NCBI GenBank assembly: GCA_045659745.1
Contig: JAZRCL010000073.1
Location: forward strand, 732 to 64,731
Direction of reading: 5' to 3'
Source of the DNA: Eubacteriales bacterium
GTDB lineage: Bacteria; Bacillota; Clostridia; Oscillospirales; CAG-272
DNA length: 64,000 bases
Below the pieces are notes generated by a model that saw only the letters and a list, made by a program, of their open reading frames with translations, was not told the origin of the DNA and searched no databases. The stretch's first letter is position 1, and each line of letters opens with the position of its first letter. Below are positions 1 through 64,000 of the stretch, piece after piece. A program made the translations under genes and the position numbers.

Positions 1-1
1 C

Positions 2-676
2 AACGGCATGTGGATGCTGGGGGACTTGTACGAAAATCTCCCGAAGGATTGGTTTATTTTCCAGAACATGATGTTTGCGGACGCAAACACGTTCTTCACT
101 TATAACGCGAATATGCGCTCGCTTATGGTAGACAAGCTTCTCGACTGCGAGATGATAGTCCTCAACCGTACCCCCGAGAACATCGACAAGGAGGAGGTAC
201 ACAAGATAGTCCGCGGTATCTCTCGCCGTGCGTCCATTACCTACGATTATCCCGACGGACACGTCGAGTATGACGAGATAGAGGACCCGTTGCCTTTTGA
301 TATCAACGCTCCCATAATCGAAATTGACGAGAACGACTACGCCGTATGGTACAGAGATCTCGCCGAGGAGACCGAGAAATACGACGGCAAAACAGTAAAA
401 TTCAAGGGAATTATCGCGCGTGACGTAAAGCTCGGCAAGGACGCGATAATCATCGGCAGACACGTAATGACCTGCTGTGTTGAGGATATAGCCTACAACG
501 GACTTGTGTGCAAGTTTGAAAATGCAGTTCCTTATAAAACACGCGATTGGCTCACAGTCACAGCAAAGATCAAGATAGAGAAAAACAAGCTCTACGGTCG
601 CCCCGGCCCCGTGCTTTACGCAACAAGCGCTGCTTATACAAGTAAACCCGAAAAAGAGGTCGCGACTTTTTATTGA
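2..676 (+). CDS. C-terminal part of a CobW-like GTPase fused to a DUF1980/TIGR03943 (YcgQ-like) Cys-motif domain; the 5' end lies outside the window
   Basis: The frame is open from the window edge, so the Met at 8 is probably internal. CEMIVLNRTPENID resembles the NKxD end of a G3E/CobW G-domain. GRHVMTCCVEDIAYNGLVC matches the MTCC-x-D motif typical of DUF1980 C-terminal domains. A hairpin terminator follows. Confidence 0.5.
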   Translation, partial: NGMWMLGDLYENLPKDWFIFQNMMFADANTFFTYNANMRSLMVDKLLDCEMIVLNRTPENIDKEEVHKIVRGISRRASITYDYPDGHVEYDEIEDPLPFDINAPIIEIDENDYAVWYRDLAEETEKYDGKTVKFKGIIARDVKLGKDAIIIGRHVMTCCVEDIAYNGLVCKFENAVPYKTRDWLTVTAKIKIEKNKLYGRPGPVLYATSAAYTSKPEKEVATFY

Positions 677-685
677 TAATTCAAA

Positions 686-717
686 AAACACACGGCAGAT
701 TCTGCCGTGTGTTTTAT
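686..717 (+). terminator. Rho-independent terminator
   Basis: Inverted repeat acacacggcaga / tctgccgtgtgt followed by a T-rich tract, just after the stop at 676. Confidence 0.75.
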
Positions 718-734
718 ATTGACACAAATCCCTC

Positions 735-760
735 ACACTCCCGAAAATTCGACATACAAT
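735..760 (+). promoter_or_regulatory. Mother-cell sporulation sigma (sigK/sigE)-like promoter upstream of the Cys-rich gene
   Basis: AC (735-736), a 16-nt spacer, then CATACAAT (753-760). This fits the B. subtilis sigK pattern AC-N16/17-CATAnnnT and the sigE -10 CATACAmT. It lies 57 nt upstream of the ATG at 817. Confidence 0.35.
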
Positions 761-816
761 GATAGCGAGAGGTGCTTTTTGTATCTCGTATTACATTTAT
801 TACAGGGGGAAATATT

Positions 817-1674
817 ATGCCCGATAACAGATTTTGCGGCGGAAGCGGCGGGGGCAGAGATTCTGTTTACATAGAGACAAACAGAATCCTCGATTCCTGC
901 CGTGATCGCGATTGCTTTGAGAACGTTCGCGTATTTCTTACCGATTTCGGTAACGAGATAATCGAACACACAAACACCGTCCGTGCCAAGAGCGCTTGCA
1001 TTGCATGGACGTCCATCACACTTGACCCCGTTCAGTTCAACAGAGGCTTTTATTCGGTAAATATCCGTTTCTACGTCAAGCTCATATTCGAGGCTTGCGT
1101 TGGCGGCAGGTCGCAGGAATTTGACGGAATCGCCGTGCTTGAAAAGAAGATAATTCTTTTCGGCGGAGAAGGAAACGTCAGTACATTCCGCTCCAGCCCA
1201 GACGGAGACGGCTTCTGCGCAGAGATAAAGCCCTGCTGCCAGGAAAAGAGTCTGCCTACTGCTACGGTTGAGGTCGTAGAGCCCATAATTCTTGACACGA
1301 GAATTGTTGAGCGCGAAAACGACTGCTGCAGTTGCTGTTGCGCTTGCGACGTGCCCGACTGTGTAGTCGGCGGTCTGTCAGGCTCGCTCTGCAACGACTA
1401 CGGCAGAGACAGGGAAAGATACCTTGCAGTATCTCTTGGTATATTCTCCATAGTCAGAATCACCCGTCCCGCACAGCTTCTCGTAAACGCGTCTGAATAC
1501 TGCGTTCCCGATAAGGAATGCGTTGAAGCCAAGAAGGACGATCCCTGCGGAGTTTTCAGAACCATGAGCTTCCCAACGTCCGAATTTTGTCCCGCTACTT
1601 TTCCCGCAGCACACGAAAAGCCTTGCTTTGATAAGCCTTATGACAAAGGCGGCAAGTGCGGTTGCGGAAACTAA
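817..1674 (+). CDS. Cysteine-rich hypothetical protein (285 aa); candidate spore coat or outer-layer protein
   Basis: I chose the ATG at 817 because of the RBS aggggga 7 nt upstream; the ORF-track start at 772 has none. I count 23 Cys, including the run CCSCCCAC (about nt 1324-1347) and a C-terminal KCGCGN. I recognise no family. Confidence 0.6.
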   Translation: MPDNRFCGGSGGGRDSVYIETNRILDSCRDRDCFENVRVFLTDFGNEIIEHTNTVRAKSACIAWTSITLDPVQFNRGFYSVNIRFYVKLIFEACVGGRSQEFDGIAVLEKKIILFGGEGNVSTFRSSPDGDGFCAEIKPCCQEKSLPTATVEVVEPIILDTRIVERENDCCSCCCACDVPDCVVGGLSGSLCNDYGRDRERYLAVSLGIFSIVRITRPAQLLVNASEYCVPDKECVEAKKDDPCGVFRTMSFPTSEFCPATFPAAHEKPCFDKPYDKGGKCGCGN

Positions 1675-1694
1675 AATCCAAAGCTATACCCAAA

Positions 1695-1726
1695 ATACCG
1701 AGGTTAATTAAGCCTCGGTATTTTTG
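1695..1726 (+). terminator. Rho-independent terminator
   Basis: ataccgagg / cctcggtat stem with a 9-nt loop, then TTTTT. Confidence 0.75.
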
Positions 1727-1846
1727 TGTGCAATATCATTATAACAATTTTAAGTGAAAGGCAGGGAATTGGTATATTAGACTATTGCACTTTTGCCGAT
1801 TTTATGTTAAAATTTATATGTAGACTTAAAAAAGAGGTGATTTTTA

Positions 1847-2506
1847 ATGCTCACATTTGAAGAAATAAAGCACAATGAGACAATAAACCAATATATACAA
1901 AAGGCGGATGAGTCGCTCATATCCTTGGGATTTACCGAGCATAGCTTTGCGCACGTGACAAAGGTCGCGACCACGGCGGCATATATACTCAAAACGCTTG
2001 GATATGACGACCACGATATAGAGATAGCCAAAATTGCTGGATATTTGCACGATATCGGAAATCTTGTTAACAGAATAGACCACTCGCAAAGCGGCGCGGT
2101 AATGGCGTTCAGAATTCTTGACCATATGGATATGGACCCCTGCGATATAGCAACTATCGTCACGGCTATCGGAAATCACGACGAGGGAACGGGCGTTGCG
2201 GTAAATCCCGTCGCGGCGGCTCTTATCCTTGCCGATAAAAGCGACGTTAGACGAAGCCGAGTGCGCAACCGCGATGTTGCAACCTTTGACATTCACGACC
2301 GAGTAAATTATTCGGTAGTCAGCTCCAAGCTTGAGATAAATGATGATAAGACCATAATCACTTTGGAGCTTGAGATAGATACCGAGATAAGTACGGTAAT
2401 GGACTATTTTGAGATATTCCTTAAGAGAATGATAATGTGCAAAAAAGCGGCAGAGTGTCTCAATCTTAAGTTCAGCTTGATAATAAACAATCAAGCATTA
2501 ATGTGA
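1847..2506 (+). CDS. HD-domain phosphohydrolase
   Basis: RBS agaggtga. Motifs H-x-FAH, GYLHDIGN and GNHDEG fit the HD superfamily metal-binding pattern. Confidence 0.8.
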   Translation: MLTFEEIKHNETINQYIQKADESLISLGFTEHSFAHVTKVATTAAYILKTLGYDDHDIEIAKIAGYLHDIGNLVNRIDHSQSGAVMAFRILDHMDMDPCDIATIVTAIGNHDEGTGVAVNPVAAALILADKSDVRRSRVRNRDVATFDIHDRVNYSVVSSKLEINDDKTIITLELEIDTEISTVMDYFEIFLKRMIMCKKAAECLNLKFSLIINNQALM

Positions 2507-2724
2507 TTTATCCGTATAGGGACTTTCGGCGGTGTGTAATATTTGCCAAAATGTAGGAAAAAACAAATAAATTTTGGTAGGAAAAAAGATACTTTTGACG
2601 AAATTTCTTAATTTTGTATAAATTTATACAACTTGCACTTGAAAATTTTTTTAAAATATAGTATTATAAAAATAGCGTTATTTGACATAAAATAACTTTT
2701 CCCAAAAACGGAGGATTAAAAACA

Positions 2725-4527
2725 ATGGGACTTATGGAGATTTTAGGACTTATCTGCGGTCTTGCTCTGTTCCTTTACGGAATGGACGTTATGGGCGACG
2801 CTCTTAAAAAGAGCGCGGGCAGAAAGCTCAAAACCATCTTAGGAAATCTCACGTCAAACAAAGTAAAGGGCTTTATGCTTGGTCTTTTAGTCACGGCGAT
2901 TATTCAGTCGTCGTCAGCTACCACGGTAATGGTCGTTGGTTTTGTAAACTCGGGCACGATGCTTCTTTCGCAAGCTGTCGGCGTTATTATGGGTGCAAAC
3001 GTAGGTACTGCGGTCACGGCATGGCTTACGGCTCTCAATGGCATTGAAGGCGGAGCGGAGGCTACTGCATGGCTTAATTACCTCAAGCCCGACGCATGGA
3101 TGCCTATACTTGCGCTTGCGGGTATCTGCCTTATTATGTTCGCTAAAAAGGACAAGCAGAAGGATGTAGGTTCTATTCTTATGGGATTTGCCGTGCTTAT
3201 GGTCGGTATGTCTCTTATGTCCGACGCTGTAAGCGGACTCAAGAATGACCCTAGTTTTGCAAATATACTTACTCTGTTCAACAATCCTATTTTCGGTGTA
3301 CTTGCAGGTACGGTACTCACGGCAATAGTTCAATCCTCGTCTGCATCCATCGGTATTTTGCAGGCGTTGTCAACTACGGGATCTATATCATTTGGTATGG
3401 CTATTCCGATAATTCTCGGTCAGAATATCGGTACGTGTATTACTGCGATGATATCCTCTGTGAGCGCAAACAAGAACGGTAAGCGCGCAGCGGTAGTTCA
3501 TCTGTACTTTAATATAATCGGCGTTGTTTTCTGGCTCGGTATGTATTATCTTATCGGCTGGATATTCAGAATAAGCGGATTGTTTGATTATATAAGTCTT
3601 GCAAACGGAAGCACGATCAACATGTGGGGAATTGCAATAGTTCATACTACGTTCAAGCTTCTTTCGGTTGTCCTTATGGCGCCTTTCACAAAGCTTCTCG
3701 AAAAGCTTGCCGTTGCAACTATTCGCGGCACGGACAAGAAGGGCGACGAATACACCAATATGCTTGACGAGCGTCTTCTTGATACCCCCACGGTCGCTAT
3801 TGACAGGTGTCGCGCAGTTGCAAAGCAGATGGCTCAGCTCTCAAGCGAGGCTATGCGCTTATCTATCAGTCTCTTTGACGGATACGACGCCAAGGTAGCG
3901 CAAAAGGTTCGTGACATTGAGGATAAAGTGGATATATATGAGGATGTTTTGGGCTCGTATCTTGTTAAGCTTTCGTCCAAGAGTATGGACGAGGTCGACA
4001 GCCATGAGGTTACAAAGCTTCTGCATATGATTGGAGACCTTGAGAGAATTTCCGACCACGCGGTCAACGTAGTTGAATCCGCCGAGGAGATAAACGATAA
4101 GCAGCTTGTATTCTCGGATGATGCAAAGAGAGAGCTTCGTTGTATGTACGGCGCAGTAAATGAGATACTCGTTATTACTGAGGACGCGTTTGTTAACGAC
4201 GATATAAGCAAGGCCTATACCGTTGAGCCTCTTGAGCAGGTTGTTGACTATCTCCGCGATCAGATAAAGCTTCAGCACGTTATTCGTCTCCAGAAGAGCG
4301 AATGTACCATTGAGCACGGATTCGTGCTTTCGGATATTCTTACGAACCTTGAAAGAGTTTCCGACCATTGCTCCAATATTGCGGGTTGTCTTGTAGAAAT
4401 GTCAAAGCACGAGTCTTTGGACGTTCACGATTATCTACATAAAGTAAAAGCAGGTGGAATGGAATACGATGCGCTTTACAACGCGTATATGGACAAATAT
4501 TCAATTAAACCTGTTGAAATAAAATAA
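2725..4527 (+). CDS. Na/Pi cotransporter family protein with C-terminal PhoU-like repeats
   Basis: RBS ggagga. The N-terminal half is polytopic with duplicated QSSSAT / QSSSAS motifs typical of NptA/YjbB. The C-terminal half has two ERISDH / ERVSDH PhoU-type motifs. Confidence 0.85.
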   Translation: MGLMEILGLICGLALFLYGMDVMGDALKKSAGRKLKTILGNLTSNKVKGFMLGLLVTAIIQSSSATTVMVVGFVNSGTMLLSQAVGVIMGANVGTAVTAWLTALNGIEGGAEATAWLNYLKPDAWMPILALAGICLIMFAKKDKQKDVGSILMGFAVLMVGMSLMSDAVSGLKNDPSFANILTLFNNPIFGVLAGTVLTAIVQSSSASIGILQALSTTGSISFGMAIPIILGQNIGTCITAMISSVSANKNGKRAAVVHLYFNIIGVVFWLGMYYLIGWIFRISGLFDYISLANGSTINMWGIAIVHTTFKLLSVVLMAPFTKLLEKLAVATIRGTDKKGDEYTNMLDERLLDTPTVAIDRCRAVAKQMAQLSSEAMRLSISLFDGYDAKVAQKVRDIEDKVDIYEDVLGSYLVKLSSKSMDEVDSHEVTKLLHMIGDLERISDHAVNVVESAEEINDKQLVFSDDAKRELRCMYGAVNEILVITEDAFVNDDISKAYTVEPLEQVVDYLRDQIKLQHVIRLQKSECTIEHGFVLSDILTNLERVSDHCSNIAGCLVEMSKHESLDVHDYLHKVKAGGMEYDALYNAYMDKYSIKPVEIK

Positions 4528-4532
4528 AAAAC

Positions 4533-4564
4533 AAGGTCGGTGTGAATTCACACCGACCTTTTTG
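4533..4564. terminator. Bidirectional rho-independent terminator
   Basis: aaggtcggtgtg / cacaccgacctt stem flanked by an A-run and a T-run, between convergent genes. Confidence 0.8.
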
Positions 4565-4565
4565 A

Positions 4566-5303
4566 TTATTTATTAAATTCGTCAATTACTTTGAAGGGAA
4601 TATGGGAAGAGCTGCGGGGAAAGGGGTATCCAACCTCGACAGGAGCAGCCCAATAAACGGCATTTGTAATGATTTTTTGTACGTACTCGTTGTAGAAGGA
4701 ACGGCACAATTCGTGTCCGGGCTGGAAATAAAATACCTTGCCAAGTCCGCGCTCAAAGCAAACTCCGCTTCTAAATATAAAGCCGTCCTCGTACCATGAG
4801 CCAAATACAAGCGCATCGGGTTGAGGGATATAGAAGGGCTCGCTGTAAAGCTCCTCAAGATCAAGCGTAAAATGTTCGGGAATGCCCTTAGCTATGGGAT
4901 GTGTGGGATAAAGGTTCCATACAACTTCTTTTTGATCTCGACCCCATGAGAGATCTCCTGTAGTGCCGACAACGGATTTGAACACCTTGGAATGATGTCC
5001 CGAATGAAGCACGATGAGTCCCATTTTGCCCGCATATACTCGCTGACGTATTTTTTCAACAAGTTCATCATTTACCTCATGATGCGCCATGTGTCCCCAC
5101 CAAATAAGCACATCAGTTTTATTCAGAAGCTCGTTAGAAATGCCCTGATATTCATCGTCAAGCGCTGAAAGGGTAATATTTAAGTCTGTATTCTTGCCAA
5201 GAAAGCTCTTAATATACCCGTGAATACCGTCAGGGTATATTTCACGGCAGGTGTCCTCAAGTCTTTCGTGACGGTATTCGTTCCATATAACAACGTTCAA
5301 CAT
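4566..5303 (-). CDS. ThuA-domain protein (trehalose-utilisation-like)
   Basis: I moved the start to the ATG at 5303 (MLNVVIWNEYRHE), which has a ggaga RBS. The ORF-track extension to 5462 is AT-rich with no RBS. VLIWWGHMAHHEV and VLHSGHHSK are ThuA-like. Confidence 0.75.
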   Translation of the reverse strand: MLNVVIWNEYRHERLEDTCREIYPDGIHGYIKSFLGKNTDLNITLSALDDEYQGISNELLNKTDVLIWWGHMAHHEVNDELVEKIRQRVYAGKMGLIVLHSGHHSKVFKSVVGTTGDLSWGRDQKEVVWNLYPTHPIAKGIPEHFTLDLEELYSEPFYIPQPDALVFGSWYEDGFIFRSGVCFERGLGKVFYFQPGHELCRSFYNEYVQKIITNAVYWAAPVEVGYPFPRSSSHIPFKVIDEFNK

Positions 5304-5450
5304 AAAATTATCTCCATAAAACAAGTTGTTTTTTCTGATTAAATTATACACTGTTTTCAGGACTATTTCAAGCATTTGTGATAAATTATTATTGAATTTT
5401 GAAAAGTTTGGATTTTTGCGGCAAAGTCGGTAAAATGAAGTTAAAAAGCC

Positions 5451-5479
5451 TTTACTTTTCATTTAATATATGCTATAAT
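5451..5479 (+). promoter_or_regulatory. SigA-type promoter with extended -10
   Basis: TTTACT, a 17-nt spacer (whose last three bases are TGC), then TATAAT. The TGC gives the extended -10 TGCTATAAT at 5471-5479. It lies about 35 nt upstream of the 5515 start. Confidence 0.5.
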
Positions 5480-5514
5480 TTATTTAACTAACGTAAAAGG
5501 ACAGGGAACTACCT

Positions 5515-6201
5515 ATGGTAAATAATAAGGTTTGCGTAATTGTCGGCGGAGCTGACGTCATATGTGCGTATTCCGCTAAAGAAATGGCAAAAAATGGATA
5601 TGTGACAGCAATAGTTGATACAAGTATTGACAATGCAAAAAGGATCGCAGATGAAATATGTACTTTCGGCGGACTTGCCAAGGCATATGAGGGAGATTGC
5701 TATAATTATGATTCCTTGTCAAGCGTGCGTGGATTGATTTCCGCAGAATTCGGAAAATGCAACGTAATTGTGAATAATTTACAGGGCGGCTCAAACGATG
5801 ATTCTTCGATAGATTGTGCATTAGTCTCTGCAAAAGTGTTTATAGGAGATATGAGTGGTGAGTCCGGATGCTCCGTGGTAAATATTTACCCAAGTGGTGA
5901 GTTTGAGATTGCAGCAGAAGAGATTACAAGAAAAATGGCGGTAAATCTTGCAGACGCGGGTATCAGAGTAAATGCAATAGTTTATAAAAATATAGTTGCA
6001 AGAAGCAACAAGAGCGAATTTTATAATGACGATAATACGCCCACGGAATCCGCACAAGCTATGCTTGAAGCAATACCTATGGGGAGATTTGGAAGACCCG
6101 ATGAGGTCGTGGGGGCGCTTAAATATTTAAGTGATCCTGTGGCGGCATCATATACAACAGGTACAGTTATACGAGTGGACGGCGGATATTCAGCGAGATA
6201 A
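5515..6201 (+). CDS. Short-chain dehydrogenase/reductase-fold protein with degenerate cofactor and catalytic motifs
   Basis: The C-terminus MGRFGRPDEVVGALKYLSD...YTTGTVIRVDGG is classic SDR. However TGxxxGxG reads VGGADVICA, NNAG reads NNLQ, and the YxxxK position reads F-E-I-A-A. Confidence 0.65.
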   Translation: MVNNKVCVIVGGADVICAYSAKEMAKNGYVTAIVDTSIDNAKRIADEICTFGGLAKAYEGDCYNYDSLSSVRGLISAEFGKCNVIVNNLQGGSNDDSSIDCALVSAKVFIGDMSGESGCSVVNIYPSGEFEIAAEEITRKMAVNLADAGIRVNAIVYKNIVARSNKSEFYNDDNTPTESAQAMLEAIPMGRFGRPDEVVGALKYLSDPVAASYTTGTVIRVDGGYSAR

Positions 6202-6473
6202 TTGGTTTAATATCCAAGTTAAATATTGGTTGAATTTTTTCACATAAACGAGGCATAAGAAATCTCACCTATAAACCAATGTACATCCGAAAACAGAGGG
6301 GAAAAGAACTATTTTAAACAGGATATATAATTATACAAAATCAATCTTTTGTATAATTTAGGGGATGAAAATTAGCCAAAAATGATAAAAAAGCCCCCCG
6401 AAGTCCTCTCAGTGTGCTTATCGCACACCATTGAGATGCTTTTGGAGACTTTTTATTAAATTGCATTTTTTGA

Positions 6474-6764
6474 TTATCCAAAGCAACTTTTTTGCATCGT
6501 ATGACTCTTTTCCTCGCACAAATATTTTTTCTTGGTTGCCTCGCCTCCGCGTATGTGACGCTCCTCTTTGTTTTTTTCAAGCACTTGCTTTGCTTCATAG
6601 TACAAAGACGGATTTACGCTTTTGAGATTTTGAGTTATATCCTTATGTACCGTGCTTTTACTTATTCCAAAATGCGTTGCCACGCTTCTGACTGTGGCAT
6701 TATTTTCCACCAAATACAACGCAAGCATTACACATCTTTCCTTACAAGACGATAAATACATCAT
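6474..6764 (-). CDS. spoIIID: Sporulation transcriptional regulator SpoIIID
   Basis: TVRSVATHFGISKSTVHKDI and RHIRGGEATKKKY closely match B. subtilis SpoIIID. I placed the start at the ATG at 6764, with an agagg RBS 7 nt upstream. Confidence 0.85.
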   Translation of the reverse strand: MMYLSSCKERCVMLALYLVENNATVRSVATHFGISKSTVHKDITQNLKSVNPSLYYEAKQVLEKNKEERHIRGGEATKKKYLCEEKSHTMQKSCFG

Positions 6765-6799
6765 GTGATAACCTCTGTATAATTGTTTTTTCATTTAAG

Positions 6800-6827
6800 T
6801 ATATGATCTTTTGCTTGTATATATTAT
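6800..6827 (-). promoter_or_regulatory. SigE-like promoter of spoIIID
   Basis: The minus strand reads TAATATA, 14 nt, then CATATACT. The B. subtilis sigE consensus is kmATATT-N14-CATACAmT. spoIIID is sigE-dependent in B. subtilis. Confidence 0.4.
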
Positions 6828-6846
6828 ATAAATTCGGGAGTTTTCA

Positions 6847-7641
6847 ATGTTTTCACAAAATACTCTTAACAACGTATCGGCAGACCAATTTGATATTTTT
6901 GAAGGCATGACTTCAATATCTGCCGTTATCAACTCAATAAATTCGGGTGCTAATAACCGTACTGTGGTACGCGTATTCTATGATAAAGACAAGGCTGACA
7001 AAAAGTCCCGTGAGCTTTCATTTTTGAAAATAATGTCTGAGAAACTCTCCTTTGAGCTTGTCGCTGCGTATAGCTCCGAGCTTGATAATCTTGTATCCGG
7101 TACTACTCACGGTGGGTTTGTTGCTTTGTGCACAAAAAGGACTTTGAATTCACTCGATCAGCTTGAATTATCCGATAAGCCCTATTTTTTCGTGCTTCTT
7201 GAGGGTATCGAGGACCCGTATAATTTTGGCTATTCAGTGCGCTCTATCTATGCGTCGGGCGCTGACGGCATAGTGCTTCCTCCGCGAAATTGGCTGGAGC
7301 TTTCAAGCACCGTAGCTCGCTCGTCTGCGGGCAGCTCAGAGCTTGCGGATATATACGTATCAGACCCCGTTGTGGCTGTGGAATTCTTTAAGAATAAGGG
7401 ATTTTCAATAGTCTGCGCAGGCATTCGAGACTCTGTGTCTGTTTATGACGCGGATTTTACAAAGCCCACTCTTCTTATCGTCGGCGGCGAAAAACGTGGC
7501 ATATCAAGAAAGCTTCTTGATATGTGTGACGTGACCGTGAGAATTGATTACGGTCGTGAGTTTAAGGGGTCGTTGCCCACCGCATCGGCAGTCGCTGTAA
7601 TTGCCTTTGAGGCGGCAAAGCAAAGACAGAAAAACGTGTGA
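6847..7641 (+). CDS. TrmH/SpoU-family RNA 2'-O-methyltransferase
   Basis: LEGIEDPYNFGYSVRS, LIVGGEKRGIS and SLPTASAVAVIAFE are the three SpoU methylase motifs. Confidence 0.8.
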   Translation: MFSQNTLNNVSADQFDIFEGMTSISAVINSINSGANNRTVVRVFYDKDKADKKSRELSFLKIMSEKLSFELVAAYSSELDNLVSGTTHGGFVALCTKRTLNSLDQLELSDKPYFFVLLEGIEDPYNFGYSVRSIYASGADGIVLPPRNWLELSSTVARSSAGSSELADIYVSDPVVAVEFFKNKGFSIVCAGIRDSVSVYDADFTKPTLLIVGGEKRGISRKLLDMCDVTVRIDYGREFKGSLPTASAVAVIAFEAAKQRQKNV

Positions 7642-7735
7642 TTTTGTATAATTATTGTTAGTCTGTGATAAAAAACATGTCAAGAGAGCCGACTGGCTTT
7701 GTAATAAATGATTTTAAGAAAAGGAATTATAAAAA

Positions 7736-8716
7736 GTGGAAAAAAATAGTAAGATTAAAAAATTCAAGCTGTTTGATATGAACCGCGACGGTAAGGGTGT
7801 CGATCCCGGTGAGGATAGAACTCCTGGACTGAAGTTTTTCTTCAAGCAGTTTGCAAGAAAATTTTCAAAAATAATCTCTTTGAACATGCTGACTATGTTT
7901 CAGATATTACCGCTTGCAGCAATTGTAATACTGTATTTCTTTGCAATTCCAAGAACGGCAACGCACGTATATTCGGAATATCCTGTTCTGTTTGGAATGA
8001 ATTTTGCATCCTCCTCTGCCGTCACCTCGGCGAATCTCGGTGTATTTTCCTACCAGTTCGGAATACAGGAGCACGGCACAAATATGTATTGGGTTCTTGC
8101 AATTATTGCTATAATTTATGTGCTTACGTATGGTTGGCAAAAGGTTGGCACAATATATGTCACACGCGGACTTGTTCGCGGTGACAGCGTATTTATCTTT
8201 TCCGATTTCTTTTACGGCATCAAAAAGAATTTCAAGCAAGGATTTATAGTGGGTCTTATTGACTGTATCTGTATGATAGTTCTTGCAGTCGACCTTTTGT
8301 ATTTCAATAATGCCCCTGTGGGTGGATTTACGAACTTTATGTACGTAATGACCTTTGCCTTAATTGTCATATATCTGATCATGAGATTCTATATCTACCT
8401 TATGATAATCACATTTAATATAAAGACCTTCAAGGCTATAAAGAACGCATTTATCTTTACGATATTAGGTATCAAGAGAAACATTATGGCTTGCATCGGA
8501 CTTTTGATAACCACTGCTGTAGCCGTAGTTCCAATTCTATTCTTCTTCCCTAAGTTCGGTGTTGTGATAGTTCTTCCCTTGATATATTATCTTGGAATAT
8601 GCTCGTTTATTTACACGTATGCGGCATACCCTGTTATTCAGAAATATATGATAGACTCCGCGCCTCAAAAGGCTAAAGAAGATGTAGATGTACCTGTAGA
8701 GGCTACTCAAAATTAA
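7736..8716 (+). CDS. Polytopic membrane protein, possibly YesL/DUF624-like
   Basis: GTG start with an aaagga RBS 9 nt upstream. There are about six hydrophobic spans. The family assignment is weak. Confidence 0.5.
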   Translation: MEKNSKIKKFKLFDMNRDGKGVDPGEDRTPGLKFFFKQFARKFSKIISLNMLTMFQILPLAAIVILYFFAIPRTATHVYSEYPVLFGMNFASSSAVTSANLGVFSYQFGIQEHGTNMYWVLAIIAIIYVLTYGWQKVGTIYVTRGLVRGDSVFIFSDFFYGIKKNFKQGFIVGLIDCICMIVLAVDLLYFNNAPVGGFTNFMYVMTFALIVIYLIMRFYIYLMIITFNIKTFKAIKNAFIFTILGIKRNIMACIGLLITTAVAVVPILFFFPKFGVVIVLPLIYYLGICSFIYTYAAYPVIQKYMIDSAPQKAKEDVDVPVEATQN

Positions 8717-8728
8717 TTTAATTAAAAT

Positions 8729-8764
8729 AAGGTCTTGCCACGACTGTGGCAAGACCTTATTTTG
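8729..8764. terminator. Bidirectional rho-independent terminator
   Basis: aaggtcttgccac / gtggcaagacctt stem plus a T-tract, between convergent genes. It overlaps the stop of the minus-strand gene. Confidence 0.8.
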
Positions 8765-9446
8765 TACCTATAAGTTCGCTGACGGTCACAAAATTATACC
8801 CTTTTTCAAGTAATACGGGTATGAATAGCTCAAGCGCCTTTGGGGTAGGACTATTTCTGCCTATAAAGTCATGCATGAGAATAACGTCGCCCGCTTTTAT
8901 ATTATTTATCACATTTTGAGCAATCTGATCGGGCGGTGTATGCGCCCAATCGCGTGTATCAAGGCTCCATAATATTACCGTGTAATCCATTTCGTCGGTG
9001 ATACTTGTCATCTCGGAGCAAATCATGCCCTCGGGCGGGCGAAAGAGCTTTGTTCTGTATTCAGTAACATTGAATATCTCTGCCTCGCAGCGCTCTATCT
9101 CGCTCTCCAGCTTATATAGATTGGAGTTTGAAAGCGTTATATGGGAATACGTGTGATTTGCTATCTCATGACCGCGTTTTTCGGTTTCTATCAAGGCGCT
9201 GGGATATTCCTTAGCATTCTGACCTATTACAAAAAAAGTAGCTTTTATCCCGTACTTGTCAAGAATGTCAAGTATTTGAGGAGTATATCGCGGGTGGGGG
9301 CCGTCATCAAATGTGAGGGCTATTTTCATCTGACTGTTTTTGTTGTTGAAATAGACCTGCTTTGATGCTTGACAGTAAATACCTCCCACATAAAGCAATA
9401 TCAGTATCAGCGATAAAAACAAGGATATGCCTTTTGCTTTCTTCAT
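8757..9446 (-). CDS. Polysaccharide deacetylase (NodB-domain) family protein, membrane-anchored
   Basis: LTFDDGPHPRYTPQILDIL, ATFFVIG and HTYSH are NodB motifs. An N-terminal TM or signal segment is present. Confidence 0.8.
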   Translation of the reverse strand: MKKAKGISLFLSLILILLYVGGIYCQASKQVYFNNKNSQMKIALTFDDGPHPRYTPQILDILDKYGIKATFFVIGQNAKEYPSALIETEKRGHEIANHTYSHITLSNSNLYKLESEIERCEAEIFNVTEYRTKLFRPPEGMICSEMTSITDEMDYTVILWSLDTRDWAHTPPDQIAQNVINNIKAGDVILMHDFIGRNSPTPKALELFIPVLLEKGYNFVTVSELIGTK

Positions 9447-10246
9447 TGAGTTTTATCACCCGATTCCGCACACAACTCGTCAAGACTTCCGAATCTGTAG
9501 CCCTGACTCTTTAATTCAATTATCACGTCCTGCATAATAGCCGCATTTGTTGCAGACGTGGGGTGCAACAAAAGCACGGCACCGTTGTGAATATTGTCAA
9601 GAATCTTCTTTTTTGCGACGGTGGGGCTCATTTGCTTGTTGTTATCCCAATCGGCATAAGCAAAGCTCCAGAAAACAGTTTTATAGCCCATCTCTTGCGC
9701 AAACTTTAGGCTATCCTCGTCAAATCTACCCTCGGGAGGACGGTAATACCTTGCAAGCTGCTTCCCTGTTCTCTCAAAACAAGTAGTCTCAAGTCTTTCA
9801 AGCTCTGCGATAAATTCGCTTTGTGTCTTTCCAACCATACAGTCATGTGAATAGGTATGATTACATACCAGATGTCCCTCGTCGAACATTCTATTTATAA
9901 GCTTGGTGTTTTTCTCAATAAGGTTTCCAAGCACGAAAAATGCTCCTGTGACGTTCTGCCGCTTTAGCGCGTCGAGTATTTTTTCTACGTTGCCGTTTTC
10001 GTATCCCGCATCAAACGTGAGATATACAACCTTATCTTGATCATCATCGCCGTGATTTTTGTCTATGCTATAACCGCCGTACTGACTAACAAACGAAATA
10101 TCTCCACCTATTGGCGGTTGAGTGTGGTCTTTTGTACGTTTGCAGTACCACGAAAATGACGTGGCAGACGCGACCGTGGGAAATACAAAAGTACACATAA
10201 GACAAAACGAGGTAATGACTAAAAGTATTTTATTGAGTTTTTTCAT
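9443..10246 (-). CDS. pdaA: PdaA-like delta-lactam-biosynthetic de-N-acetylase (spore cortex)
   Basis: RBS ggaggtg and a signal peptide. YLTFDAGYENGN, GAFFVLGN, CNHTYSH and LLLHP fit the PdaA subfamily. The stop overlaps the downstream start (ATGA). Confidence 0.7.
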   Translation of the reverse strand: MKKLNKILLVITSFCLMCTFVFPTVASATSFSWYCKRTKDHTQPPIGGDISFVSQYGGYSIDKNHGDDDQDKVVYLTFDAGYENGNVEKILDALKRQNVTGAFFVLGNLIEKNTKLINRMFDEGHLVCNHTYSHDCMVGKTQSEFIAELERLETTCFERTGKQLARYYRPPEGRFDEDSLKFAQEMGYKTVFWSFAYADWDNNKQMSPTVAKKKILDNIHNGAVLLLHPTSATNAAIMQDVIIELKSQGYRFGSLDELCAESGDKTQ

Positions 10247-10374
10247 TTTTCACCTCCATAAAGCTTTCTTACTTTATTTTGTGTAGAAAACTGCAATAAA
10301 TTAGAGTGTAAAAAAAGAATTTCTGTATTTTTCTTGGTTTATCGACTTATTTTGTAAAAACGCCAGGTAATCTC

Positions 10375-10403
10375 TTGATTTTTTCAGCGACATAGGTTAT
10401 AAT
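10375..10403 (+). promoter_or_regulatory. SigA-type promoter
   Basis: TTGATT, a 17-nt spacer, then TATAAT (10398-10403), upstream of the VTC gene. Confidence 0.5.
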
Positions 10404-10448
10404 GATATGTGGACATTGAGACCCAAATAATACGGAAAGGTGGCATAT

Positions 10449-11177
10449 ATGGCAAAGCATACGTTTGAACGTCGCGAGAAGAAAATGCTTATTGATAATA
10501 TGCTCGTAAATGATTTTGTCAATGATATTCTTGAATATATGACACCCGACGAATATAACGTGGGCGGCGAGCCGTATATGATAAGCAATATTTATTTTGA
10601 CGACGACGGTGACAACGTAATAAGACATTGCGTATCCAAGCCGCAGTTTAAGGAAAAGCTCAGAATAAGAAGCTACGGAGTACCCGATAGGGATACGAAG
10701 GTATATATCGAGATAAAGAGAAAGCTCAAGGGCGTTGGAACTAAACGCCGCGCAAAGCTTCCCCTTTGGCAGCTGAATGAATATCTTGAGACGGGAAAGC
10801 ATCCTGAGGACATTAAATATATTGACGAGCAGGTGCTCTGCGAGGTGGACTATTACCGCGCGACTTATCACGTATCGCCTAAGATTTACATAAGCTATAT
10901 GCGAAACGCATATTTTGGCAAGGAAGACAAGAAATTCAGACTTACGCTTGACAAAGAAATTACTACGCGAAGATATGATCTAGATCTCTCGCTCGGAAGC
11001 TACGGCGAGCAGCTTTTACCCGAGGGCAAAACTCTGCTTGAGGTAAAATTCGAGGGAGCGGTTCCCTTGTGGTTTGCCCGCGTAATGAGCAAATATTCCC
11101 TTTCGTTTATTCCGTATTCCAAATACGGAATAGAGTTCAAGCAAACACAAAGAAAACAGAATTTTTCGGAGGTTTAA
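10449..11177 (+). CDS. VTC-domain (polyphosphate-polymerase-like, CYTH/TTM fold) protein
   Basis: I chose the ATG at 10449, with a ggaaaggtgg RBS 5 nt upstream; the track start at 10440 is GTG. FERREKK, ISNIYFDD, KLRIRSY, IEIKRK and LLEVKFEG match the alternating-charge beta-strand pattern of bacterial VTC domains. Confidence 0.75.
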   Translation: MAKHTFERREKKMLIDNMLVNDFVNDILEYMTPDEYNVGGEPYMISNIYFDDDGDNVIRHCVSKPQFKEKLRIRSYGVPDRDTKVYIEIKRKLKGVGTKRRAKLPLWQLNEYLETGKHPEDIKYIDEQVLCEVDYYRATYHVSPKIYISYMRNAYFGKEDKKFRLTLDKEITTRRYDLDLSLGSYGEQLLPEGKTLLEVKFEGAVPLWFARVMSKYSLSFIPYSKYGIEFKQTQRKQNFSEV

Positions 11178-11183
11178 TAACAG

Positions 11184-11873
11184 ATGCAAGAATTTTTGAA
11201 TAAAGTACTAACTTACCTTGATATTTCAACTATCACGGTTGGAATTGCGTTAAAGACCATTGTTTCTGCCGTGGTGCTTTGCTTGCTGATTTCGCTCGTG
11301 TACATATTTACTCATAGAAAAACGGGATTCCCTTCCTCAATGATAATTTCAATATTGCTTATGGGCCCAGTTGCATCAATAATTATCGTTTGTATCGGAA
11401 GCAACCTTGCAAGAGCTATTTCTATCGGTGGAGGCCTTGCTCTTATACGTTATAGAAATACTGTTGAAGACCCCAAGGACCTCGTGTATCTTTTCCTCTC
11501 GCTCGCTGTTGGTATGGCGTGTGGCACAGGTTTTATCGGATACGGCGCGCTTGCTGTGGGAATAATCCTGGTTGTTCTTCTTATCGCTAACCTTACAAAA
11601 TTTGATTCTCTTGGAAGCAACGTTATGAAGCTTACTATAGTAGTTCCCGAGAATCTGGATTTTGACGGAGCATTTGATCCCGTACTGAAAAAATACTGCA
11701 GATATTTCCACCTTGAAAAGATAAAGACAACGGACTATGGAACACTGGCCGAGCTTCATTATAGAGTCAAGCTCAAGGATACATCAAAGCAGAAGATGCT
11801 TATAGATGAGATAAGAGAAAGAAATGCTAATCTTAACGTTACCGTAGTCAGAAAAGCTACAGACAGATATTGA
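11184..11873 (+). CDS. DUF4956-domain membrane protein
   Basis: RBS ggagg. GGGLALIRYRNTVEDPKDLVYLFLSLAVGMACGTG matches the DUF4956 signature. It lies 6 nt after the VTC gene. Confidence 0.75.
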   Translation: MQEFLNKVLTYLDISTITVGIALKTIVSAVVLCLLISLVYIFTHRKTGFPSSMIISILLMGPVASIIIVCIGSNLARAISIGGGLALIRYRNTVEDPKDLVYLFLSLAVGMACGTGFIGYGALAVGIILVVLLIANLTKFDSLGSNVMKLTIVVPENLDFDGAFDPVLKKYCRYFHLEKIKTTDYGTLAELHYRVKLKDTSKQKMLIDEIRERNANLNVTVVRKATDRY

Positions 11874-11881
11874 TACAATAT

Positions 11882-11917
11882 AAAAATCCGCAGTTTTCTG
11901 CGGATTTTTGTTTTTTT
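11882..11917 (+). terminator. Rho-independent terminator
   Basis: aaaaatccgcag / ctgcggattttt stem followed by a long T-tract. Confidence 0.85.
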
Positions 11918-12019
11918 GATGAAATATTTTTGTTTTTACCCTATACAAAAACTTTAATATATGATATAATAAATATAATAGTGTGCACTTTTATATTTAA
12001 TGCTTGAAAGGACAGAAAA

Positions 12020-12877
12020 ATGGCTGACTACAGAAACAACGGAAGCAAAAAATTTCGCTCGGATAATAAGACTTCGCACAACGATTACAAAAAGAAAACA
12101 GATAACAACAAATATACAAAGAGCCCCGACACTCAGACAGAAGCGCAGGAGGGACTTATTATAGGCAGAAATGCGGTCAGAGAGCTTCTCCGCTCGGGAC
12201 GTGACATTGATAAGCTTTTGGTCCAAAAAGGCAACCGCGAGGGTTCTATCGTGGTTATCGTGGCAGAGGCTATTGAACGTGGTATTCCCGTTGTTGAGTC
12301 GGATAAGGCAAAGCTTGATGCTATGTGCGGCTTTGTTCCCCATCAGGGCGTTATAGCTATGGCATCCGAGAAGGAATACTGTTCTGTTGATGACATACTT
12401 GCTATTGCAGAGGAACGCGGCGAGGCTCCGTTTATCGTAATTGCGGACGGCATTACCGACCCGTATAATCTTGGTGCTCTTATCAGATGCGCGGAGGGCG
12501 CAGGAGCTCACGGACTTATTATTTCCAAGAGACGCGCAGTGGGACTTACTCCCCTGGTTGCGAAGTCCAGCACGGGAGCTATCGAGCATCTTGCTATAGC
12601 AAAGGTAGCCAATATTGCAAATACCGTGCGTTCACTCAAGGAAAAAGGTATCTGGGTGTTTGCCGCGGAGGCGGGAGGAACACCTTATTACGAGACTAAC
12701 TTCAAGGGCGCTTGCGCACTTGTATTTGGCAGTGAGGGCAACGGAGTATCCCCTGTCGTAGTTGAAAATTGCGACGGACTTACGTCTATACCTATGTACG
12801 GACACGTAAATTCCTTTAACGTATCTACTGCCGCGGCGGTAATTCTTTGCGAGGCGGCAAGACAAAATAAAGCATAA
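12020..12877 (+). CDS. rlmB: 23S rRNA (guanosine-2'-O)-methyltransferase RlmB with a basic N-terminal extension
   Basis: GRNAVRELL (the SpoU substrate-binding domain), ITDPYNLGALIRCAEGAG, LVFGSEGNG and SFNVSTAAAVIL. Confidence 0.85.
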   Translation: MADYRNNGSKKFRSDNKTSHNDYKKKTDNNKYTKSPDTQTEAQEGLIIGRNAVRELLRSGRDIDKLLVQKGNREGSIVVIVAEAIERGIPVVESDKAKLDAMCGFVPHQGVIAMASEKEYCSVDDILAIAEERGEAPFIVIADGITDPYNLGALIRCAEGAGAHGLIISKRRAVGLTPLVAKSSTGAIEHLAIAKVANIANTVRSLKEKGIWVFAAEAGGTPYYETNFKGACALVFGSEGNGVSPVVVENCDGLTSIPMYGHVNSFNVSTAAAVILCEAARQNKA

Positions 12878-12908
12878 TTTTTATTAAAAAATAATGGGAG
12901 GTGAGGAA

Positions 12909-15900
12909 ATGGGCAAAAAGAAAGCTTCTGGCAACAATGATATGACTGCAATTTTGAATCAGCTGCAGAAAAACTACAGTGTCGATGGCGAAGACGATAT
13001 TTTTGAATCAGAGACTGCTTATGAGGACACAGAGCTTAGTGATCTTCTTGCCAAAATCCTCTCTGAGAATGATGTGAGCGATGATTCGCTCGATAATGAG
13101 GAAGAACTCGACTTGAACGAGGATAATGCCGCAAGCTCTAAACGAAAGCAGAAAAAGAGCAAAAAGTCGGGGGGCTCTGACGTATCCACCGACATTCAAA
13201 ATATTATTATGTCCGAAGAATATATCTCTGTTCTTCGTGACTGCGAGGCAGACCTTGATAGCGGAAATGAAAGCTCTGAGCATTCTGAGCCTCAAAACGT
13301 AGAAGAAAAATCCACTGAGGGTAGCCAACCTGAGATGGAGATAGCTCCTGAGATTCAGCCCGAGCAGATTTCTACTGAAAGTCGCGTCAGCTATGAGATA
13401 CAGCAGACAATTGTTGAAGAGCCTGCCATGGAGGAAGCAGTTGTTGCTTTTAAGGAAGTTGATGGCCAAGAAAGCGAAATTGACAATTATGAAAGCGACA
13501 TTGATGAAATGCTGACGTTCGGCGACCTCGATGATGATGAAGGAGACGTTGACGACAACCTTACATTCGGCGACCTCGATGATGATGAAGGAGACGTTGA
13601 CGACAACCTTACATTCGGCGACCTCGATGATGAGAAAGAAGACGTTGACGACAACCTCACGTTTGGCGACCTGGATGATGAGGAAGAAGACGTTGACGAC
13701 AACCTCACGTTTGGCGACCTCGATGATGAGGAAGAAGTTGACGACAACCTTACGTTCGGCGACCTGGATGATGAGGAAGAAGATGTTGACGACAACCTTA
13801 CATTCGGCGACCTCGATGATGAGGAAGAAGATGTTGACGATAATCTCACGTTTGGCCACCTCGATGATGAGGAAGAAGACGTTGACGATAAGCTCACATT
13901 CGGCGACCTCGATGATGAGGAAAGTGAAAAGGACGAGGATGTTCCCTTTGCTGACGTTGATGAAAACGTCGAAGATGTAATTGCGGCAGATGTTGAAAGC
14001 TCTGTTGAAGATGATGTTGTAGAGTTTACTTGCGAATTTGCACGGCTTGATGCTGTTGAAAATCAGGAGGAAACTCAATCATTTGACAAAACAAGTATTA
14101 TAAAACAAGAAGCATCTGAACCTGAAACAGAAAAGAAATTCTATTACACTGTTCTTGAGGAAATGAGCCTTGAGGATGAAACTAACAGCTCGGAAGAATA
14201 TACTGCACCGCAGGAACAGAAAATAGAAGAAATTGAGGAGCACGAAGAAAAGTCCCAGGCGTCTATTCAACCTCAAGAAGAAGTTTACATAGTTCTATCA
14301 AACGAATCCTATACGGATGATCCGTTGCAGTGGCATCTTGGTAGAGTGCAGACCAGATTGACTGACAATACAGAGGATGATGATATACAGGAGACTCAAA
14401 AAAAGTCTGTCGAGATAGGGGACGATGATATTTCCCTTTTGCTTCAGCTTGGATATAAGGATGAGATTGCATCCGAGGTTGGACAGGAACGAACAGAGTC
14501 TGTCGTCCACAGTATAAGCAATTCATACCGACCTGACAAAAATAAAATTCCATTTGGCTTTTGCGGGAAAGAATTTTTTGATGGCAGTCAGATTGATAAG
14601 ATAAAGCAAAGATACGATTATGACAAGAGAGCTATAATAATAAAGCTTGCATTGTTTTCATGTGTTTCAGTCGTGCTTTTGCTTCTTGGCATGCTTTTCA
14701 AAAATTACACAACGGTAAATTCAGTCATAATGTTCTCTGTTATGGAGCTTATGATATTGTCACTTGGAAGCTTTGTAATGCATAAAGAGCTGCTTTCTGG
14801 AATAAAAGGAGTGTTTAAGTTCTCCCCCACTGTGTTTACTATCCCCGTGATTTCGCTTTTTGTGCTGACAGCATTTGATATTTTCAACATAATTATAGGT
14901 ATCGTGAACCCCAATAATATAACGGTATCGACTACCTCGTTGTTTGGATTTACAACCTCTGTATTTTTCATGTTTGCTCTTGTCGTTGAGCTTATTAACT
15001 GCGTGCGAGAGCAAAGGACGTTTAATATTATTTCTGCATCAGAGGAGCTTTACACGGCAGAAACGCTTGTTTCCCAGCAAGGTGATAAATCAGGTATCAA
15101 CAATTTGCGTTCTCACGAGATACGAAAGCAAGTCAAAGGAAATGCAGTCATTGTAAAGAAAACAAGGTATATATCAGAATATTTCAAGAGATGCTCCGAG
15201 TCCTCTTACGGCATAAGAAATATTATGCTTATTTTGGGTGTAGTTACGCTAACGGCTGTGATGCTCGCATGCATAATTATCTCTATGGGACGCACGGCGG
15301 CTGACGTTGCTTCAACTGTTATTTTTGCATTTTATATGTGTCTGTCTGCATCTTTAGTGCTCACAATGCCCGTGACGCTCTTTGCGGCATCCCAGACTCT
15401 TGTGAAGAAAAAATGTGCAATAATAGGCACGGGAGCAGTGTCTGAGTATTCAGATATCAATTCTGTCATATTCCCTGATTCGGTTGCATTCAAGATAAAT
15501 AAAGATATTGAGGTTGTTCCATTTGGCGATGCTGATATGAATTCGTCAATAAAGACGGCAAACAGACTGTTCTCGGCACTTGGCGGCACTATGTCGAAGA
15601 TAGTTGGAGAAAATTCCTTCAACAAGGATTTGTCTGTAAGCGAGGCGGATATAAATATCGCGTCTGTGGACGATAACGGCATAGAGCTTTATATGGATAA
15701 CGACACTCATATATTGATTGGAAACGAGAAATTTGTCTATGAGCGACGCCATCAGCTTGGCTTTGATGCATGCGACCTTATTCCCTCTGCAATAAGTGCA
15801 GGACGTGAGGTAGTGTATCTCGCAATAAATGGAACTGTATGTCTTGGATATATCATGTCGCTTGGCGTCAATACGGAGTTTACGGACAAGGTCAAGCTTC

Positions 15901-16310
15901 TTGCAAAGAACCGTATTAAAACGTATGTTTCAACATACGAGCCGCACATAAAGGCAAAACGTTATAACGATTGCAAAATAGGAGTTTACAGACCGTATGA
16001 TCACGATTCTCCATCAAAGCCCTCGTCGCGCTATGGTGGCATTGTGGCATCGGGAGATGCAAAAAATATTACTTATCCTTTGATAATGACGTCGGAAATT
16101 CTTAAAATGTCGAGAAATTCCTCTAAAGTATCTATGTTGTTTATGCTTGGGGGTATAGTAATATCGTTTGCAACAACACTTGTTGGATACCTTGCGCCAG
16201 GCGCGCTTGGGCTTCTCAGACACAGAGATGTATTTACACTCATAATTCAGCTTCTCGGAGCAATACCTCTTACGGTAAGCGCGATAAAGCTTTGGAAAAA
16301 GTACAAGTAA
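12909..16310 (+). CDS. Large chimeric membrane protein: hyper-acidic repeat-containing N-terminal region (about 570 aa) plus a degenerate P1B-type-ATPase-like membrane core
   Basis: I chose the ATG at 12909, with a gggaggtgagg RBS; the ATG at 12894 lies inside that RBS. This is one uninterrupted frame. The C-terminal about 560 aa follow the CopA/ZntA order of TM helices and P/N-domain blocks. At the motif positions CPC reads YMCLSAS, DKTGT reads FPDSVAF and GDGxND reads SGDAKN. Confidence 0.7.
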   Translation: MGKKKASGNNDMTAILNQLQKNYSVDGEDDIFESETAYEDTELSDLLAKILSENDVSDDSLDNEEELDLNEDNAASSKRKQKKSKKSGGSDVSTDIQNIIMSEEYISVLRDCEADLDSGNESSEHSEPQNVEEKSTEGSQPEMEIAPEIQPEQISTESRVSYEIQQTIVEEPAMEEAVVAFKEVDGQESEIDNYESDIDEMLTFGDLDDDEGDVDDNLTFGDLDDDEGDVDDNLTFGDLDDEKEDVDDNLTFGDLDDEEEDVDDNLTFGDLDDEEEVDDNLTFGDLDDEEEDVDDNLTFGDLDDEEEDVDDNLTFGHLDDEEEDVDDKLTFGDLDDEESEKDEDVPFADVDENVEDVIAADVESSVEDDVVEFTCEFARLDAVENQEETQSFDKTSIIKQEASEPETEKKFYYTVLEEMSLEDETNSSEEYTAPQEQKIEEIEEHEEKSQASIQPQEEVYIVLSNESYTDDPLQWHLGRVQTRLTDNTEDDDIQETQKKSVEIGDDDISLLLQLGYKDEIASEVGQERTESVVHSISNSYRPDKNKIPFGFCGKEFFDGSQIDKIKQRYDYDKRAIIIKLALFSCVSVVLLLLGMLFKNYTTVNSVIMFSVMELMILSLGSFVMHKELLSGIKGVFKFSPTVFTIPVISLFVLTAFDIFNIIIGIVNPNNITVSTTSLFGFTTSVFFMFALVVELINCVREQRTFNIISASEELYTAETLVSQQGDKSGINNLRSHEIRKQVKGNAVIVKKTRYISEYFKRCSESSYGIRNIMLILGVVTLTAVMLACIIISMGRTAADVASTVIFAFYMCLSASLVLTMPVTLFAASQTLVKKKCAIIGTGAVSEYSDINSVIFPDSVAFKINKDIEVVPFGDADMNSSIKTANRLFSALGGTMSKIVGENSFNKDLSVSEADINIASVDDNGIELYMDNDTHILIGNEKFVYERRHQLGFDACDLIPSAISAGREVVYLAINGTVCLGYIMSLGVNTEFTDKVKLLAKNRIKTYVSTYEPHIKAKRYNDCKIGVYRPYDHDSPSKPSSRYGGIVASGDAKNITYPLIMTSEILKMSRNSSKVSMLFMLGGIVISFATTLVGYLAPGALGLLRHRDVFTLIIQLLGAIPLTVSAIKLWKKYK
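13497..13925 (+). repeat. In-frame tandem repeat: nine copies of a 48-bp (16-aa) unit, consensus DVDDNLTFGDLDDEEE; one copy is 45 bp
   Basis: Read directly from the sequence. The units start at ORF aa 202, 218, 234, 250, 266, 282, 297, 313 and 329. Copies differ mainly at synonymous sites (ttc/ttt, ctc/ctg, aca/acg). Confidence 0.95.
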
Positions 16311-16325
16311 TTTTAAGGAAATAAT

Positions 16326-18185
16326 ATGAATCAGAAATTTAATGAAATTTTGAAGCAAGTTTCAAAGCCCGGACGTTATTCAGGCGGAGAGTACGGTCAG
16401 ATAATAAAGGACAAGGCAAATATCAAAGCAAGATTCGCCTTTGCATTTCCGGATACATATGAGATAGGAATGTCAAATCTCGGAAGCAGAATTCTCTATA
16501 ACTGTCTTAATAACGAAGAAGACATCTGGTGCGAGAGAGTTTATGCTCCCTGGACGGATATGCAAGAGAAAATGCGCGAGCATAATATTCCCCTCTGGGC
16601 GCATGAAAGCAAGGACGCGGTATCCGAGTTTGATTTTCTCGGTTTCACACTTCAGTATGAAATGTGCTACACAACCGTCCTCAATATGCTTGAGCTTTCG
16701 GGTATGCCTCTGCGCTCACGCGACAGAGACGAGAGCTTTCCTCTCGTTATTGGCGGCGGTCCTTGTGCGTATAACCCCGAGCCTGTTGCAGACTTTTTTG
16801 ACCTGTTCAATATAGGCGAGGGCGAGCATATGCTCGTTGAGATAGTGCGCCTTTATATTAAGATGCACGATGAGGGCAGATATACCAAGGCGGATTTTCT
16901 GCATGAGGCGGCAAGGACTATAAAGGGAGTTTATGTTCCCTCTCTCTATACCGTAGAATATAACGAGGACGGCACGATAAAGGCATATACGCCTATATAC
17001 GAAGACATCCCCACAAAAATTGAAAAGCGCATTATAGAGGATATGGATACGGCGCTGTTTCCCGAAAAGGTGGTTATGCCGTACACCGAGGTTGTTCACG
17101 ATAGAATAATGCTTGAGGTCTTCCGAGGCTGTATCCGTGGATGTCGCTTCTGCCAGGCGGGTATAATCTACCGCCCTGTGCGCGAGAAAACTCCCGAGCT
17201 GCTCAACAAGCAGGCACAGTGCCTGTATGAAAATACGGGATATGAGGAAATATCTCTGTCATCTCTCTCTATAAGCGACTATACGGGACTTCCCGAGCTT
17301 ACGGACAAGCTTCTGGACTGGACTGTTGACAATATGGTAAGCTTTTCGCTGCCTTCGCTTCGAGTAGATAGCTTCAATAAGGAGCTTATGGACAAGGTGG
17401 CATCGGTGCGCTCGTCTTCTCTTACCTTTGCGCCCGAGGCGGGCACGCAGAGACTTCGTGACGTAATAAATAAAAACGTCTATGAGGACGATCTTATGCG
17501 TGCGGTGAACGTAGCGTTTGACGGCGGCAAGCATCAGGTAAAGCTTTACTTTATGCAGGGACTTCCCACGGAGACTGACGAGGACCTTCGCGGTATTCCC
17601 GACCTTGCTAAAAAGGTTATCGAGGCATATTATGCGAACCCAAACAGAAACCGTGCAAAGCAGCCCTCGGTAACATTCAGTGTTTCCTGCTTTATTCCCA
17701 AGCCCTTCACCCCCTTCCAGTGGGAGCCTCAGGATAGCCTTGAGGAGCTTTACAGAAAGCAGGAATTTATTGGCGAGTGCGTGACTGACCGCAAGATCAG
17801 ATATCAGCACCACGATGCAGAAACCTGCCGTATTGAGGCGGTGCTTGCGCGTGGCGACAGACGTCTGTCGGACGCGCTTGAGCTTGCATGCAAGGAAGGC
17901 TTTACGTTTGACGCATGGAGCGAATTTTTCGACTACAATAAATGGATTTCCGTATTTGAGCGCACGGGAATAGACCCCGCGTTCTATGCTAACAGAAGAT
18001 GGTCTTACGACGAGGTTTTGCCGTGGGATATTATTGACTGCGGAGTTACAAAGGAATTCCTTATCCGCGAGAGCAAAAAGGCGCACGAGGGTGTATCTAC
18101 TCCCAACTGTCGCGAAAAATGCTCGGGCTGCGGAGCAAATAAGCTTGGAGGTGAGAGAACGTGTTGTCCAAAGATCAAGAAATAA
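16326..18185 (+). CDS. TIGR03960-family B12-binding-domain radical SAM protein
   Basis: RBS aagga. The CIRGCRFCQAG radical-SAM cluster motif is present. Size and the N-terminal KPGRYSGGEY opening are typical of this family. Confidence 0.85.
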   Translation: MNQKFNEILKQVSKPGRYSGGEYGQIIKDKANIKARFAFAFPDTYEIGMSNLGSRILYNCLNNEEDIWCERVYAPWTDMQEKMREHNIPLWAHESKDAVSEFDFLGFTLQYEMCYTTVLNMLELSGMPLRSRDRDESFPLVIGGGPCAYNPEPVADFFDLFNIGEGEHMLVEIVRLYIKMHDEGRYTKADFLHEAARTIKGVYVPSLYTVEYNEDGTIKAYTPIYEDIPTKIEKRIIEDMDTALFPEKVVMPYTEVVHDRIMLEVFRGCIRGCRFCQAGIIYRPVREKTPELLNKQAQCLYENTGYEEISLSSLSISDYTGLPELTDKLLDWTVDNMVSFSLPSLRVDSFNKELMDKVASVRSSSLTFAPEAGTQRLRDVINKNVYEDDLMRAVNVAFDGGKHQVKLYFMQGLPTETDEDLRGIPDLAKKVIEAYYANPNRNRAKQPSVTFSVSCFIPKPFTPFQWEPQDSLEELYRKQEFIGECVTDRKIRYQHHDAETCRIEAVLARGDRRLSDALELACKEGFTFDAWSEFFDYNKWISVFERTGIDPAFYANRRWSYDEVLPWDIIDCGVTKEFLIRESKKAHEGVSTPNCREKCSGCGANKLGGERTCCPKIKK

Positions 18186-18892
18186 AGACAAGTTATTCAA
18201 AGTTTGACCGCCCCATGCTTCCCGCCCCCGTGACTGTGCGAATTAAGTTCTGCAAGATAGGAAACCTGCAGTTTATATCTCATCTTGACCTGCAGAGATC
18301 TTTCCACCGTATACTTGTCCGCTCGGGCATCCCTATGTGGTACACAAAGGGCTTTAATCCTCACGCAAAGCTTGTTTTCGGTCTTCCCTTATCAGTTGGG
18401 ACCGAGAGCATGTGCGAGATGGCAGATCTCAAAATTGAGCGTAAGATAAGTCTTGAGGAGATAAAAGCTCAGCTCAATGCGAATCTTACTGACGAGATGT
18501 ACGTGCTTGAGGCGTATATACCCACCACAAAATTCGCTGAGATAGCTTACGCCAATTATACTATAACCGTAAAGTCGGATAAGCTTACTGAAAAGAGTGC
18601 GGATGAGGTCAAGGAGCTGTTTGCTGCTCCCATCAATATGATGAAGCGCTCAAAATCCGGTGAAAAAGAGGTTGACATAACGACCTATATCAAAGCCTTG
18701 GACGCGTCTATTTGCGACGGCGCGCTCAAAATAAATGCCACTATATCGGCGGGAAATACTGAGAGTCTTAACCCCGAATATATTGCGACCGCTATCAAGG
18801 AAAGACTTGATTTTATGACATCCGACTGTGATTATTCCTATAGAATAATGAGAAACGTTGTTTACAAAGCGGATATGAGCGAATTCAGATGA
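18161..18892 (+). CDS. TIGR03936-family (DUF2344) radical-SAM-associated protein
   Basis: GTG start at 18161 behind a ggaggtgag RBS, overlapping the upstream gene by 25 nt. VRIKFCKIGNLQFISHLDLQRSFHRILVRSGIP is the family opening. Confidence 0.75.
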   Translation: MLSKDQEIKTSYSKFDRPMLPAPVTVRIKFCKIGNLQFISHLDLQRSFHRILVRSGIPMWYTKGFNPHAKLVFGLPLSVGTESMCEMADLKIERKISLEEIKAQLNANLTDEMYVLEAYIPTTKFAEIAYANYTITVKSDKLTEKSADEVKELFAAPINMMKRSKSGEKEVDITTYIKALDASICDGALKINATISAGNTESLNPEYIATAIKERLDFMTSDCDYSYRIMRNVVYKADMSEFR

Positions 18893-18940
18893 TTGCTCAC
18901 TAAACTTAAAAATAAATTACATATTTTGGAGGATATTAAA

Positions 18941-19360
18941 ATGGCTATTAAAATGAGAGTTCTTTGCTATCCCGAGAAGAAGAAGCTTCTCGAAATCGGA
19001 AATATGATCAAGGCGGAGTACGAGCTTAACGTAAACTCGGTTGACAGAATCCCCCCTGCATATTCCTGTGACAAGGAAAGAATCGTAATTCTCGCGATAA
19101 ACCTCAAGGGCAACCTTCCCGACGATTACAGACTTTTCGTGAGAGAGCTTACAAAGGCAAGAGCGGCTAACGTTGCGATCCTCACCGCAGGTGACGACGT
19201 AGCAGTTGAAAAAACCAAGGCGCTCCTCGCTGAAGCAGGTACACACTATATCGACAACGTAAAGCATATCAAGATGGGACTTTTCGATAACAAGGTATCC
19301 GACGCGGAAAAGACCGAAATTCTCGCATGGGTCGAGGAAATCAAGGCTTCTCTTGCTTGA
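18941..19360 (+). CDS. Hypothetical protein (139 aa)
   Basis: ATG at 18941 with a ggagga RBS; the track start at 18893 lacks one. I recognise no family. A strong terminator follows. Confidence 0.55.
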   Translation: MAIKMRVLCYPEKKKLLEIGNMIKAEYELNVNSVDRIPPAYSCDKERIVILAINLKGNLPDDYRLFVRELTKARAANVAILTAGDDVAVEKTKALLAEAGTHYIDNVKHIKMGLFDNKVSDAEKTEILAWVEEIKASLA

Positions 19361-19374
19361 TTTGTAAAAATATA

Positions 19375-19405
19375 AAAGAACCACGGCGTCGCCGTGGTTC
19401 TTTTA
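19375..19405. terminator. Bidirectional rho-independent terminator
   Basis: gaaccacggc / gccgtggttc stem flanked by an A-run and a T-run. Confidence 0.85.
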
Positions 19406-19414
19406 TGTATTATT

Positions 19415-19783
19415 TTATTTATTCTTTTTTGTAAGATAATAGCTTTTATCTATAAGTGAAATTACAAGTGATTTTGAAAGTGAATTATCAAGTGGAACAG
19501 ATATCCAATGTGTTTTGTTCATGTGGTACGCGGGGATTATTTCTGGGTACAGGTCAAACAAAACAATGGAGTCCTCGGGGTTGCTCTTGAGATTCATAAC
19601 ATCAAGAGGCGTGGAGACTTCCCTGCCTATTTTTTTGCCGCTGACCGACATTATTATGCCAAACCATTTGCCGCTGCTTGTGTGTCGCAAAACCGTGGTG
19701 TCAAAATCCTCTTCAAAAGGACAGTCGTAAGATGCGCCCGCAAGAGTTTTGACGTAGTCAAGAACAAATTGCTTGTCCGTCAT
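19415..19783 (-). CDS. MmcQ/YjbR-family DNA-binding protein
   Basis: ATG at 19783 with an aaggag RBS 8 nt upstream; the track start at 19789 is TTG. YDCPFEED, LRH..SGKWFG and NKTHWISV are YjbR-like. Confidence 0.75.
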   Translation of the reverse strand: MTDKQFVLDYVKTLAGASYDCPFEEDFDTTVLRHTSSGKWFGIIMSVSGKKIGREVSTPLDVMNLKSNPEDSIVLFDLYPEIIPAYHMNKTHWISVPLDNSLSKSLVISLIDKSYYLTKKNK

Positions 19784-19785
19784 TA

Positions 19786-20367
19786 TCAAAGCTCCTTAAC
19801 GCTGCCGTAATTTTCGCGGTTGTCGCAATATAGCTTGTAGTATTCCATTATGACGGAAACTACCTCGTCAGGGGTTTTGTTTGTAGTATCAACAACAAGG
19901 TTGTAGTTGTTGAAATCATAGTAGTCAACACCGTAGATTTCAATAAATCTCTTGCGCTCGACCATGCTTCTCTCAACAAGCTTCTCGCATGCATCATTTA
20001 CGTCTGTATAGCTTTCCTCACAGCTGCTACGGTGATAAAACACTCTCGTCGCCGCTTCCAGGGGGTCAATCGTGAGAAATATCTTGAACGTGTCCTCTGC
20101 AAAATGCCAAGCCATACGTGAGTCGAAAATAAGATTTTCGCCCTTGTGCTCACGTGACATTCTTGTAACTGTGTTATCTATCTCGTCATCAAGTTCGGGG
20201 TTTTCCTTCATGCGCTTATTAAGCTCAAGAGTGGATATTCCCTTGCTTCTTGCAAACTCTCTCTGTATAGCGCCCGTGCTGAATATTTCAAAGCCGTATC
20301 TTTCCTTCATTATGCCGCACACGGTGCTTTTTCCGCTTCCAAGTCTACCTGTAATAGAAATTAACAT
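19786..20367 (-). CDS. Cytidylate-kinase-like P-loop NMP kinase family protein
   Basis: ATG at 20367 (MLISITGRLGSGKST Walker A) with a ggagga RBS. The upstream extension in the ORF track is unsupported. Confidence 0.7.
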   Translation of the reverse strand: MLISITGRLGSGKSTVCGIMKERYGFEIFSTGAIQREFARSKGISTLELNKRMKENPELDDEIDNTVTRMSREHKGENLIFDSRMAWHFAEDTFKIFLTIDPLEAATRVFYHRSSCEESYTDVNDACEKLVERSMVERKRFIEIYGVDYYDFNNYNLVVDTTNKTPDEVVSVIMEYYKLYCDNRENYGSVKEL

Positions 20368-20414
20368 GCTATCCTCCAAAATTTTAACGTATTCTTCATT
20401 AAAATCTAAAGACA

Positions 20415-20451
20415 TTACGGGTGCTAAATTTAGCACCCGTAATTATTTTTT
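20415..20451 (-). terminator. Hairpin terminator after the lipoprotein gene
   Basis: ttacgggtgcta / tagcacccgtaa stem immediately downstream of the stop at 20450. Confidence 0.55.
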
Positions 20452-21028
20452 ATTCCGGAGCCTCAGTGCTGACTTCCTCCTCGGGAGTTCCTAAAAGAAC
20501 TACGGTAAAGGTTTCGCCATTTTGGAGCTTATGTTCGGACATGGAGCTTATCATATAGCTCTGCAAAATATCCTCATTTTCGGGCTTGATAAGATTTTTT
20601 ACTGTAATGGGATTGCCGTTGTTATCTGTGAATTTGTTGCCCTTGAGTGCTGTCCAGTACTGTCCGGGCTTTGCCTCGTAATTGCCGATGATCCAAAGCA
20701 TATCGGAGAACTCTTCTTCCTCGTAAGTAGCAATAAATTCATTGATTTCAACCTCAAAATAATACTTGAGAACACCGAGGATAGTGGGGTCAAATCCCTT
20801 ATATTCGTAATCAAGCTCACGGTAAATGTTGGTTCCCGAGCTGTCCTTTATCTCAAATGATACCTTTATTTCTGTGAGGCCCGCAGAAGGAAATCCTGTG
20901 GGAGGAGGAGTGGTATCCTTTTCTACCTTCGGCTTGTCTGTAGTATCATCTTCGGGCATGCACGCTATAAATGAACAACCAATTATTGCTACAAGCAATA
21001 CCACGGCTATGATTTTTATAAATTTCAT
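20450..21028 (-). CDS. Lipoprotein, DUF4430-like
   Basis: RBS ggaggg. Lipobox LVAIIGCS. The C-terminal beta-rich region (WTALKGNKF, LQNGETFTVVL) resembles DUF4430. Confidence 0.5.
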   Translation of the reverse strand: MKFIKIIAVVLLVAIIGCSFIACMPEDDTTDKPKVEKDTTPPPTGFPSAGLTEIKVSFEIKDSSGTNIYRELDYEYKGFDPTILGVLKYYFEVEINEFIATYEEEEFSDMLWIIGNYEAKPGQYWTALKGNKFTDNNGNPITVKNLIKPENEDILQSYMISSMSEHKLQNGETFTVVLLGTPEEEVSTEAPE

Positions 21029-21151
21029 ATTTATCCCTCCGATAAATCATACTTAATAAAGAAATTATACTACATTATCCTTGTTTTGTCAAGAGATTTT
21101 GGGAAGGGTTTTATAAAATTTAATATATTGCACGGCGAAAATTTTATGTTA

Positions 21152-21670
21152 TTAATTCCGCAGTATAACCAACATATTTACAAGCAGAATATAGAACAGC
21201 CAAAGACTATTAGCTATCATTATCACGCAAGAAAACAGACCCGCTCCCCTCCATGACAGAGCGCACATTGCAGAACAAATAACACATAAAAATATGATAA
21301 GCAGCGAAAGCGCGAGAGTTTCTCCTCCAAAAAACAAAGGATACCATATATGCGAGAGAAAAAACATTGACACAAAAAACAGACATCCTCGGTACAGATA
21401 AACCTCTTCTCTGCCATTTATGCGTCCGCAGAGCAGACGTCCGAATATAGAGCCTACTGCAATTCCGCACATGAAAAACCAAAATAGACAGAAAAAATTG
21501 AATAGCCATATTGCAGGCAGATATGCGTCCATTCCAAGGGTGTGAACAGCATTATACGGACTGCCCGAGCATATTCGCACAATCAGTCCCAAAATTGCGT
21601 ACACTGATCCGCATATCAAGGCACATTTTTTAATAATATCCGAGCTTGTTTTATTCTTGCGAGATGACAT
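21152..21670 (-). CDS. Five-TM membrane protein, possibly TspO/MBR-like
   Basis: Aromatic-rich helices (IWLFNFFCLFWFF, HIWYPLFFGG). The family call is tentative. Confidence 0.4.
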   Translation of the reverse strand: MSSRKNKTSSDIIKKCALICGSVYAILGLIVRICSGSPYNAVHTLGMDAYLPAIWLFNFFCLFWFFMCGIAVGSIFGRLLCGRINGREEVYLYRGCLFFVSMFFLSHIWYPLFFGGETLALSLLIIFLCVICSAMCALSWRGAGLFSCVIMIANSLWLFYILLVNMLVILRN

Positions 21671-21722
21671 TCCTATACCCCCGTAAGCTTAGTTGCTTAA
21701 TTATATGGGTAAAAAATGACAG

Positions 21723-23753
21723 TTATTCTCCTATAAACCAGCCCTCTGCAATATCCTGTGCACTGTCCCCCCACAGTGCAGGCGCGCCGGTTATCTTGTT
21801 ATAGGTCTGCTTTTCGATTTTTCCCGAATACTTGAATTCAGAAGGCGAATTTTTATATCTATCAGTTTTGTATATTTCACTCATAACCTCGTCCCATATT
21901 TTTATAGACGGATTACCAAGCGAGGAGCTTATTGGCTCCGGATAATCGTATCCGCACCATACCCCACCAAGAAGCGAGGGTGTATATCCAACGAAAAGTC
22001 TGTCGCAATTGTTCTGAGTCGTTCCTGTCTTCCCCGCGACAGAAACGTAATTTGCAAGAGATATTTTTCCTCGCGCTGTACCTCTGCTCACGACTTCCTC
22101 AAGCAGCTTGGTCATTACAGACGCGCACTCTCCTTTTATAACCTCCGTCTGATTTTGTCTACGGTCGAACAATATATTTCCGTCAGCATCGGTTACCTTA
22201 TAATATGAGCGTGAGGTGCTCATATTGCCCTCCGCAAATATGCTGTAAGCGGCTATAAGCTCGCGCAGGGTTATTCCGTGAAGCGTTTGACCAAGCGCCA
22301 AGGATACGGCGTTTGCATCATCAGGCGAGCTTTTTGAGGGCTCAACGAGGCTTTTGATATTAAGAGTATCTCTTAAAAACGCAAGCGATTGCTTTTCTCC
22401 AAGCTTATAAAGCATTTTGACGGCAACGGTGTTTACAGAATTAGCTATGGCGTCGGAGATATCAATATTTCCCTGATACAATCTGTTCGAGTTTTGGGGC
22501 CAATCCTTGCCCGAAACATTGCTCACAGGAGAGTCCTCAACTATTGTTGACCAGCTTATCTCTCCGCTGTCTATCAGGGGTGCATATACAGATATTGGTT
22601 TTATAGCCGAGCCGGGTGGACGTTTTGTGTCGGTTGCATAGTTCTGCAAAAGCTCTCCTTGCTTTATCCCAACCGCTCCGACGATTCCCAAAACATTTCC
22701 ATTGTATGGGTCTGTTATTATCATCGCAGACTGCGGAGACGGCTTGTTGGTCGTAAGTCGTTTATCAAGTGTGGCGTAGTATTTTTCAAGAATGTTTTGT
22801 ATTTTGGGATCAACGGTAGTATATATTTTTAAGCCACCGTGAAAGATCTGACTGTATGCGTATTGACGTGAATACCCAAGAGACATAAAATCGCCGACAA
22901 GGTCTGAAATGACGGTTTCAGCGAACCAAGAGTTTTTTGAGGAGCTATAATTATGATTTATGTTTAGTGTTAGAGGTTGTTCTTTTGCCTGAGTGTACTC
23001 CTCATCCGAGATATAACCCTGTTCAAGCATACACATAAGAACTATGTCCCTCCGTTTTTTGGTGTTTTCAGGGTGATTTTTAGGGTCATAGAGCGATGGG
23101 TTATTAGTTATCGCGGCAATGGTTGCTATCTCGTGCAAAAGTAGCTTGTCGGGGGAGGTGGAAAAATAATATTCGGATGCCGCACCTACGCCTGTGCATC
23201 CGTTTGATAGGTTGATTATGTTAAGATAAACTTCCAGTATCTCATCCTTTGAGTAATTTTTCTCGAGATTTAGAGCTTGAAAAATCTCGTTTATCTTTCT
23301 TTGTGGTGTTCTTTGATTTTGACCTGTGATGTTCTTTACTGTTTGTTGGGTGATGGTGGACGCTCCAAACGAAGATGATTTCTTTAAGACGTAGTTTAAT
23401 ACTGCCTTACCGCTCCTCAAAAAATCCACACCTTTATGTTGATAGAATCTTTTGTCTTCAATTGCCACAAAGGCATTTATCATATCATGGGGTATTTTGC
23501 TTATCGGCGTGTACTTGTATTTCACACTTGAGCTTGATAAATTTTCAGTGAGAACACGCGGATTATTTATATCTCCGTTTTCATAATAATACAGCGTGGT
23601 ATTATCGTCACGTTGAATATTTGATAATAGCTCGTAATTTATCTGAAGCGTTGATTTATTCGAAAGCAACACAAACGCGCCGGCTGATGTCACTGTGCCG
23701 AAAATCATTGAAATTATTACAATTATAAGTACTGTGCTGATAAACTTTTTCAT
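21723..23753 (-). CDS. PBP1A-family bifunctional penicillin-binding protein (GT51 glycosyltransferase plus transpeptidase)
   Basis: AIEDKRFYQHKGVD and GASTITQQ are GT51 motifs. SAIKP (the SxxK motif) and KTGTT are transpeptidase motifs. Confidence 0.9.
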   Translation of the reverse strand: MKKFISTVLIIVIISMIFGTVTSAGAFVLLSNKSTLQINYELLSNIQRDDNTTLYYYENGDINNPRVLTENLSSSSVKYKYTPISKIPHDMINAFVAIEDKRFYQHKGVDFLRSGKAVLNYVLKKSSSFGASTITQQTVKNITGQNQRTPQRKINEIFQALNLEKNYSKDEILEVYLNIINLSNGCTGVGAASEYYFSTSPDKLLLHEIATIAAITNNPSLYDPKNHPENTKKRRDIVLMCMLEQGYISDEEYTQAKEQPLTLNINHNYSSSKNSWFAETVISDLVGDFMSLGYSRQYAYSQIFHGGLKIYTTVDPKIQNILEKYYATLDKRLTTNKPSPQSAMIITDPYNGNVLGIVGAVGIKQGELLQNYATDTKRPPGSAIKPISVYAPLIDSGEISWSTIVEDSPVSNVSGKDWPQNSNRLYQGNIDISDAIANSVNTVAVKMLYKLGEKQSLAFLRDTLNIKSLVEPSKSSPDDANAVSLALGQTLHGITLRELIAAYSIFAEGNMSTSRSYYKVTDADGNILFDRRQNQTEVIKGECASVMTKLLEEVVSRGTARGKISLANYVSVAGKTGTTQNNCDRLFVGYTPSLLGGVWCGYDYPEPISSSLGNPSIKIWDEVMSEIYKTDRYKNSPSEFKYSGKIEKQTYNKITGAPALWGDSAQDIAEGWFIGE

Positions 23754-23847
23754 AATGACGCCCCTTTCTTTTTATTATTTATTTTTTCTCGTGTGCTTGA
23801 GAATGAAACGAGGTAAGTTTGATATTTTTTTACATAAAAACACGGAA

Positions 23848-23881
23848 AATAAAAAACAACCCAATTGCATTGGGTTGTTTT
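23848..23881 (-). terminator. Rho-independent terminator
   Basis: aacaacccaat / attgggttgtt stem. The plus-strand A-run gives a minus-strand U-tract. Confidence 0.75.
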
Positions 23882-23885
23882 AGTT

Positions 23886-24665
23886 TCATTGGGATTTTAT
23901 TTGAATTGATAAGACTTCTGTAGGGTTGAAAAGTCTGGGCACGGGAATTGGACGAGTGCTATTGCTGCATCCGCGGCTTATTATGAGCCTTCCATCGTGA
24001 ATTCCCGAAGTGTATTTGGGGAAAATTCCCTGACTTGGCGCGAAAATGCCCTGATCGAAAAATCTCCATTGTCCACCGTGCGCATGTCCCGACAGTATCA
24101 TATCAATATCCTTGTCCCAAAGATATTTTTTATAATATTCGGGATGATGGCAAATCAGTATCTTATACTGCGAAAGCTTGGAGAATGTGTCAATAAAATC
24201 CATATCAGGCATACCGAAATCTCTATGCTCTCCCGAAAGAAGTCCACCGATGACTATATTTTCATTCAATGAAATATACGAATCAAACACTGTATGCACG
24301 CCTAGCTTTGAGAGCCGCTCGGTAATATGCGGAGGTATGCTTTTATATCCCGATATTTCCGGATAGTCCTCGTCGAGCTTACCCTCAATCTCGTGATTGC
24401 CAAAGCAGTAATATACGGGTGCAATTTTTAACGACTGCTCAAAAAAAACAAATCCATTCTCATTTATTTTTGAATTTTTATCCTCAAAGCATTCAAACAT
24501 ATCTCCTGCGCACAAAATGACTTCTGGATTTATTTTTTGGAGAGCAGCTATTACGGAATCAGGCCTTTTTGCGTGTAAATCTGCCACAACCGCAATTTTC
24601 AAGTTTGTATTCGGCTTTTGTGTTTGTATATTGTATTCCGTTATCTTCAATTCAGACTCCCTCAA
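23886..24665 (-). CDS. Calcineurin-like metallophosphoesterase
   Basis: VVADLHA, AGDMFE, GNHE and GHAHGG motifs. There is no ATG before the first motif. The start is a TTG at 24665 or, better placed behind gagggag, at 24650. Confidence 0.8.
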   Translation of the reverse strand: MRESELKITEYNIQTQKPNTNLKIAVVADLHAKRPDSVIAALQKINPEVILCAGDMFECFEDKNSKINENGFVFFEQSLKIAPVYYCFGNHEIEGKLDEDYPEISGYKSIPPHITERLSKLGVHTVFDSYISLNENIVIGGLLSGEHRDFGMPDMDFIDTFSKLSQYKILICHHPEYYKKYLWDKDIDMILSGHAHGGQWRFFDQGIFAPSQGIFPKYTSGIHDGRLIISRGCSNSTRPIPVPRLFNPTEVLSIQIKSQ

Positions 24666-25134
24666 TTCCCTCTTGTATCAGATGCTCGGCTAAAATCTGC
24701 GCGGCAATTCTGACAAGTTCGCCGCAAGGACGTTTTTTATAGTATTGCGGAGTTCTCTCCTCGGGTTCTCCCACGTCCGTGTGAGGCACGCCCGCGAGCA
24801 ACTCGCGACAGATTATAGATCCGTTTTCATTAGTATATTTCCCTGCGAGGCCACGCACCTTTTCGTAGAGCGCACTCTTGGCCGTATGGTCCTTGGGATC
24901 GGAATAACCCAGCAGAATACCCTCTACAAGAAACATACCGCTAACCGCTCCGCAGACCTCGCGCATCCTTCCCATGCCGCCGCCAAATGATGATGCAAGC
25001 TTTGATAGCGTTTCCTTATCCGCAGGTAAGAGATCGGCAAAAGCAAGGACTACCGCCTGCGCGCAGTTATAGCCTTCTGTAAAATATCCTTTTGCAGCTT
25101 CGGCGCGAGCCGATACTCTTTGCTCTGTATTCAT
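24652..25134 (-). CDS. C_GCAxxG_C_C family redox-active protein
   Basis: GYNCAQAVVLAF and VCGAVSG motifs. Confidence 0.8.
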   Translation of the reverse strand: MNTEQRVSARAEAAKGYFTEGYNCAQAVVLAFADLLPADKETLSKLASSFGGGMGRMREVCGAVSGMFLVEGILLGYSDPKDHTAKSALYEKVRGLAGKYTNENGSIICRELLAGVPHTDVGEPEERTPQYYKKRPCGELVRIAAQILAEHLIQEGIEGV

Positions 25135-25188
25135 AAATTCGTAGACCTTTCATTGTGTTTTGATATATTTATTTTAACAGATATTGTT

Positions 25189-27510
25189 TCAACCGTCAAC
25201 CCTTGAGAACTTAAATCTGTATATTTCAGGGGACAGAATAAGAGTAGCATCAGGCGAGACAAATGAGCTTGTATCATAGTATGCCGCGATCTCGTCGGTT
25301 GAGAATATCACGGTCTTAATATTAAATCCATTCTGTATTTTATATTTTTGCTTGGGCGTTGGTCCGCGACTACCAAAAATAAGGTGATCGGTCTTATTCA
25401 TATTGTCAAACATATCCTGCGAAAGACTGCTTTCCACGTATGACGGCGATATGTACGTTAAGGTTTCCTTGCCGACATTAAGGGTCAGCATAGTGATAGG
25501 AGCGGTTGAGCGACTTATGGTTTCTCTGTTTATTCTTACGGAAATACCGTCTATAAGATAAAGCTCCTCCCCGTCCTCATAAAAATCCACAATCACGTTG
25601 TTATCCTTGGCGCACTCCATTATGGCTGTCATTCTGAAATAATCGTCGTTGCCTTCGGGCTTTGGCATATATAGCCTTCTTATGCGTTGAGACTGAAAAG
25701 ATTTTGATAGACTTGCTATATGTGCCGTTGTGTATTTTGTAATCACAAGACAGTCTATCTCGGTAGCGTTGAGGTTGCTAAGCTCATGGTATGCGCAGTT
25801 CAGGCTGGAATAATATCCCGGTGTCATATCAAACAGTACCGTATCTTCTCCGTTGTTTGCGAGTATGATATTTCGGTCATCCGATTGGTTTACATAAGAT
25901 ATTCTTATATTTTGAGTGTTTTTATATGACACACAACCAATTGCTACAAAGAAAACTGTAAGCGCGATAACAAACGGCACGGGTGACAGATATCTGCGCT
26001 TGAATTTCAGTGCAAGACAGAAAAACAGCACAACACCTAGAGTTATTGCTGCGATTGCAGTAAATTCATAATTGAGTGATATCATACAATCGTCTCGCAA
26101 GGATATTTTCTCACAATATCCCGTCATAAATTTTGAGCATGTAGTAATACCAAGCCCAATAAGCTTACCGATAATTGGAGTCTTCATAAATATCAGGTAA
26201 AGCGGAGTCAGTATAAGTAGTGCCTCGGTAGGTAGTCCTAAAAGTAATGACGACTTCACGGAAAACAGAGACATTTCTTGCGTGAAGATGCAGAAAACTA
26301 TAATCAGCGGCGCGATTGCACAAACAGACGTCAATATCAAAGTCACTATGGTGCGTATAGGAGCGATCAATATTTTCCACTTTGCATAGTATGGTTGGAA
26401 CAAGTAAAATGCAAAGTTCTGGAACGTGGGTATATAAACCAAAATTCCAAAGGTTGCAGCAAATGACATCCAGAACCCAGCGTCAAGAATGGCATGCGGA
26501 GAAAACACGAAAATAATCACACCCGCTATCGATAGTGACGTCAACGGGTCAGACTGATAAGAGCATATCATCGAAAGATACACTATCAAAAGCATAATTA
26601 TGGAACGCGTAGCGGATATTGAAAAGCCCGTGAAAGCGAGATAAAACACCGCTAATAGCGATAGTATCACGGCGCGTGGCTTGTACGGAATAAAGAGTTT
26701 TTTGAGTATAAATGCAATAACACCGAATATAATGCTCATGTGCATACCGCTTATCGCAAGTATATGTGATGCGCCCGCTCGTCTGAAATCACGCTTGATA
26801 CTTGTAGGGATAACTTCCTTGTTTCCAAGAAATAAAGCAGAGCATACACCGCCGACGTCATCGCCCAAGGCGTTGATCAGTCTGTATGAGAGTCTTGCAT
26901 TCATTCTTGAGAGGACGGCTAAAGGGTGCTTGCTTTTCTCAATATATACGCCGAGGTCCTCTTCGGAATCCGACACGAACTTAACGAGTACTCCGTCGGC
27001 GAGCATCATATCCGCTTCTCTGTAAGCGCCGACCTGCTCTTCAAATTGACCTATTCTAAACTGCCCGCGTATCTCGTTTCCTACCTGAATGTTGGCAAGA
27101 TATTCGCATTCAAGACTTGCCTTAAAGGAGTCGGCGTTGCCGTTCATGCTCGTGACGAGAATAGTATATTCACTTGACGCTCCTGCAGCATACGACTCAG
27201 ATAAAACTATACCCTCAATTATGTATTCTTGATCATCAGGAAGACTTTCATATTTTTTAATTCTGACGTCAAAGCACATAATCGAAGAGACCGATGATAA
27301 AATTATAAATACACAGCAAAAAATAATCGTGATAAATTTATTGATTGAAATTTTGCGGATGATTTTAAAAGCTATAAATATCAGAGCGACAAGCAAGGAA
27401 AGCGCGGCACATATTATTTTTGTTTTTAGATTGACGTAATAGAAAATAACGGAGAACGCAATAAACAACATACATCCGCAAAACAAAGGTCTGTTCTTAA
27501 AAATGTTCAT
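25189..27510 (-). CDS. comEC: ComEC/Rec2-family DNA internalisation channel protein
   Basis: RBS aagggag. The competence domain (GASHILAISGMHMSIIF) is flanked by many TM helices. The C-terminal beta-lactamase-like region has degenerate metal motifs. Confidence 0.8.
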   Translation of the reverse strand: MNIFKNRPLFCGCMLFIAFSVIFYYVNLKTKIICAALSLLVALIFIAFKIIRKISINKFITIIFCCVFIILSSVSSIMCFDVRIKKYESLPDDQEYIIEGIVLSESYAAGASSEYTILVTSMNGNADSFKASLECEYLANIQVGNEIRGQFRIGQFEEQVGAYREADMMLADGVLVKFVSDSEEDLGVYIEKSKHPLAVLSRMNARLSYRLINALGDDVGGVCSALFLGNKEVIPTSIKRDFRRAGASHILAISGMHMSIIFGVIAFILKKLFIPYKPRAVILSLLAVFYLAFTGFSISATRSIIMLLIVYLSMICSYQSDPLTSLSIAGVIIFVFSPHAILDAGFWMSFAATFGILVYIPTFQNFAFYLFQPYYAKWKILIAPIRTIVTLILTSVCAIAPLIIVFCIFTQEMSLFSVKSSLLLGLPTEALLILTPLYLIFMKTPIIGKLIGLGITTCSKFMTGYCEKISLRDDCMISLNYEFTAIAAITLGVVLFFCLALKFKRRYLSPVPFVIALTVFFVAIGCVSYKNTQNIRISYVNQSDDRNIILANNGEDTVLFDMTPGYYSSLNCAYHELSNLNATEIDCLVITKYTTAHIASLSKSFQSQRIRRLYMPKPEGNDDYFRMTAIMECAKDNNVIVDFYEDGEELYLIDGISVRINRETISRSTAPITMLTLNVGKETLTYISPSYVESSLSQDMFDNMNKTDHLIFGSRGPTPKQKYKIQNGFNIKTVIFSTDEIAAYYDTSSFVSPDATLILSPEIYRFKFSRVDG

Positions 27511-27577
27511 TACGTATCTCCCTTCTAAAAATTTTAGACTATAAAACTGTCAAAATAAAAAATTTTTTCAAAATTGC

Positions 27578-27606
27578 TTGACAAATGTATCGAAAGACTA
27601 TATAAT
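27578..27606 (+). promoter_or_regulatory. Consensus sigA promoter
   Basis: TTGACA (27578-27583), exactly 17 nt, then TATAAT (27601-27606), about 60 nt upstream of the ACP gene. Confidence 0.7.
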
Positions 27607-27667
27607 AAGCGTGTTGTGACAGTTGAATGTATTCGACTGCAAATGAAAATTTACAGGAGGAATTGAA

Positions 27668-27892
27668 ATGTTTGAGAAAGTTAAGGAGCTTCTCGTATCT
27701 GAGCTCCAGATAAACGAGTCTGATATCACTCTTGATGCAGAGCTTTCTGCAGATCTTGGAATCAACTCTATCGAGCTTGCTGACCTTGTAATGATTTGCG
27801 AGGAGAAGTTTGATCTTACTATTGAAGATGAAGATCTTCATTCTTTCATTACAGTCGGTGACGTAGTAAACTATCTCGAGTCTACTCTTTAA
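27668..27892 (+). CDS. acpP: Acyl carrier protein (stand-alone)
   Basis: RBS aggagga. 74 aa with DLGINSIELADLV, containing the phosphopantetheine-attachment Ser. Confidence 0.8.
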   Translation: MFEKVKELLVSELQINESDITLDAELSADLGINSIELADLVMICEEKFDLTIEDEDLHSFITVGDVVNYLESTL

Positions 27893-27912
27893 TTTAGCAG
27901 CCTTCAATATAT

Positions 27913-27950
27913 AATCCGCATCCGTATTTATGGGATGCGGATTTTATTTT
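27913..27950. terminator. Bidirectional rho-independent terminator
   Basis: aatccgcatcc / ggatgcggatt stem plus a T-tract, between the convergent acpP and ispE. Confidence 0.8.
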
Positions 27951-28795
27951 TATACAGGCTCGCACAGATGGGCGATAGCGCCCATACCTACAAGTGTATC
28001 CTTTGCGGCAGATGCCTGCTCTTTCGATGAGAATATTCCAAATACGGACGGACCGCTTCCGCTCATCATAGAGATATCCGCTCCGTTTTCACACAAAATA
28101 TCTTTTATTTTTTGTACAGCGGGGCGGCTGGGTATGACTGCCGACTCAAAAATATTGAACATACCGCTTACATTGTTCTCTTTTTCAAGTAATTTGAGAA
28201 GGTCTTTTCTTGGACGGTAATTTTCAAAATTATCAAACATACAGTCAAGCATAGAGTAGGCCTTGGGGGTAGATACGCCGTCGCCCATTTTGGCAATGAC
28301 GATATAGCACTCGTGGAGCGGCTTGAAATCGCTCAGCTTTTCTCCTATTCCAAGTGAAAGCTTCGTCCCTCCGGCAATACAGAACGGTACGTCTGCACCG
28401 ATTTTTGCACCGATAGATAGAAGCTCGTCGGCAGTCTTTTTATTTCCTGTCAGCTCGTTAAGAAGTGTCAGTACTGCCGCCGCGTCCGTACTGCCCCCCG
28501 CAAGTCCCGCCTCAGCGGGAATTCTTTTGGCAATGTGGATTTTAACTTTACCGGAATTAAGAAAAAGGTTTGCCGCTTTGTAAGCTATATTTTTCTCTCC
28601 AAGAGGGATTGAAGCATCGTCGCAGCTTATCTCGATAGACTTATCTTCACTCTCGCAGTATTCCACGGTGACTGTGTCACAAAGGCTGACGCTCTGCATA
28701 ACGCTTATTATATTGTGGTATCCGTCGGCTCTTTTGGATTCTATATCCAAAAACAAATTTATTTTGGCATAAGCATCCCTTTGCAAAATGTTCAT
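27950..28795 (-). CDS. ispE: 4-(cytidine 5'-diphospho)-2-C-methyl-D-erythritol kinase
   Basis: AYAKINLFLDI and the GHMP kinase motif PAEAGLAGGSTDAAA. Confidence 0.9.
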   Translation of the reverse strand: MNILQRDAYAKINLFLDIESKRADGYHNIISVMQSVSLCDTVTVEYCESEDKSIEISCDDASIPLGEKNIAYKAANLFLNSGKVKIHIAKRIPAEAGLAGGSTDAAAVLTLLNELTGNKKTADELLSIGAKIGADVPFCIAGGTKLSLGIGEKLSDFKPLHECYIVIAKMGDGVSTPKAYSMLDCMFDNFENYRPRKDLLKLLEKENNVSGMFNIFESAVIPSRPAVQKIKDILCENGADISMMSGSGPSVFGIFSSKEQASAAKDTLVGMGAIAHLCEPV

Positions 28796-28937
28796 AAGAC
28801 TACCTCCCTCTGTATTTCATACTTACATTATACTACTCTTTTCGCGTTCTTCTGTTAATATTTGTTAAACTTTTTAATAAATAACCGAGAAATCCGCGCT
28901 TTTTATAAAAAAATAAGCTTTGTGCGCAGAGTTAATC

Positions 28938-28966
28938 TTGACGAATAATCAAAAAAGGTATATAAT
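28938..28966 (+). promoter_or_regulatory. SigA-type promoter
   Basis: TTGACG, 17 nt, then TATAAT (28961-28966). Confidence 0.6.
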
Positions 28967-29050
28967 ATAATTTGAGGCGGATGTACAACTAACGCCCCGA
29001 ATTTCACAATTGAAAATCAAGTATAAATTTAATAAAAAGGAGATAGAAAA

Positions 29051-29305
29051 ATGGAACACATTACTTACACTCCCCACGGAGTTTGCTCAAGAAAAATAGA
29101 CATTGACGTTGAGGACGGCATAATCAAGTCCGCAGAGTTTACGGGCGGGTGCTCGGGAAACACCAAGGGCCTTTGCTCCCTGCTTATCGGTATGAGTGTT
29201 GAGGAGGCAATAAAGAGACTCGAAGGTATAAAGTGCGGCCCTCGCCCCACTTCCTGCCCCGACCAGATCTCGCGCGCACTCAAGGAATATCTTGAAAATA
29301 AATAA
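29051..29305 (+). CDS. TIGR03905-family TSCPD-domain protein
   Basis: GVCSRKIDIDVEDGII...FTGGCSGNTKG...GIKCG..PTSCPDQ. Confidence 0.8.
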   Translation: MEHITYTPHGVCSRKIDIDVEDGIIKSAEFTGGCSGNTKGLCSLLIGMSVEEAIKRLEGIKCGPRPTSCPDQISRALKEYLENK

Positions 29306-29320
29306 TAATAGAGGTGTCAA

Positions 29321-31036
29321 ATGGAAAAGTATTTAGAAAACTATAACCGTTGGTTAAACTCCCCTGTTCTTACTAATGAGGAAAAGAATGAGCTTATCTC
29401 AATCGCCGGTGACGAAAACGAGATAAAATTCCGCTTTTCGTCTTATCTCTCCTTTGGTACTGCGGGACTCCGCGGCACTATGAAGGTTGGCATGAACGCG
29501 ATGAATATTTACACCGTCGCTCACGCAACACAGGGCCTTGCTTCCCTTATTCTGAAGGAAGGCAGAGCGGCAGACGGCGTGGCTATCGCATACGACTCCA
29601 GAAACAATTCCGAGCTTTTCGCTCACGTATCCGCAGAGGTACTTGCGGCGGCAGGCATACCCGTTTACATTTTTGACGCGCTTCGCCCCACCCCCGAGCT
29701 TTCGTTTGCTCTCCGTGAGCTGAAATGCGTTGCGGGTATAAACATAACTGCATCCCACAACCCCAAGCAGTACAACGGCTACAAGGCTTATTGGGAGGAC
29801 GGCGCACAGCTTCCCCCCGAGCACGCAGATACAGTCAGCGCGGAGATCGCAAAGGTTGATATTTTTGACGGCGTTAAGAGAATGAGCTTTGACGAGGGTG
29901 TCAAGTCGGGTATTATCACTGTAATCGGAGCGGAGATTGACGAAAAGTATCTTGCTCAGGTTCAGGCGCAGGCGGTAAATCCCAATGCGGTCAAGAACGT
30001 TGCCGACGACCTCAAGATTGTTTACACTCCCCTCCACGGCACAGGACATAAGCTTGTTCCTGAAATCCTCAGAAGAACGGGACTCAAGCATCTTTATACT
30101 GTTGATGAGCAGTGCGTAATAGACGGAAACTTCCCCACAGTCGAGAAGCCCAACCCCGAGTATGCAGAGGTGTTTGCTCTTGGTATTGAGCTTGCAAACA
30201 AGGTAGGAAGCGACCTTATTATCGCGACCGACCCCGACGCTGACCGCGTTGGCGTTGTTGCGAGAACAAAGGACGGCTCGTTCAGAACCATCACGGGCAA
30301 CCAGATGGGCGCGCTTTTACTTGACTATATAATCACGGCTTATGAGCAGACAAACACTATGCCTCCTCTCCCCTATGCCGTAAAGACTATCGTGACTACC
30401 GAGCTTGCTTCCAAGATATGTCAGTCTCACGGCGTTGAGATATACAACGTGCTTACAGGCTTTAAGTTTATCGGAGAGGTAATTAAGAACCACGAAAAGA
30501 GCGGTCAGGGCTCGTACATTTTCGGTTTTGAGGAGAGCTACGGCTACCTCAAGGGCACTTATGCAAGAGATAAGGACGCAGTTGTCGCATCTATGCTTAT
30601 CTGCGAGATGACGGCTTACTACGCGGCAAAGAATATGACTCTCTCCGACGCGCTTGAGCTTCTTTATGAGAGATACGGCTATTGCTGTGAGTCCAACTCC
30701 GAGATATATATGGAAGGCGTTGACGGCCCCGCAAAGATAGCGGCTATTATGGACGGCCTCCGCAACAATGCTCCCACCTCCATTGGCGGCGCGAGTGTTG
30801 TGACCTTCGGTGACTATAATGCCGAGGAATTTACGGATATTGCAACGGGCAAGAAAACTCCTACGGGTCTTCCTAAGTCCAACGTGCTTTATTTCAAGCT
30901 GGACAACGGCGACGTTATTATCGTTCGCCCCTCGGGTACAGAGCCCAAGATTAAATTCTACTTCCTCGTTATTGCCGAAAATTCGGACAACGCGCAGGAG
31001 AAGATTGCTGGATATAAGAAATCGCTTAATATATAA
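29321..31036 (+). CDS. Phospho-sugar mutase (phosphoglucomutase/phosphomannomutase family)
   Basis: GINITASHNP active-site loop, DPDADR metal loop and GFEESYG sugar-binding loop. Confidence 0.9.
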   Translation: MEKYLENYNRWLNSPVLTNEEKNELISIAGDENEIKFRFSSYLSFGTAGLRGTMKVGMNAMNIYTVAHATQGLASLILKEGRAADGVAIAYDSRNNSELFAHVSAEVLAAAGIPVYIFDALRPTPELSFALRELKCVAGINITASHNPKQYNGYKAYWEDGAQLPPEHADTVSAEIAKVDIFDGVKRMSFDEGVKSGIITVIGAEIDEKYLAQVQAQAVNPNAVKNVADDLKIVYTPLHGTGHKLVPEILRRTGLKHLYTVDEQCVIDGNFPTVEKPNPEYAEVFALGIELANKVGSDLIIATDPDADRVGVVARTKDGSFRTITGNQMGALLLDYIITAYEQTNTMPPLPYAVKTIVTTELASKICQSHGVEIYNVLTGFKFIGEVIKNHEKSGQGSYIFGFEESYGYLKGTYARDKDAVVASMLICEMTAYYAAKNMTLSDALELLYERYGYCCESNSEIYMEGVDGPAKIAAIMDGLRNNAPTSIGGASVVTFGDYNAEEFTDIATGKKTPTGLPKSNVLYFKLDNGDVIIVRPSGTEPKIKFYFLVIAENSDNAQEKIAGYKKSLNI

Positions 31037-31044
31037 AGTAAATA

Positions 31045-31083
31045 AAAAGGTCGGGAGAAATCCCGACCTTTTGTTGTTTTTTG
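31045..31083 (+). terminator. Rho-independent terminator
   Basis: aaaaggtcggga / tcccgacctttt stem plus a T-tract. Confidence 0.85.
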
Positions 31084-31130
31084 ATGTGGTTATAATTATA
31101 CGTTCCCGTCGGCGCGGGTGTTACACATTG

Positions 31131-31466
31131 TTATTCATTCCATTTTTGCAAAAGCATTTCTGCAGCAAAACTTAGTGTACCATCGTCCGAGAATTCCATA
31201 ACATTCTTTAAGGTGGCTACGGCTACATCCACACAAATATTATATTTCAAGCACATAGAGGAGGCATTAACTTTAACCCTATCATCTTGATGAGATAACA
31301 ATGTACACAACAGATCAGAACAGTCAATTTGAGACACTTCTTCCTGTAGTTTTATCATTTTATCCATTGCCCCATTATGAGCTCTGACTTTTGCTTTATC
31401 GGTATAATCATCTTTCAAGCATTGTTCTAATGATAATTGGATAAACAAATTATAATAATCTTTCAT
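31131..31466 (-). CDS. Small helical-repeat protein, DUF2019-like (111 aa)
   Basis: RBS aggaggagg. It is visibly more AT-rich than its neighbours. LLSHQDDRVKVNASSMCL resembles the HEAT-like core I associate with DUF2019. The family call is from memory. Confidence 0.4.
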   Translation of the reverse strand: MKDYYNLFIQLSLEQCLKDDYTDKAKVRAHNGAMDKMIKLQEEVSQIDCSDLLCTLLSHQDDRVKVNASSMCLKYNICVDVAVATLKNVMEFSDDGTLSFAAEMLLQKWNE

Positions 31467-31511
31467 GAAAACCTCCTCCTGAATTTATCACATGTCACAA
31501 TTAATAACGAA

Positions 31512-34500
31512 TTATTTCAAAATACAGTTCTCCTCTCCAAGCAGCTTTTTAAGCTCGGAGATAACGTAATCGGAGCAGTACATTTTCTGACTGTACTCGG
31601 AGTATTTTTTAGTGCTGCTGTCGTAGAAAATTACGGAGAGGCTTCCCTCGTTGAATATATCCACGAGATTTTTCGCATACTTGAACTTTTCACATTCCAT
31701 ATCGGGAACACGCAGATATATCTTTGTGGGAGCTATAGCCTGTTTTTGAGGGACGGGAGCGGTCTTGGGTGTGGTCTGCGCAGGCTCTGCGGGTTTTGTC
31801 GGCTGCGCGCTTGTGTAAGCCGAGAGATATACCGAGAGTCTGGGGTCTGCGGCGGGCTGTGAGGGGTTGTCATCAACTTGCGCTTTTGTCTCCTTGATTT
31901 GCTCCTGCTTTTCATAGACGGAGTTTTCCATCAGCGGAGATACGAGATTTACAAGTATCTTTGCGTCCTCGTCCTTGTATGACAGAGTTCCCTCTATATA
32001 TACCCCATTGTCAAGCAATATTTCGTGCGAATAATTGTTGTAGACCTTCGGGAAGGCTATACACTCTATCTCGCCAAGCTTGTCTTCAAGCTTGAAAAAC
32101 GCCATTCGCTCTTCTCTTCTCGTTGTCTTGAAGGTCACCCCGGTTATAATGCCCGCGAGCTTTATTTTTGCGCCATCGCGGAGAGTGCTGTCCTCGGATA
32201 TAATATCCGTTATCTGCGATACCGAAAGAGATTTGACGTGGCCTTCAAAGTTGTCCAGCATATGTCCCGAGAAATACATTCCCGAGGCGTCCTTTTCAAG
32301 CATAAGCTTCTCGCGCATAGTAAATTCGGGGATGCTCGGGTACTCGAACGACGGCGTGTCATTCCCGCCCATCATTGAGAACATATCCATCTGTCCCATT
32401 ATATTGTTGCGCTTTTTCTGCTGTATGTTGTCGATTATGCTCTCATAAGACGAGAGTATCTGGGAGCGGTACGCGCCCATGCCGTCAAAGCCTCCCGCCT
32501 TGATGATTGCTTCTATCTGACGCTTGTTAATGTCTGTCGTCTCGGACATTCTCTCAACGAAATTCTCAAACGACGAGAAGGGCTCGCGCGTTCTTTCGCG
32601 TATTATCGCCGAAATAAACTGTCTGCCCACATTTTTGAGCGCCGCCATACCAAATCGTATATTGCCGTCTGTATCCGTGCCGAAATCAACTCGGCTTGTG
32701 TTTATATTGGGCGGCAGAACGGATATGCCGAATTTTGAGCATTCGGCGATATATTCCGCGGCTTTGGTGCGGTTGTCAAGCACGCTTGTAAGAAGCGCTG
32801 CCATATATTCTCCCGTGTAGTGAGCTTTAAGGTAAGCCGTGCGGTAGGATATAAGTGCGTAGGCTGCGGCGTGAGACTTGTTAAAGGCGTAGTTTGCAAA
32901 GCTTGACATATCCTCAAAAAGCTTTTCTGCCTTTTTGCTGTCAATGCCGTTAGCTTTAGCTCCCTCAATAAACTGCTCGCGCTCGGCATTCAATACCGAC
33001 GCCTTTTTCTTTGACATGGCGCGTCGCACTATATCCGCGTGACCAAAGGTATATCCCGCGATATTTCGGAAGATACTCATTACCTGCTCCTGATATACGG
33101 TGCAGCCGTAAGTGGAGCGGAGTATGGGCTCAAGTTCGGGAATGTCGTATTTTATTTTTGAGGGGTCGTGCTTGCACTCGATAAATCTCGGTATGGAGTC
33201 CATAGGGCCGGGACGGTAGAGCGCTATCGCCGCGATAATATCGTCGATACACTCGGGGCGGAGATTCTGGAGCATCTGTCTCATTCCGTCCGACTCAAGC
33301 TGGAATACGCCGAGAGTATTTCCCTTTGAGATAAGCTCGTAAGCGTCCTTATCGTCAAGGGGTATTTTTTCTATATCGAAATTCGGGTTTTGCTCTTTTA
33401 TCTGCTTTTCCGCGTCGCTGATAATTGTGAGGTAGCGGAGTGCTAAAAAGTCGAATTTGAGAAGTCCTAATGCCGCTATAGTGTCCATATCGAACTGTGT
33501 GACGGTCGCGCTGTTGCTCGTGGCAAGCGGTACGTAATCGCACACGGGCTCGTCCGTAATAACTATGCCTGCGGCGTGTACGGAGATGTTTCGTGGCATT
33601 CCCTCAAGCGCCATTGCGGTGTCTATAAGTTCACGCACCTGCTCGGAGTCCTTATACATTTCTGCGAGCGCGGGGGCTTTGATAGCCTGCTTTAAGGTTA
33701 TTCCAAGCTCGTGAGGAACGGCTTTTGCTACTGCGTCAACGTCGGAATAAGACATACCCATAGCTCGACCGCAATCGCGTATTGCTGCCTTTGCCGCAAG
33801 AGTACCAAACGTGATTATCTGCGAGACGTGGTCCTTGCCGTATTTGTCCTCGACGTATCTTATGATCTCGTCACGTCGCTCGTAACAAAAGTCAATATCA
33901 ATATCGGGCATGCTTACTCGTTCGGGATTGAGGAATCTCTCGAAAAGCAGGTCGAATTTTATGGAGTCGACCTCGGTAATTCCAAGCAGATATGCCACAA
34001 GGCTTCCCGCTCCTGATCCTCTGCCCGGACCAACGGATATGCCTGAGCGTTTTGCAAAGTTTACGTAGTCCTGAACTATGAGGAAATAGTCCGCATATCC
34101 CATTGAGGAGATCACAGATAGCTCGTATTTTATTCTATCCTCGTAGGCTTGTCTGTTATTGTGCGGATTATCGCCAAATACTATGTGCCCTCTCTCTATG
34201 CGGCTTTCAAGTCCGCGATGTGTGAGCTCGCAAAGGTATTCTTCCGCGCTCTTGCCCATAGGACAAGGGAATTTCGGGAGAAGTACCTGCTCAAAGTCAA
34301 ACTCAAGGTTGCACTTCTCTGCTATTTTGACCGTGTTTTCTATTGCCGAGGGGTATTCGGCGTAAATCTCGCGCATTTCCTCGGTTGTCTTGATATAGTA
34401 ATCGTCGGAGTCAAATTCAGGTTTGTGAGGGTCGGTGAGTGTGGTGTTGGTCTGTATGCACATCAGCACCTGCTGAACGTAGGAGTTACGTTTACGCAGA

Positions 34501-35126
34501 TAGTGACAGTCGTTGGTCGCTACAAGCGGAATATTACACTCCGCAGCTATTCTGACTAGCGACGGAATCAGCGCTTTGGTCTCCTCCGTGCCGTGATCCT
34601 GGAGCTCAATGTAGAAATTCCCCTCTCCAAACGTATCTTTGTACTTGAGAGCGGTCTCTTTTGCTGCGTCGTAGTCCCCGCGCGAGAGCTGCTTTGGTAT
34701 CTTGCCAGACAGACACGCGGAGAGCGCGATAAGTCCGTCGCAATGGTCAAAAAGCAGGGATTCGTCTATTCTCGGTCTTACGTAAAATCCCTCAGTAAAG
34801 CCCTTTGATACGAGATATATAAGGTTCTTGTATCCCGTCATATTCTTACAGAGCAAAACGAGGTGATAGTACGCGGTGTCAGAGACGGCGCGCTTTTCAA
34901 AGCGCGATGCAGGTGCAACGTAGACCTCGCAGCCAATAATTGGCTTTATTCCCTGCGCGCGACATTCCTTGTAGAAGGACAAAACGCCGTACATATTTCC
35001 GTGGTCGGTTATAGCCACGGCGTCCTGACCACATTCCTTTACTCTTTCGGGTATATCTTTGATACGGCATGCGCCGTCAAGGAGACTGTATTCACTATGA
35101 AGATGCAAATGTACGAAATTTCCCAT
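31512..35126 (-). CDS. dnaE: DNA polymerase III alpha subunit (DnaE-type) with a Pro-rich linker and extra C-terminal module
   Basis: PHP domain opening FVHLHLHSEYSLLDGA. PDIDIDF catalytic aspartates. An OB-fold region lies near the C-terminus. Confidence 0.95.
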   Translation of the reverse strand: MGNFVHLHLHSEYSLLDGACRIKDIPERVKECGQDAVAITDHGNMYGVLSFYKECRAQGIKPIIGCEVYVAPASRFEKRAVSDTAYYHLVLLCKNMTGYKNLIYLVSKGFTEGFYVRPRIDESLLFDHCDGLIALSACLSGKIPKQLSRGDYDAAKETALKYKDTFGEGNFYIELQDHGTEETKALIPSLVRIAAECNIPLVATNDCHYLRKRNSYVQQVLMCIQTNTTLTDPHKPEFDSDDYYIKTTEEMREIYAEYPSAIENTVKIAEKCNLEFDFEQVLLPKFPCPMGKSAEEYLCELTHRGLESRIERGHIVFGDNPHNNRQAYEDRIKYELSVISSMGYADYFLIVQDYVNFAKRSGISVGPGRGSGAGSLVAYLLGITEVDSIKFDLLFERFLNPERVSMPDIDIDFCYERRDEIIRYVEDKYGKDHVSQIITFGTLAAKAAIRDCGRAMGMSYSDVDAVAKAVPHELGITLKQAIKAPALAEMYKDSEQVRELIDTAMALEGMPRNISVHAAGIVITDEPVCDYVPLATSNSATVTQFDMDTIAALGLLKFDFLALRYLTIISDAEKQIKEQNPNFDIEKIPLDDKDAYELISKGNTLGVFQLESDGMRQMLQNLRPECIDDIIAAIALYRPGPMDSIPRFIECKHDPSKIKYDIPELEPILRSTYGCTVYQEQVMSIFRNIAGYTFGHADIVRRAMSKKKASVLNAEREQFIEGAKANGIDSKKAEKLFEDMSSFANYAFNKSHAAAYALISYRTAYLKAHYTGEYMAALLTSVLDNRTKAAEYIAECSKFGISVLPPNINTSRVDFGTDTDGNIRFGMAALKNVGRQFISAIIRERTREPFSSFENFVERMSETTDINKRQIEAIIKAGGFDGMGAYRSQILSSYESIIDNIQQKKRNNIMGQMDMFSMMGGNDTPSFEYPSIPEFTMREKLMLEKDASGMYFSGHMLDNFEGHVKSLSVSQITDIISEDSTLRDGAKIKLAGIITGVTFKTTRREERMAFFKLEDKLGEIECIAFPKVYNNYSHEILLDNGVYIEGTLSYKDEDAKILVNLVSPLMENSVYEKQEQIKETKAQVDDNPSQPAADPRLSVYLSAYTSAQPTKPAEPAQTTPKTAPVPQKQAIAPTKIYLRVPDMECEKFKYAKNLVDIFNEGSLSVIFYDSSTKKYSEYSQKMYCSDYVISELKKLLGEENCILK

Positions 35127-35143
35127 ATTGCCATGCCTTTCTT

Positions 35144-36037
35144 TTAGATTTCTTCCGATAATTTCATTATTTTTTCAAGTCGATGATTGAGTCCCGACTT
35201 TGTAATTGGTGGGTTGTGGAGGGATGCGAGAGCCTTCAGTGAAAGCTCGGGGTTTTCAAGACGCAGTCTTGCGGTCTGCTGAAGCTCGTCGGACAACATA
35301 TAAAAGCGATCTTTCTCTATCAATCTATTGATGGCCTGAATCTGTGGTGTTCCCGCGTCAACAGCTCTTTGGATATTACTCGCAACGAAATTAGTTGCGC
35401 GGTTCTCATCTGCGCGAAGCTGATTTTCAAACTGTTGGTTTACAAAATCAAAAACTATGGTGCTGAGGTGACAAAGAGTTAAAAATCCGCCTACTCCCTC
35501 ACCGTTTCTGAAAAACAAACTGTATCCGTTTTTTCTTTTGGTCATACCCGGAGTAAGATCTGTTTGTGTGGTGAAAATCTCGTTTATTTTCTCTGCTCTT
35601 TGAATGTTTGGCAGAGATAATTCGAGAGTGTATGATTTTTCGGGGTCACTCACGCTTCCAAGCGCGCAGAACAGGCCGCAGAAAAAGTACGACAAACAAC
35701 TGTTGCACGCGAAAAGACGGTCAAAATCCTCGGAGGTATCAATGCAGTTGTCCAGATCGGATAACAGCTTTACTGCCGTGGGAAGACTGAAGTTCATGGT
35801 TATAGTGTGCATGAATCCGCGATTTGTTTCGCTGATGTCCATTTCCTTTATCTTGAACACCGTGCTTGCAATATACGTTAAAAGATCTGCAACCTCAGGC
35901 TCGCTGACCTTTAGGGTTATATTGCCGTTGGATATGTCAGCGCCCATCAAAGCGCCGTGAAAAAACGCCTTTTTGCAGCATTTGTTTTTGAAATTAAGAC
36001 TTACTATATCCGTCTTTACTCGTGTTGAAAATGACAT
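35144..36037 (-). CDS. whiA: DNA-binding protein WhiA
   Basis: MSFSTRVK opening, a degenerate LAGLIDADG region, and the C-terminal HTH PITKSGLNHRLEKI. Confidence 0.9.
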   Translation of the reverse strand: MSFSTRVKTDIVSLNFKNKCCKKAFFHGALMGADISNGNITLKVSEPEVADLLTYIASTVFKIKEMDISETNRGFMHTITMNFSLPTAVKLLSDLDNCIDTSEDFDRLFACNSCLSYFFCGLFCALGSVSDPEKSYTLELSLPNIQRAEKINEIFTTQTDLTPGMTKRKNGYSLFFRNGEGVGGFLTLCHLSTIVFDFVNQQFENQLRADENRATNFVASNIQRAVDAGTPQIQAINRLIEKDRFYMLSDELQQTARLRLENPELSLKALASLHNPPITKSGLNHRLEKIMKLSEEI

Positions 36038-36054
36038 TTATTTCTCCGTTTGGT

Positions 36055-36963
36055 TTATTTTTCAGGGATGTAGATTATCTCAAGCTCAAGCGTGACGCCG
36101 AATTTTTCCCTGACTCTTTCTTTCACAATTTCTACAAGAGCAAGAATATCCGCGCTTGTAGCATGACCCTTGTTTATGAAAAATCCTGCGTGCTTTGTTG
36201 ATACCTCTGCGTCGCCGACAGATATTCCTTTAAGTCCGCAATCGTCAATAAGCTTTGCCGCGATAAATCCGTCGGGACGCTTGAAGGTACTGCCTGCGTT
36301 GGGGTATTCGAGTGGTTGTTTTTCCCTGCGGCTTTCCATATTCTTTAATGCTTTATCCAATGCCTCACAGTTTATGTCGTGGTGGAGCTTTATAAGTGTG
36401 GACAAAACAAAACAGTTTTTGTTGTCACCAAAAAAGCTGTGTCTGTATGAGAATTTGTGATTCTCTGCGGAAAGCGTGAAAAGCTCTCTTGTTTCAGAAT
36501 TGTAGCAGATACTTTCAAGTACTATCTGCGACATCTCGCCGCCGTACGCGCCTGCGTTCATATATACTGCGCCGCCCACGCTTCCTGGGATTCCGTATGC
36601 AAATTCAAGTCCCGAAAGACCGCGTTTTTTAAGAGTTTCGCCCGCAAGCTCGGTGAGTTTTTTTCCGCATCCGACGAGAGCAAGCTCGCTGTCTGTTGTT
36701 TGTGTGTATTGCACTTCATTCATTCTTTGAGTGAATATAAGCGCTCCTCTGTAGCCTTTGTCGTCAAAGAGAATATTGCTACCGTTGCCGATAACGTCAA
36801 AGCGCACTCCGGCGTCGGTCAAGGAATTGATAGCGCATATAAATTCCTCTGTGTTTTTGGGGAAAATAGCGATGTCGCACTCTCCGCCTATTTTGAAGGA
36901 GCTATAGTTGGAAAGCTGCAGATTTTCCTTTGTTTCTATGCCTTTTGGAAGGTTTAATATCAT
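36055..36963 (-). CDS. murB: UDP-N-acetylmuramate dehydrogenase
   Basis: FKIGG, GNGSNILF and the C-terminal GSTFKRP / AGFFINKG motifs. Confidence 0.9.
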   Translation of the reverse strand: MILNLPKGIETKENLQLSNYSSFKIGGECDIAIFPKNTEEFICAINSLTDAGVRFDVIGNGSNILFDDKGYRGALIFTQRMNEVQYTQTTDSELALVGCGKKLTELAGETLKKRGLSGLEFAYGIPGSVGGAVYMNAGAYGGEMSQIVLESICYNSETRELFTLSAENHKFSYRHSFFGDNKNCFVLSTLIKLHHDINCEALDKALKNMESRREKQPLEYPNAGSTFKRPDGFIAAKLIDDCGLKGISVGDAEVSTKHAGFFINKGHATSADILALVEIVKERVREKFGVTLELEIIYIPEK

Positions 36964-37646
36964 AAAACGATATCCTCGATTTCAGAAAGCTTATTGACAA
37001 TATACGTTATATTCATGCCCTCAGGAGCGGACTTGCCTTGCGGATTGTACCAGCAGGTGTCGAGTCCCGCGTTGATACCGCCCTGGATATCGGACGTCAA
37101 CGAGTCGCCTATTACGAGAGTTGTTTGGGGGTCAAAATTCGGGATTCTTGATTTAACAATGTTAAAATATTCTATGCTTGGCTTCTCAAATCCTATCTCC
37201 TCGGACACAAATCTGTCGATAAAGAGATTTGATAATGCCAGCTTACCCATTCTGCCGTTTTGTACCTTTTTGTTTCCGTTTGTGATGATATAAAGACGGC
37301 AATGCTTAGAAAGTGTCTGACAAAGCTGCTCCGCCCCGTCGAGAACGTAAGCCTTCTCGGAGAGTCTGTCCAGATACAGCTCACTTATTTTCTCGGCGTC
37401 AATATCATATCCGTAATGCTCTGCAAATGCTCTCCAACGCTCAGAATAAAGCTTTTTTTTCTCAATCTCGCCGCGCTCGAGCATTTTCCAATACATGGTG
37501 TTTATCTCGGAATATTTTGCGATTGTTTGGTCATTTACGGGCACAGAAAAAGCTTCAAGACAGTCTGTGACTGCCTCGTGCTCCGAGCGATGAAAATCAA
37601 GCAAAGTTTGGTCTGCATCAAAAAGTAAGGTTGTGTATTTTGGCAT
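36960..37646 (-). CDS. HAD-superfamily hydrolase, YjjG-like nucleotidase
   Basis: LLFDADQTLLDF (the DxD motif), ITNG and GDSLTSDIQGG. Confidence 0.75.
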   Translation of the reverse strand: MPKYTTLLFDADQTLLDFHRSEHEAVTDCLEAFSVPVNDQTIAKYSEINTMYWKMLERGEIEKKKLYSERWRAFAEHYGYDIDAEKISELYLDRLSEKAYVLDGAEQLCQTLSKHCRLYIITNGNKKVQNGRMGKLALSNLFIDRFVSEEIGFEKPSIEYFNIVKSRIPNFDPQTTLVIGDSLTSDIQGGINAGLDTCWYNPQGKSAPEGMNITYIVNKLSEIEDIVL

Positions 37647-37772
37647 ATCTTTTCTCCCGAATGAATAAATAAATATACTTATACATCTTAATTATACAAT
37701 AGTCGCCTCAAAAATGCAACTATAATTTTATATTTTGTTTAATATAAATAATAAAAAGATTTGTTTTCCCTC

Positions 37773-37801
37773 TTGAAAAAATTTTGCAGATGAGTTATAA
37801 T
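37773..37801 (+). promoter_or_regulatory. SigA-type promoter
   Basis: TTGAAA, 17 nt, then TATAAT (37796-37801), upstream of coaE. Confidence 0.6.
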
Positions 37802-37836
37802 GTAATTTGGAGTATTCTTTGCAAGGAGGTGTTGAT

Positions 37837-38448
37837 ATGTTGGTTGTTGGTCTTACGGGTCCAAGTGGCTCTGGCAAAAGCAAAATTGCAGAAATTTTGT
37901 CCGAATACGGTGTTCAGCATATCAATGCAGACTCTGTATATCACAATATATTGATCCCCCCTTCCCCTTGTCTTGACGAGCTTGTCGAGAATTTCGGGTA
38001 CAAAATACTTAACGCGGGCGGTCAGCTTGACAGACGAATGCTTGGAGCTATCGTGTTTGGCGAGGAAAACAAGCAAAAGCTTGAAAAGCTCAACAGTATC
38101 ACGCACAAGTATGTATGCGCAAGAATAAGACAGATAATCCGCTATTTTCAAAGCACGAGCTGCAAAGCCTGTGTTATTGACGCTCCCCTGCTCCTGGAAT
38201 CGGGACTTAATGGTGACTGCGATTTTGTTATATCCGTACTTGCAGACACAGAGATTCGCGCGCAAAGAATAGCAAAAAGAGATAAAATATCACTTGAGGA
38301 CGCAAATTTGAGAATCAACTCGCAAAAGCCGGACGGATTTTATATTGATGGGTCGGATATCGTCGTGTATAACAACGGCGAAGAGGAGCAGTTGCGAACT
38401 TCTCTGCTTGACAGTCTCAGGGATAGAAATATTGGAGGTGTACAGTGA
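37837..38448 (+). CDS. coaE: Dephospho-CoA kinase
   Basis: ATG at 37837 (MLVVGLTGPSGSGKS) behind an aaggaggtg RBS. The track start at 37807 is unsupported. Confidence 0.85.
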   Translation: MLVVGLTGPSGSGKSKIAEILSEYGVQHINADSVYHNILIPPSPCLDELVENFGYKILNAGGQLDRRMLGAIVFGEENKQKLEKLNSITHKYVCARIRQIIRYFQSTSCKACVIDAPLLLESGLNGDCDFVISVLADTEIRAQRIAKRDKISLEDANLRINSQKPDGFYIDGSDIVVYNNGEEEQLRTSLLDSLRDRNIGGVQ

Positions 38449-39044
38449 GATATTCTGACAGATCCAATATGGGCAAAAGATACGCCGTGGCTATTGTAGC
38501 CGTTTTGATATTTGCGATTCTATTTGGTTTTTTAGTTGATTTTGTGATTACAAAAATTGAGTATGCAACATATAAAAAGCCTGAGGAATACGCGGAATTT
38601 GTAGAGAAATATTCCGAAAAATACGACGTCCCCGAGCATATTATCTGGTCAGTAATGAAGGCGGAGAGCGGATTTGACTATACTGCGAAGTCATCTGTGG
38701 GAGCTATCGGACTTATGCAGATGATGCCCGAAACCTTTGAAGACCTTACGGACAATCACCTAAAGGAATATTTTGATTCGGGTATGCTTTTTGACGCGGA
38801 GACCAGCATACGATACGGAACTTATTATCTTTCCTATCTTTACCGCTACTACGGCGATTGGTCAGTTGTGTTTGCTGCGTATAACGCAGGGCTTGGAAAC
38901 GTGAACGAGTGGCTTGAAGATGGTGAATATTCATCCGACGGAAAAACTCTTGACAAAATTCCCTTCAAGGAGACCCGAGGGTACGTATCAAAGGTTGAAA
39001 GATACACAAAAAAATATGACAAGCTTTATGATCAAACGAAATAA
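38445..39044 (+). CDS. Membrane-anchored lytic transglycosylase (SLT domain)
   Basis: GTG start 4 nt after a ggaggtg RBS, overlapping the coaE stop. ES-GFDYTAKSSVGAIGLMQMMPETF and AYNAG motifs. Confidence 0.8.
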   Translation: MRYSDRSNMGKRYAVAIVAVLIFAILFGFLVDFVITKIEYATYKKPEEYAEFVEKYSEKYDVPEHIIWSVMKAESGFDYTAKSSVGAIGLMQMMPETFEDLTDNHLKEYFDSGMLFDAETSIRYGTYYLSYLYRYYGDWSVVFAAYNAGLGNVNEWLEDGEYSSDGKTLDKIPFKETRGYVSKVERYTKKYDKLYDQTK

Positions 39045-39064
39045 ATTTTAAGGAGATATAAAAA

Positions 39065-40435
39065 ATGAGTGAGCTTACTTACACAAAAAAGAATTTTTAC
39101 AAGGACTGCACCGAGGAGCAGGTTAAAGAGGCATATGACTACTGTGTAGGCTATGCAGAATATCTTGACAAGAGCAAGACCGAGCGTGAGGCTGTAAAGT
39201 ACTCTATTCAGCTTGCAGAAAATAACGGATACAAGCCCTATTTCTTTGGTATGGAAATAAAGGCGGGAGACAAGTACTATTACAACAACCGCAACAGAAG
39301 TCTTTTCCTCTTCAGAGTAGGTAGCGAGGATATCAACAACGGTATGAGAATAGTTGCCTCTCACATAGATAGCCCCAGACTTGATTTCAAGCAGATGCCT
39401 ATATACGAGGACGGCGGATTCTGTTTTGCAAAGACACGCTATTACGGCGGTGTCCGCAAGTATCAGTGGGTAGCTCTGCCCTTGGCTCTTCACGGTGTTA
39501 TTATCAAGAAGAGCGGCGAAACTGTTGAGGTCAACATCGGAGACGAGGAGACCGATCCTATCTTCTACATCAACGACCTTCTTCCCCACTTGGCTCAGGA
39601 ACAGAGCAAAAAGCCTCTCTCGTCCGCAATTCCCGCAGAGAGCCTTAACATTCTTCTCGGCTCTCGCCCCGTATCCGACGGCGATGACGGCAAGTCCATC
39701 AAGATGAATGTGCTATCTCTCATAAATGAAAAATACGGCGTTGACGAGGAAGACTTCCTCTCCGCAGATATATTCGTAGTTCCCGCGGGCAAGGCTCGTG
39801 ACGTAGGATTTGACCGTTCGCTTATTAGCGCTTACGGTCACGACGACAAGGTCTGTGCTTATCCTTCCCTGACCGCTCTCTTTGAGTCGGACGACAGTGA
39901 GCATACCGTCATGGTTGTGCTTGCCGACAAGGAGGAGATAGGAAGCGAGGGCAACACGGGTATGAAATCCGAGCTGTTCACTGATATTATGCAGTCCATT
40001 TGCATTGCGCTTGGCGGAAATTACTTCGCTATGAAGGCAAACTCCAAGTGTCTCTCTGCTGACGTGACCGCCTGCTTTGACCCCAACTTCTCCGAGTGCT
40101 ATGATCCCAAGAACGTCACTCGCATTAACTGCGGCGTGGCTATGTCCAAGTACACAGGACACGGCGGTAAATCGGGCACTAACGACGCTCCCGCAGAGTA
40201 CGTTGCGTGGATAAGAAAGATAATGGCTGAAAACAATGTTCTCTGGCAGACGGGCGATATGGGTAGAAACGACCTTGGCGGCGGCGGAACTGTTGCAAAA
40301 TATATCGCTGAGCACAATATCGAGACAGTTGACCTGGGCGTTCCCGTAATCTCTATGCACGCGCCCTACGAGGTAGTGTCCAAGGTGGACGTATATTCCG
40401 CACACAAGGCATTCCTTGCCTTCTGCAAAGCTTGA
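39065..40435 (+). CDS. M18-family aminopeptidase
   Basis: RBS aaggag. ASHIDSPRLDFK, YGHDDKVC, DKEEIGSEG and VISMHAP motifs. Confidence 0.85.
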   Translation: MSELTYTKKNFYKDCTEEQVKEAYDYCVGYAEYLDKSKTEREAVKYSIQLAENNGYKPYFFGMEIKAGDKYYYNNRNRSLFLFRVGSEDINNGMRIVASHIDSPRLDFKQMPIYEDGGFCFAKTRYYGGVRKYQWVALPLALHGVIIKKSGETVEVNIGDEETDPIFYINDLLPHLAQEQSKKPLSSAIPAESLNILLGSRPVSDGDDGKSIKMNVLSLINEKYGVDEEDFLSADIFVVPAGKARDVGFDRSLISAYGHDDKVCAYPSLTALFESDDSEHTVMVVLADKEEIGSEGNTGMKSELFTDIMQSICIALGGNYFAMKANSKCLSADVTACFDPNFSECYDPKNVTRINCGVAMSKYTGHGGKSGTNDAPAEYVAWIRKIMAENNVLWQTGDMGRNDLGGGGTVAKYIAEHNIETVDLGVPVISMHAPYEVVSKVDVYSAHKAFLAFCKA

Positions 40436-40436
40436 T

Positions 40437-41507
40437 ATGTTTGACAAGCTTCGACAGACCGAAGAAAAATACAAGGCGATAGAGTTTGAGTTGTCCAATA
40501 ATAACACACTTATTACGGACGCCAAGCTCTACGCCAAAACAATAAAGGAATACAATTCCTTAACCCCAATAGTTGAAAAATACCGCGAGTATATTTCTTG
40601 TCAGGATTCTATAACCGAGGCGGAGAGCATTCTCTCGGAATCTGATGACGCGGAGATGCGCGAGCTTGCCGCCGAGGAGATAAAGACGGAAAAGCAAAGA
40701 CTTGAAAGTCTAAAGGGCGAGCTTACAGTGTTGCTTATTCCCCGCGACCCCAACGACGAAAAAAATATTATGGTCGAGATACGTGCGGGTGCGGGCGGCG
40801 AGGAGGCGGCGCTTTTTGCGGCGGTGCTTTACCGTATGTACACTATGTACGCCGCAAGCGTTGGCTTTAAGACGTCGGTTATGAGCGCGAATATGACCGA
40901 GCTTGGCGGATACAAGGAGATTGTGTTTAGTGTTGAGGGTGATGGCGCGTATTCCAAATTCAAATTTGAGTCAGGGGTTCACAGAGTTCAGCGAGTTCCC
41001 GAGACTGAGTCTCAGGGACGCATACAGACCTCCACGGCAACCGTTGCGGTGCTTCCCGAGGTCGAGGACGTTGAGATCGAGATAAAGGAATCCGACTTGA
41101 TATACGAGTCCTGTAAATCCAGCGGTGCGGGCGGTCAGCATATAAATAAGACCGAATCCGCCGTAAGACTCACACACAAGCCCACCGGCATAGTTATTGA
41201 ATGTCAGCAGGAGCGCTCGCAGTTCAAAAACAAGGACAAGGCGCTTAAGATGCTCAAGGCAAAGCTTTACGATATAAAGCAGACAGAGCAATCACAAGAG
41301 ATTGCGTCAAACAGAAAAAATCAAGTCGGTACGGGTGATAGAAGTGAAAAAATAAGAACCTACAACTATCCGCAAAGCAGAGTCACGGACCACAGAATTG
41401 GGCTTACGCTCTACTCTCTTGATAGCTTTGTGAATGGAAATATAGGCTCTATGATAGACGCGTTGATATCCGCAGACACTGCGGCAAAAATAAGCGCGCA
41501 GGAATAA
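40437..41507 (+). CDS. prfA: Peptide chain release factor 1
   Basis: ATG at 40437 (MFDKL), one nt after the upstream stop. RIQTSTATV (a PxT-type tripeptide region) and SGAGGQHINKTESAVR (the GGQ motif). Confidence 0.9.
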   Translation: MFDKLRQTEEKYKAIEFELSNNNTLITDAKLYAKTIKEYNSLTPIVEKYREYISCQDSITEAESILSESDDAEMRELAAEEIKTEKQRLESLKGELTVLLIPRDPNDEKNIMVEIRAGAGGEEAALFAAVLYRMYTMYAASVGFKTSVMSANMTELGGYKEIVFSVEGDGAYSKFKFESGVHRVQRVPETESQGRIQTSTATVAVLPEVEDVEIEIKESDLIYESCKSSGAGGQHINKTESAVRLTHKPTGIVIECQQERSQFKNKDKALKMLKAKLYDIKQTEQSQEIASNRKNQVGTGDRSEKIRTYNYPQSRVTDHRIGLTLYSLDSFVNGNIGSMIDALISADTAAKISAQE

Positions 41508-41508
41508 A

Positions 41509-42564
41509 ATGGAGGTGTCTGCTTTGAGGACAGAGCTACTTAAAATAAATAATTTGTCCGAGCAGGCAGATGACATTGCTCGCGCGGCAGATATCATAAA
41601 AAAAGGCGGACTTGTAGTTATTCCCACCGAAACTGTCTACGGACTTGGCGGCGACGGAACAAACAGGGACTCTGCGAGAAAGATATATGAGGCAAAGGGA
41701 CGTCCATCAGACAACCCATTGATAATTCATATATCCTCTCCCGAGCAAGCCGAAAAATTTGCGCATACAAATAAAACTTATTACAAGCTGGCAGAGGCGT
41801 GTATGCCGGGACCTCTTACGGTGGTACTTCCCAAAAAGGACACAGTTCCGAGCGAGGTCACAGGCGGGCTTGATACCGTGGCGATAAGATGTCCGTCTCA
41901 TCCTACAGCGAGAGCTATAATATCCGCCTCGGGAGTCCCGATAGCCGCGCCGTCAGCCAACACGTCGGGAAAGCCCTCGCCTACCCGTGCAGAGCACGTT
42001 GCCGCTGACCTTGACGGCAAGGTAGATATGATAATTGACGGCGGCGAGTGTGAGATAGGGCTTGAATCCACTATAGTTATGGTAAACTCAGACGAGAGCT
42101 TGACTCTTCTCCGTCCGGGCGGGATAACGTATGACGCGCTTTGCTGTGTTTGCGAGACGGTTAACATATCATCCTCTATCGAGGGGGTTTTGTCCGAGAA
42201 CGAGCGACCCTTGTCTCCAGGAATGAAGTACAAGCATTACGCTCCGTCGGCTCCTCTTGTGCTGCTTTGCGGAGACGAGAATAAGGTGCTTGAGTTTTTA
42301 CGTAGTGAGCAGGAAAACAAAAGAAGCGTCGTGCTTTGCTATGACGAGGAGATGCCATATCTGCAGAGCAATATGATTTTGCCCATAGGCAAAAAGCAGG
42401 ATATTGCATCACACGCAAGAAATCTATTCTCTGCTCTGCGTGACACGGATAAGCTTTCCCCCGATATAATATATGCTCATATGCCCGAGAAGGACGGTTT
42501 GGGTATGGCGCTTTATAACAGAATGATACGCGCCGCAGCGCATACTGTAAAAGAGATAAAATAA
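41509..42564 (+). CDS. tsaC: L-threonylcarbamoyladenylate synthase (Sua5/YwlC type, with Sua5 C-terminal domain)
   Basis: VIPTETVYGLGGD, KGRPSDNPLIIHI and SANTSGKPSPT. Confidence 0.9.
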   Translation: MEVSALRTELLKINNLSEQADDIARAADIIKKGGLVVIPTETVYGLGGDGTNRDSARKIYEAKGRPSDNPLIIHISSPEQAEKFAHTNKTYYKLAEACMPGPLTVVLPKKDTVPSEVTGGLDTVAIRCPSHPTARAIISASGVPIAAPSANTSGKPSPTRAEHVAADLDGKVDMIIDGGECEIGLESTIVMVNSDESLTLLRPGGITYDALCCVCETVNISSSIEGVLSENERPLSPGMKYKHYAPSAPLVLLCGDENKVLEFLRSEQENKRSVVLCYDEEMPYLQSNMILPIGKKQDIASHARNLFSALRDTDKLSPDIIYAHMPEKDGLGMALYNRMIRAAAHTVKEIK

Positions 42565-42604
42565 CAGTTTGATAAATAAAGAAAAGGTAAGGTCATACTA
42601 AAAT

Positions 42605-44845
42605 ATGGCGAAGAAAAAGAAGAAAGAAGAAAAAAAGCCGATAGTCTACGCTCCCGTGATATATCAGCCGATAACTGAGACTATTGAGAAAAACTATATG
42701 CCCTATACCATGAGCGTTATAGTTTCGAGAGCTATTCCTGAGATTGACGGCTTTAAGCCTGCTCACCGTAAGCTTCTTTATACTATGTATAAAATGGGCT
42801 TGCTAAGCGGACCAAGAACAAAGAGCGCAAATATCGTCGGTGCGACAATGAAGCTTCACCCTCACGGAGACCAGTCTATTTACGACACGATGGTGAGACT
42901 TACAAAGTCAAATGAGACTCTGCTTCACCCGTTCGTTGACTCCAAGGGTAATTTCGGTAAGCAGTACTCGTCCAATATGGCGTGTGCGGCTCCCCGTTAT
43001 ACCGAGGCAAAGCTTGACACGTTCTGCAACGAGATATTCAGCGGCATAGATAAAAACGCCGTGGATATGATGGATAACTACGACGGCACTATGAAGGAGC
43101 CCGTGCTGCTCCCGACTACGTTCCCGAATATTCTCGTCAACCCCAACAGCGGTATTGCGGTAGGTATGGCGTCGGATATATGCTCGTTTAACCTGGCGGA
43201 GATATGTGACGGTACGATAGCTATTCTCAAAAAGCCCAATATCTCCACCGAAAAGCTTATGGAGATAATCAAGGCTCCCGACTTCCCCGGAGGCGGACAG
43301 ATAATTTACGATGCTGAGCAGATGAAGAGCATATACGAGACGGGTGACGGCTCGTTCAAGCTCAGAGCAAGATATACGTACGATGAGAGCGAGAACTGCA
43401 TAGACATTATACAGATTCCCTACTCCACAACTGTTGAGCAGATACAGAACAAGATAACCGCGCTTATCAAGGAAGGTAGACTTAAAGAGGTCGTTGATTT
43501 CAGGGATGAAATAGACAAGGACGGCTTTAAGCTTACCATTGACCTGCGTAAAGGCACGGATCCCGATAAGCTTATGAAAAAGCTCTTCAAGCTCACTCCT
43601 CTTGAGAGTAGCTTTAAGTGTAATTTCAATATTATTATCGACGCAGAGCCCCGACAGATGGGCGTTGCCGAGATACTGTCCGAGTGGATAATGTTCAGAA
43701 TGGCGTGTGTTCGCCGAGAGCTTAACTTTGATCTCCAGAAGAAGAGAGACAAGCATCACTTGCTTATGGCGCTTGCAAAGATTCTTCTTGATATAGATCT
43801 TGCGATAAAGATAATCCGTAAGACCGAGAAGGAGGAGGACGTTGTTCCCAACCTCGAAAAGGCCTTCAAGATCGACGAGATACAAGCTAACTTTATCGCA
43901 GACATAAAGCTCCGTAATCTTAACCGCGAGTATATTCTCAACAGAATATCCGAGGTCAAGGACTTGGAGCAGCAGATGGCTGACATTGAGGCGATACTTG
44001 CCGATGAGCTCAAGCTCAAGGCAGTCATCGGCGCTCAGCTTACAAATATAAAGAAAAAGTACGGTCAGCCCAGAAAGACACAAATAATCTACTCCGATCA
44101 GATAGACACCTACGTTGAGGAGGAGCAGATAGAAAACTATCCCTGCCGTCTTGTTCTCTCACGCGAGGGCTATTTCAAGAAGATAACCTTTAAGTCTCTC
44201 CAAGGAAATGATGAGCAGAGATTTAAGGATGGAGATAGCCTGAGGCAGATATTCGACGCGGAAAACAAGGACGAGGTCATATTTATTACCGACCGCTGTC
44301 AGATGTACCGCGCGCGCGTTTGCGATTTTGAAAACACAAAGGCGTCGGCAATGGGTGAGTTCGTTGCGGCGAAGCTCAATATGGAGCCGGGCGAGCGTCC
44401 TGTGTTTATGAATATTCAGAATCAGTTTAACGAGGGCGAGAATTTCGTTTATATATTTGAAAACGGCAAGGGTGTCAGAGTTCCCCAAAAGGCTTACGAA
44501 ACAACGGCAACGAGAAGAAAGCTCAAGAGTGTATGCTCAAATGCTTCCCCGCTTGTTGAGGTGTTCGCGGAGGTAGAGAAAAAGCCGTTTGAGATAATGC
44601 TCATTTCTTCAAACGACAGAGCGATAATTATCAAGACTTCTCTCATTCCCCTGAAGGCTACAAAGACCTCGGGCGGAGTTCAGCTTATGTCCTTTAAGTC
44701 TGGTGTGACGGTAAAGCGCGCTCTGGCTGATTTTGAGACTGTGTTTGAAAACACAAAGGGATACAGAAAGCTCAAGCTTCCCGCAACGGGAGTTCTGCTT
44801 TCCGAAAAAGATATATTAAAGCAACAGTTAAGTATAGACGTTTAA
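42605..44845 (+). CDS. Divergent type IIA topoisomerase subunit A (ParC/GyrA-like)
   Basis: KLHPHGDQSIYDTMVRL, AAPRYTEAKL (the catalytic Tyr context) and GIAVGMAS. Several canonical blocks are altered. No B-subunit gene lies in the window. Confidence 0.8.
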   Translation: MAKKKKKEEKKPIVYAPVIYQPITETIEKNYMPYTMSVIVSRAIPEIDGFKPAHRKLLYTMYKMGLLSGPRTKSANIVGATMKLHPHGDQSIYDTMVRLTKSNETLLHPFVDSKGNFGKQYSSNMACAAPRYTEAKLDTFCNEIFSGIDKNAVDMMDNYDGTMKEPVLLPTTFPNILVNPNSGIAVGMASDICSFNLAEICDGTIAILKKPNISTEKLMEIIKAPDFPGGGQIIYDAEQMKSIYETGDGSFKLRARYTYDESENCIDIIQIPYSTTVEQIQNKITALIKEGRLKEVVDFRDEIDKDGFKLTIDLRKGTDPDKLMKKLFKLTPLESSFKCNFNIIIDAEPRQMGVAEILSEWIMFRMACVRRELNFDLQKKRDKHHLLMALAKILLDIDLAIKIIRKTEKEEDVVPNLEKAFKIDEIQANFIADIKLRNLNREYILNRISEVKDLEQQMADIEAILADELKLKAVIGAQLTNIKKKYGQPRKTQIIYSDQIDTYVEEEQIENYPCRLVLSREGYFKKITFKSLQGNDEQRFKDGDSLRQIFDAENKDEVIFITDRCQMYRARVCDFENTKASAMGEFVAAKLNMEPGERPVFMNIQNQFNEGENFVYIFENGKGVRVPQKAYETTATRRKLKSVCSNASPLVEVFAEVEKKPFEIMLISSNDRAIIIKTSLIPLKATKTSGGVQLMSFKSGVTVKRALADFETVFENTKGYRKLKLPATGVLLSEKDILKQQLSIDV

Positions 44846-44866
44846 TTTTATCAGGAGGTAAAGATT

Positions 44867-44971
44867 ATGAATAACAAAAGAAAGCTTTGGATTCGCGTAG
44901 CTGCGATTGCGCTTACGGCATTTATGCTTTTCGGTTCCGTTGCAACAATACTTACATTTCTGCTTCATTGA
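44867..44971 (+). CDS. Small hydrophobic protein (34 aa), absent from the ORF track
   Basis: ATG 7 nt after an aggaggt RBS. MNNKRKLWIRVAAIALTAFMLFGSVATILTFLLH has a basic N-terminus and one TM helix. It starts 22 nt after the topoisomerase stop. Confidence 0.5.
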   Translation: MNNKRKLWIRVAAIALTAFMLFGSVATILTFLLH

Positions 44972-45023
44972 TGGCAGATATTTACATTATTTACATAGTA
45001 TTAACAAAGTTATTGCTTGTCAA

Positions 45024-45032
45024 TGCTATAAT
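45024..45032 (+). promoter_or_regulatory. Extended -10 element (TGCTATAAT)
   Basis: TGnTATAAT about 38 nt upstream of the 45070 start. I see no good -35. Confidence 0.4.
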
Positions 45033-45069
45033 TAATATGTAGTACTAAATTGATTCAAGGAGGTATTTT

Positions 45070-45321
45070 ATGAAAAAACATGACGTTCTCGTAGTTGAGG
45101 AAAATAAGAACAATACTGCGGTAAAGGTAGTTGTAATAATCATAGCTATTCTTTGCGCTGTGGCTGCGATTTGGGTTGCGGTCAAGTATATCCAGAAGCG
45201 TAGAGCCAAGAAAATTCTTGCCGAGGTTGACCTTGATGGCGACGGAGAGGCAGAAGCGACAATGATAGATACCGACGGAGACGGCGAGGTTGACACCATA
45301 GTTTTCCACGAGGGTGAATAA
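45070..45321 (+). CDS. Small single-pass membrane protein with two DxDGDGExD calcium-binding-like motifs (83 aa)
   Basis: RBS aaggagg. TM helix VKVVVIIIAILCAVAAIWVAV, a KRRAKK anchor, then DLDGDGEAE and DTDGDGEVD. Confidence 0.65.
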   Translation: MKKHDVLVVEENKNNTAVKVVVIIIAILCAVAAIWVAVKYIQKRRAKKILAEVDLDGDGEAEATMIDTDGDGEVDTIVFHEGE

Positions 45322-45322
45322 T

Positions 45323-45357
45323 AAAAAAGTTGCAACCGCATGGTTGCAACTTTTTTT
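45323..45357. terminator. Bidirectional rho-independent terminator
   Basis: gttgcaacc / ggttgcaac stem flanked by A6 and T7. Confidence 0.85.
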
Positions 45358-45361
45358 ATGC

Positions 45362-45946
45362 TTATTTATAGCAAGCTCTCTCGCCGCCGATAAACTTCGG
45401 GCGCGTGCGGGCGCATACTATATTTGCCTGACCAATTTTTGATACCGAAACTCTTACGGGTACTGCGACGGACTTGAGGTGCATACCTATCAGCGTTCCG
45501 CCGATATCTATTCCTGCGTGAGCCTTTATCTGCTCCACGACAACGGGAGCTTTAAGATTTTTATAAGTGACGGTTGCAAACGAGCCGCCTGCCTTTGGCT
45601 GAGGAATGACACTCACTGGCTCGTAGCTATACTTCTCTGCCGCTTCGTTCTCAATTACTATTGCTCTGTTCAAATGCTCGCAGCATTGAGCGGCAAGATA
45701 AATTCCATTTTGATTCAGTATCGGATAAAGCACATCAAAGACAGCCTTAGCGGCGTCGTAGCTTGAGCCCTTACCTATGGTTGAGCCGAGTATTTCGGAG
45801 GATGAGCAACCAACCACGAATATATCTCCCGCCTTAAGGCAAGCCGTGTCAAGAAGCTCAGACACAGCAATCTTGGCCTCCTCAGATATAGATTGATAAA
45901 GCTGCTCACTGACGGTGGCATCTGCGTTCAAATAAATTTCTGTCAT
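45362..45946 (-). CDS. TIGR01440 / UPF0340 (YwlG-like) family protein
   Basis: GDIFVVGCSSSEILG and AAQCCEHLNRA motifs. The start is ambiguous: ATG at 45946 or at 45967, the latter overlapping the upstream gene. Confidence 0.75.
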   Translation of the reverse strand: MTEIYLNADATVSEQLYQSISEEAKIAVSELLDTACLKAGDIFVVGCSSSEILGSTIGKGSSYDAAKAVFDVLYPILNQNGIYLAAQCCEHLNRAIVIENEAAEKYSYEPVSVIPQPKAGGSFATVTYKNLKAPVVVEQIKAHAGIDIGGTLIGMHLKSVAVPVRVSVSKIGQANIVCARTRPKFIGGERACYK

Positions 45947-45950
45947 AATA

Positions 45951-47120
45951 TCACCAATTATCGTCATTGCTGTTCTCGGGGATAACTTCCTTCATAGCGG
46001 CGATAGCACATTCTATCATATCGTCTGTGGGCTCGTAGACCGTTATGCGCTGGAGCCACATGCCTGGAGCGGAGATTATTCTCGTTAAGATGTTGTCGTG
46101 TCTGCCCGCAATCTTGAGAAGCTCGTATCCAATGCCCACTATAAGCGGAATGAGAAGGAGCTTAAGTCCTACTCGCATGATCGTAGGCATTTCGGCAGAG
46201 TGTGTTATAAGAGCGTATACGGGGTCTATAAAGAATGAAACGAATATGCTTACAAGCACCATAAGAATGAGAAAGCTGGTTCCACATCTGGGATGATGCT
46301 TTTTCTGCTTTCTTACATTTTCAACCGTAAGCTCAAGTCCTGCCTCATAACAGAATATTGTCTTATGCTCTGCGCCGTGGTACATAAACGTGCGGCGGAT
46401 ATCCTTCATAAGCGCGATAGCCGCCATATAACCTACAAGAAGTATTATTCTTATAATTCCTTCAAACAGAGATTTGTAGAAAGATGCAAGGTATATGTTA
46501 TCCTCATTTCCTATTGCAGGAATAAGCTTTATAAGGTCGTATATATACGCGGGGAGCGCGATAAAGAGACCTATCGCAAGTACAACACCCAAAACAACTC
46601 CGACTATCATAACAAGATTTGTCATGGCCTTTGAACTTGACTTTTCTTTTTTAGGCTGATTTGCCTCGTCTGTAGAGGTTTTTGCATCTTCCGTGGCAGG
46701 GGCTTCAACACTTTCCTCCGCCGAATTTGTAGGCTCGGACACAACGGGCTCAGCGCCCTCGGTGGATTCGCTGTGTTTAGCCTCTTTTGCTGCCTTCTTT
46801 GCCGCTTTTTTGGCTGCCTTTTCTCTTTCCATCTCCTCCTCAAGCTCCTCAAGTCCCGAAAGCTCCGCCGAGCGCATAAGGTACTTTGAGCCCGTTTTCA
46901 TAGAGTAAATGTAATTATACAGTCCTCTGAAAATGGGAAGCTTGAACATTTTCGGCGCGTCTGCGCTTGTGGTGGGTTCTTTCTCAACAATTATTTCTCC
47001 GTCGGTGTTTCTGACTGCCATAGCCGTCACCTTGGGGCCGCGCATCATAATTCCCTCCATCAGCGCCTGACCGCCGATAGAAGTCTTTTTTGCCGCGCAG
47101 ATTTTTTCCTGTCTGCTCAT
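45951..47120 (-). CDS. DUF1385-domain membrane protein with an inserted low-complexity Lys/Ala/Glu segment
   Basis: GGQALMEGIMMRGP and HGAEHK motifs of DUF1385. About 75 aa of KAAKKAAKKAAKEAK...STEGAEP lie between the N-domain and the TM region. Confidence 0.75.
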   Translation of the reverse strand: MSRQEKICAAKKTSIGGQALMEGIMMRGPKVTAMAVRNTDGEIIVEKEPTTSADAPKMFKLPIFRGLYNYIYSMKTGSKYLMRSAELSGLEELEEEMEREKAAKKAAKKAAKEAKHSESTEGAEPVVSEPTNSAEESVEAPATEDAKTSTDEANQPKKEKSSSKAMTNLVMIVGVVLGVVLAIGLFIALPAYIYDLIKLIPAIGNEDNIYLASFYKSLFEGIIRIILLVGYMAAIALMKDIRRTFMYHGAEHKTIFCYEAGLELTVENVRKQKKHHPRCGTSFLILMVLVSIFVSFFIDPVYALITHSAEMPTIMRVGLKLLLIPLIVGIGYELLKIAGRHDNILTRIISAPGMWLQRITVYEPTDDMIECAIAAMKEVIPENSNDDNW

Positions 47121-47196
47121 TTTTATTATCCTTTTTTGAATTTACATATATTTTAACACTTTATACTATCACATATTTATTAACTGCATATGAATG

Positions 47197-47234
47197 TAAA
47201 AAATATAACCGCCAACTTGGCGGTTATATTTTTA
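47197..47234. terminator. Bidirectional-looking rho-independent terminator after prs
   Basis: atataaccgcc / ggcggttatat stem with flanking A and T runs. Confidence 0.8.
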
Positions 47235-47244
47235 TAAATATCAG

Positions 47245-48378
47245 TTAGTGTGTAGTTTTTTTCTCCATCTGACGCTTATGCTTTGCAACGATGCTTGTTA
47301 TCTTCTTTGCAGGATCAAGCAGACCGCTGATGGTCGCGTCGTGGTTGAGTGTGTCGATAATGTAGGAAACGTACTTACACATATTTACGTCAACGTGCCA
47401 AGGTCTTTCAAGAAGTCCGGGACGGCGGTAAATAAGGTTAGTAGTGAATACTCTGCAGATGAGCCCTTCCTCAAACGCCTTGTCAAACTTATCAAATCCG
47501 CCCGTAAAGAGACCAAAGGAAGCAAAAGCGAATATTCTCTTTGCTCCTCTTTCCTTAAGCTGTGAGCAAACGTCAAGCAAAGAGTCGCCCGACGAGATCA
47601 TATCGTCAACGATAATAACGTCCTTGCCCGTGAGGTCCTTGCCGAGATATTCGTGAGCCTCAATGGGGTTCTTTCCGTTTACGATTACCGAATAATTACG
47701 GCGCTTGTAGAACATACCGATGTCAAGACCAAGCACGGAGGAATAGTACATACATCTGGACATCGCTCCCTCGTCGGGAGAAATCATCATAAGGTGATCC
47801 TTGTCGATAATTATATCGGGAACCGCTCTGATGAGAGCCTTGACCATCTGATAAGAGGGTCTTACGTTATCAAATCCCGAAAGCGGGATAGCGTTTGAAA
47901 TTCTTGCATCGTGAGCGTCAAACGTGATTATGTTTGATACACCCATAGCCACAAGCTCCTGAAGCATAATTGCGCAGTCAAGCGACTCGCGGGTGCTTCT
48001 CTTGTGCTGTCTGCCCTCGTAGAGCATAGGCATTATAACGGTAATTCTTCTTGCCTTACCTGCTATTGCCGCTATAATTCTCTTGAGATCTGCATAGTGA
48101 TCGTCGGGGCTCATAGGTACTTCCATACCGTGCATACGGTACTTTACGCCAAAGTTAAATGTGTCGCAGAATATATAGACGTCCTGTCCTCTCATTGACT
48201 GGTGGATAACTGCCTTGCCCTCGCCTGTTCCGAATCTCGGACAAACGACCTCTGCAAGATAGGTGTCCTCGCTATTATGTCTGCGCCAGTCCTTGAGGTA
48301 GTTGTCAACCTGCTCGACGAAGCTCTCGCTTCCCTTCATACCTATGACGCTCAATTCGGCAATTTGTGCTTCCTTCAT
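47245..48378 (-). CDS. prs: Ribose-phosphate diphosphokinase (long form)
   Basis: RBS ggagga. DAHD and the VIIVDDMISSGDS PRPP-binding loop. Confidence 0.85.
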   Translation of the reverse strand: MKEAQIAELSVIGMKGSESFVEQVDNYLKDWRRHNSEDTYLAEVVCPRFGTGEGKAVIHQSMRGQDVYIFCDTFNFGVKYRMHGMEVPMSPDDHYADLKRIIAAIAGKARRITVIMPMLYEGRQHKRSTRESLDCAIMLQELVAMGVSNIITFDAHDARISNAIPLSGFDNVRPSYQMVKALIRAVPDIIIDKDHLMMISPDEGAMSRCMYYSSVLGLDIGMFYKRRNYSVIVNGKNPIEAHEYLGKDLTGKDVIIVDDMISSGDSLLDVCSQLKERGAKRIFAFASFGLFTGGFDKFDKAFEEGLICRVFTTNLIYRRPGLLERPWHVDVNMCKYVSYIIDTLNHDATISGLLDPAKKITSIVAKHKRQMEKKTTH

Positions 48379-48450
48379 CTTTTTCCTCCAAATACTTGTC
48401 TTTCTGTGGTTATGTTTTTTGCTTGCTTTTCAAGTTATTTATCTGAATTA

Positions 48451-49923
48451 TTACTGAAGCTTGCAGAACTTTTCGTAAGCTGCATCCCATGCTCCGCGCT
48501 GAGTTGTGGGCTCGTAGTGCTTCATCTCGAAGGAGTTTCTTACCACCTCACGAGCCTGAGCGAGATCAGCTACCTCACCTGCAGCTATTGCCTGCATCAT
48601 AAGGTTACCGATAGATGTTGCCTCCTCGGGACCTGCGCATACGTGGATACCGCAAGCGTCTGCAGTCATCTGAGAGAGGAACTTATCCTTTGTGCCGCCG
48701 CCTACGACGTTGATCATCTTTGTCTTCTTGCCGTTGAGCTTTTCAATAGTTTCAACTGTGTATCTGTACTTGAGAGCGAGAGATTCGTAAATGCAACGAA
48801 CTACCTCGCCTACGCTCTCGGGAACGTGCTGACCTGTCATGCGGCAGTAGTCACGGATCTTTTCGGGCATGTTGCCGGGAGTACCGAATGTGTAGTAGTC
48901 AGGATTGATGAGTGACTGGAAGGGTGTTGCCTCTTTAGCCCAAGCCTCCATCTGTGCGAAGCTATAGTCCTTACCCTCACGCTTCCACTGACGTCTGGAT
49001 TCCTGAATGATCCAAAGACCCATAATGTTCTTGAGGAATCTTATTGTACCAAGCGCGCCACCCTCGTTTGTGAAGTTAGCAAGTCTTGTTGCGTCGTTGA
49101 TGAGGGGCTGCTTAAGCTCGCCGCCCATGAGCGACCATGTGCCGCTTGATATGTAGATAAAGTCGTCGTTAGTTGCAGGAACAGAGATAACTGCGCTTGC
49201 AGTATCGTGAGAAGCGACGGTATATACCTTGATATTGTTCTTACCAACCTCCTCGTTGATCTGAGGAAGAAGTCCGCCAAGGCACGTGCCGGGCTGAACG
49301 AGAGGAGCGAAGAGCGAACGCTTGATGCCGAGCTTGTCGGTAAGATCGTAAGAGATCTCTCTCTTTGCCGCATCAAGTATCATACCCGTGGAAGCGATTG
49401 TGTATTCCATAGCCATCTTACCTGTGAGGAAGTAGTTAAGAAGGTCAGGAGTAAAGAGCATTTTTTCTGCTCTGTCAAGAAGCTCGGCATCATCACGTTT
49501 GTCAGCAGCGAGCTGATTGAGAGTGTTGAAGTCACAAGCCTGAATACCTGTCACGTTGTAGATCTCTTCGGGAGAAACGAAATTCTTTACGTAATCGGTG
49601 ATATTTACCGTTCTGGTATCTCTGTAATGCGCGGGGTTGCCCATCATATAGCCGTTCTTGTCGATAAGGCCGTAGTCAACGCCCCAGGTATCAATACCCA
49701 TAGAGGATACGTTGTCGCCCTCAATAACGGTCTTTGTGATGGAGTTCTTGATCTCGAAGAAGATTCTGAGGATGTCCCAGGTGAATCTTCCGTTTACGAA
49801 AACGGGGTCGTTAGAGAAACGGTGATTTTCTCTGAGTGTAAGCTTTTCTCCGTCGAACGAGCCGACGATGCCTCTACCGCTGGACGCGCCGAGGTCGATG
49901 GCGAGCATCTTTAATTCTGCCAT
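48451..49923 (-). CDS. rhaB: Rhamnulokinase-like FGGY carbohydrate kinase
   Basis: MLAIDLGASSGRGIVG...LRENHRFSN...RFTWDI closely parallels the RhaB N-terminus. GGGTKD is the C-terminal FGGY motif. Confidence 0.75.
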   Translation of the reverse strand: MAELKMLAIDLGASSGRGIVGSFDGEKLTLRENHRFSNDPVFVNGRFTWDILRIFFEIKNSITKTVIEGDNVSSMGIDTWGVDYGLIDKNGYMMGNPAHYRDTRTVNITDYVKNFVSPEEIYNVTGIQACDFNTLNQLAADKRDDAELLDRAEKMLFTPDLLNYFLTGKMAMEYTIASTGMILDAAKREISYDLTDKLGIKRSLFAPLVQPGTCLGGLLPQINEEVGKNNIKVYTVASHDTASAVISVPATNDDFIYISSGTWSLMGGELKQPLINDATRLANFTNEGGALGTIRFLKNIMGLWIIQESRRQWKREGKDYSFAQMEAWAKEATPFQSLINPDYYTFGTPGNMPEKIRDYCRMTGQHVPESVGEVVRCIYESLALKYRYTVETIEKLNGKKTKMINVVGGGTKDKFLSQMTADACGIHVCAGPEEATSIGNLMMQAIAAGEVADLAQAREVVRNSFEMKHYEPTTQRGAWDAAYEKFCKLQ

Positions 49924-50091
49924 AGTTATAACCCTTCCTTTCTTGGTTACGGTACTGTGTCCGCATCCTTAAAAACATAATTTTGCATTTTATTCAGTTA
50001 TAATCATTATATCATAAGAGGAATTTTTTTGTATGAATTTTTTGTTAACAAGTTCTGCCTTTTCAAAATATTTTATCTTTCGACAAATGTC

Positions 50092-50117
50092 ACGCCCCTG
50101 TGTGTCGGCATAAAATA
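50092..50117 (+). promoter_or_regulatory. Possible sigK-type promoter of dpaAB
   Basis: CATAAAATA (50109-50117) matches the sigK -10 CATAnnnTA exactly. AC lies 15 nt upstream, a slightly short spacer. spoVF (dpaAB) is sigK-dependent in B. subtilis. Confidence 0.3.
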
Positions 50118-50149
50118 GGAATGAGTAGTTTTTCTTTACGGAGGCGAAT

Positions 50150-51064
50150 ATGAAAATTATTAAATATAGATTTACACTTATCGGAGGAGACAAGCGCATA
50201 GTTGCATTGGCAAAAATTTTAGCTTCTCGCGGACATACTGTCAACGCATGTAATTTGAGCGAGGATCTGTCGGCATATAGCGGTATTAAGGTATATAGCA
50301 GCTTTGATCGGGCTATTGCAGACGGAGATTTTACAGTGCTCCCTATGCCAATATCGCGTGATGGAGCTCACGTACTCTCTAACGTTGGAGACGTCGACGA
50401 GCAGATCCTTATAGCTGATGTTTTCGACTGCGCCAAGAGGTGCGGTGTCAAGTATATTCTTGGCGGAAACATAAGCAAAAGCATCAAGGAGTTGGCGGAA
50501 AATAAGGGAGTTTCCCTTGTTGATTATTCCCTGTCCGAGCAGTTTTTGCAGAGCAACGCCGACTCCACCGCCGAGGGCGGCATAATGGTGGCTATGGAAA
50601 ACACCGACGTGACGGTAAAGGATAGCAAAGTACTTGTCGGCGGATACGGACGGATAGCAAAATATCTCTCAAAGCTCTTGCTTTCAATGGGAGCTGACGT
50701 GACGGTTGCCGCGAGAGGTGACGAGGCGTTGAGTCACGCATCATCTCTTGGCTGCAACGGGGTAAAGATAGGAGACTCGGGCAATCCCGAAAAATTCAAG
50801 CAGGCTATACAAAACAGTCAGATAATATTCAACACAGTTCCCTCCATGATTTTTACGGAGGAGCTTATAGGAAACAAAAGCTCTGCGACGTATATTGAGC
50901 TTGCGTCCTGCCCCGGCGGAATTGATCTCCGCGCGGCGCGAGAGGCAGGTATGAAGATAATTTTTGCGCCCTCGCTCCCCGGAAGATATTCTCCCGAGAG
51001 CGCGGGCAAATACATTTTTGAGAGCATATACCAAAATCTCAAAGAAAGGGTTATTTATATATGA
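50150..51064 (+). CDS. dpaA: Dipicolinate synthase subunit A
   Basis: RBS ggagg. FTLIGGDKR opening and the GYGRIAKYL Rossmann motif. The gene is coupled to dpaB by an ATGA overlap. Confidence 0.85.
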   Translation: MKIIKYRFTLIGGDKRIVALAKILASRGHTVNACNLSEDLSAYSGIKVYSSFDRAIADGDFTVLPMPISRDGAHVLSNVGDVDEQILIADVFDCAKRCGVKYILGGNISKSIKELAENKGVSLVDYSLSEQFLQSNADSTAEGGIMVAMENTDVTVKDSKVLVGGYGRIAKYLSKLLLSMGADVTVAARGDEALSHASSLGCNGVKIGDSGNPEKFKQAIQNSQIIFNTVPSMIFTEELIGNKSSATYIELASCPGGIDLRAAREAGMKIIFAPSLPGRYSPESAGKYIFESIYQNLKERVIYI

Positions 51065-51618
51065 TAGGCTTTGCAATGTGCGGCTCATTTTGCAGCTTTG
51101 ATAAGTCATATAAAGCCCTTGAGAAGCTCAAGGATAAATATGACGTAGTTCCAATAATGAGTAATAACGCGTATTATACAGATACAAGATTCGGAAAGGC
51201 TTCCGAATGGAATCAGAAAGTTGCGACTCTGTGCGACAGACCGATAATCCACTCAATAGGCGAGGCGGAGCCGTTAGGACCGAAGGCGGCGCTTGAAGCG
51301 CTTGTTATCTGCCCTTGCACGGGCAACACGCTTGCCAAAATTGCAAACGGCATCACCGACACACCCGTGTGTATGGCGGCAAAGGCGCATCTGCGGTGCG
51401 ACCGTCCCCTGCTTATCGCCTTGGCGTCAAACGACGCAATGTCCGCAAACCTTGCGAACATTTCAAAGCTTCTGGTGCGAAAAAATATATATTTCGTGCC
51501 TATGTGTCAGGACGATCCCGACAAAAAACCGCACTCGCTTGTATCGGACTTTTCGCAGGTGCCCGACGCGCTTGAAGCAGCGCTCAATGGCAAGCAGCTC
51601 AGGAAGATGTTTTTGTGA
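51061..51618 (+). CDS. dpaB: Dipicolinate synthase subunit B
   Basis: IGFAMCGSFCSF and ICPCTGNTLAKIANGITD, flavoprotein-fold SpoVFB motifs. Confidence 0.85.
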   Translation: MIGFAMCGSFCSFDKSYKALEKLKDKYDVVPIMSNNAYYTDTRFGKASEWNQKVATLCDRPIIHSIGEAEPLGPKAALEALVICPCTGNTLAKIANGITDTPVCMAAKAHLRCDRPLLIALASNDAMSANLANISKLLVRKNIYFVPMCQDDPDKKPHSLVSDFSQVPDALEAALNGKQLRKMFL

Positions 51619-51619
51619 C

Positions 51620-51652
51620 AAAAAAGCCTTGCCGCGTGGCAAGGCTTTTTTC
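51620..51652. terminator. Bidirectional rho-independent terminator
   Basis: aaaaagccttgcc / ggcaaggcttttt stem. Confidence 0.85.
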
Positions 51653-51665
51653 TATTATTAGGTCA

Positions 51666-52220
51666 TTATGTGTCTTCTCTTGTAATTTCTACTTCAATTT
51701 GTGCTCTTTCTCCAACGAATTTCACATAATATATCTCGTCTTTATTGGCAATAAACTTGACATTTTCATTGGAGTCAATAGGTATATTATATAAAATTTG
51801 ATTATCTTCATCAGTGATTACAATTTTAAGGTTTCCACTTTTAACAGTTGAGTTTATGTTATATGAAACTTCTTTTCCATCTCCAAGGTATGCATTGGCT
51901 ACATACACTCCTGTAAGCATTCTTATATTGGTTTTAACATAAGAGGAATCACAATCTTCAAAAGGTCCTTCTATACCACTTCTATTATGATATTTCGACG
52001 AATCACGCCGCCTATATGCGTGATATTCTTCTGTGTACATCGAAATCATTTCATCGGTTATTATAGCCAACTCCTTGCTTTCACCGTTTTTATCTTCAAG
52101 TTGATAAGACATTTCCAACCTATGCTTTTTATAGAAAAGAATAACCGAAACGGCAATAATTAAACATGTAAGTACGACAATAGATACTATTATAAAGATT
52201 TTCTTTAGTTTATTATTCAT
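51666..52220 (-). CDS. Hypothetical N-terminally anchored protein (184 aa), AT-rich
   Basis: RBS aaagga. TM anchor IFIIVSIVVLTCLIIAVSVILF, then a beta-strand-rich ectodomain. I recognise no family. Confidence 0.55.
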   Translation of the reverse strand: MNNKLKKIFIIVSIVVLTCLIIAVSVILFYKKHRLEMSYQLEDKNGESKELAIITDEMISMYTEEYHAYRRRDSSKYHNRSGIEGPFEDCDSSYVKTNIRMLTGVYVANAYLGDGKEVSYNINSTVKSGNLKIVITDEDNQILYNIPIDSNENVKFIANKDEIYYVKFVGERAQIEVEITREDT

Positions 52221-52268
52221 CAGTATTGTTCCTTTCTTCAGAGATGGTGGTATTGGCGTTAATTTCTT

Positions 52269-52327
52269 TTAATACAAATCCCCCGGCTTAAAGGTATATT
52301 TGGAATTGCATAATCTGCAAATTATCT
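52269..52327 (-). repeat. Divergent 59-bp duplicate of the hslO 3' end including its stop codon (partner copy at 52641-52699)
   Basis: 53 of 59 positions are identical by my hand alignment, including a 20-bp perfect core tacaaatcccccggcttaaa. This copy translates to [18 protein letters not shown] against [19 protein letters not shown] in hslO. Confidence 0.85.
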
Positions 52328-52338
52328 ATACTAGGAAA

Positions 52339-52593
52339 TCAAAGCACATATGCAATATGGAACGTATCTAAATTATTTTGCAATGTATATTGCTCCAAAA
52401 ACATGTAATTTACAACTTGATTTATAGTTCCAGAAAAAATATTTTCTTCTATATGACAATCATAGATAAAATAATGGATTTCATTATTTTTGCAGTTATC
52501 ATAATCAGGTGTTAATAAATATTGGCTTTGGCAACAAGAAAATTCTATTTCTCGCCCTTGGTTCAAATATAATACTAATCTGTTAATATCCAT
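52339..52593 (-). CDS. Hypothetical protein (84 aa), AT-rich, between the two hslO 3'-end copies
   Basis: RBS aaggag. I recognise no family. Confidence 0.5.
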   Translation of the reverse strand: MDINRLVLYLNQGREIEFSCCQSQYLLTPDYDNCKNNEIHYFIYDCHIEENIFSGTINQVVNYMFLEQYTLQNNLDTFHIAYVL

Positions 52594-52640
52594 TTTATAG
52601 CCTTTTCTCCTTTTTCAATAAATCGTATTATGACAGATTA

Positions 52641-53519
52641 TTAGTACAAATCCCCCGGCTTAAACGTATATTTCGAATTACAGAATCTGCAAACTATCTC
52701 GAGTTCCTCGGGCTTGCCCTCGGCGATCTGCTCGGCAAAGAGCTTTTCAAGGTCGGTTTTGCCAATGGATACAAGCGCCTGCTTCATTCTCTCTTCGGAG
52801 CATGTGCAGAGGTAGTCCACGTCTATCTCGTCGAACAAGTCGTATTCTATTCCCTCCATAGTCATCTTGAGGATTTCCTGATTGTCCATTCCCTCCTCAA
52901 AAAGGCGGGAAACATTTGAGAGCTTGGGTATATTCTTTTCTATCTGCGACACGGTCTCCTCATCTGCAAAAGGAAGAAGCTGAATGATAATTCCGCCCGC
53001 CGCCTTGCACGACCAGTCGGTATCTACAAGCACGCCGAGTGAGCAAACGGTGGGTACCTGCTCGCTCTCCGCGTAGTAGGTCGCTATATCCTCTGCAATC
53101 TCGCCCGACACAAGCTCAACCGAGCCGTTATAAGGCTCGCCGTCACCGATGTCCTTTATCATATTGAGAAATCCGCGTCCGACAGCTCCGCCTACGTCAA
53201 GCTTTCCGTTGGACTTGAGAGGCAGATCAACCTCGGGATTCTGGATATATCCGCGCACGTTTCCGATATAGTCGGACGTGACGATAACGCGTCCCGCAGG
53301 TCCGTCGCCGTAAAGGGATACGGTCACGCTGTCCTCTTTTTCTCCAAGCATACAACCAATCATGGACGTAGCTGTGAGAAGTCTGCCAAGGGTTGCCGTT
53401 GCGGTGGGAGTTGTATTGTGATATTTAATTGCCTGATTGACAATTTCAGTTGAATTTATTACGTGTATTCTCGCGCTGCCGTCACTCGTCATTGCGCGCA
53501 AAATTTTTGATTGAGACAT
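52641..53519 (-). CDS. hslO: Hsp33-family redox-regulated chaperone
   Basis: RBS agagga. The C-terminal zinc centre is CTCS...CRFC. Confidence 0.9.
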
Positions 53520-53534
53520 TGTTTTTTCCTCTTT

Positions 53535-54317
53535 TTATTTTTTTGCTCTCGCTACTACATACCAGCGAGTATCATTGTCTGTGGCTTTGGTAAAATTATA
53601 ATCTCCAAAAAATCCGATCACCTCAAAGCCTGCGCCCTCAAGAGCTGTCTTTATCTCCAACGAGTCAAAGCATCTTTCGGTCTGTATTTCGTCGGTGCGG
53701 GTATATTTGCCGTCCTCGCCCTCCTCAAACACACTCAGATAAAAGCTGCAGAGCTTACTCTCCTTGTCATATTCATTCTGCCACGCGCAAAGGACTGATC
53801 TTCCGTCAAGCTCTGTCTCGTGGATATAGGAGTTGTCGGCGTATATGTTTTCAAATTTATAAGGCGTGTTTACGTCAAATATAAAAAGTCCGTCGGGGTC
53901 AAGATAATTATGAACGCAAGCAAAGCAAGACTCAAGCTCTCCGTCGCCCGCAAGATAGTTTATACTGTCAAGGCAACACGTGACTGCACCCACTGTGCCG
54001 TAAAGCTCAAAGGCGCGCATATCCTGTCTAAGATACAAAATTCCGCTCATTTCGCAGTCGTACATTCTGTTATACGCCTCGGCGAGCATATCCTCGCTGC
54101 CGTCAACACCTATCATATCGTATCCACGGCGCGCGAGCTCAAGTGTCATGCTTCCCGTGCCGCAGGCGAGGTCAAGCAGGAGTGAGGGCTTGTTTTTTAG
54201 ATATTTGTTAAAGCAGGTTTCGACAAAATCCGCCCATGCAGAATAGTCTATCTCTGAATTTATCTTGTCGTATATTTCTGATATCGAGCCATAGCCCGAA
54301 TAAGTATTCTCTGCCAT
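53535..54317 (-). CDS. Class I SAM-dependent methyltransferase
   Basis: LLDLACGTGSMTLELARRG (motif I) and GVDGSEDML. I prefer the ATG at 54317, one nt after the upstream stop, to the TTG at 54356. Confidence 0.8.
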   Translation of the reverse strand: MAENTYSGYGSISEIYDKINSEIDYSAWADFVETCFNKYLKNKPSLLLDLACGTGSMTLELARRGYDMIGVDGSEDMLAEAYNRMYDCEMSGILYLRQDMRAFELYGTVGAVTCCLDSINYLAGDGELESCFACVHNYLDPDGLFIFDVNTPYKFENIYADNSYIHETELDGRSVLCAWQNEYDKESKLCSFYLSVFEEGEDGKYTRTDEIQTERCFDSLEIKTALEGAGFEVIGFFGDYNFTKATDNDTRWYVVARAKK

Positions 54318-54318
54318 A

Positions 54319-54624
54319 TTATTTATGCTTTTTTTCCTCAATTTTGATATTTTCAATCACCTTGCTGTATCCGCCGTTGCCGTACTTTATGCAATGGTTT
54401 ACGCGGCTTATGGTCGCGGTGCTGAGTCCTGTTTGAGCCGCTATTTCGGAATAAACGTACCCGTCGCTGAGCATTTTTGCCGCCTTTATTCTGCGCGACA
54501 TTTCCTGAAGCTCAGAGACCGTGCAAAGGTCCTCGAAAAAGTTCTTGCAGTCCTCGGGATTTTCAAGAGTTATTATTCCCTTGTAGAGGTATTCAATGTC
54601 TGCATCGAATTTAGAGTTTTTCAT
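54319..54624 (-). CDS. YerC/YecD-family TrpR-like protein
   Basis: FFEDLCTVSELQEMSRR and GLSTATISRVNHC. Confidence 0.8.
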   Translation of the reverse strand: MKNSKFDADIEYLYKGIITLENPEDCKNFFEDLCTVSELQEMSRRIKAAKMLSDGYVYSEIAAQTGLSTATISRVNHCIKYGNGGYSKVIENIKIEEKKHK

Positions 54625-54764
54625 AGGCTTGTACCGTCCTCTTTATTATTAGATGGGGCTCTGTGTATATTTTACCATTTTAGAGCGCTAAAGTAAAGGG
54701 GGTTTGCAAAAATTTTTATATTCCAAAAAATTAAACAATAAGTTTAGTTTTTGAAAATAATATA

Positions 54765-54793
54765 TTGACTTTGCAAAATAAATATTATATAAT
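54765..54793 (+). promoter_or_regulatory. SigA-type promoter
   Basis: TTGACT, 17 nt, then TATAAT (54788-54793). Confidence 0.6.
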
Positions 54794-54838
54794 AATATTT
54801 AGATAGTCAAAATACATTGACGAAAGGATTTTAGTCAA

Positions 54839-55921
54839 ATGACAGGAATTAAAATAGGACAGAAAATTCGTTTACTCCGAAAGAAAAACGATACTACGCA
54901 GGAAAAGCTTGCGGCGTATCTGAACGTGACTCCTCAGGCGGTTTCCCGTTGGGAGTCCGAGATATGCTATCCCGATATTGAGACTCTGCCCCTTATTGCC
55001 GATTTTTTCGGCGTAGGCATGGACGAGCTTCTCTGCTACGACAGCGTGCAAAAGGAAAGCAAGATAAAGGATTATCTCGCTCAGGCAGAGAGACTTGAGG
55101 ACGAGGAGAATATGACGGCGTGTCTTGAGCTTTTGCGTGAGGCGTATGCAGAGATTCCCTCCTCATTTGAGATTCAGCTTGAGCTTGCAAAGGTGCTTTC
55201 CGCAATAAACGCGGACAAGCCCAAAAAGGCAGACCTTGCAGAAGCTATATCGCTTTGCAATCACGTGCTTGATTACTGCACGGACGACGAGCTTCGTGAC
55301 GATACAAAGAAAACTCTTTGCGATATATATTCGCATCAGCTCCGCAACGATAAGGCGGCGCTTGATATTGCCGAAAAGCTTCACAGCATGGATTATAGCA
55401 AGGAGATAGTCAAGGCTACTGTGCTTACGGGAGATATCGCATTCCGTCAGGCGCAGACCAATATCATTGAGTTTGCGGACAATATCTGGTGGCATATATA
55501 CAATATTGCTTGTGTACCGGACATTTCAGAAAATAACTATTCCCTTGAGCAGAAGATTCAGGTAATGGAAAAAGGTATCGCGCTCTTTGACGTTATATTC
55601 GGCGACGGACTTCTCTATTATAACGACAGAATTGCGAACTCCTACCGTCAGCTTGCCATGCTCTATCTTATGCAGGGCGACCGAACAAAAGCTCTTGACT
55701 GCGTTGAAAAGATGGCGCAGTATGCAATAGCTTTTGATACGCGTCCCGATAACGTGAACTATTCCTCTATACTTATCAATAAGGTCGAGCATACAAGAGG
55801 AAACGACGTCAGCCTTTGCTCCAAGCTCCTCCGCGGCAGATTCTCAAGCAGAATCTGGGCGCCTATCAAGAGCGAGGCAAGATTTGTAGCGGCAATATCC
55901 GCTATGGAAAAACACATTTGA
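54839..55921 (+). CDS. XRE-family HTH regulator with a long helical (TPR-like) C-terminal domain
   Basis: IGQKIRLLRKKNDTTQEKLAAYLNVTPQAVSRWE is the HTH_3 domain. It is followed by about 290 aa of helical-repeat-looking sequence. Confidence 0.75.
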   Translation: MTGIKIGQKIRLLRKKNDTTQEKLAAYLNVTPQAVSRWESEICYPDIETLPLIADFFGVGMDELLCYDSVQKESKIKDYLAQAERLEDEENMTACLELLREAYAEIPSSFEIQLELAKVLSAINADKPKKADLAEAISLCNHVLDYCTDDELRDDTKKTLCDIYSHQLRNDKAALDIAEKLHSMDYSKEIVKATVLTGDIAFRQAQTNIIEFADNIWWHIYNIACVPDISENNYSLEQKIQVMEKGIALFDVIFGDGLLYYNDRIANSYRQLAMLYLMQGDRTKALDCVEKMAQYAIAFDTRPDNVNYSSILINKVEHTRGNDVSLCSKLLRGRFSSRIWAPIKSEARFVAAISAMEKHI

Positions 55922-55948
55922 TAACAGAAAGGTTGAATGGTGACTGAT

Positions 55949-57622
55949 ATGAAAACGGATATAGAAATTGCAAGAGAAGCCAAAATGCTCCCCATAAAAG
56001 AGGTTGCAGCTACCGTTGGTATCTGCGAGGACGACCTTGAGCTTTACGGAAAATATAAGGCGAAAATAAGCAACGAGTTTATGAATAAGGTTTCCTCAAA
56101 TCCCGACGGAAAGCTTGTTCTTGTCACAGCTATAAACCCCACTCCCGCGGGCGAAGGTAAGACTACAACGAGCATTGGTCTGGGTATGGCAATGTCAAAG
56201 CTCGGCAAAAAGACTATGATAGCTCTCCGCGAGCCTTCTCTGGGCCCTGTTTTCGGTGTTAAGGGCGGCGCGGCAGGCGGCGGATATTCGCAGGTTCTGC
56301 CTATGGACGATATAAATCTTCACTTTACGGGAGATTTCCACGCTATCACGGCGGCGAACAATCTTCTCTGCGCAATAATTGACAACCATCTCCAGCAAGG
56401 AAATGTTCTTGGTATAGACGAGCGCAGAATCCTTTTCGGACGCGTCACGGATACCAACGACCGCGCACTCCGTAATATTATTGTAGGACTTGGCGGCAAG
56501 GTGAACGGCGTTCCCCGTGAGGATCATTTCCATATTACAGTTGCGTCCGAGGTTATGGCTATTCTCTGCCTTGCGGAAAATATTATAGACCTTAAGGAGA
56601 GACTTGGAAATATCCTTGTAGCATACAAGTACGACGGCTCGCCCGTATATTGCCGTGATCTTCAGGCTCACGGCGCTATGGCGGTTCTTCTCAAGGACGC
56701 TATACAGCCCAACCTTGTTCAGACTCTTGAAAATACACCCGCTATAATCCACGGCGGACCTTTTGCAAATATTGCTCACGGATGTAATAGCGTCAGAGCA
56801 ACAAAGCTCGCGCTTAAGATATCTGATTACACTATCACCGAGGCAGGCTTCGGCGCAGACCTCGGTGCTGAAAAGTTCCTTGACATCAAGTGCCGCAAGG
56901 CAGGACTTACTCCCTCTGCGGTGGTCATAGTAGCAACTATCCGCGCTCTTAAGTACAACGGCGGAGTTCCCAAGGCAGAGCTTAAGGCTGAAAATCTTGA
57001 GGCTCTCAAGCGTGGTTCTGTAAACCTTGAGGCTCATATCGATAACATTCACAAGTTCGGTCTTCCCGTTGTCGTAGCGATAAATCGCTTTGATACGGAT
57101 ACCGACGCGGAAATTGCCCTTCTTACCGAGATGTGCAGCTCCAAGGGCGTTGATCTTGCGCTTTCCGAGGTGTTTGCCAAGGGCGGTGACGGTGGAATTG
57201 AGCTTGCACAGGCTGTTATCAAGGCTTGCGAAAAGCCCTCTGACTTTAAGTTTATGTATAGCGACGATATGAGTGTCGTTGAGAAAATAGAGGCGGTTGC
57301 AAAGAATATTTACGGTGCTGACGGAGTTATTTTTGAATCCGCGGCAAAGAAGCAGCTTGACGAGATAATCAAGCTTGACGAGAAGTATTCAAAATACCCC
57401 GTTTGCTTCGCTAAGACGCAGTATTCCCTCTCCGACGATCCCACAAAGCTGGGTCGTCCCTCGGGCTTTAACATTACCGTACGCGAGGTCAAGCTCTCGG
57501 CGGGCGCGGGCTTTATAGTCGTGCTTACGGGCGCTATTATGACTATGCCCGGTCTTCCCAAGGCTCCTGCGGCGTACTCTATTGATATTGATGAAAACGG
57601 CGTTATAACAGGACTGTTCTGA
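55949..57622 (+). CDS. fhs: Formate--tetrahydrofolate ligase
   Basis: MKTDIEIA opening (ATG at 55949, with ggtga 5 nt upstream). [12 protein letters not shown]-loop. Confidence 0.9.
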
Positions 57623-57623
57623 T

Positions 57624-58082
57624 ATGAAATTCCCTTTTGTAATAAACACGGATAAGGTTGAGCTTACCGAAAATATCGGACGCGAGCTGGCAGAGTTAAT
57701 ACTGACGGATACAAGTGTCCCCCGATTCGTTGCTATGTACGGCGATCTTGGTGTTGGAAAAACGTCATTCGTTCGCGGATTTGCGTCAACGCTCTCCCCA
57801 AATGCTACCGTAAAATCTCCAACGTTTGCTCTTGTAAACGAATACAGGTGTATTGAAAATCCTTGTAAAATAAAGCGTATATGTCATTTTGATATGTATC
57901 GCATTACCGACGAGGACGATCTTTATTCTGTGGGCTTTTATGACTATCTGCGCTCCGATTCCCTTTGCATTGCGGAATGGTGCGAGATGATACCCTATGC
58001 TCTACCGAAATCTTACGTTAAAGTTGAAATAGAAAAGACCGATCTTGGCGACGGCAGAAAAATCACCGTTTCGCTTGTCTGA
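57624..58082 (+). CDS. tsaE: tRNA t6A37 biosynthesis ATPase TsaE
   Basis: GDLGVGKTSFVRG, SPTFALVNEY and HFDMYR. Confidence 0.85.
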   Translation: MKFPFVINTDKVELTENIGRELAELILTDTSVPRFVAMYGDLGVGKTSFVRGFASTLSPNATVKSPTFALVNEYRCIENPCKIKRICHFDMYRITDEDDLYSVGFYDYLRSDSLCIAEWCEMIPYALPKSYVKVEIEKTDLGDGRKITVSLV

Positions 58083-58099
58083 TCGGCAGAGGTTATTTA

Positions 58100-58795
58100 A
58101 TGAAAATTTTAGCGCTTGACAGCAGCGCCGCAGTATGCACGGCGGCTCTGTGCGACAATGAAAAGTTAATATGTGAGATCACTGTCAACACGGGCAATAC
58201 CCACAGCGAGACTCTGCTCCCCGTAGTTGAGCAGATACTCAAGCTTACAGATACAACTGTTGACGATATAGACTTGTTTGCTTGCAGTGTTGGTCCCGGC
58301 TCGTTTACGGGTGTACGTATCGGCGCGGCTACTATAAAAGGACTAGCCTTCGGTAAGAACAAGGCTTGTGTAGGTATCTCCACGCTTGATGCGCTTGCCG
58401 AGAATATCTCTATGTTTGACGGTATTCTCTGTCCCGTTATGGACGCGCGCCGTGATCACGTCTACAATGCGCTTTACGAATGCTCGGGCGGTGTTATCAC
58501 CCGTCTGTGCCCCGATCGCCTTATATCCGTAAGTGAGCTTGACGAAGAGCTTGCATCACTTGGCAAAAAGATTTATCTTTCGGGTGACGGATATGGCATT
58601 TGCGAGCGAGAGTTTGTAAAGACGAAAGTTGAAGCAGTTCCCGAAAGACTCAAGCTTGAGAGCGGATACAGCACGGCAATGTGCGCACTTAAAAAGTACA
58701 ATAACGGCGAGTTTGTGAGCGATTTTGAGCTTGCTCCCGTGTATCTCCGTCCCTCGCAGGCGGAGCGAGAAAGAAACGAAAAACTGAAAGGTTGA
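58100..58795 (+). CDS. tsaB: tRNA t6A37 biosynthesis protein TsaB
   Basis: MKILALDSS and GPGSFTGVRIG. Confidence 0.85.
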   Translation: MKILALDSSAAVCTAALCDNEKLICEITVNTGNTHSETLLPVVEQILKLTDTTVDDIDLFACSVGPGSFTGVRIGAATIKGLAFGKNKACVGISTLDALAENISMFDGILCPVMDARRDHVYNALYECSGGVITRLCPDRLISVSELDEELASLGKKIYLSGDGYGICEREFVKTKVEAVPERLKLESGYSTAMCALKKYNNGEFVSDFELAPVYLRPSQAERERNEKLKG

Positions 58796-58802
58796 TATAA
58801 AA

Positions 58803-59258
58803 ATGGCAGCAAAGAAGATTATAATGGGCTCTGACCACGCAGGTCTCTCCCTTAAATTAAAGGTAATTGAGCATTTGAACGAGCGCGGTATTGAGGTAAT
58901 AGACGTTGGAACTTATACTACCGAGTCTTGCAGCTACCCCGATTACGCGATAGCTCTCTGCAAAAAGATTCAGGCGGGTGAGGCAGAGCTTGGAATACTT
59001 GTCTGTGGCACGGGTATCGGAATGTCCATGGCTGCGAACAAGCACAACGGAATCCGCGCGGCTTGCTGCTCGGACACTTTCTCAGCACGAATGACAAGAA
59101 TGCACAACAACGCAAACGTTCTCTGCTTTGGCGAGCGTGTCGTTGGCGCAGGACTTGCCTGCGACCTTGCGGATATCTTTGTTGACACAGAGTATCTTGG
59201 CGGACGACATGAGGTGCGAGTGCAGATGCTCGCTGAAATTGAAAAGACAAACAGATAA
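58803..59258 (+). CDS. rpiB: Ribose-5-phosphate isomerase B
   Basis: GSDHAG, LVCGTGIGMSMAANK and GGRH. Confidence 0.9.
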   Translation: MAAKKIIMGSDHAGLSLKLKVIEHLNERGIEVIDVGTYTTESCSYPDYAIALCKKIQAGEAELGILVCGTGIGMSMAANKHNGIRAACCSDTFSARMTRMHNNANVLCFGERVVGAGLACDLADIFVDTEYLGGRHEVRVQMLAEIEKTNR

Positions 59259-59282
59259 TCTAACCTTTGAGGAGATAAAAAT

Positions 59283-60056
59283 ATGTCCGAAAGAAAAGAT
59301 ACGCCGCACAAGATAGCAAACGTTTTGCGCGCTATCACAGGAAAAGAATATCCGAGAAAATTCACCTCGGCTATAATTTTGGCGGCAGGCTCGTCCACCC
59401 GTATGGGCGGAGATTCCACAAAGCAGTTTCTGGAGCTTGAGGGAATGCCGATAGTTGCAAGAACGGTTATGGCGTTTGAAGCTGCCGAATGTATAAATGA
59501 AATAATTCTCGTTGCAAAGGCAGACGAGCTCTCTCTATATGCCGATTTTCCTGAAAAATATGGCATAACAAAGCCCTTCTCTGTTATAGAGGGCGGCGAG
59601 ACCCGTCAGGAGTCTGCTAGATGTGGACAGGATGCTGTATCTAAAAAGTCAAAATACGTTTGTATTCACGATGCGGCGAGATGCCTTATTACTCCCGAGC
59701 TTATAGTTGACGTGTGCCGTGGCGCATATCTGTACGGCGCGGCAACGCTTGCTATAAAGGCGGTTGACACGGTAAAGATAAGCGACAAAAACAAATATAT
59801 CGACTCTACTCCCGAGCGCAAATTCACTTATCAGGCTCAGACTCCTCAGGTGTTCCCTGTTAATGCTTATCGCGCAGCGGCATACGTTGCCAAGGAGGAA
59901 GATTTTGAGGCTACCGACGACTGTATGCTGCTTGAGCATATAAGAATTCCTATAAAGCTTATTGAAGGCTCTCGCGAAAACATCAAGATAACCGAGCCTG
60001 TTGATATGATATTTGCAAAGGCTATTCTTCAGTCAAGAAAAGAGGAAACAAAATGA
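59283..60056 (+). CDS. ispD: 2-C-methyl-D-erythritol 4-phosphate cytidylyltransferase, with a 25-aa N-terminal extension
   Basis: [13 protein letters not shown] and IHDAARC. Confidence 0.85.
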
Positions 60057-60526
60057 GAATAGGTCACGGATATGACGTTCACAGACTCGTCCCCGGCAGA
60101 AAATGTATAATCGGTGGTGTAGATATTCCGAATGATTTGGGGCTTCTCGGTCACTCTGATGCGGACGTTCTTACTCACGCGATAATGGATTCACTTCTCG
60201 GCGCGGCGGCTCTTGGAGACATTGGCAAGCTTTTTCCCGACAACTCTCCTGAATACGAGGGTGCGGACAGTCTTGTGCTTGCTCGCAGAGTTGCAGACAA
60301 GCTACGCGAGTGTGGATACAAGATAGTAAATATTGATTCAACGGTTATAGCGCAAGCGCCAAAGCTCTCCCCTCACATTGATATGATGAGGGAAAAGCTG
60401 GCAGATGCGCTTGGCACAGACAAGGAAAATATTAGCGTCAAGGCTACTACCGAGGAAAAGCTTGGCTTTACGGGACAAGGCCTCGGTATTGCCGCCCACG
60501 CAGTTTGTCTGATCCAAAAGCTGTAA
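60053..60526 (+). CDS. ispF: 2-C-methyl-D-erythritol 2,4-cyclodiphosphate synthase
   Basis: [20 protein letters not shown] and IAQAPK. ATGA overlap with ispD. Confidence 0.9.
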
Positions 60527-60691
60527 GATATGTTATCACCGTCTCCCAAGACTTATTTACCCTCACATTCTGTCTTTTGAACGTCTCGGACTTAGGCGGC
60601 GGCGTTGCCTTACAATACATTGTATGACGAATTTCTACTTTATTCTACAAATTTCGATATCCCCCAACCCACATAAGAAAGGCGGTTTATT

Positions 60692-61363
60692 ATGATCTAC
60701 ATAGCTCCCTCACTTCTTTCGGCGGATTTTTCTACTCTTAATACGGAAATTAAAAGAGTCAGAGACGCAGGAGCAAAATATCTTCATCTTGACGTAATGG
60801 ACGGCGCGTTTGTGCCTAATATCACGTTTGGCCCTGACGTTATAGCTTGTATTCGTAAGGGTACGGACATGTTTTTTGACGTGCATCTTATGATAAAGCG
60901 TCCCGAACGATACATAGACCGCTTTGTTAAGGCAGGCGCGGACAGTATAACCATTCACTACGAGGCTTGTGAGAATCCTATGTCGGTCATAAATCTTATA
61001 CGCTCGTATGAAATGAAGGTCGGCGTGGCTATCTCCCCCAATACTCCCGTTGAATATCTCTACCCTCTTGTTGAGTACATAGATATGGCGCTTATTATGA
61101 CGGTTGAGCCCGGATTTGGCGGTCAGTCGCTTATACCCGAGACGCTTGACAAGGTACACGCGCTCAAAAAGTATATCTCCGAGCGCGGAATTGACATTGA
61201 TATCGAGGTGGATGGCGGCATAAAGCCTGAAAATATCGGACTTGTCACAAGCGCGGGCGCGAATATTATCGTCGCAGGCTCGGCGATATTCAAGTCCAAA
61301 AAGCCCAGAGCCACAATTCAGGCTATGAAGGAATCCGCGGCAGAAAACCCGTATAAGGGATAA
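60692..61363 (+). CDS. rpe: Ribulose-phosphate 3-epimerase
   Basis: PSLLSADF, HLDVMDG, FDVHLM and VEPGFGGQ. Confidence 0.9.
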   Translation: MIYIAPSLLSADFSTLNTEIKRVRDAGAKYLHLDVMDGAFVPNITFGPDVIACIRKGTDMFFDVHLMIKRPERYIDRFVKAGADSITIHYEACENPMSVINLIRSYEMKVGVAISPNTPVEYLYPLVEYIDMALIMTVEPGFGGQSLIPETLDKVHALKKYISERGIDIDIEVDGGIKPENIGLVTSAGANIIVAGSAIFKSKKPRATIQAMKESAAENPYKG

Positions 61364-61375
61364 TTCATCAAACAT

Positions 61376-61408
61376 AAAAAAGGCTATTGCGATTGCAATA
61401 GCCTTTTA
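61376..61408. terminator. Bidirectional rho-independent terminator
   Basis: aggctattgc / gcaatagcct stem with flanking A and T runs, between the convergent rpe and alaS. Confidence 0.85.
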
Positions 61409-61415
61409 GTTTTAA

Positions 61416-64000
61416 TTATTTAAGCATACCCTCAAGTGTTGCTTTTGCGCTTGCGAGAGCGTCGTTTATCTTGGAGTGATCTGCGCCTCCTGCCATAGCA
61501 GAGTCGGGGCGTCCGCCGCCCTTACCGCCTGTAACGGAAGCAACTGCTCCTACGAGCTTACCTGCGTGCGCGCCTCTGGCAACTGCATCCTTACCTGCAA
61601 CTGCGATAAAGTTGAGCCTGCCGTTTGCCTTGACTGCGATTACTGCAACTGTGTCGGGACAGTCTGCCTTTATCTTGTCCGTGAGGCTTCTTGCCGCGTC
61701 TATCTCCATATCAAGAGAGGTAGCTACAAGCTTTACAGAACCAACAGATACTGCGCTTGCGAGCACGTCACCGAGCTTGGAGCCTGCGAGCTTGGAGTTG
61801 AGAGCCTCAATCTCCTTTTTCATAGCGGATATCTCGCTCTGAAGTGCGCTTGCCTTCTTTGCGATATCCGCAGGGTTCTGAACCTTGAGCTCGGATGCGG
61901 TCTCATGAATGAGTGCGTCCTTGTTTGCTATGAGATTAAGTACGCCAAGTCCTGTAACTGCTTCTATACGGCGAACACCCGCCGCAACGCTGGATTCGGA
62001 GATTATCTTGAACAGACCAATTTTGCCTGTATTATTACAGTGTGTACCGCCGCAAAGCTCTGTTGAGAAGTTGCCCATCTTGACCATACGGACTACTGCG
62101 CCGTACTTCTCTCCAAAGAGTGCCATAGCGCCGTTTGCTCTTGCGGTCTCAATATCAGTCTCAAGTGTAGTTATATCGTAAGCCGCGAGAATGTTTATAT
62201 TAACGAGAGCCTCGACCTTTGCTATCTCTTCTTTGGTGAGGCCTGCAAAGTGAGTAAAGTCAAATCTGCATACCTGGTCGTCTACGTAAGAGCCTGCCTG
62301 CTCAACGTGGTTGCCGAGCACTGCGCGGAGAGCCGCCTGAAGCAAGTGAGCCGCAGAGTGATTGCGCGCTATTGCCATACGTCTTGCGTCCTCAATGTCG
62401 GCGGTGACTGTGTCACCAACCTTGAGTGTGCCGTTTGCAACTGTACAGAGGTGGATGTAAACTCCGTCAGTTTTCTTTGTATCATATACGTTTGCGATAA
62501 ATCCGTCGCAGTAGATAGTACCTGTGTCTCCTATCTGTCCGCCGCCCTCACCGTAGAAGGGGGTGCGGTCAAGGATTATCGAGCAATCGCCATCGGAGAT
62601 GGAGTCAACTATTCCCTCCTCGCCCATGATAGCGATAACCTTTGCCGTGCTGCGAAGCTCGGTATAACCCGTGAATTCGGTCTTTTCAAGATCGGAGAGA
62701 ATAGACTTTGAGGACTCATCCCATCCGCCTATATTTGCTCTTGCCTCTCTTGCGCGGGTCTTCTGCTGCTTCATAAGCTCAAGGAACTTAGCCTCGTCGA
62801 TCTTAAGATTGCTTTCAGCAGCGATTTCACGAGTGAGGTCTATCGGGAATCCAAACGTATCGTAGAGCTTGAATACCTCATCGCCCGAGATAACGTCGGA
62901 ATTGTTTGCGATAGCGCCGCGGATAAGGTCAGAAAGAATGGAAAGTCCTGCGTCAACGGTTGCGTCAAAGCGGTCCTCCTCCATAGAGATGACCTTGAGT
63001 ATATAGTCGCGCTTTTCACTGAGCTCGGGATAAGCGTCACAGCTTTCGTTTATTGCTACGGTCACGGTATCAACAAGGAAAGGATGGTTTATTCCAAGCA
63101 GCTTTCCGTGACGGCAAGCGCGGCGGATAATACGGCGGAGAACGTAGCCTCTTCCCTCGTTTGAAGGAATAACGCCGTCGCTTATCATAAACATTGCGCT
63201 TCTGGAGTGGTCGGTCACAACTCGGATAGAAATGTCGTTGTCTGCGTTGTCGCCGTATCTCTTGCCTGCTATCTCGCAGGTCTTGTCTATTACCTTGCGG
63301 ATAGAGTCAACCTCGAACATGTTGTCAACTCCCTGCATTACGCAAGCAAGTCTTTCAAGTCCCATACCCGTATCGATATTCTTCTGAGCAAGCTCGGTGT
63401 AGTTGCCATGGCCGTCGTTGTGGAACTGCGAGAATACTTTATTCCAAATTTCCATAAATCTGTCGCAGTCACAGCCGGGCTTGCAGTCGGGAGAGCCGCA
63501 ACCGTACTTGAGTCCGCGGTCAAAGTATATCTCAGAGCAAGGACCGCAAGGGCCGCTTCCGTGCTCCCAGAAGTTGTCTGCCTTACCGAGACGAACTACG
63601 TGCGCGGGGTCAACGCCTATTTTATTTACCCAAATTTCGTATGCTTCCTCGTCGTTCTCGTAAATCGAAGGCCAAAGAAGGTCTGTGGGGATTTCAAGAG
63701 TTTCTGTGAGGAATTCCCAAGCCCACGGAATAGCCTCCTCCTTAAAGTAGTCGCCAAACGAGAAGTTTCCGAGCATCTCGAAGAACGTGCCGTGACGTGC
63801 GGTGTGCCCTACGCGTTCAAGGTCGGGGGTACGGATGCACTTCTGACACGTGGTCACGCGGTTGCGCGGAGGCTCAACCTCGCCTGTGAAGAACTTTTTC
63901 ATAGGCGCCATTCCCGAGTTTATAAGAAGGAGCGATTTGTCGCCCTGAGGTACGAGAGGATATGAAGGGAGACGAAGATGTCCCTTGGATTCAAAGAATG
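61416..64000 (-). CDS. alaS: Alanine--tRNA ligase; the N-terminal roughly 30-40 codons lie beyond the window
   Basis: The frame stays open to position 64000, reading FFESKGHLRLPSYPLVPQGDKSLLLINSGMAPMKKFF. The Met at 63911 is therefore internal. HSAAHLL editing motif and C-terminal DHHA1 region. Confidence 0.9.
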   Translation of the reverse strand, partial: FFESKGHLRLPSYPLVPQGDKSLLLINSGMAPMKKFFTGEVEPPRNRVTTCQKCIRTPDLERVGHTARHGTFFEMLGNFSFGDYFKEEAIPWAWEFLTETLEIPTDLLWPSIYENDEEAYEIWVNKIGVDPAHVVRLGKADNFWEHGSGPCGPCSEIYFDRGLKYGCGSPDCKPGCDCDRFMEIWNKVFSQFHNDGHGNYTELAQKNIDTGMGLERLACVMQGVDNMFEVDSIRKVIDKTCEIAGKRYGDNADNDISIRVVTDHSRSAMFMISDGVIPSNEGRGYVLRRIIRRACRHGKLLGINHPFLVDTVTVAINESCDAYPELSEKRDYILKVISMEEDRFDATVDAGLSILSDLIRGAIANNSDVISGDEVFKLYDTFGFPIDLTREIAAESNLKIDEAKFLELMKQQKTRAREARANIGGWDESSKSILSDLEKTEFTGYTELRSTAKVIAIMGEEGIVDSISDGDCSIILDRTPFYGEGGGQIGDTGTIYCDGFIANVYDTKKTDGVYIHLCTVANGTLKVGDTVTADIEDARRMAIARNHSAAHLLQAALRAVLGNHVEQAGSYVDDQVCRFDFTHFAGLTKEEIAKVEALVNINILAAYDITTLETDIETARANGAMALFGEKYGAVVRMVKMGNFSTELCGGTHCNNTGKIGLFKIISESSVAAGVRRIEAVTGLGVLNLIANKDALIHETASELKVQNPADIAKKASALQSEISAMKKEIEALNSKLAGSKLGDVLASAVSVGSVKLVATSLDMEIDAARSLTDKIKADCPDTVAVIAVKANGRLNFIAVAGKDAVARGAHAGKLVGAVASVTGGKGGGRPDSAMAGGADHSKINDALASAKATLEGMLK

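Follow-up and report, generated by a model that had tools for sequence, protein, structure and literature searches.

Our analysis concerns the 3′ end of the hslO gene in a 64-kb stretch of DNA (hereafter the window, with positions counted from its first letter). The gene lies on the minus strand (52641–53519) and encodes an intact Hsp33 redox chaperone of 292 amino acids (aa). It matches PF01430 over its full length, with the match spanning residues 5–287 at an E-value of 2e-90 and the C-terminal CxxC motif of Hsp33 kept, and the protein is 95–97% identical to its counterparts in the related loci L001–L004 and L060. The upstream side of the locus is made up of a TrpR-like gene, a methyltransferase gene and hslO itself, with neither intI nor attI adjacent. 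On the opposite side lies dpaB (51061–51618, plus strand; PF02441, E = 1.5e-27), which encodes dipicolinate synthase B and is convergent with hslO. It forms the right flank of the insertion site described below, and its position adjoining hslO is conserved in L001, L002, L028 and L060. A bidirectional intrinsic terminator with a 14-bp stem (51620–51651) is common to dpaB and the hslO operon.

From the hslO stop codon to this terminator, the minus strand of the window carries two small genes and a second hslO end. The working 3′ end of hslO (52641–52699), which consists of 19 codons and the stop codon, includes the CxxC motif and is designated copy B on the basis of repeat and codon comparison, is followed by a 47-nucleotide (nt) leader (52594–52640), in which a Shine–Dalgarno sequence (aaaggag) can be read ahead of an 84-aa open reading frame (ORF) with a GC content of 0.26 (52339–52593). 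An 11-nt spacer (52328–52338) connects this ORF to copy A (52269–52327), identified by repeat and allele comparison as a displaced hslO 3′ end. The TAG within the spacer stands directly upstream of copy A and closes its reading frame, so that copy A is not translated. Beyond copy A, a 48-nt spacer (52221–52268) that differs from its version in L060 supplies the ribosome-binding site of the second cassette, a 184-aa ORF with a GC content of 0.31 (51666–52220).

Copies A and B are direct repeats with 53 of 59 positions identical and a spacing of 372 nt, and thus agree with the preliminary description of this DNA, which had reported a divergent 59-nt duplicate of the hslO end with a perfect 20-bp core. 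The core, TACAAATCCCCCGGCTTAAA, occurs exactly twice in the 64 kb and still only twice when three mismatches are allowed; the expected number is 0.02, and two matches arose in none of 100 shuffled sequences. One tandem array aside, the 59-nt repeat is the sole long dispersed direct repeat in the window. Our codon comparison returns the same six differences as described earlier, with two conservative changes (V>I and F>L) and four synonymous ones (in C, S, T and Y codons); under random substitution, the probability that at least four of six differences are synonymous is 0.014. All 18 encoded residues are identical or conservative between the copies, and the CxxC motif reads CRFC in copy B and CRLC in copy A. 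The earlier notion of an AT-rich mini-cassette is accurate for the bracketed segment, where the 84-aa ORF on the minus strand is the only one between the copies. It falls short for the tract as a whole (approximately 51655–52640, with a GC content of about 0.30 versus about 0.49), which extends past copy A and contains the 184-aa ORF as a second foreign-looking gene.

Related loci, gathered from a scan of one genome per species and from look-ups by protein identity, capture this site in several states; hslO is on the plus strand in all those compared. In L028 and L002 the site is empty, and the hslO stop codon abuts the terminator, AAAAAAGCCTTGCC-GCGY-GGCAAGGCTTTTTT, which is common with the convergent dpaB. 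L001 is also empty, with a 97-nt AT-rich spacer separating the hslO stop codon from the terminator. The terminator thus follows the stop codon by 0–97 nt in these three loci, which provide the empty sites that the preliminary description had suggested seeking in relatives. L059 (607 bp, found in two samples) has the 84-aa gene only, in the order copy B, 84-aa gene, copy A, terminator, dpaB, and the same order with the 184-aa gene added is seen in L058, in L060 (a 102-kb contig) and in the window. Unrelated genes occupy the same spot in L003 and L012. The flanks of L060, which has both genes, and of L001, which is empty, are 98.4–98.8% identical, and one species-level lineage is therefore polymorphic for the insertions.

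Only four contigs are known to carry the 84-aa gene at this site, two of them nearly identical, yet the arrangement recurs in four independent assemblies and in lineages that are 9–11% apart in their flanks. The insert is 313 nt long in all four carriers, and the leader corresponding to 52594–52640 is identical in L058, L059 and L060. A scan of JGI metagenomes with a degenerate hslO-end pattern gave no match, and exact-protein look-ups showed that the window’s hslO, 84-aa and dpaB products are not on record. Neither the 97-nt spacer of L001 nor the 48-nt spacer of the window has a match among the sequences compared.

The functional hslO ends of these loci fall into two allele types. The G type, ...AAG CCG GGG GAT TTG TAC TAA (KPGDLY), is found in L001 and in all B copies, and the N type, ...AAG CCG AAC GAC CTC TAT TAA (KPNDLY), in L028 and L002. 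Copy A of L058, L059 and L060 is of the N type, has a 1-nt deletion and a TGA replacing the TAA, and runs directly into the terminator, as the intact hslO end of L028 does. These three properties identify copy A as a displaced, decaying gene end, and the idea that it once terminated a functional, different allele of hslO is borne out by the KPNDLY type shared between the three carriers and the intact gene of L028. In the same carriers, copies A and B have 7 mismatches in their last 16 positions, and the longest stretch that they share is about 18 nt. The perfect 20-bp core, which the preliminary description had proposed to search for more widely, is confined to the window among the carriers; as a sequence of one carrier alone, it cannot represent a conserved attachment core. 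The left part of the window’s copy A has an a at −54 and a c at −40 in common with the A copies of L059 and L060; neither change occurs in any of six functional hslO ends. The last third of this copy belongs to the G type save for an N-like T at −4, whereas that of L059 and L060 is of the N type.

Divergence between the window and L060 is distributed unevenly over the locus. The two sequences differ at 75 of 879 nt in hslO (60 codons synonymous and 10 non-synonymous), at 19 of 558 nt in dpaB (16 synonymous and 3 non-synonymous) and at 7 of 255 nt in the 84-aa gene (1 synonymous and 6 non-synonymous). The 184-aa gene differs at 10 of 555 nt, nearly all in the region encoding the membrane helix, and DNA identity reaches 99–100% over positions 51700–52100. 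A difference of 2–3% in the cassette genes versus 8.5% in hslO between the lineages indicates, from comparison of the sequences, that the two AT-rich cassette genes have spread horizontally. The edge of the similarity falls inside hslO: its last 24 nt are identical in the window and L060, and the preceding 100 nt differ at 11 positions. L059 and L060 have identical 84-aa ORFs and differ at 3 of 9 positions of hslO just upstream of −24, so that the window, L060 and L059 have three different sequences up to this point and a shared sequence from there on.

The 184-aa ORF is absent from L059, and in L060 its cassette is bracketed by an exact repeat, 23 nt long, of the left part of the terminator. 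By these two arrangements, it is a second, independent insertion. In the window, the unrelated 48-nt spacer stands where L060 has the left 23-nt copy of the terminator.

What the two genes may encode is indicated mainly by the neighbourhoods of their relatives. Neither protein yielded anything usable from Pfam, NCBIfam, PADLOC, PHROGs or the sequences in the PDB. An HMMER search of 1.84 billion representatives, which took up the earlier suggestion to find homologues of the 84-aa protein and record their flanks, returned a family of 55 relatives at E < 1e-3, all of approximately 80–90 aa and with a GREIEF motif. Its AlphaFold model has a pLDDT of 95.5 and no counterpart among PDB structures. 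In L065, L069, L070 and L071, the start of the homologue is separated by −4 to +12 nt from the stop codon of an upstream gene that encodes YD repeats and the RHS-associated core (TIGR03696, E-values of 6e-17 to 9e-21). All four of these Rhs genes end in the same C-terminal tip, ...GPDGKAEYDIDYRH...FPH[KR]H.WDW..., and, as judged by gene order, the homologues behind the tips occupy the position of the cognate immunity gene. In L067 a homologue is located two genes behind another Rhs tip, and the short contigs L066, L068 and L072, which also contain homologues, have no Rhs gene. Close homologues of the window’s protein were found at the hslO locus only. Gene neighbourhood therefore suggests that the 84-aa gene is probably an orphan immunity gene directed against an Rhs C-terminal toxin tip.

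The 184-aa protein is modelled by AlphaFold with a pLDDT of 76 as an N-terminal transmembrane helix followed by a β-sandwich, with weak matches to the GOLD, CBM and PliG folds. In L061/62, L063/64 and L073, the start of its relative overlaps the stop codon of a Gly-rich toxin tip ending in ...GIGG[SG][IL][IV][IV]E[WC][DE]*. In L061, the tip and the relative of the 184-aa gene sit within an array of Rhs core fragments (TIGR03696, 2e-12), and in L074 the tip beside the relative is reduced to a remnant. Because relatives of both genes are found directly behind Rhs toxin tips, the 184-aa gene is probably a second orphan immunity gene. In native Rhs arrays, GGGGACGGTTC, which encodes WGRF at the end of the Rhs core, stands between one immunity gene and the next, and such separators are the classical signature of C-terminal displacement. 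An 80-nt repeat in L063 begins with an Rhs core remnant; we considered it as a second example of a displaced gene end and rejected it, as it proved to be the common 3′ end and terminator of two tandem paralogues.

The window itself contains no GGGGACGGTTC motif and no Rhs gene among its largest ORFs, and Pfam assigns only housekeeping functions to its nine largest. On current evidence, both cassette genes are orphans there. We also looked for a 3′ remnant of a toxin gene in the cassette leaders of the window and of L060, and this candidate was dropped: the yield was 10 matching nt in L065 and a peptide similarity that is not significant, and no toxin remnant is demonstrable in the window’s cassettes. 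The 10-nt match lies at the 3′ end of the toxin gene in L065 and is too weak to serve as evidence.

Both cassette genes carry Shine–Dalgarno sequences, and promoter-like matches at the genes are no commoner than in shuffled sequence. The sole terminator-like site in 51500–52800 is the hairpin at 51620–51651, downstream of both genes. The single terminator and the lack of any excess of promoter matches make it likely that the cassette genes are expressed by read-through from the hslO operon, and they are probably co-transcribed with hslO in this way.

We consider gene-end displacement at hslO, by general or illegitimate recombination, to be the best explanation of the locus, with a probability of roughly 55%. 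The observations that it draws together are the duplicated gene end, the loci that lack one or both genes, the inactive state of copy A, the unusually high similarity of the cassettes between lineages, and the occurrence of relatives of both families beside Rhs genes. The spot from the hslO stop codon to the terminator common with dpaB is a polymorphic insertion site, which in the window’s lineage has come to hold two apparently promoterless, AT-rich genes that seem to spread horizontally. The 84-aa gene would have come with a working hslO end, copy B, shifting the resident end, copy A, downstream, where it is left untranslated and decaying. The most likely route is general or illegitimate recombination anchored on the homology of the hslO ends, rather than a dedicated integrase; of the two alternatives offered by the preliminary description, movement of a cassette through gene-end homology is thus the one that fits best. 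With an hslO-end copy on each side, the cassette would carry homology on both flanks and could move between lineages by ordinary recombination. The 20-bp identity in the window is most simply explained by a short tract transferred from copy B to copy A through conversion or crossover. The 184-aa gene would have entered separately, at the terminator, and its junction has no motif in common with the first one, which argues for a process that is not sequence specific. The products of both genes are probably immunity proteins directed at Rhs-type toxin tips, and read-through from the hslO operon would then supply these proteins and probably protect the cell from its neighbours’ toxins.

The details of the joints also admit a more specific process. 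One-sided displacement predicts a foreign allele in copy B and a fully native copy A, and against this prediction the left part of the observed copy A has changes that occur in no functional end. The allele type of copy A switches at the same TTTAAGCCG stretch, and both this switch and the change from lineage-specific to shared sequence in hslO would also be expected from a reciprocal crossover at a fixed site. Homology-facilitated illegitimate recombination would pair one homologous crossover with one illegitimate joint at a microhomology; at the right joint the shared sequence is only AGATA, and a reciprocal crossover suits the allele pattern about as well. These features could be accommodated by an integron-like cassette, a circle of about 372 bp that comprises one immunity gene and a 59-nt mimic of the hslO end and enters and leaves the hslO 3′ end through a site-specific recombinase encoded elsewhere in the genome, with a crossover near TTTAAGCCG. 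Such a cassette would account for the reciprocal look of the copies, with copy B lineage-specific on its left and shared on its right and copy A the reverse, for the location of both switches within the same 10–20 nt or so in the window and in L059/L060, and for an insert size that is exactly equal in all carriers. The single promoterless ORF is as in an integron cassette, and Bacteroidales rAID-1 immunity arrays are recombinase-associated and integron-like (10.1101/471110). However, the switch falls at the longest identical block of the alleles (18–20 nt), the likeliest place for homologous exchange, and the informative sites are too few to carry the pattern: the surplus of changes in the left over the right part of copy A is not significant (Fisher p = 0.11), so that the mosaic of copy A does not establish a reciprocal crossover. 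The 59-mers of copies A and B are not imperfect palindromes, fold no better than shuffled sequences on either strand (z of about −1.0 to +1.3) and contain no attC-like site. No recombinase was found in the window, no copy of the cassette turned up at other sites, in arrays or among phages, plasmids and viral contigs, and the second cassette has a different junction. We consider the integron-like cassette unlikely, and the narrower claim that the 84-aa gene is a free-standing mobile cassette, with its imitation of the hslO end as attachment site and its recombinase encoded elsewhere, rather improbable. If a recombinase did act in trans, the locus would belong to an integron-like collection of anti-toxin immunity genes in gut Clostridia, with cassettes placed in constitutive operons; if the crossover were site-specific, it would represent a new cassette system.

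The duplicated gene end also invites comparison with elements that integrate at the 3′ ends of genes. A larger element (a prophage, ICE or CIME) might have entered at the hslO 3′ end and left behind only attL, one gene and attR, as the attL/attR-like interpretation in the preliminary description implied. A 3′-end duplication with a replacement end is the classic footprint of integrated elements, the tract is AT-rich and empty sites exist. The decayed remnant of an island is nonetheless difficult to reconcile with an intact gene of a real protein family in the same 313-nt insert of all four carriers and with the fact that no larger form was seen, and the attachment-site interpretation fails on the copies in L058–L060, which have no conserved core. 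The earlier statement that no integrase is present stands: none appears among the best 25 of 38 PHROG families matched by the 44 large ORFs of the window, no phage gene lies nearby, and searches of phages, plasmids and viral contigs gave no match. Measured against an integrase-driven element, the locus therefore shows the empty target site and lacks the integrase, the conserved core and any free or other form, and we regard an element remnant as very improbable. Hardly credible, in our view, is the proposal that copy A is kept for a function of its own, as a terminator, small RNA or regulatory site, or that it reflects chance or an assembly artefact. Its place between two co-directional genes could suit a processing or attenuation site, but the functional RNA or terminator envisaged earlier finds no counterpart in the data. 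Rfam gave no match at or near the gathering score, with four chance-level matches over the terminator (about 51550–51671) and none near copy A, where there is also no terminator-like site and no folding beyond that of shuffled sequence. The frameshift and the different last third of the copy in L058–L060 show that the sequence is not conserved for itself, and its presence in four independent assemblies argues against an artefact.

Read as gene-end displacement, the locus allows the acquisition of stand-alone genes with a predicted function in Rhs immunity to be followed at single-base resolution in a lineage of gut Clostridia, with the empty, one-gene and two-gene states all preserved in nature. 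Their position behind a housekeeping gene is predicted to let them borrow its promoter, and it leaves hslO undamaged. Gene-end displacement, described so far for toxin genes themselves, would be extended to a non-toxin gene. Two uncharacterised families would join the candidate immunity repertoire of Firmicutes, each pairable with a toxin tip: the 84-aa family with a confident fold and no match among solved structures, and the 184-aa family as a membrane-anchored β-sandwich.

The closest known process is C-terminal displacement, which is known in Rhs, CDI and T6SS effector–immunity loci (Jackson et al. 2009, as cited in PMC5361080). In that process, a module brings a new gene end together with an immunity gene, and the old end is left downstream, untranslated (Kirchberger et al. 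2017, PMC5361080); the proposed route is illegitimate recombination anchored on homology (PMC5361080). The hslO locus shares with it an untranslated downstream copy that is homologous to the working end, presence or absence that varies among close strains, and moved genes whose relatives sit in Rhs arrays with GGGGACGGTTC remnants. It differs in that the displaced end belongs to a housekeeping chaperone gene and not to a toxin gene, that the new end encodes the same protein and leaves Hsp33 unchanged, and that the 84-aa putative immunity gene arrived without a toxin. A second parallel is offered by the AID and rAID-1 systems (Ross et al., 10.1101/471110), which also consist of low-GC, co-directional, horizontally acquired immunity genes without toxins that are more alike between strains than the surrounding genome. 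The defining features of rAID-1 clusters are a 5′-terminal XerD-like recombinase, two or more co-directional genes with a GC content of at most 41%, and repeated intergenic motifs (10.1101/471110). The GC contents of 0.26 and 0.31 at the hslO locus are within this limit, but the locus has no recombinase and no common intergenic motif, and comprises only two genes on a housekeeping operon. The host is a clostridial gut organism and the toxins concerned would be of the Rhs type, as opposed to the T6SS effectors of Bacteroidales.

Integron cassettes resemble the 84-aa cassette in being single promoterless ORFs of a few hundred bases that depend on an upstream promoter and lie beside earlier cassettes. 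The hslO locus has neither intI nor an attC-like imperfect palindrome, and its bracketing repeat is coding sequence of the neighbouring gene. Elements flanked by attL and attR at gene 3′ ends likewise feature a direct repeat that brackets foreign DNA, an intact target gene and empty sites. Some of these, the CIMEs, are cis-mobilisable elements that lack an integrase, with an example at the 3′ end of fda in Streptococcus thermophilus. At hslO, in contrast to attL/attR elements, the carriers have no conserved core, the search for an integrase was negative, and the insert is only 313 nt long and was not seen within a larger element. Finally, WapA/WapI of Bacillus subtilis exemplifies an Rhs-family toxin with its immunity protein in a Gram-positive organism. 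The same arrangement, a small immunity gene right behind the variable C-terminal tip of a YD/Rhs-repeat toxin in Firmicutes, is seen for relatives of the 84-aa gene in L065 and L071; the window differs in having no toxin partner, and the likeness to WapI is one of gene position.

The junction between hslO and dpaB is a hot spot of variation in general. At this position, related loci carry a 665-aa ORF, together with an hslO end that itself differs (IFTPEQLK) (L003:6880-8990), three unrelated ORFs (L012:6880-9320) or an AT-rich spacer of 97 nt (L001:6880-6976), which has no match among the sequences compared in this analysis. In L060, a locus that has both the 84-aa and the 184-aa cassettes at the junction, the 184-aa cassette is flanked by an exact 23-nt direct repeat, AAAAAAGCCTTGCCGCGCGGCAA (L060:4896-4918 and 5570-5592), that covers the terminator from its left arm through the loop and into the right arm. 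With this repeat the hslO locus shows two target duplications, and the junction here is unlike the one at the hslO end; the left copy of the repeat has been lost in the window.

The 84-aa gene (window 52339-52593) differs between the window and L060 by one synonymous and six non-synonymous changes. AlphaFold predicts the structure of its product very confidently (pLDDT 95.5, pTM 0.85). Because the best match of the fold in the PDB reached only E=0.48 and the protein matched no Pfam family, it may represent an undescribed small immunity fold. A family of Rhs C-terminal tips (...GPDGKAEYDIDYRH...FPH[KR]H.WDW...; L065:1-1191, L069:2-244, L070:3-284 and L071:2054-3004) always has a gene of the 84-aa family next downstream. 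These tips matched nothing in Pfam and are candidates for a new toxin domain.

Elsewhere in the window, several further AT-rich tracts of 400–900 nt with GC below 0.30 are dispersed (54485-55013, 27135-27827, 2304-2894 and others), and the tract at hslO is longer than every other. A 1138-aa ORF (12894-16310) matched no Pfam family; inside it, about nine overlapping repeat copies are arranged in tandem at a period of 48 nt, or 16 codons (13390-14007). A gene for a ComEC-type competence protein (25189-27510; PF03772, E=3e-40) indicates that DNA uptake may be possible in this lineage, which is relevant to the route by which the cassettes spread.

In uncultured Clostridia, orphan Rhs modules occur in arrays marked by GGGGACGGTTC, which encodes W-G-R-F at the end of the Rhs core and is repeated between immunity-like genes, with some copies as inverted pairs (L063:1418/2547; L067:38, 1214 and 1252; L074:410, 516, 1121, 1578, 2065 and 2113). 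The G-type hslO end, which encodes KPGDLY (CCGGGGGATTTGTACTAA, window 52641-52664), is similar to Rhs core-end coding sequence (CTGGGGACGGTTTGTTAAT, L067:30-61). This likeness may be coincidental, or it might have supplied the microhomology at which the first illegitimate joint formed.

A short, Gly-rich, toxin-like tip (...GVKGN.GS.G...GIGGSIIVEWD*; L073:453-602, L063:352-867 and L061:4811-5017) always overlaps the start of a gene of the 184-aa family. The tip has the look of a membrane-active toxin of the glycine-zipper kind, and its partner that of an immunity protein anchored in the membrane.
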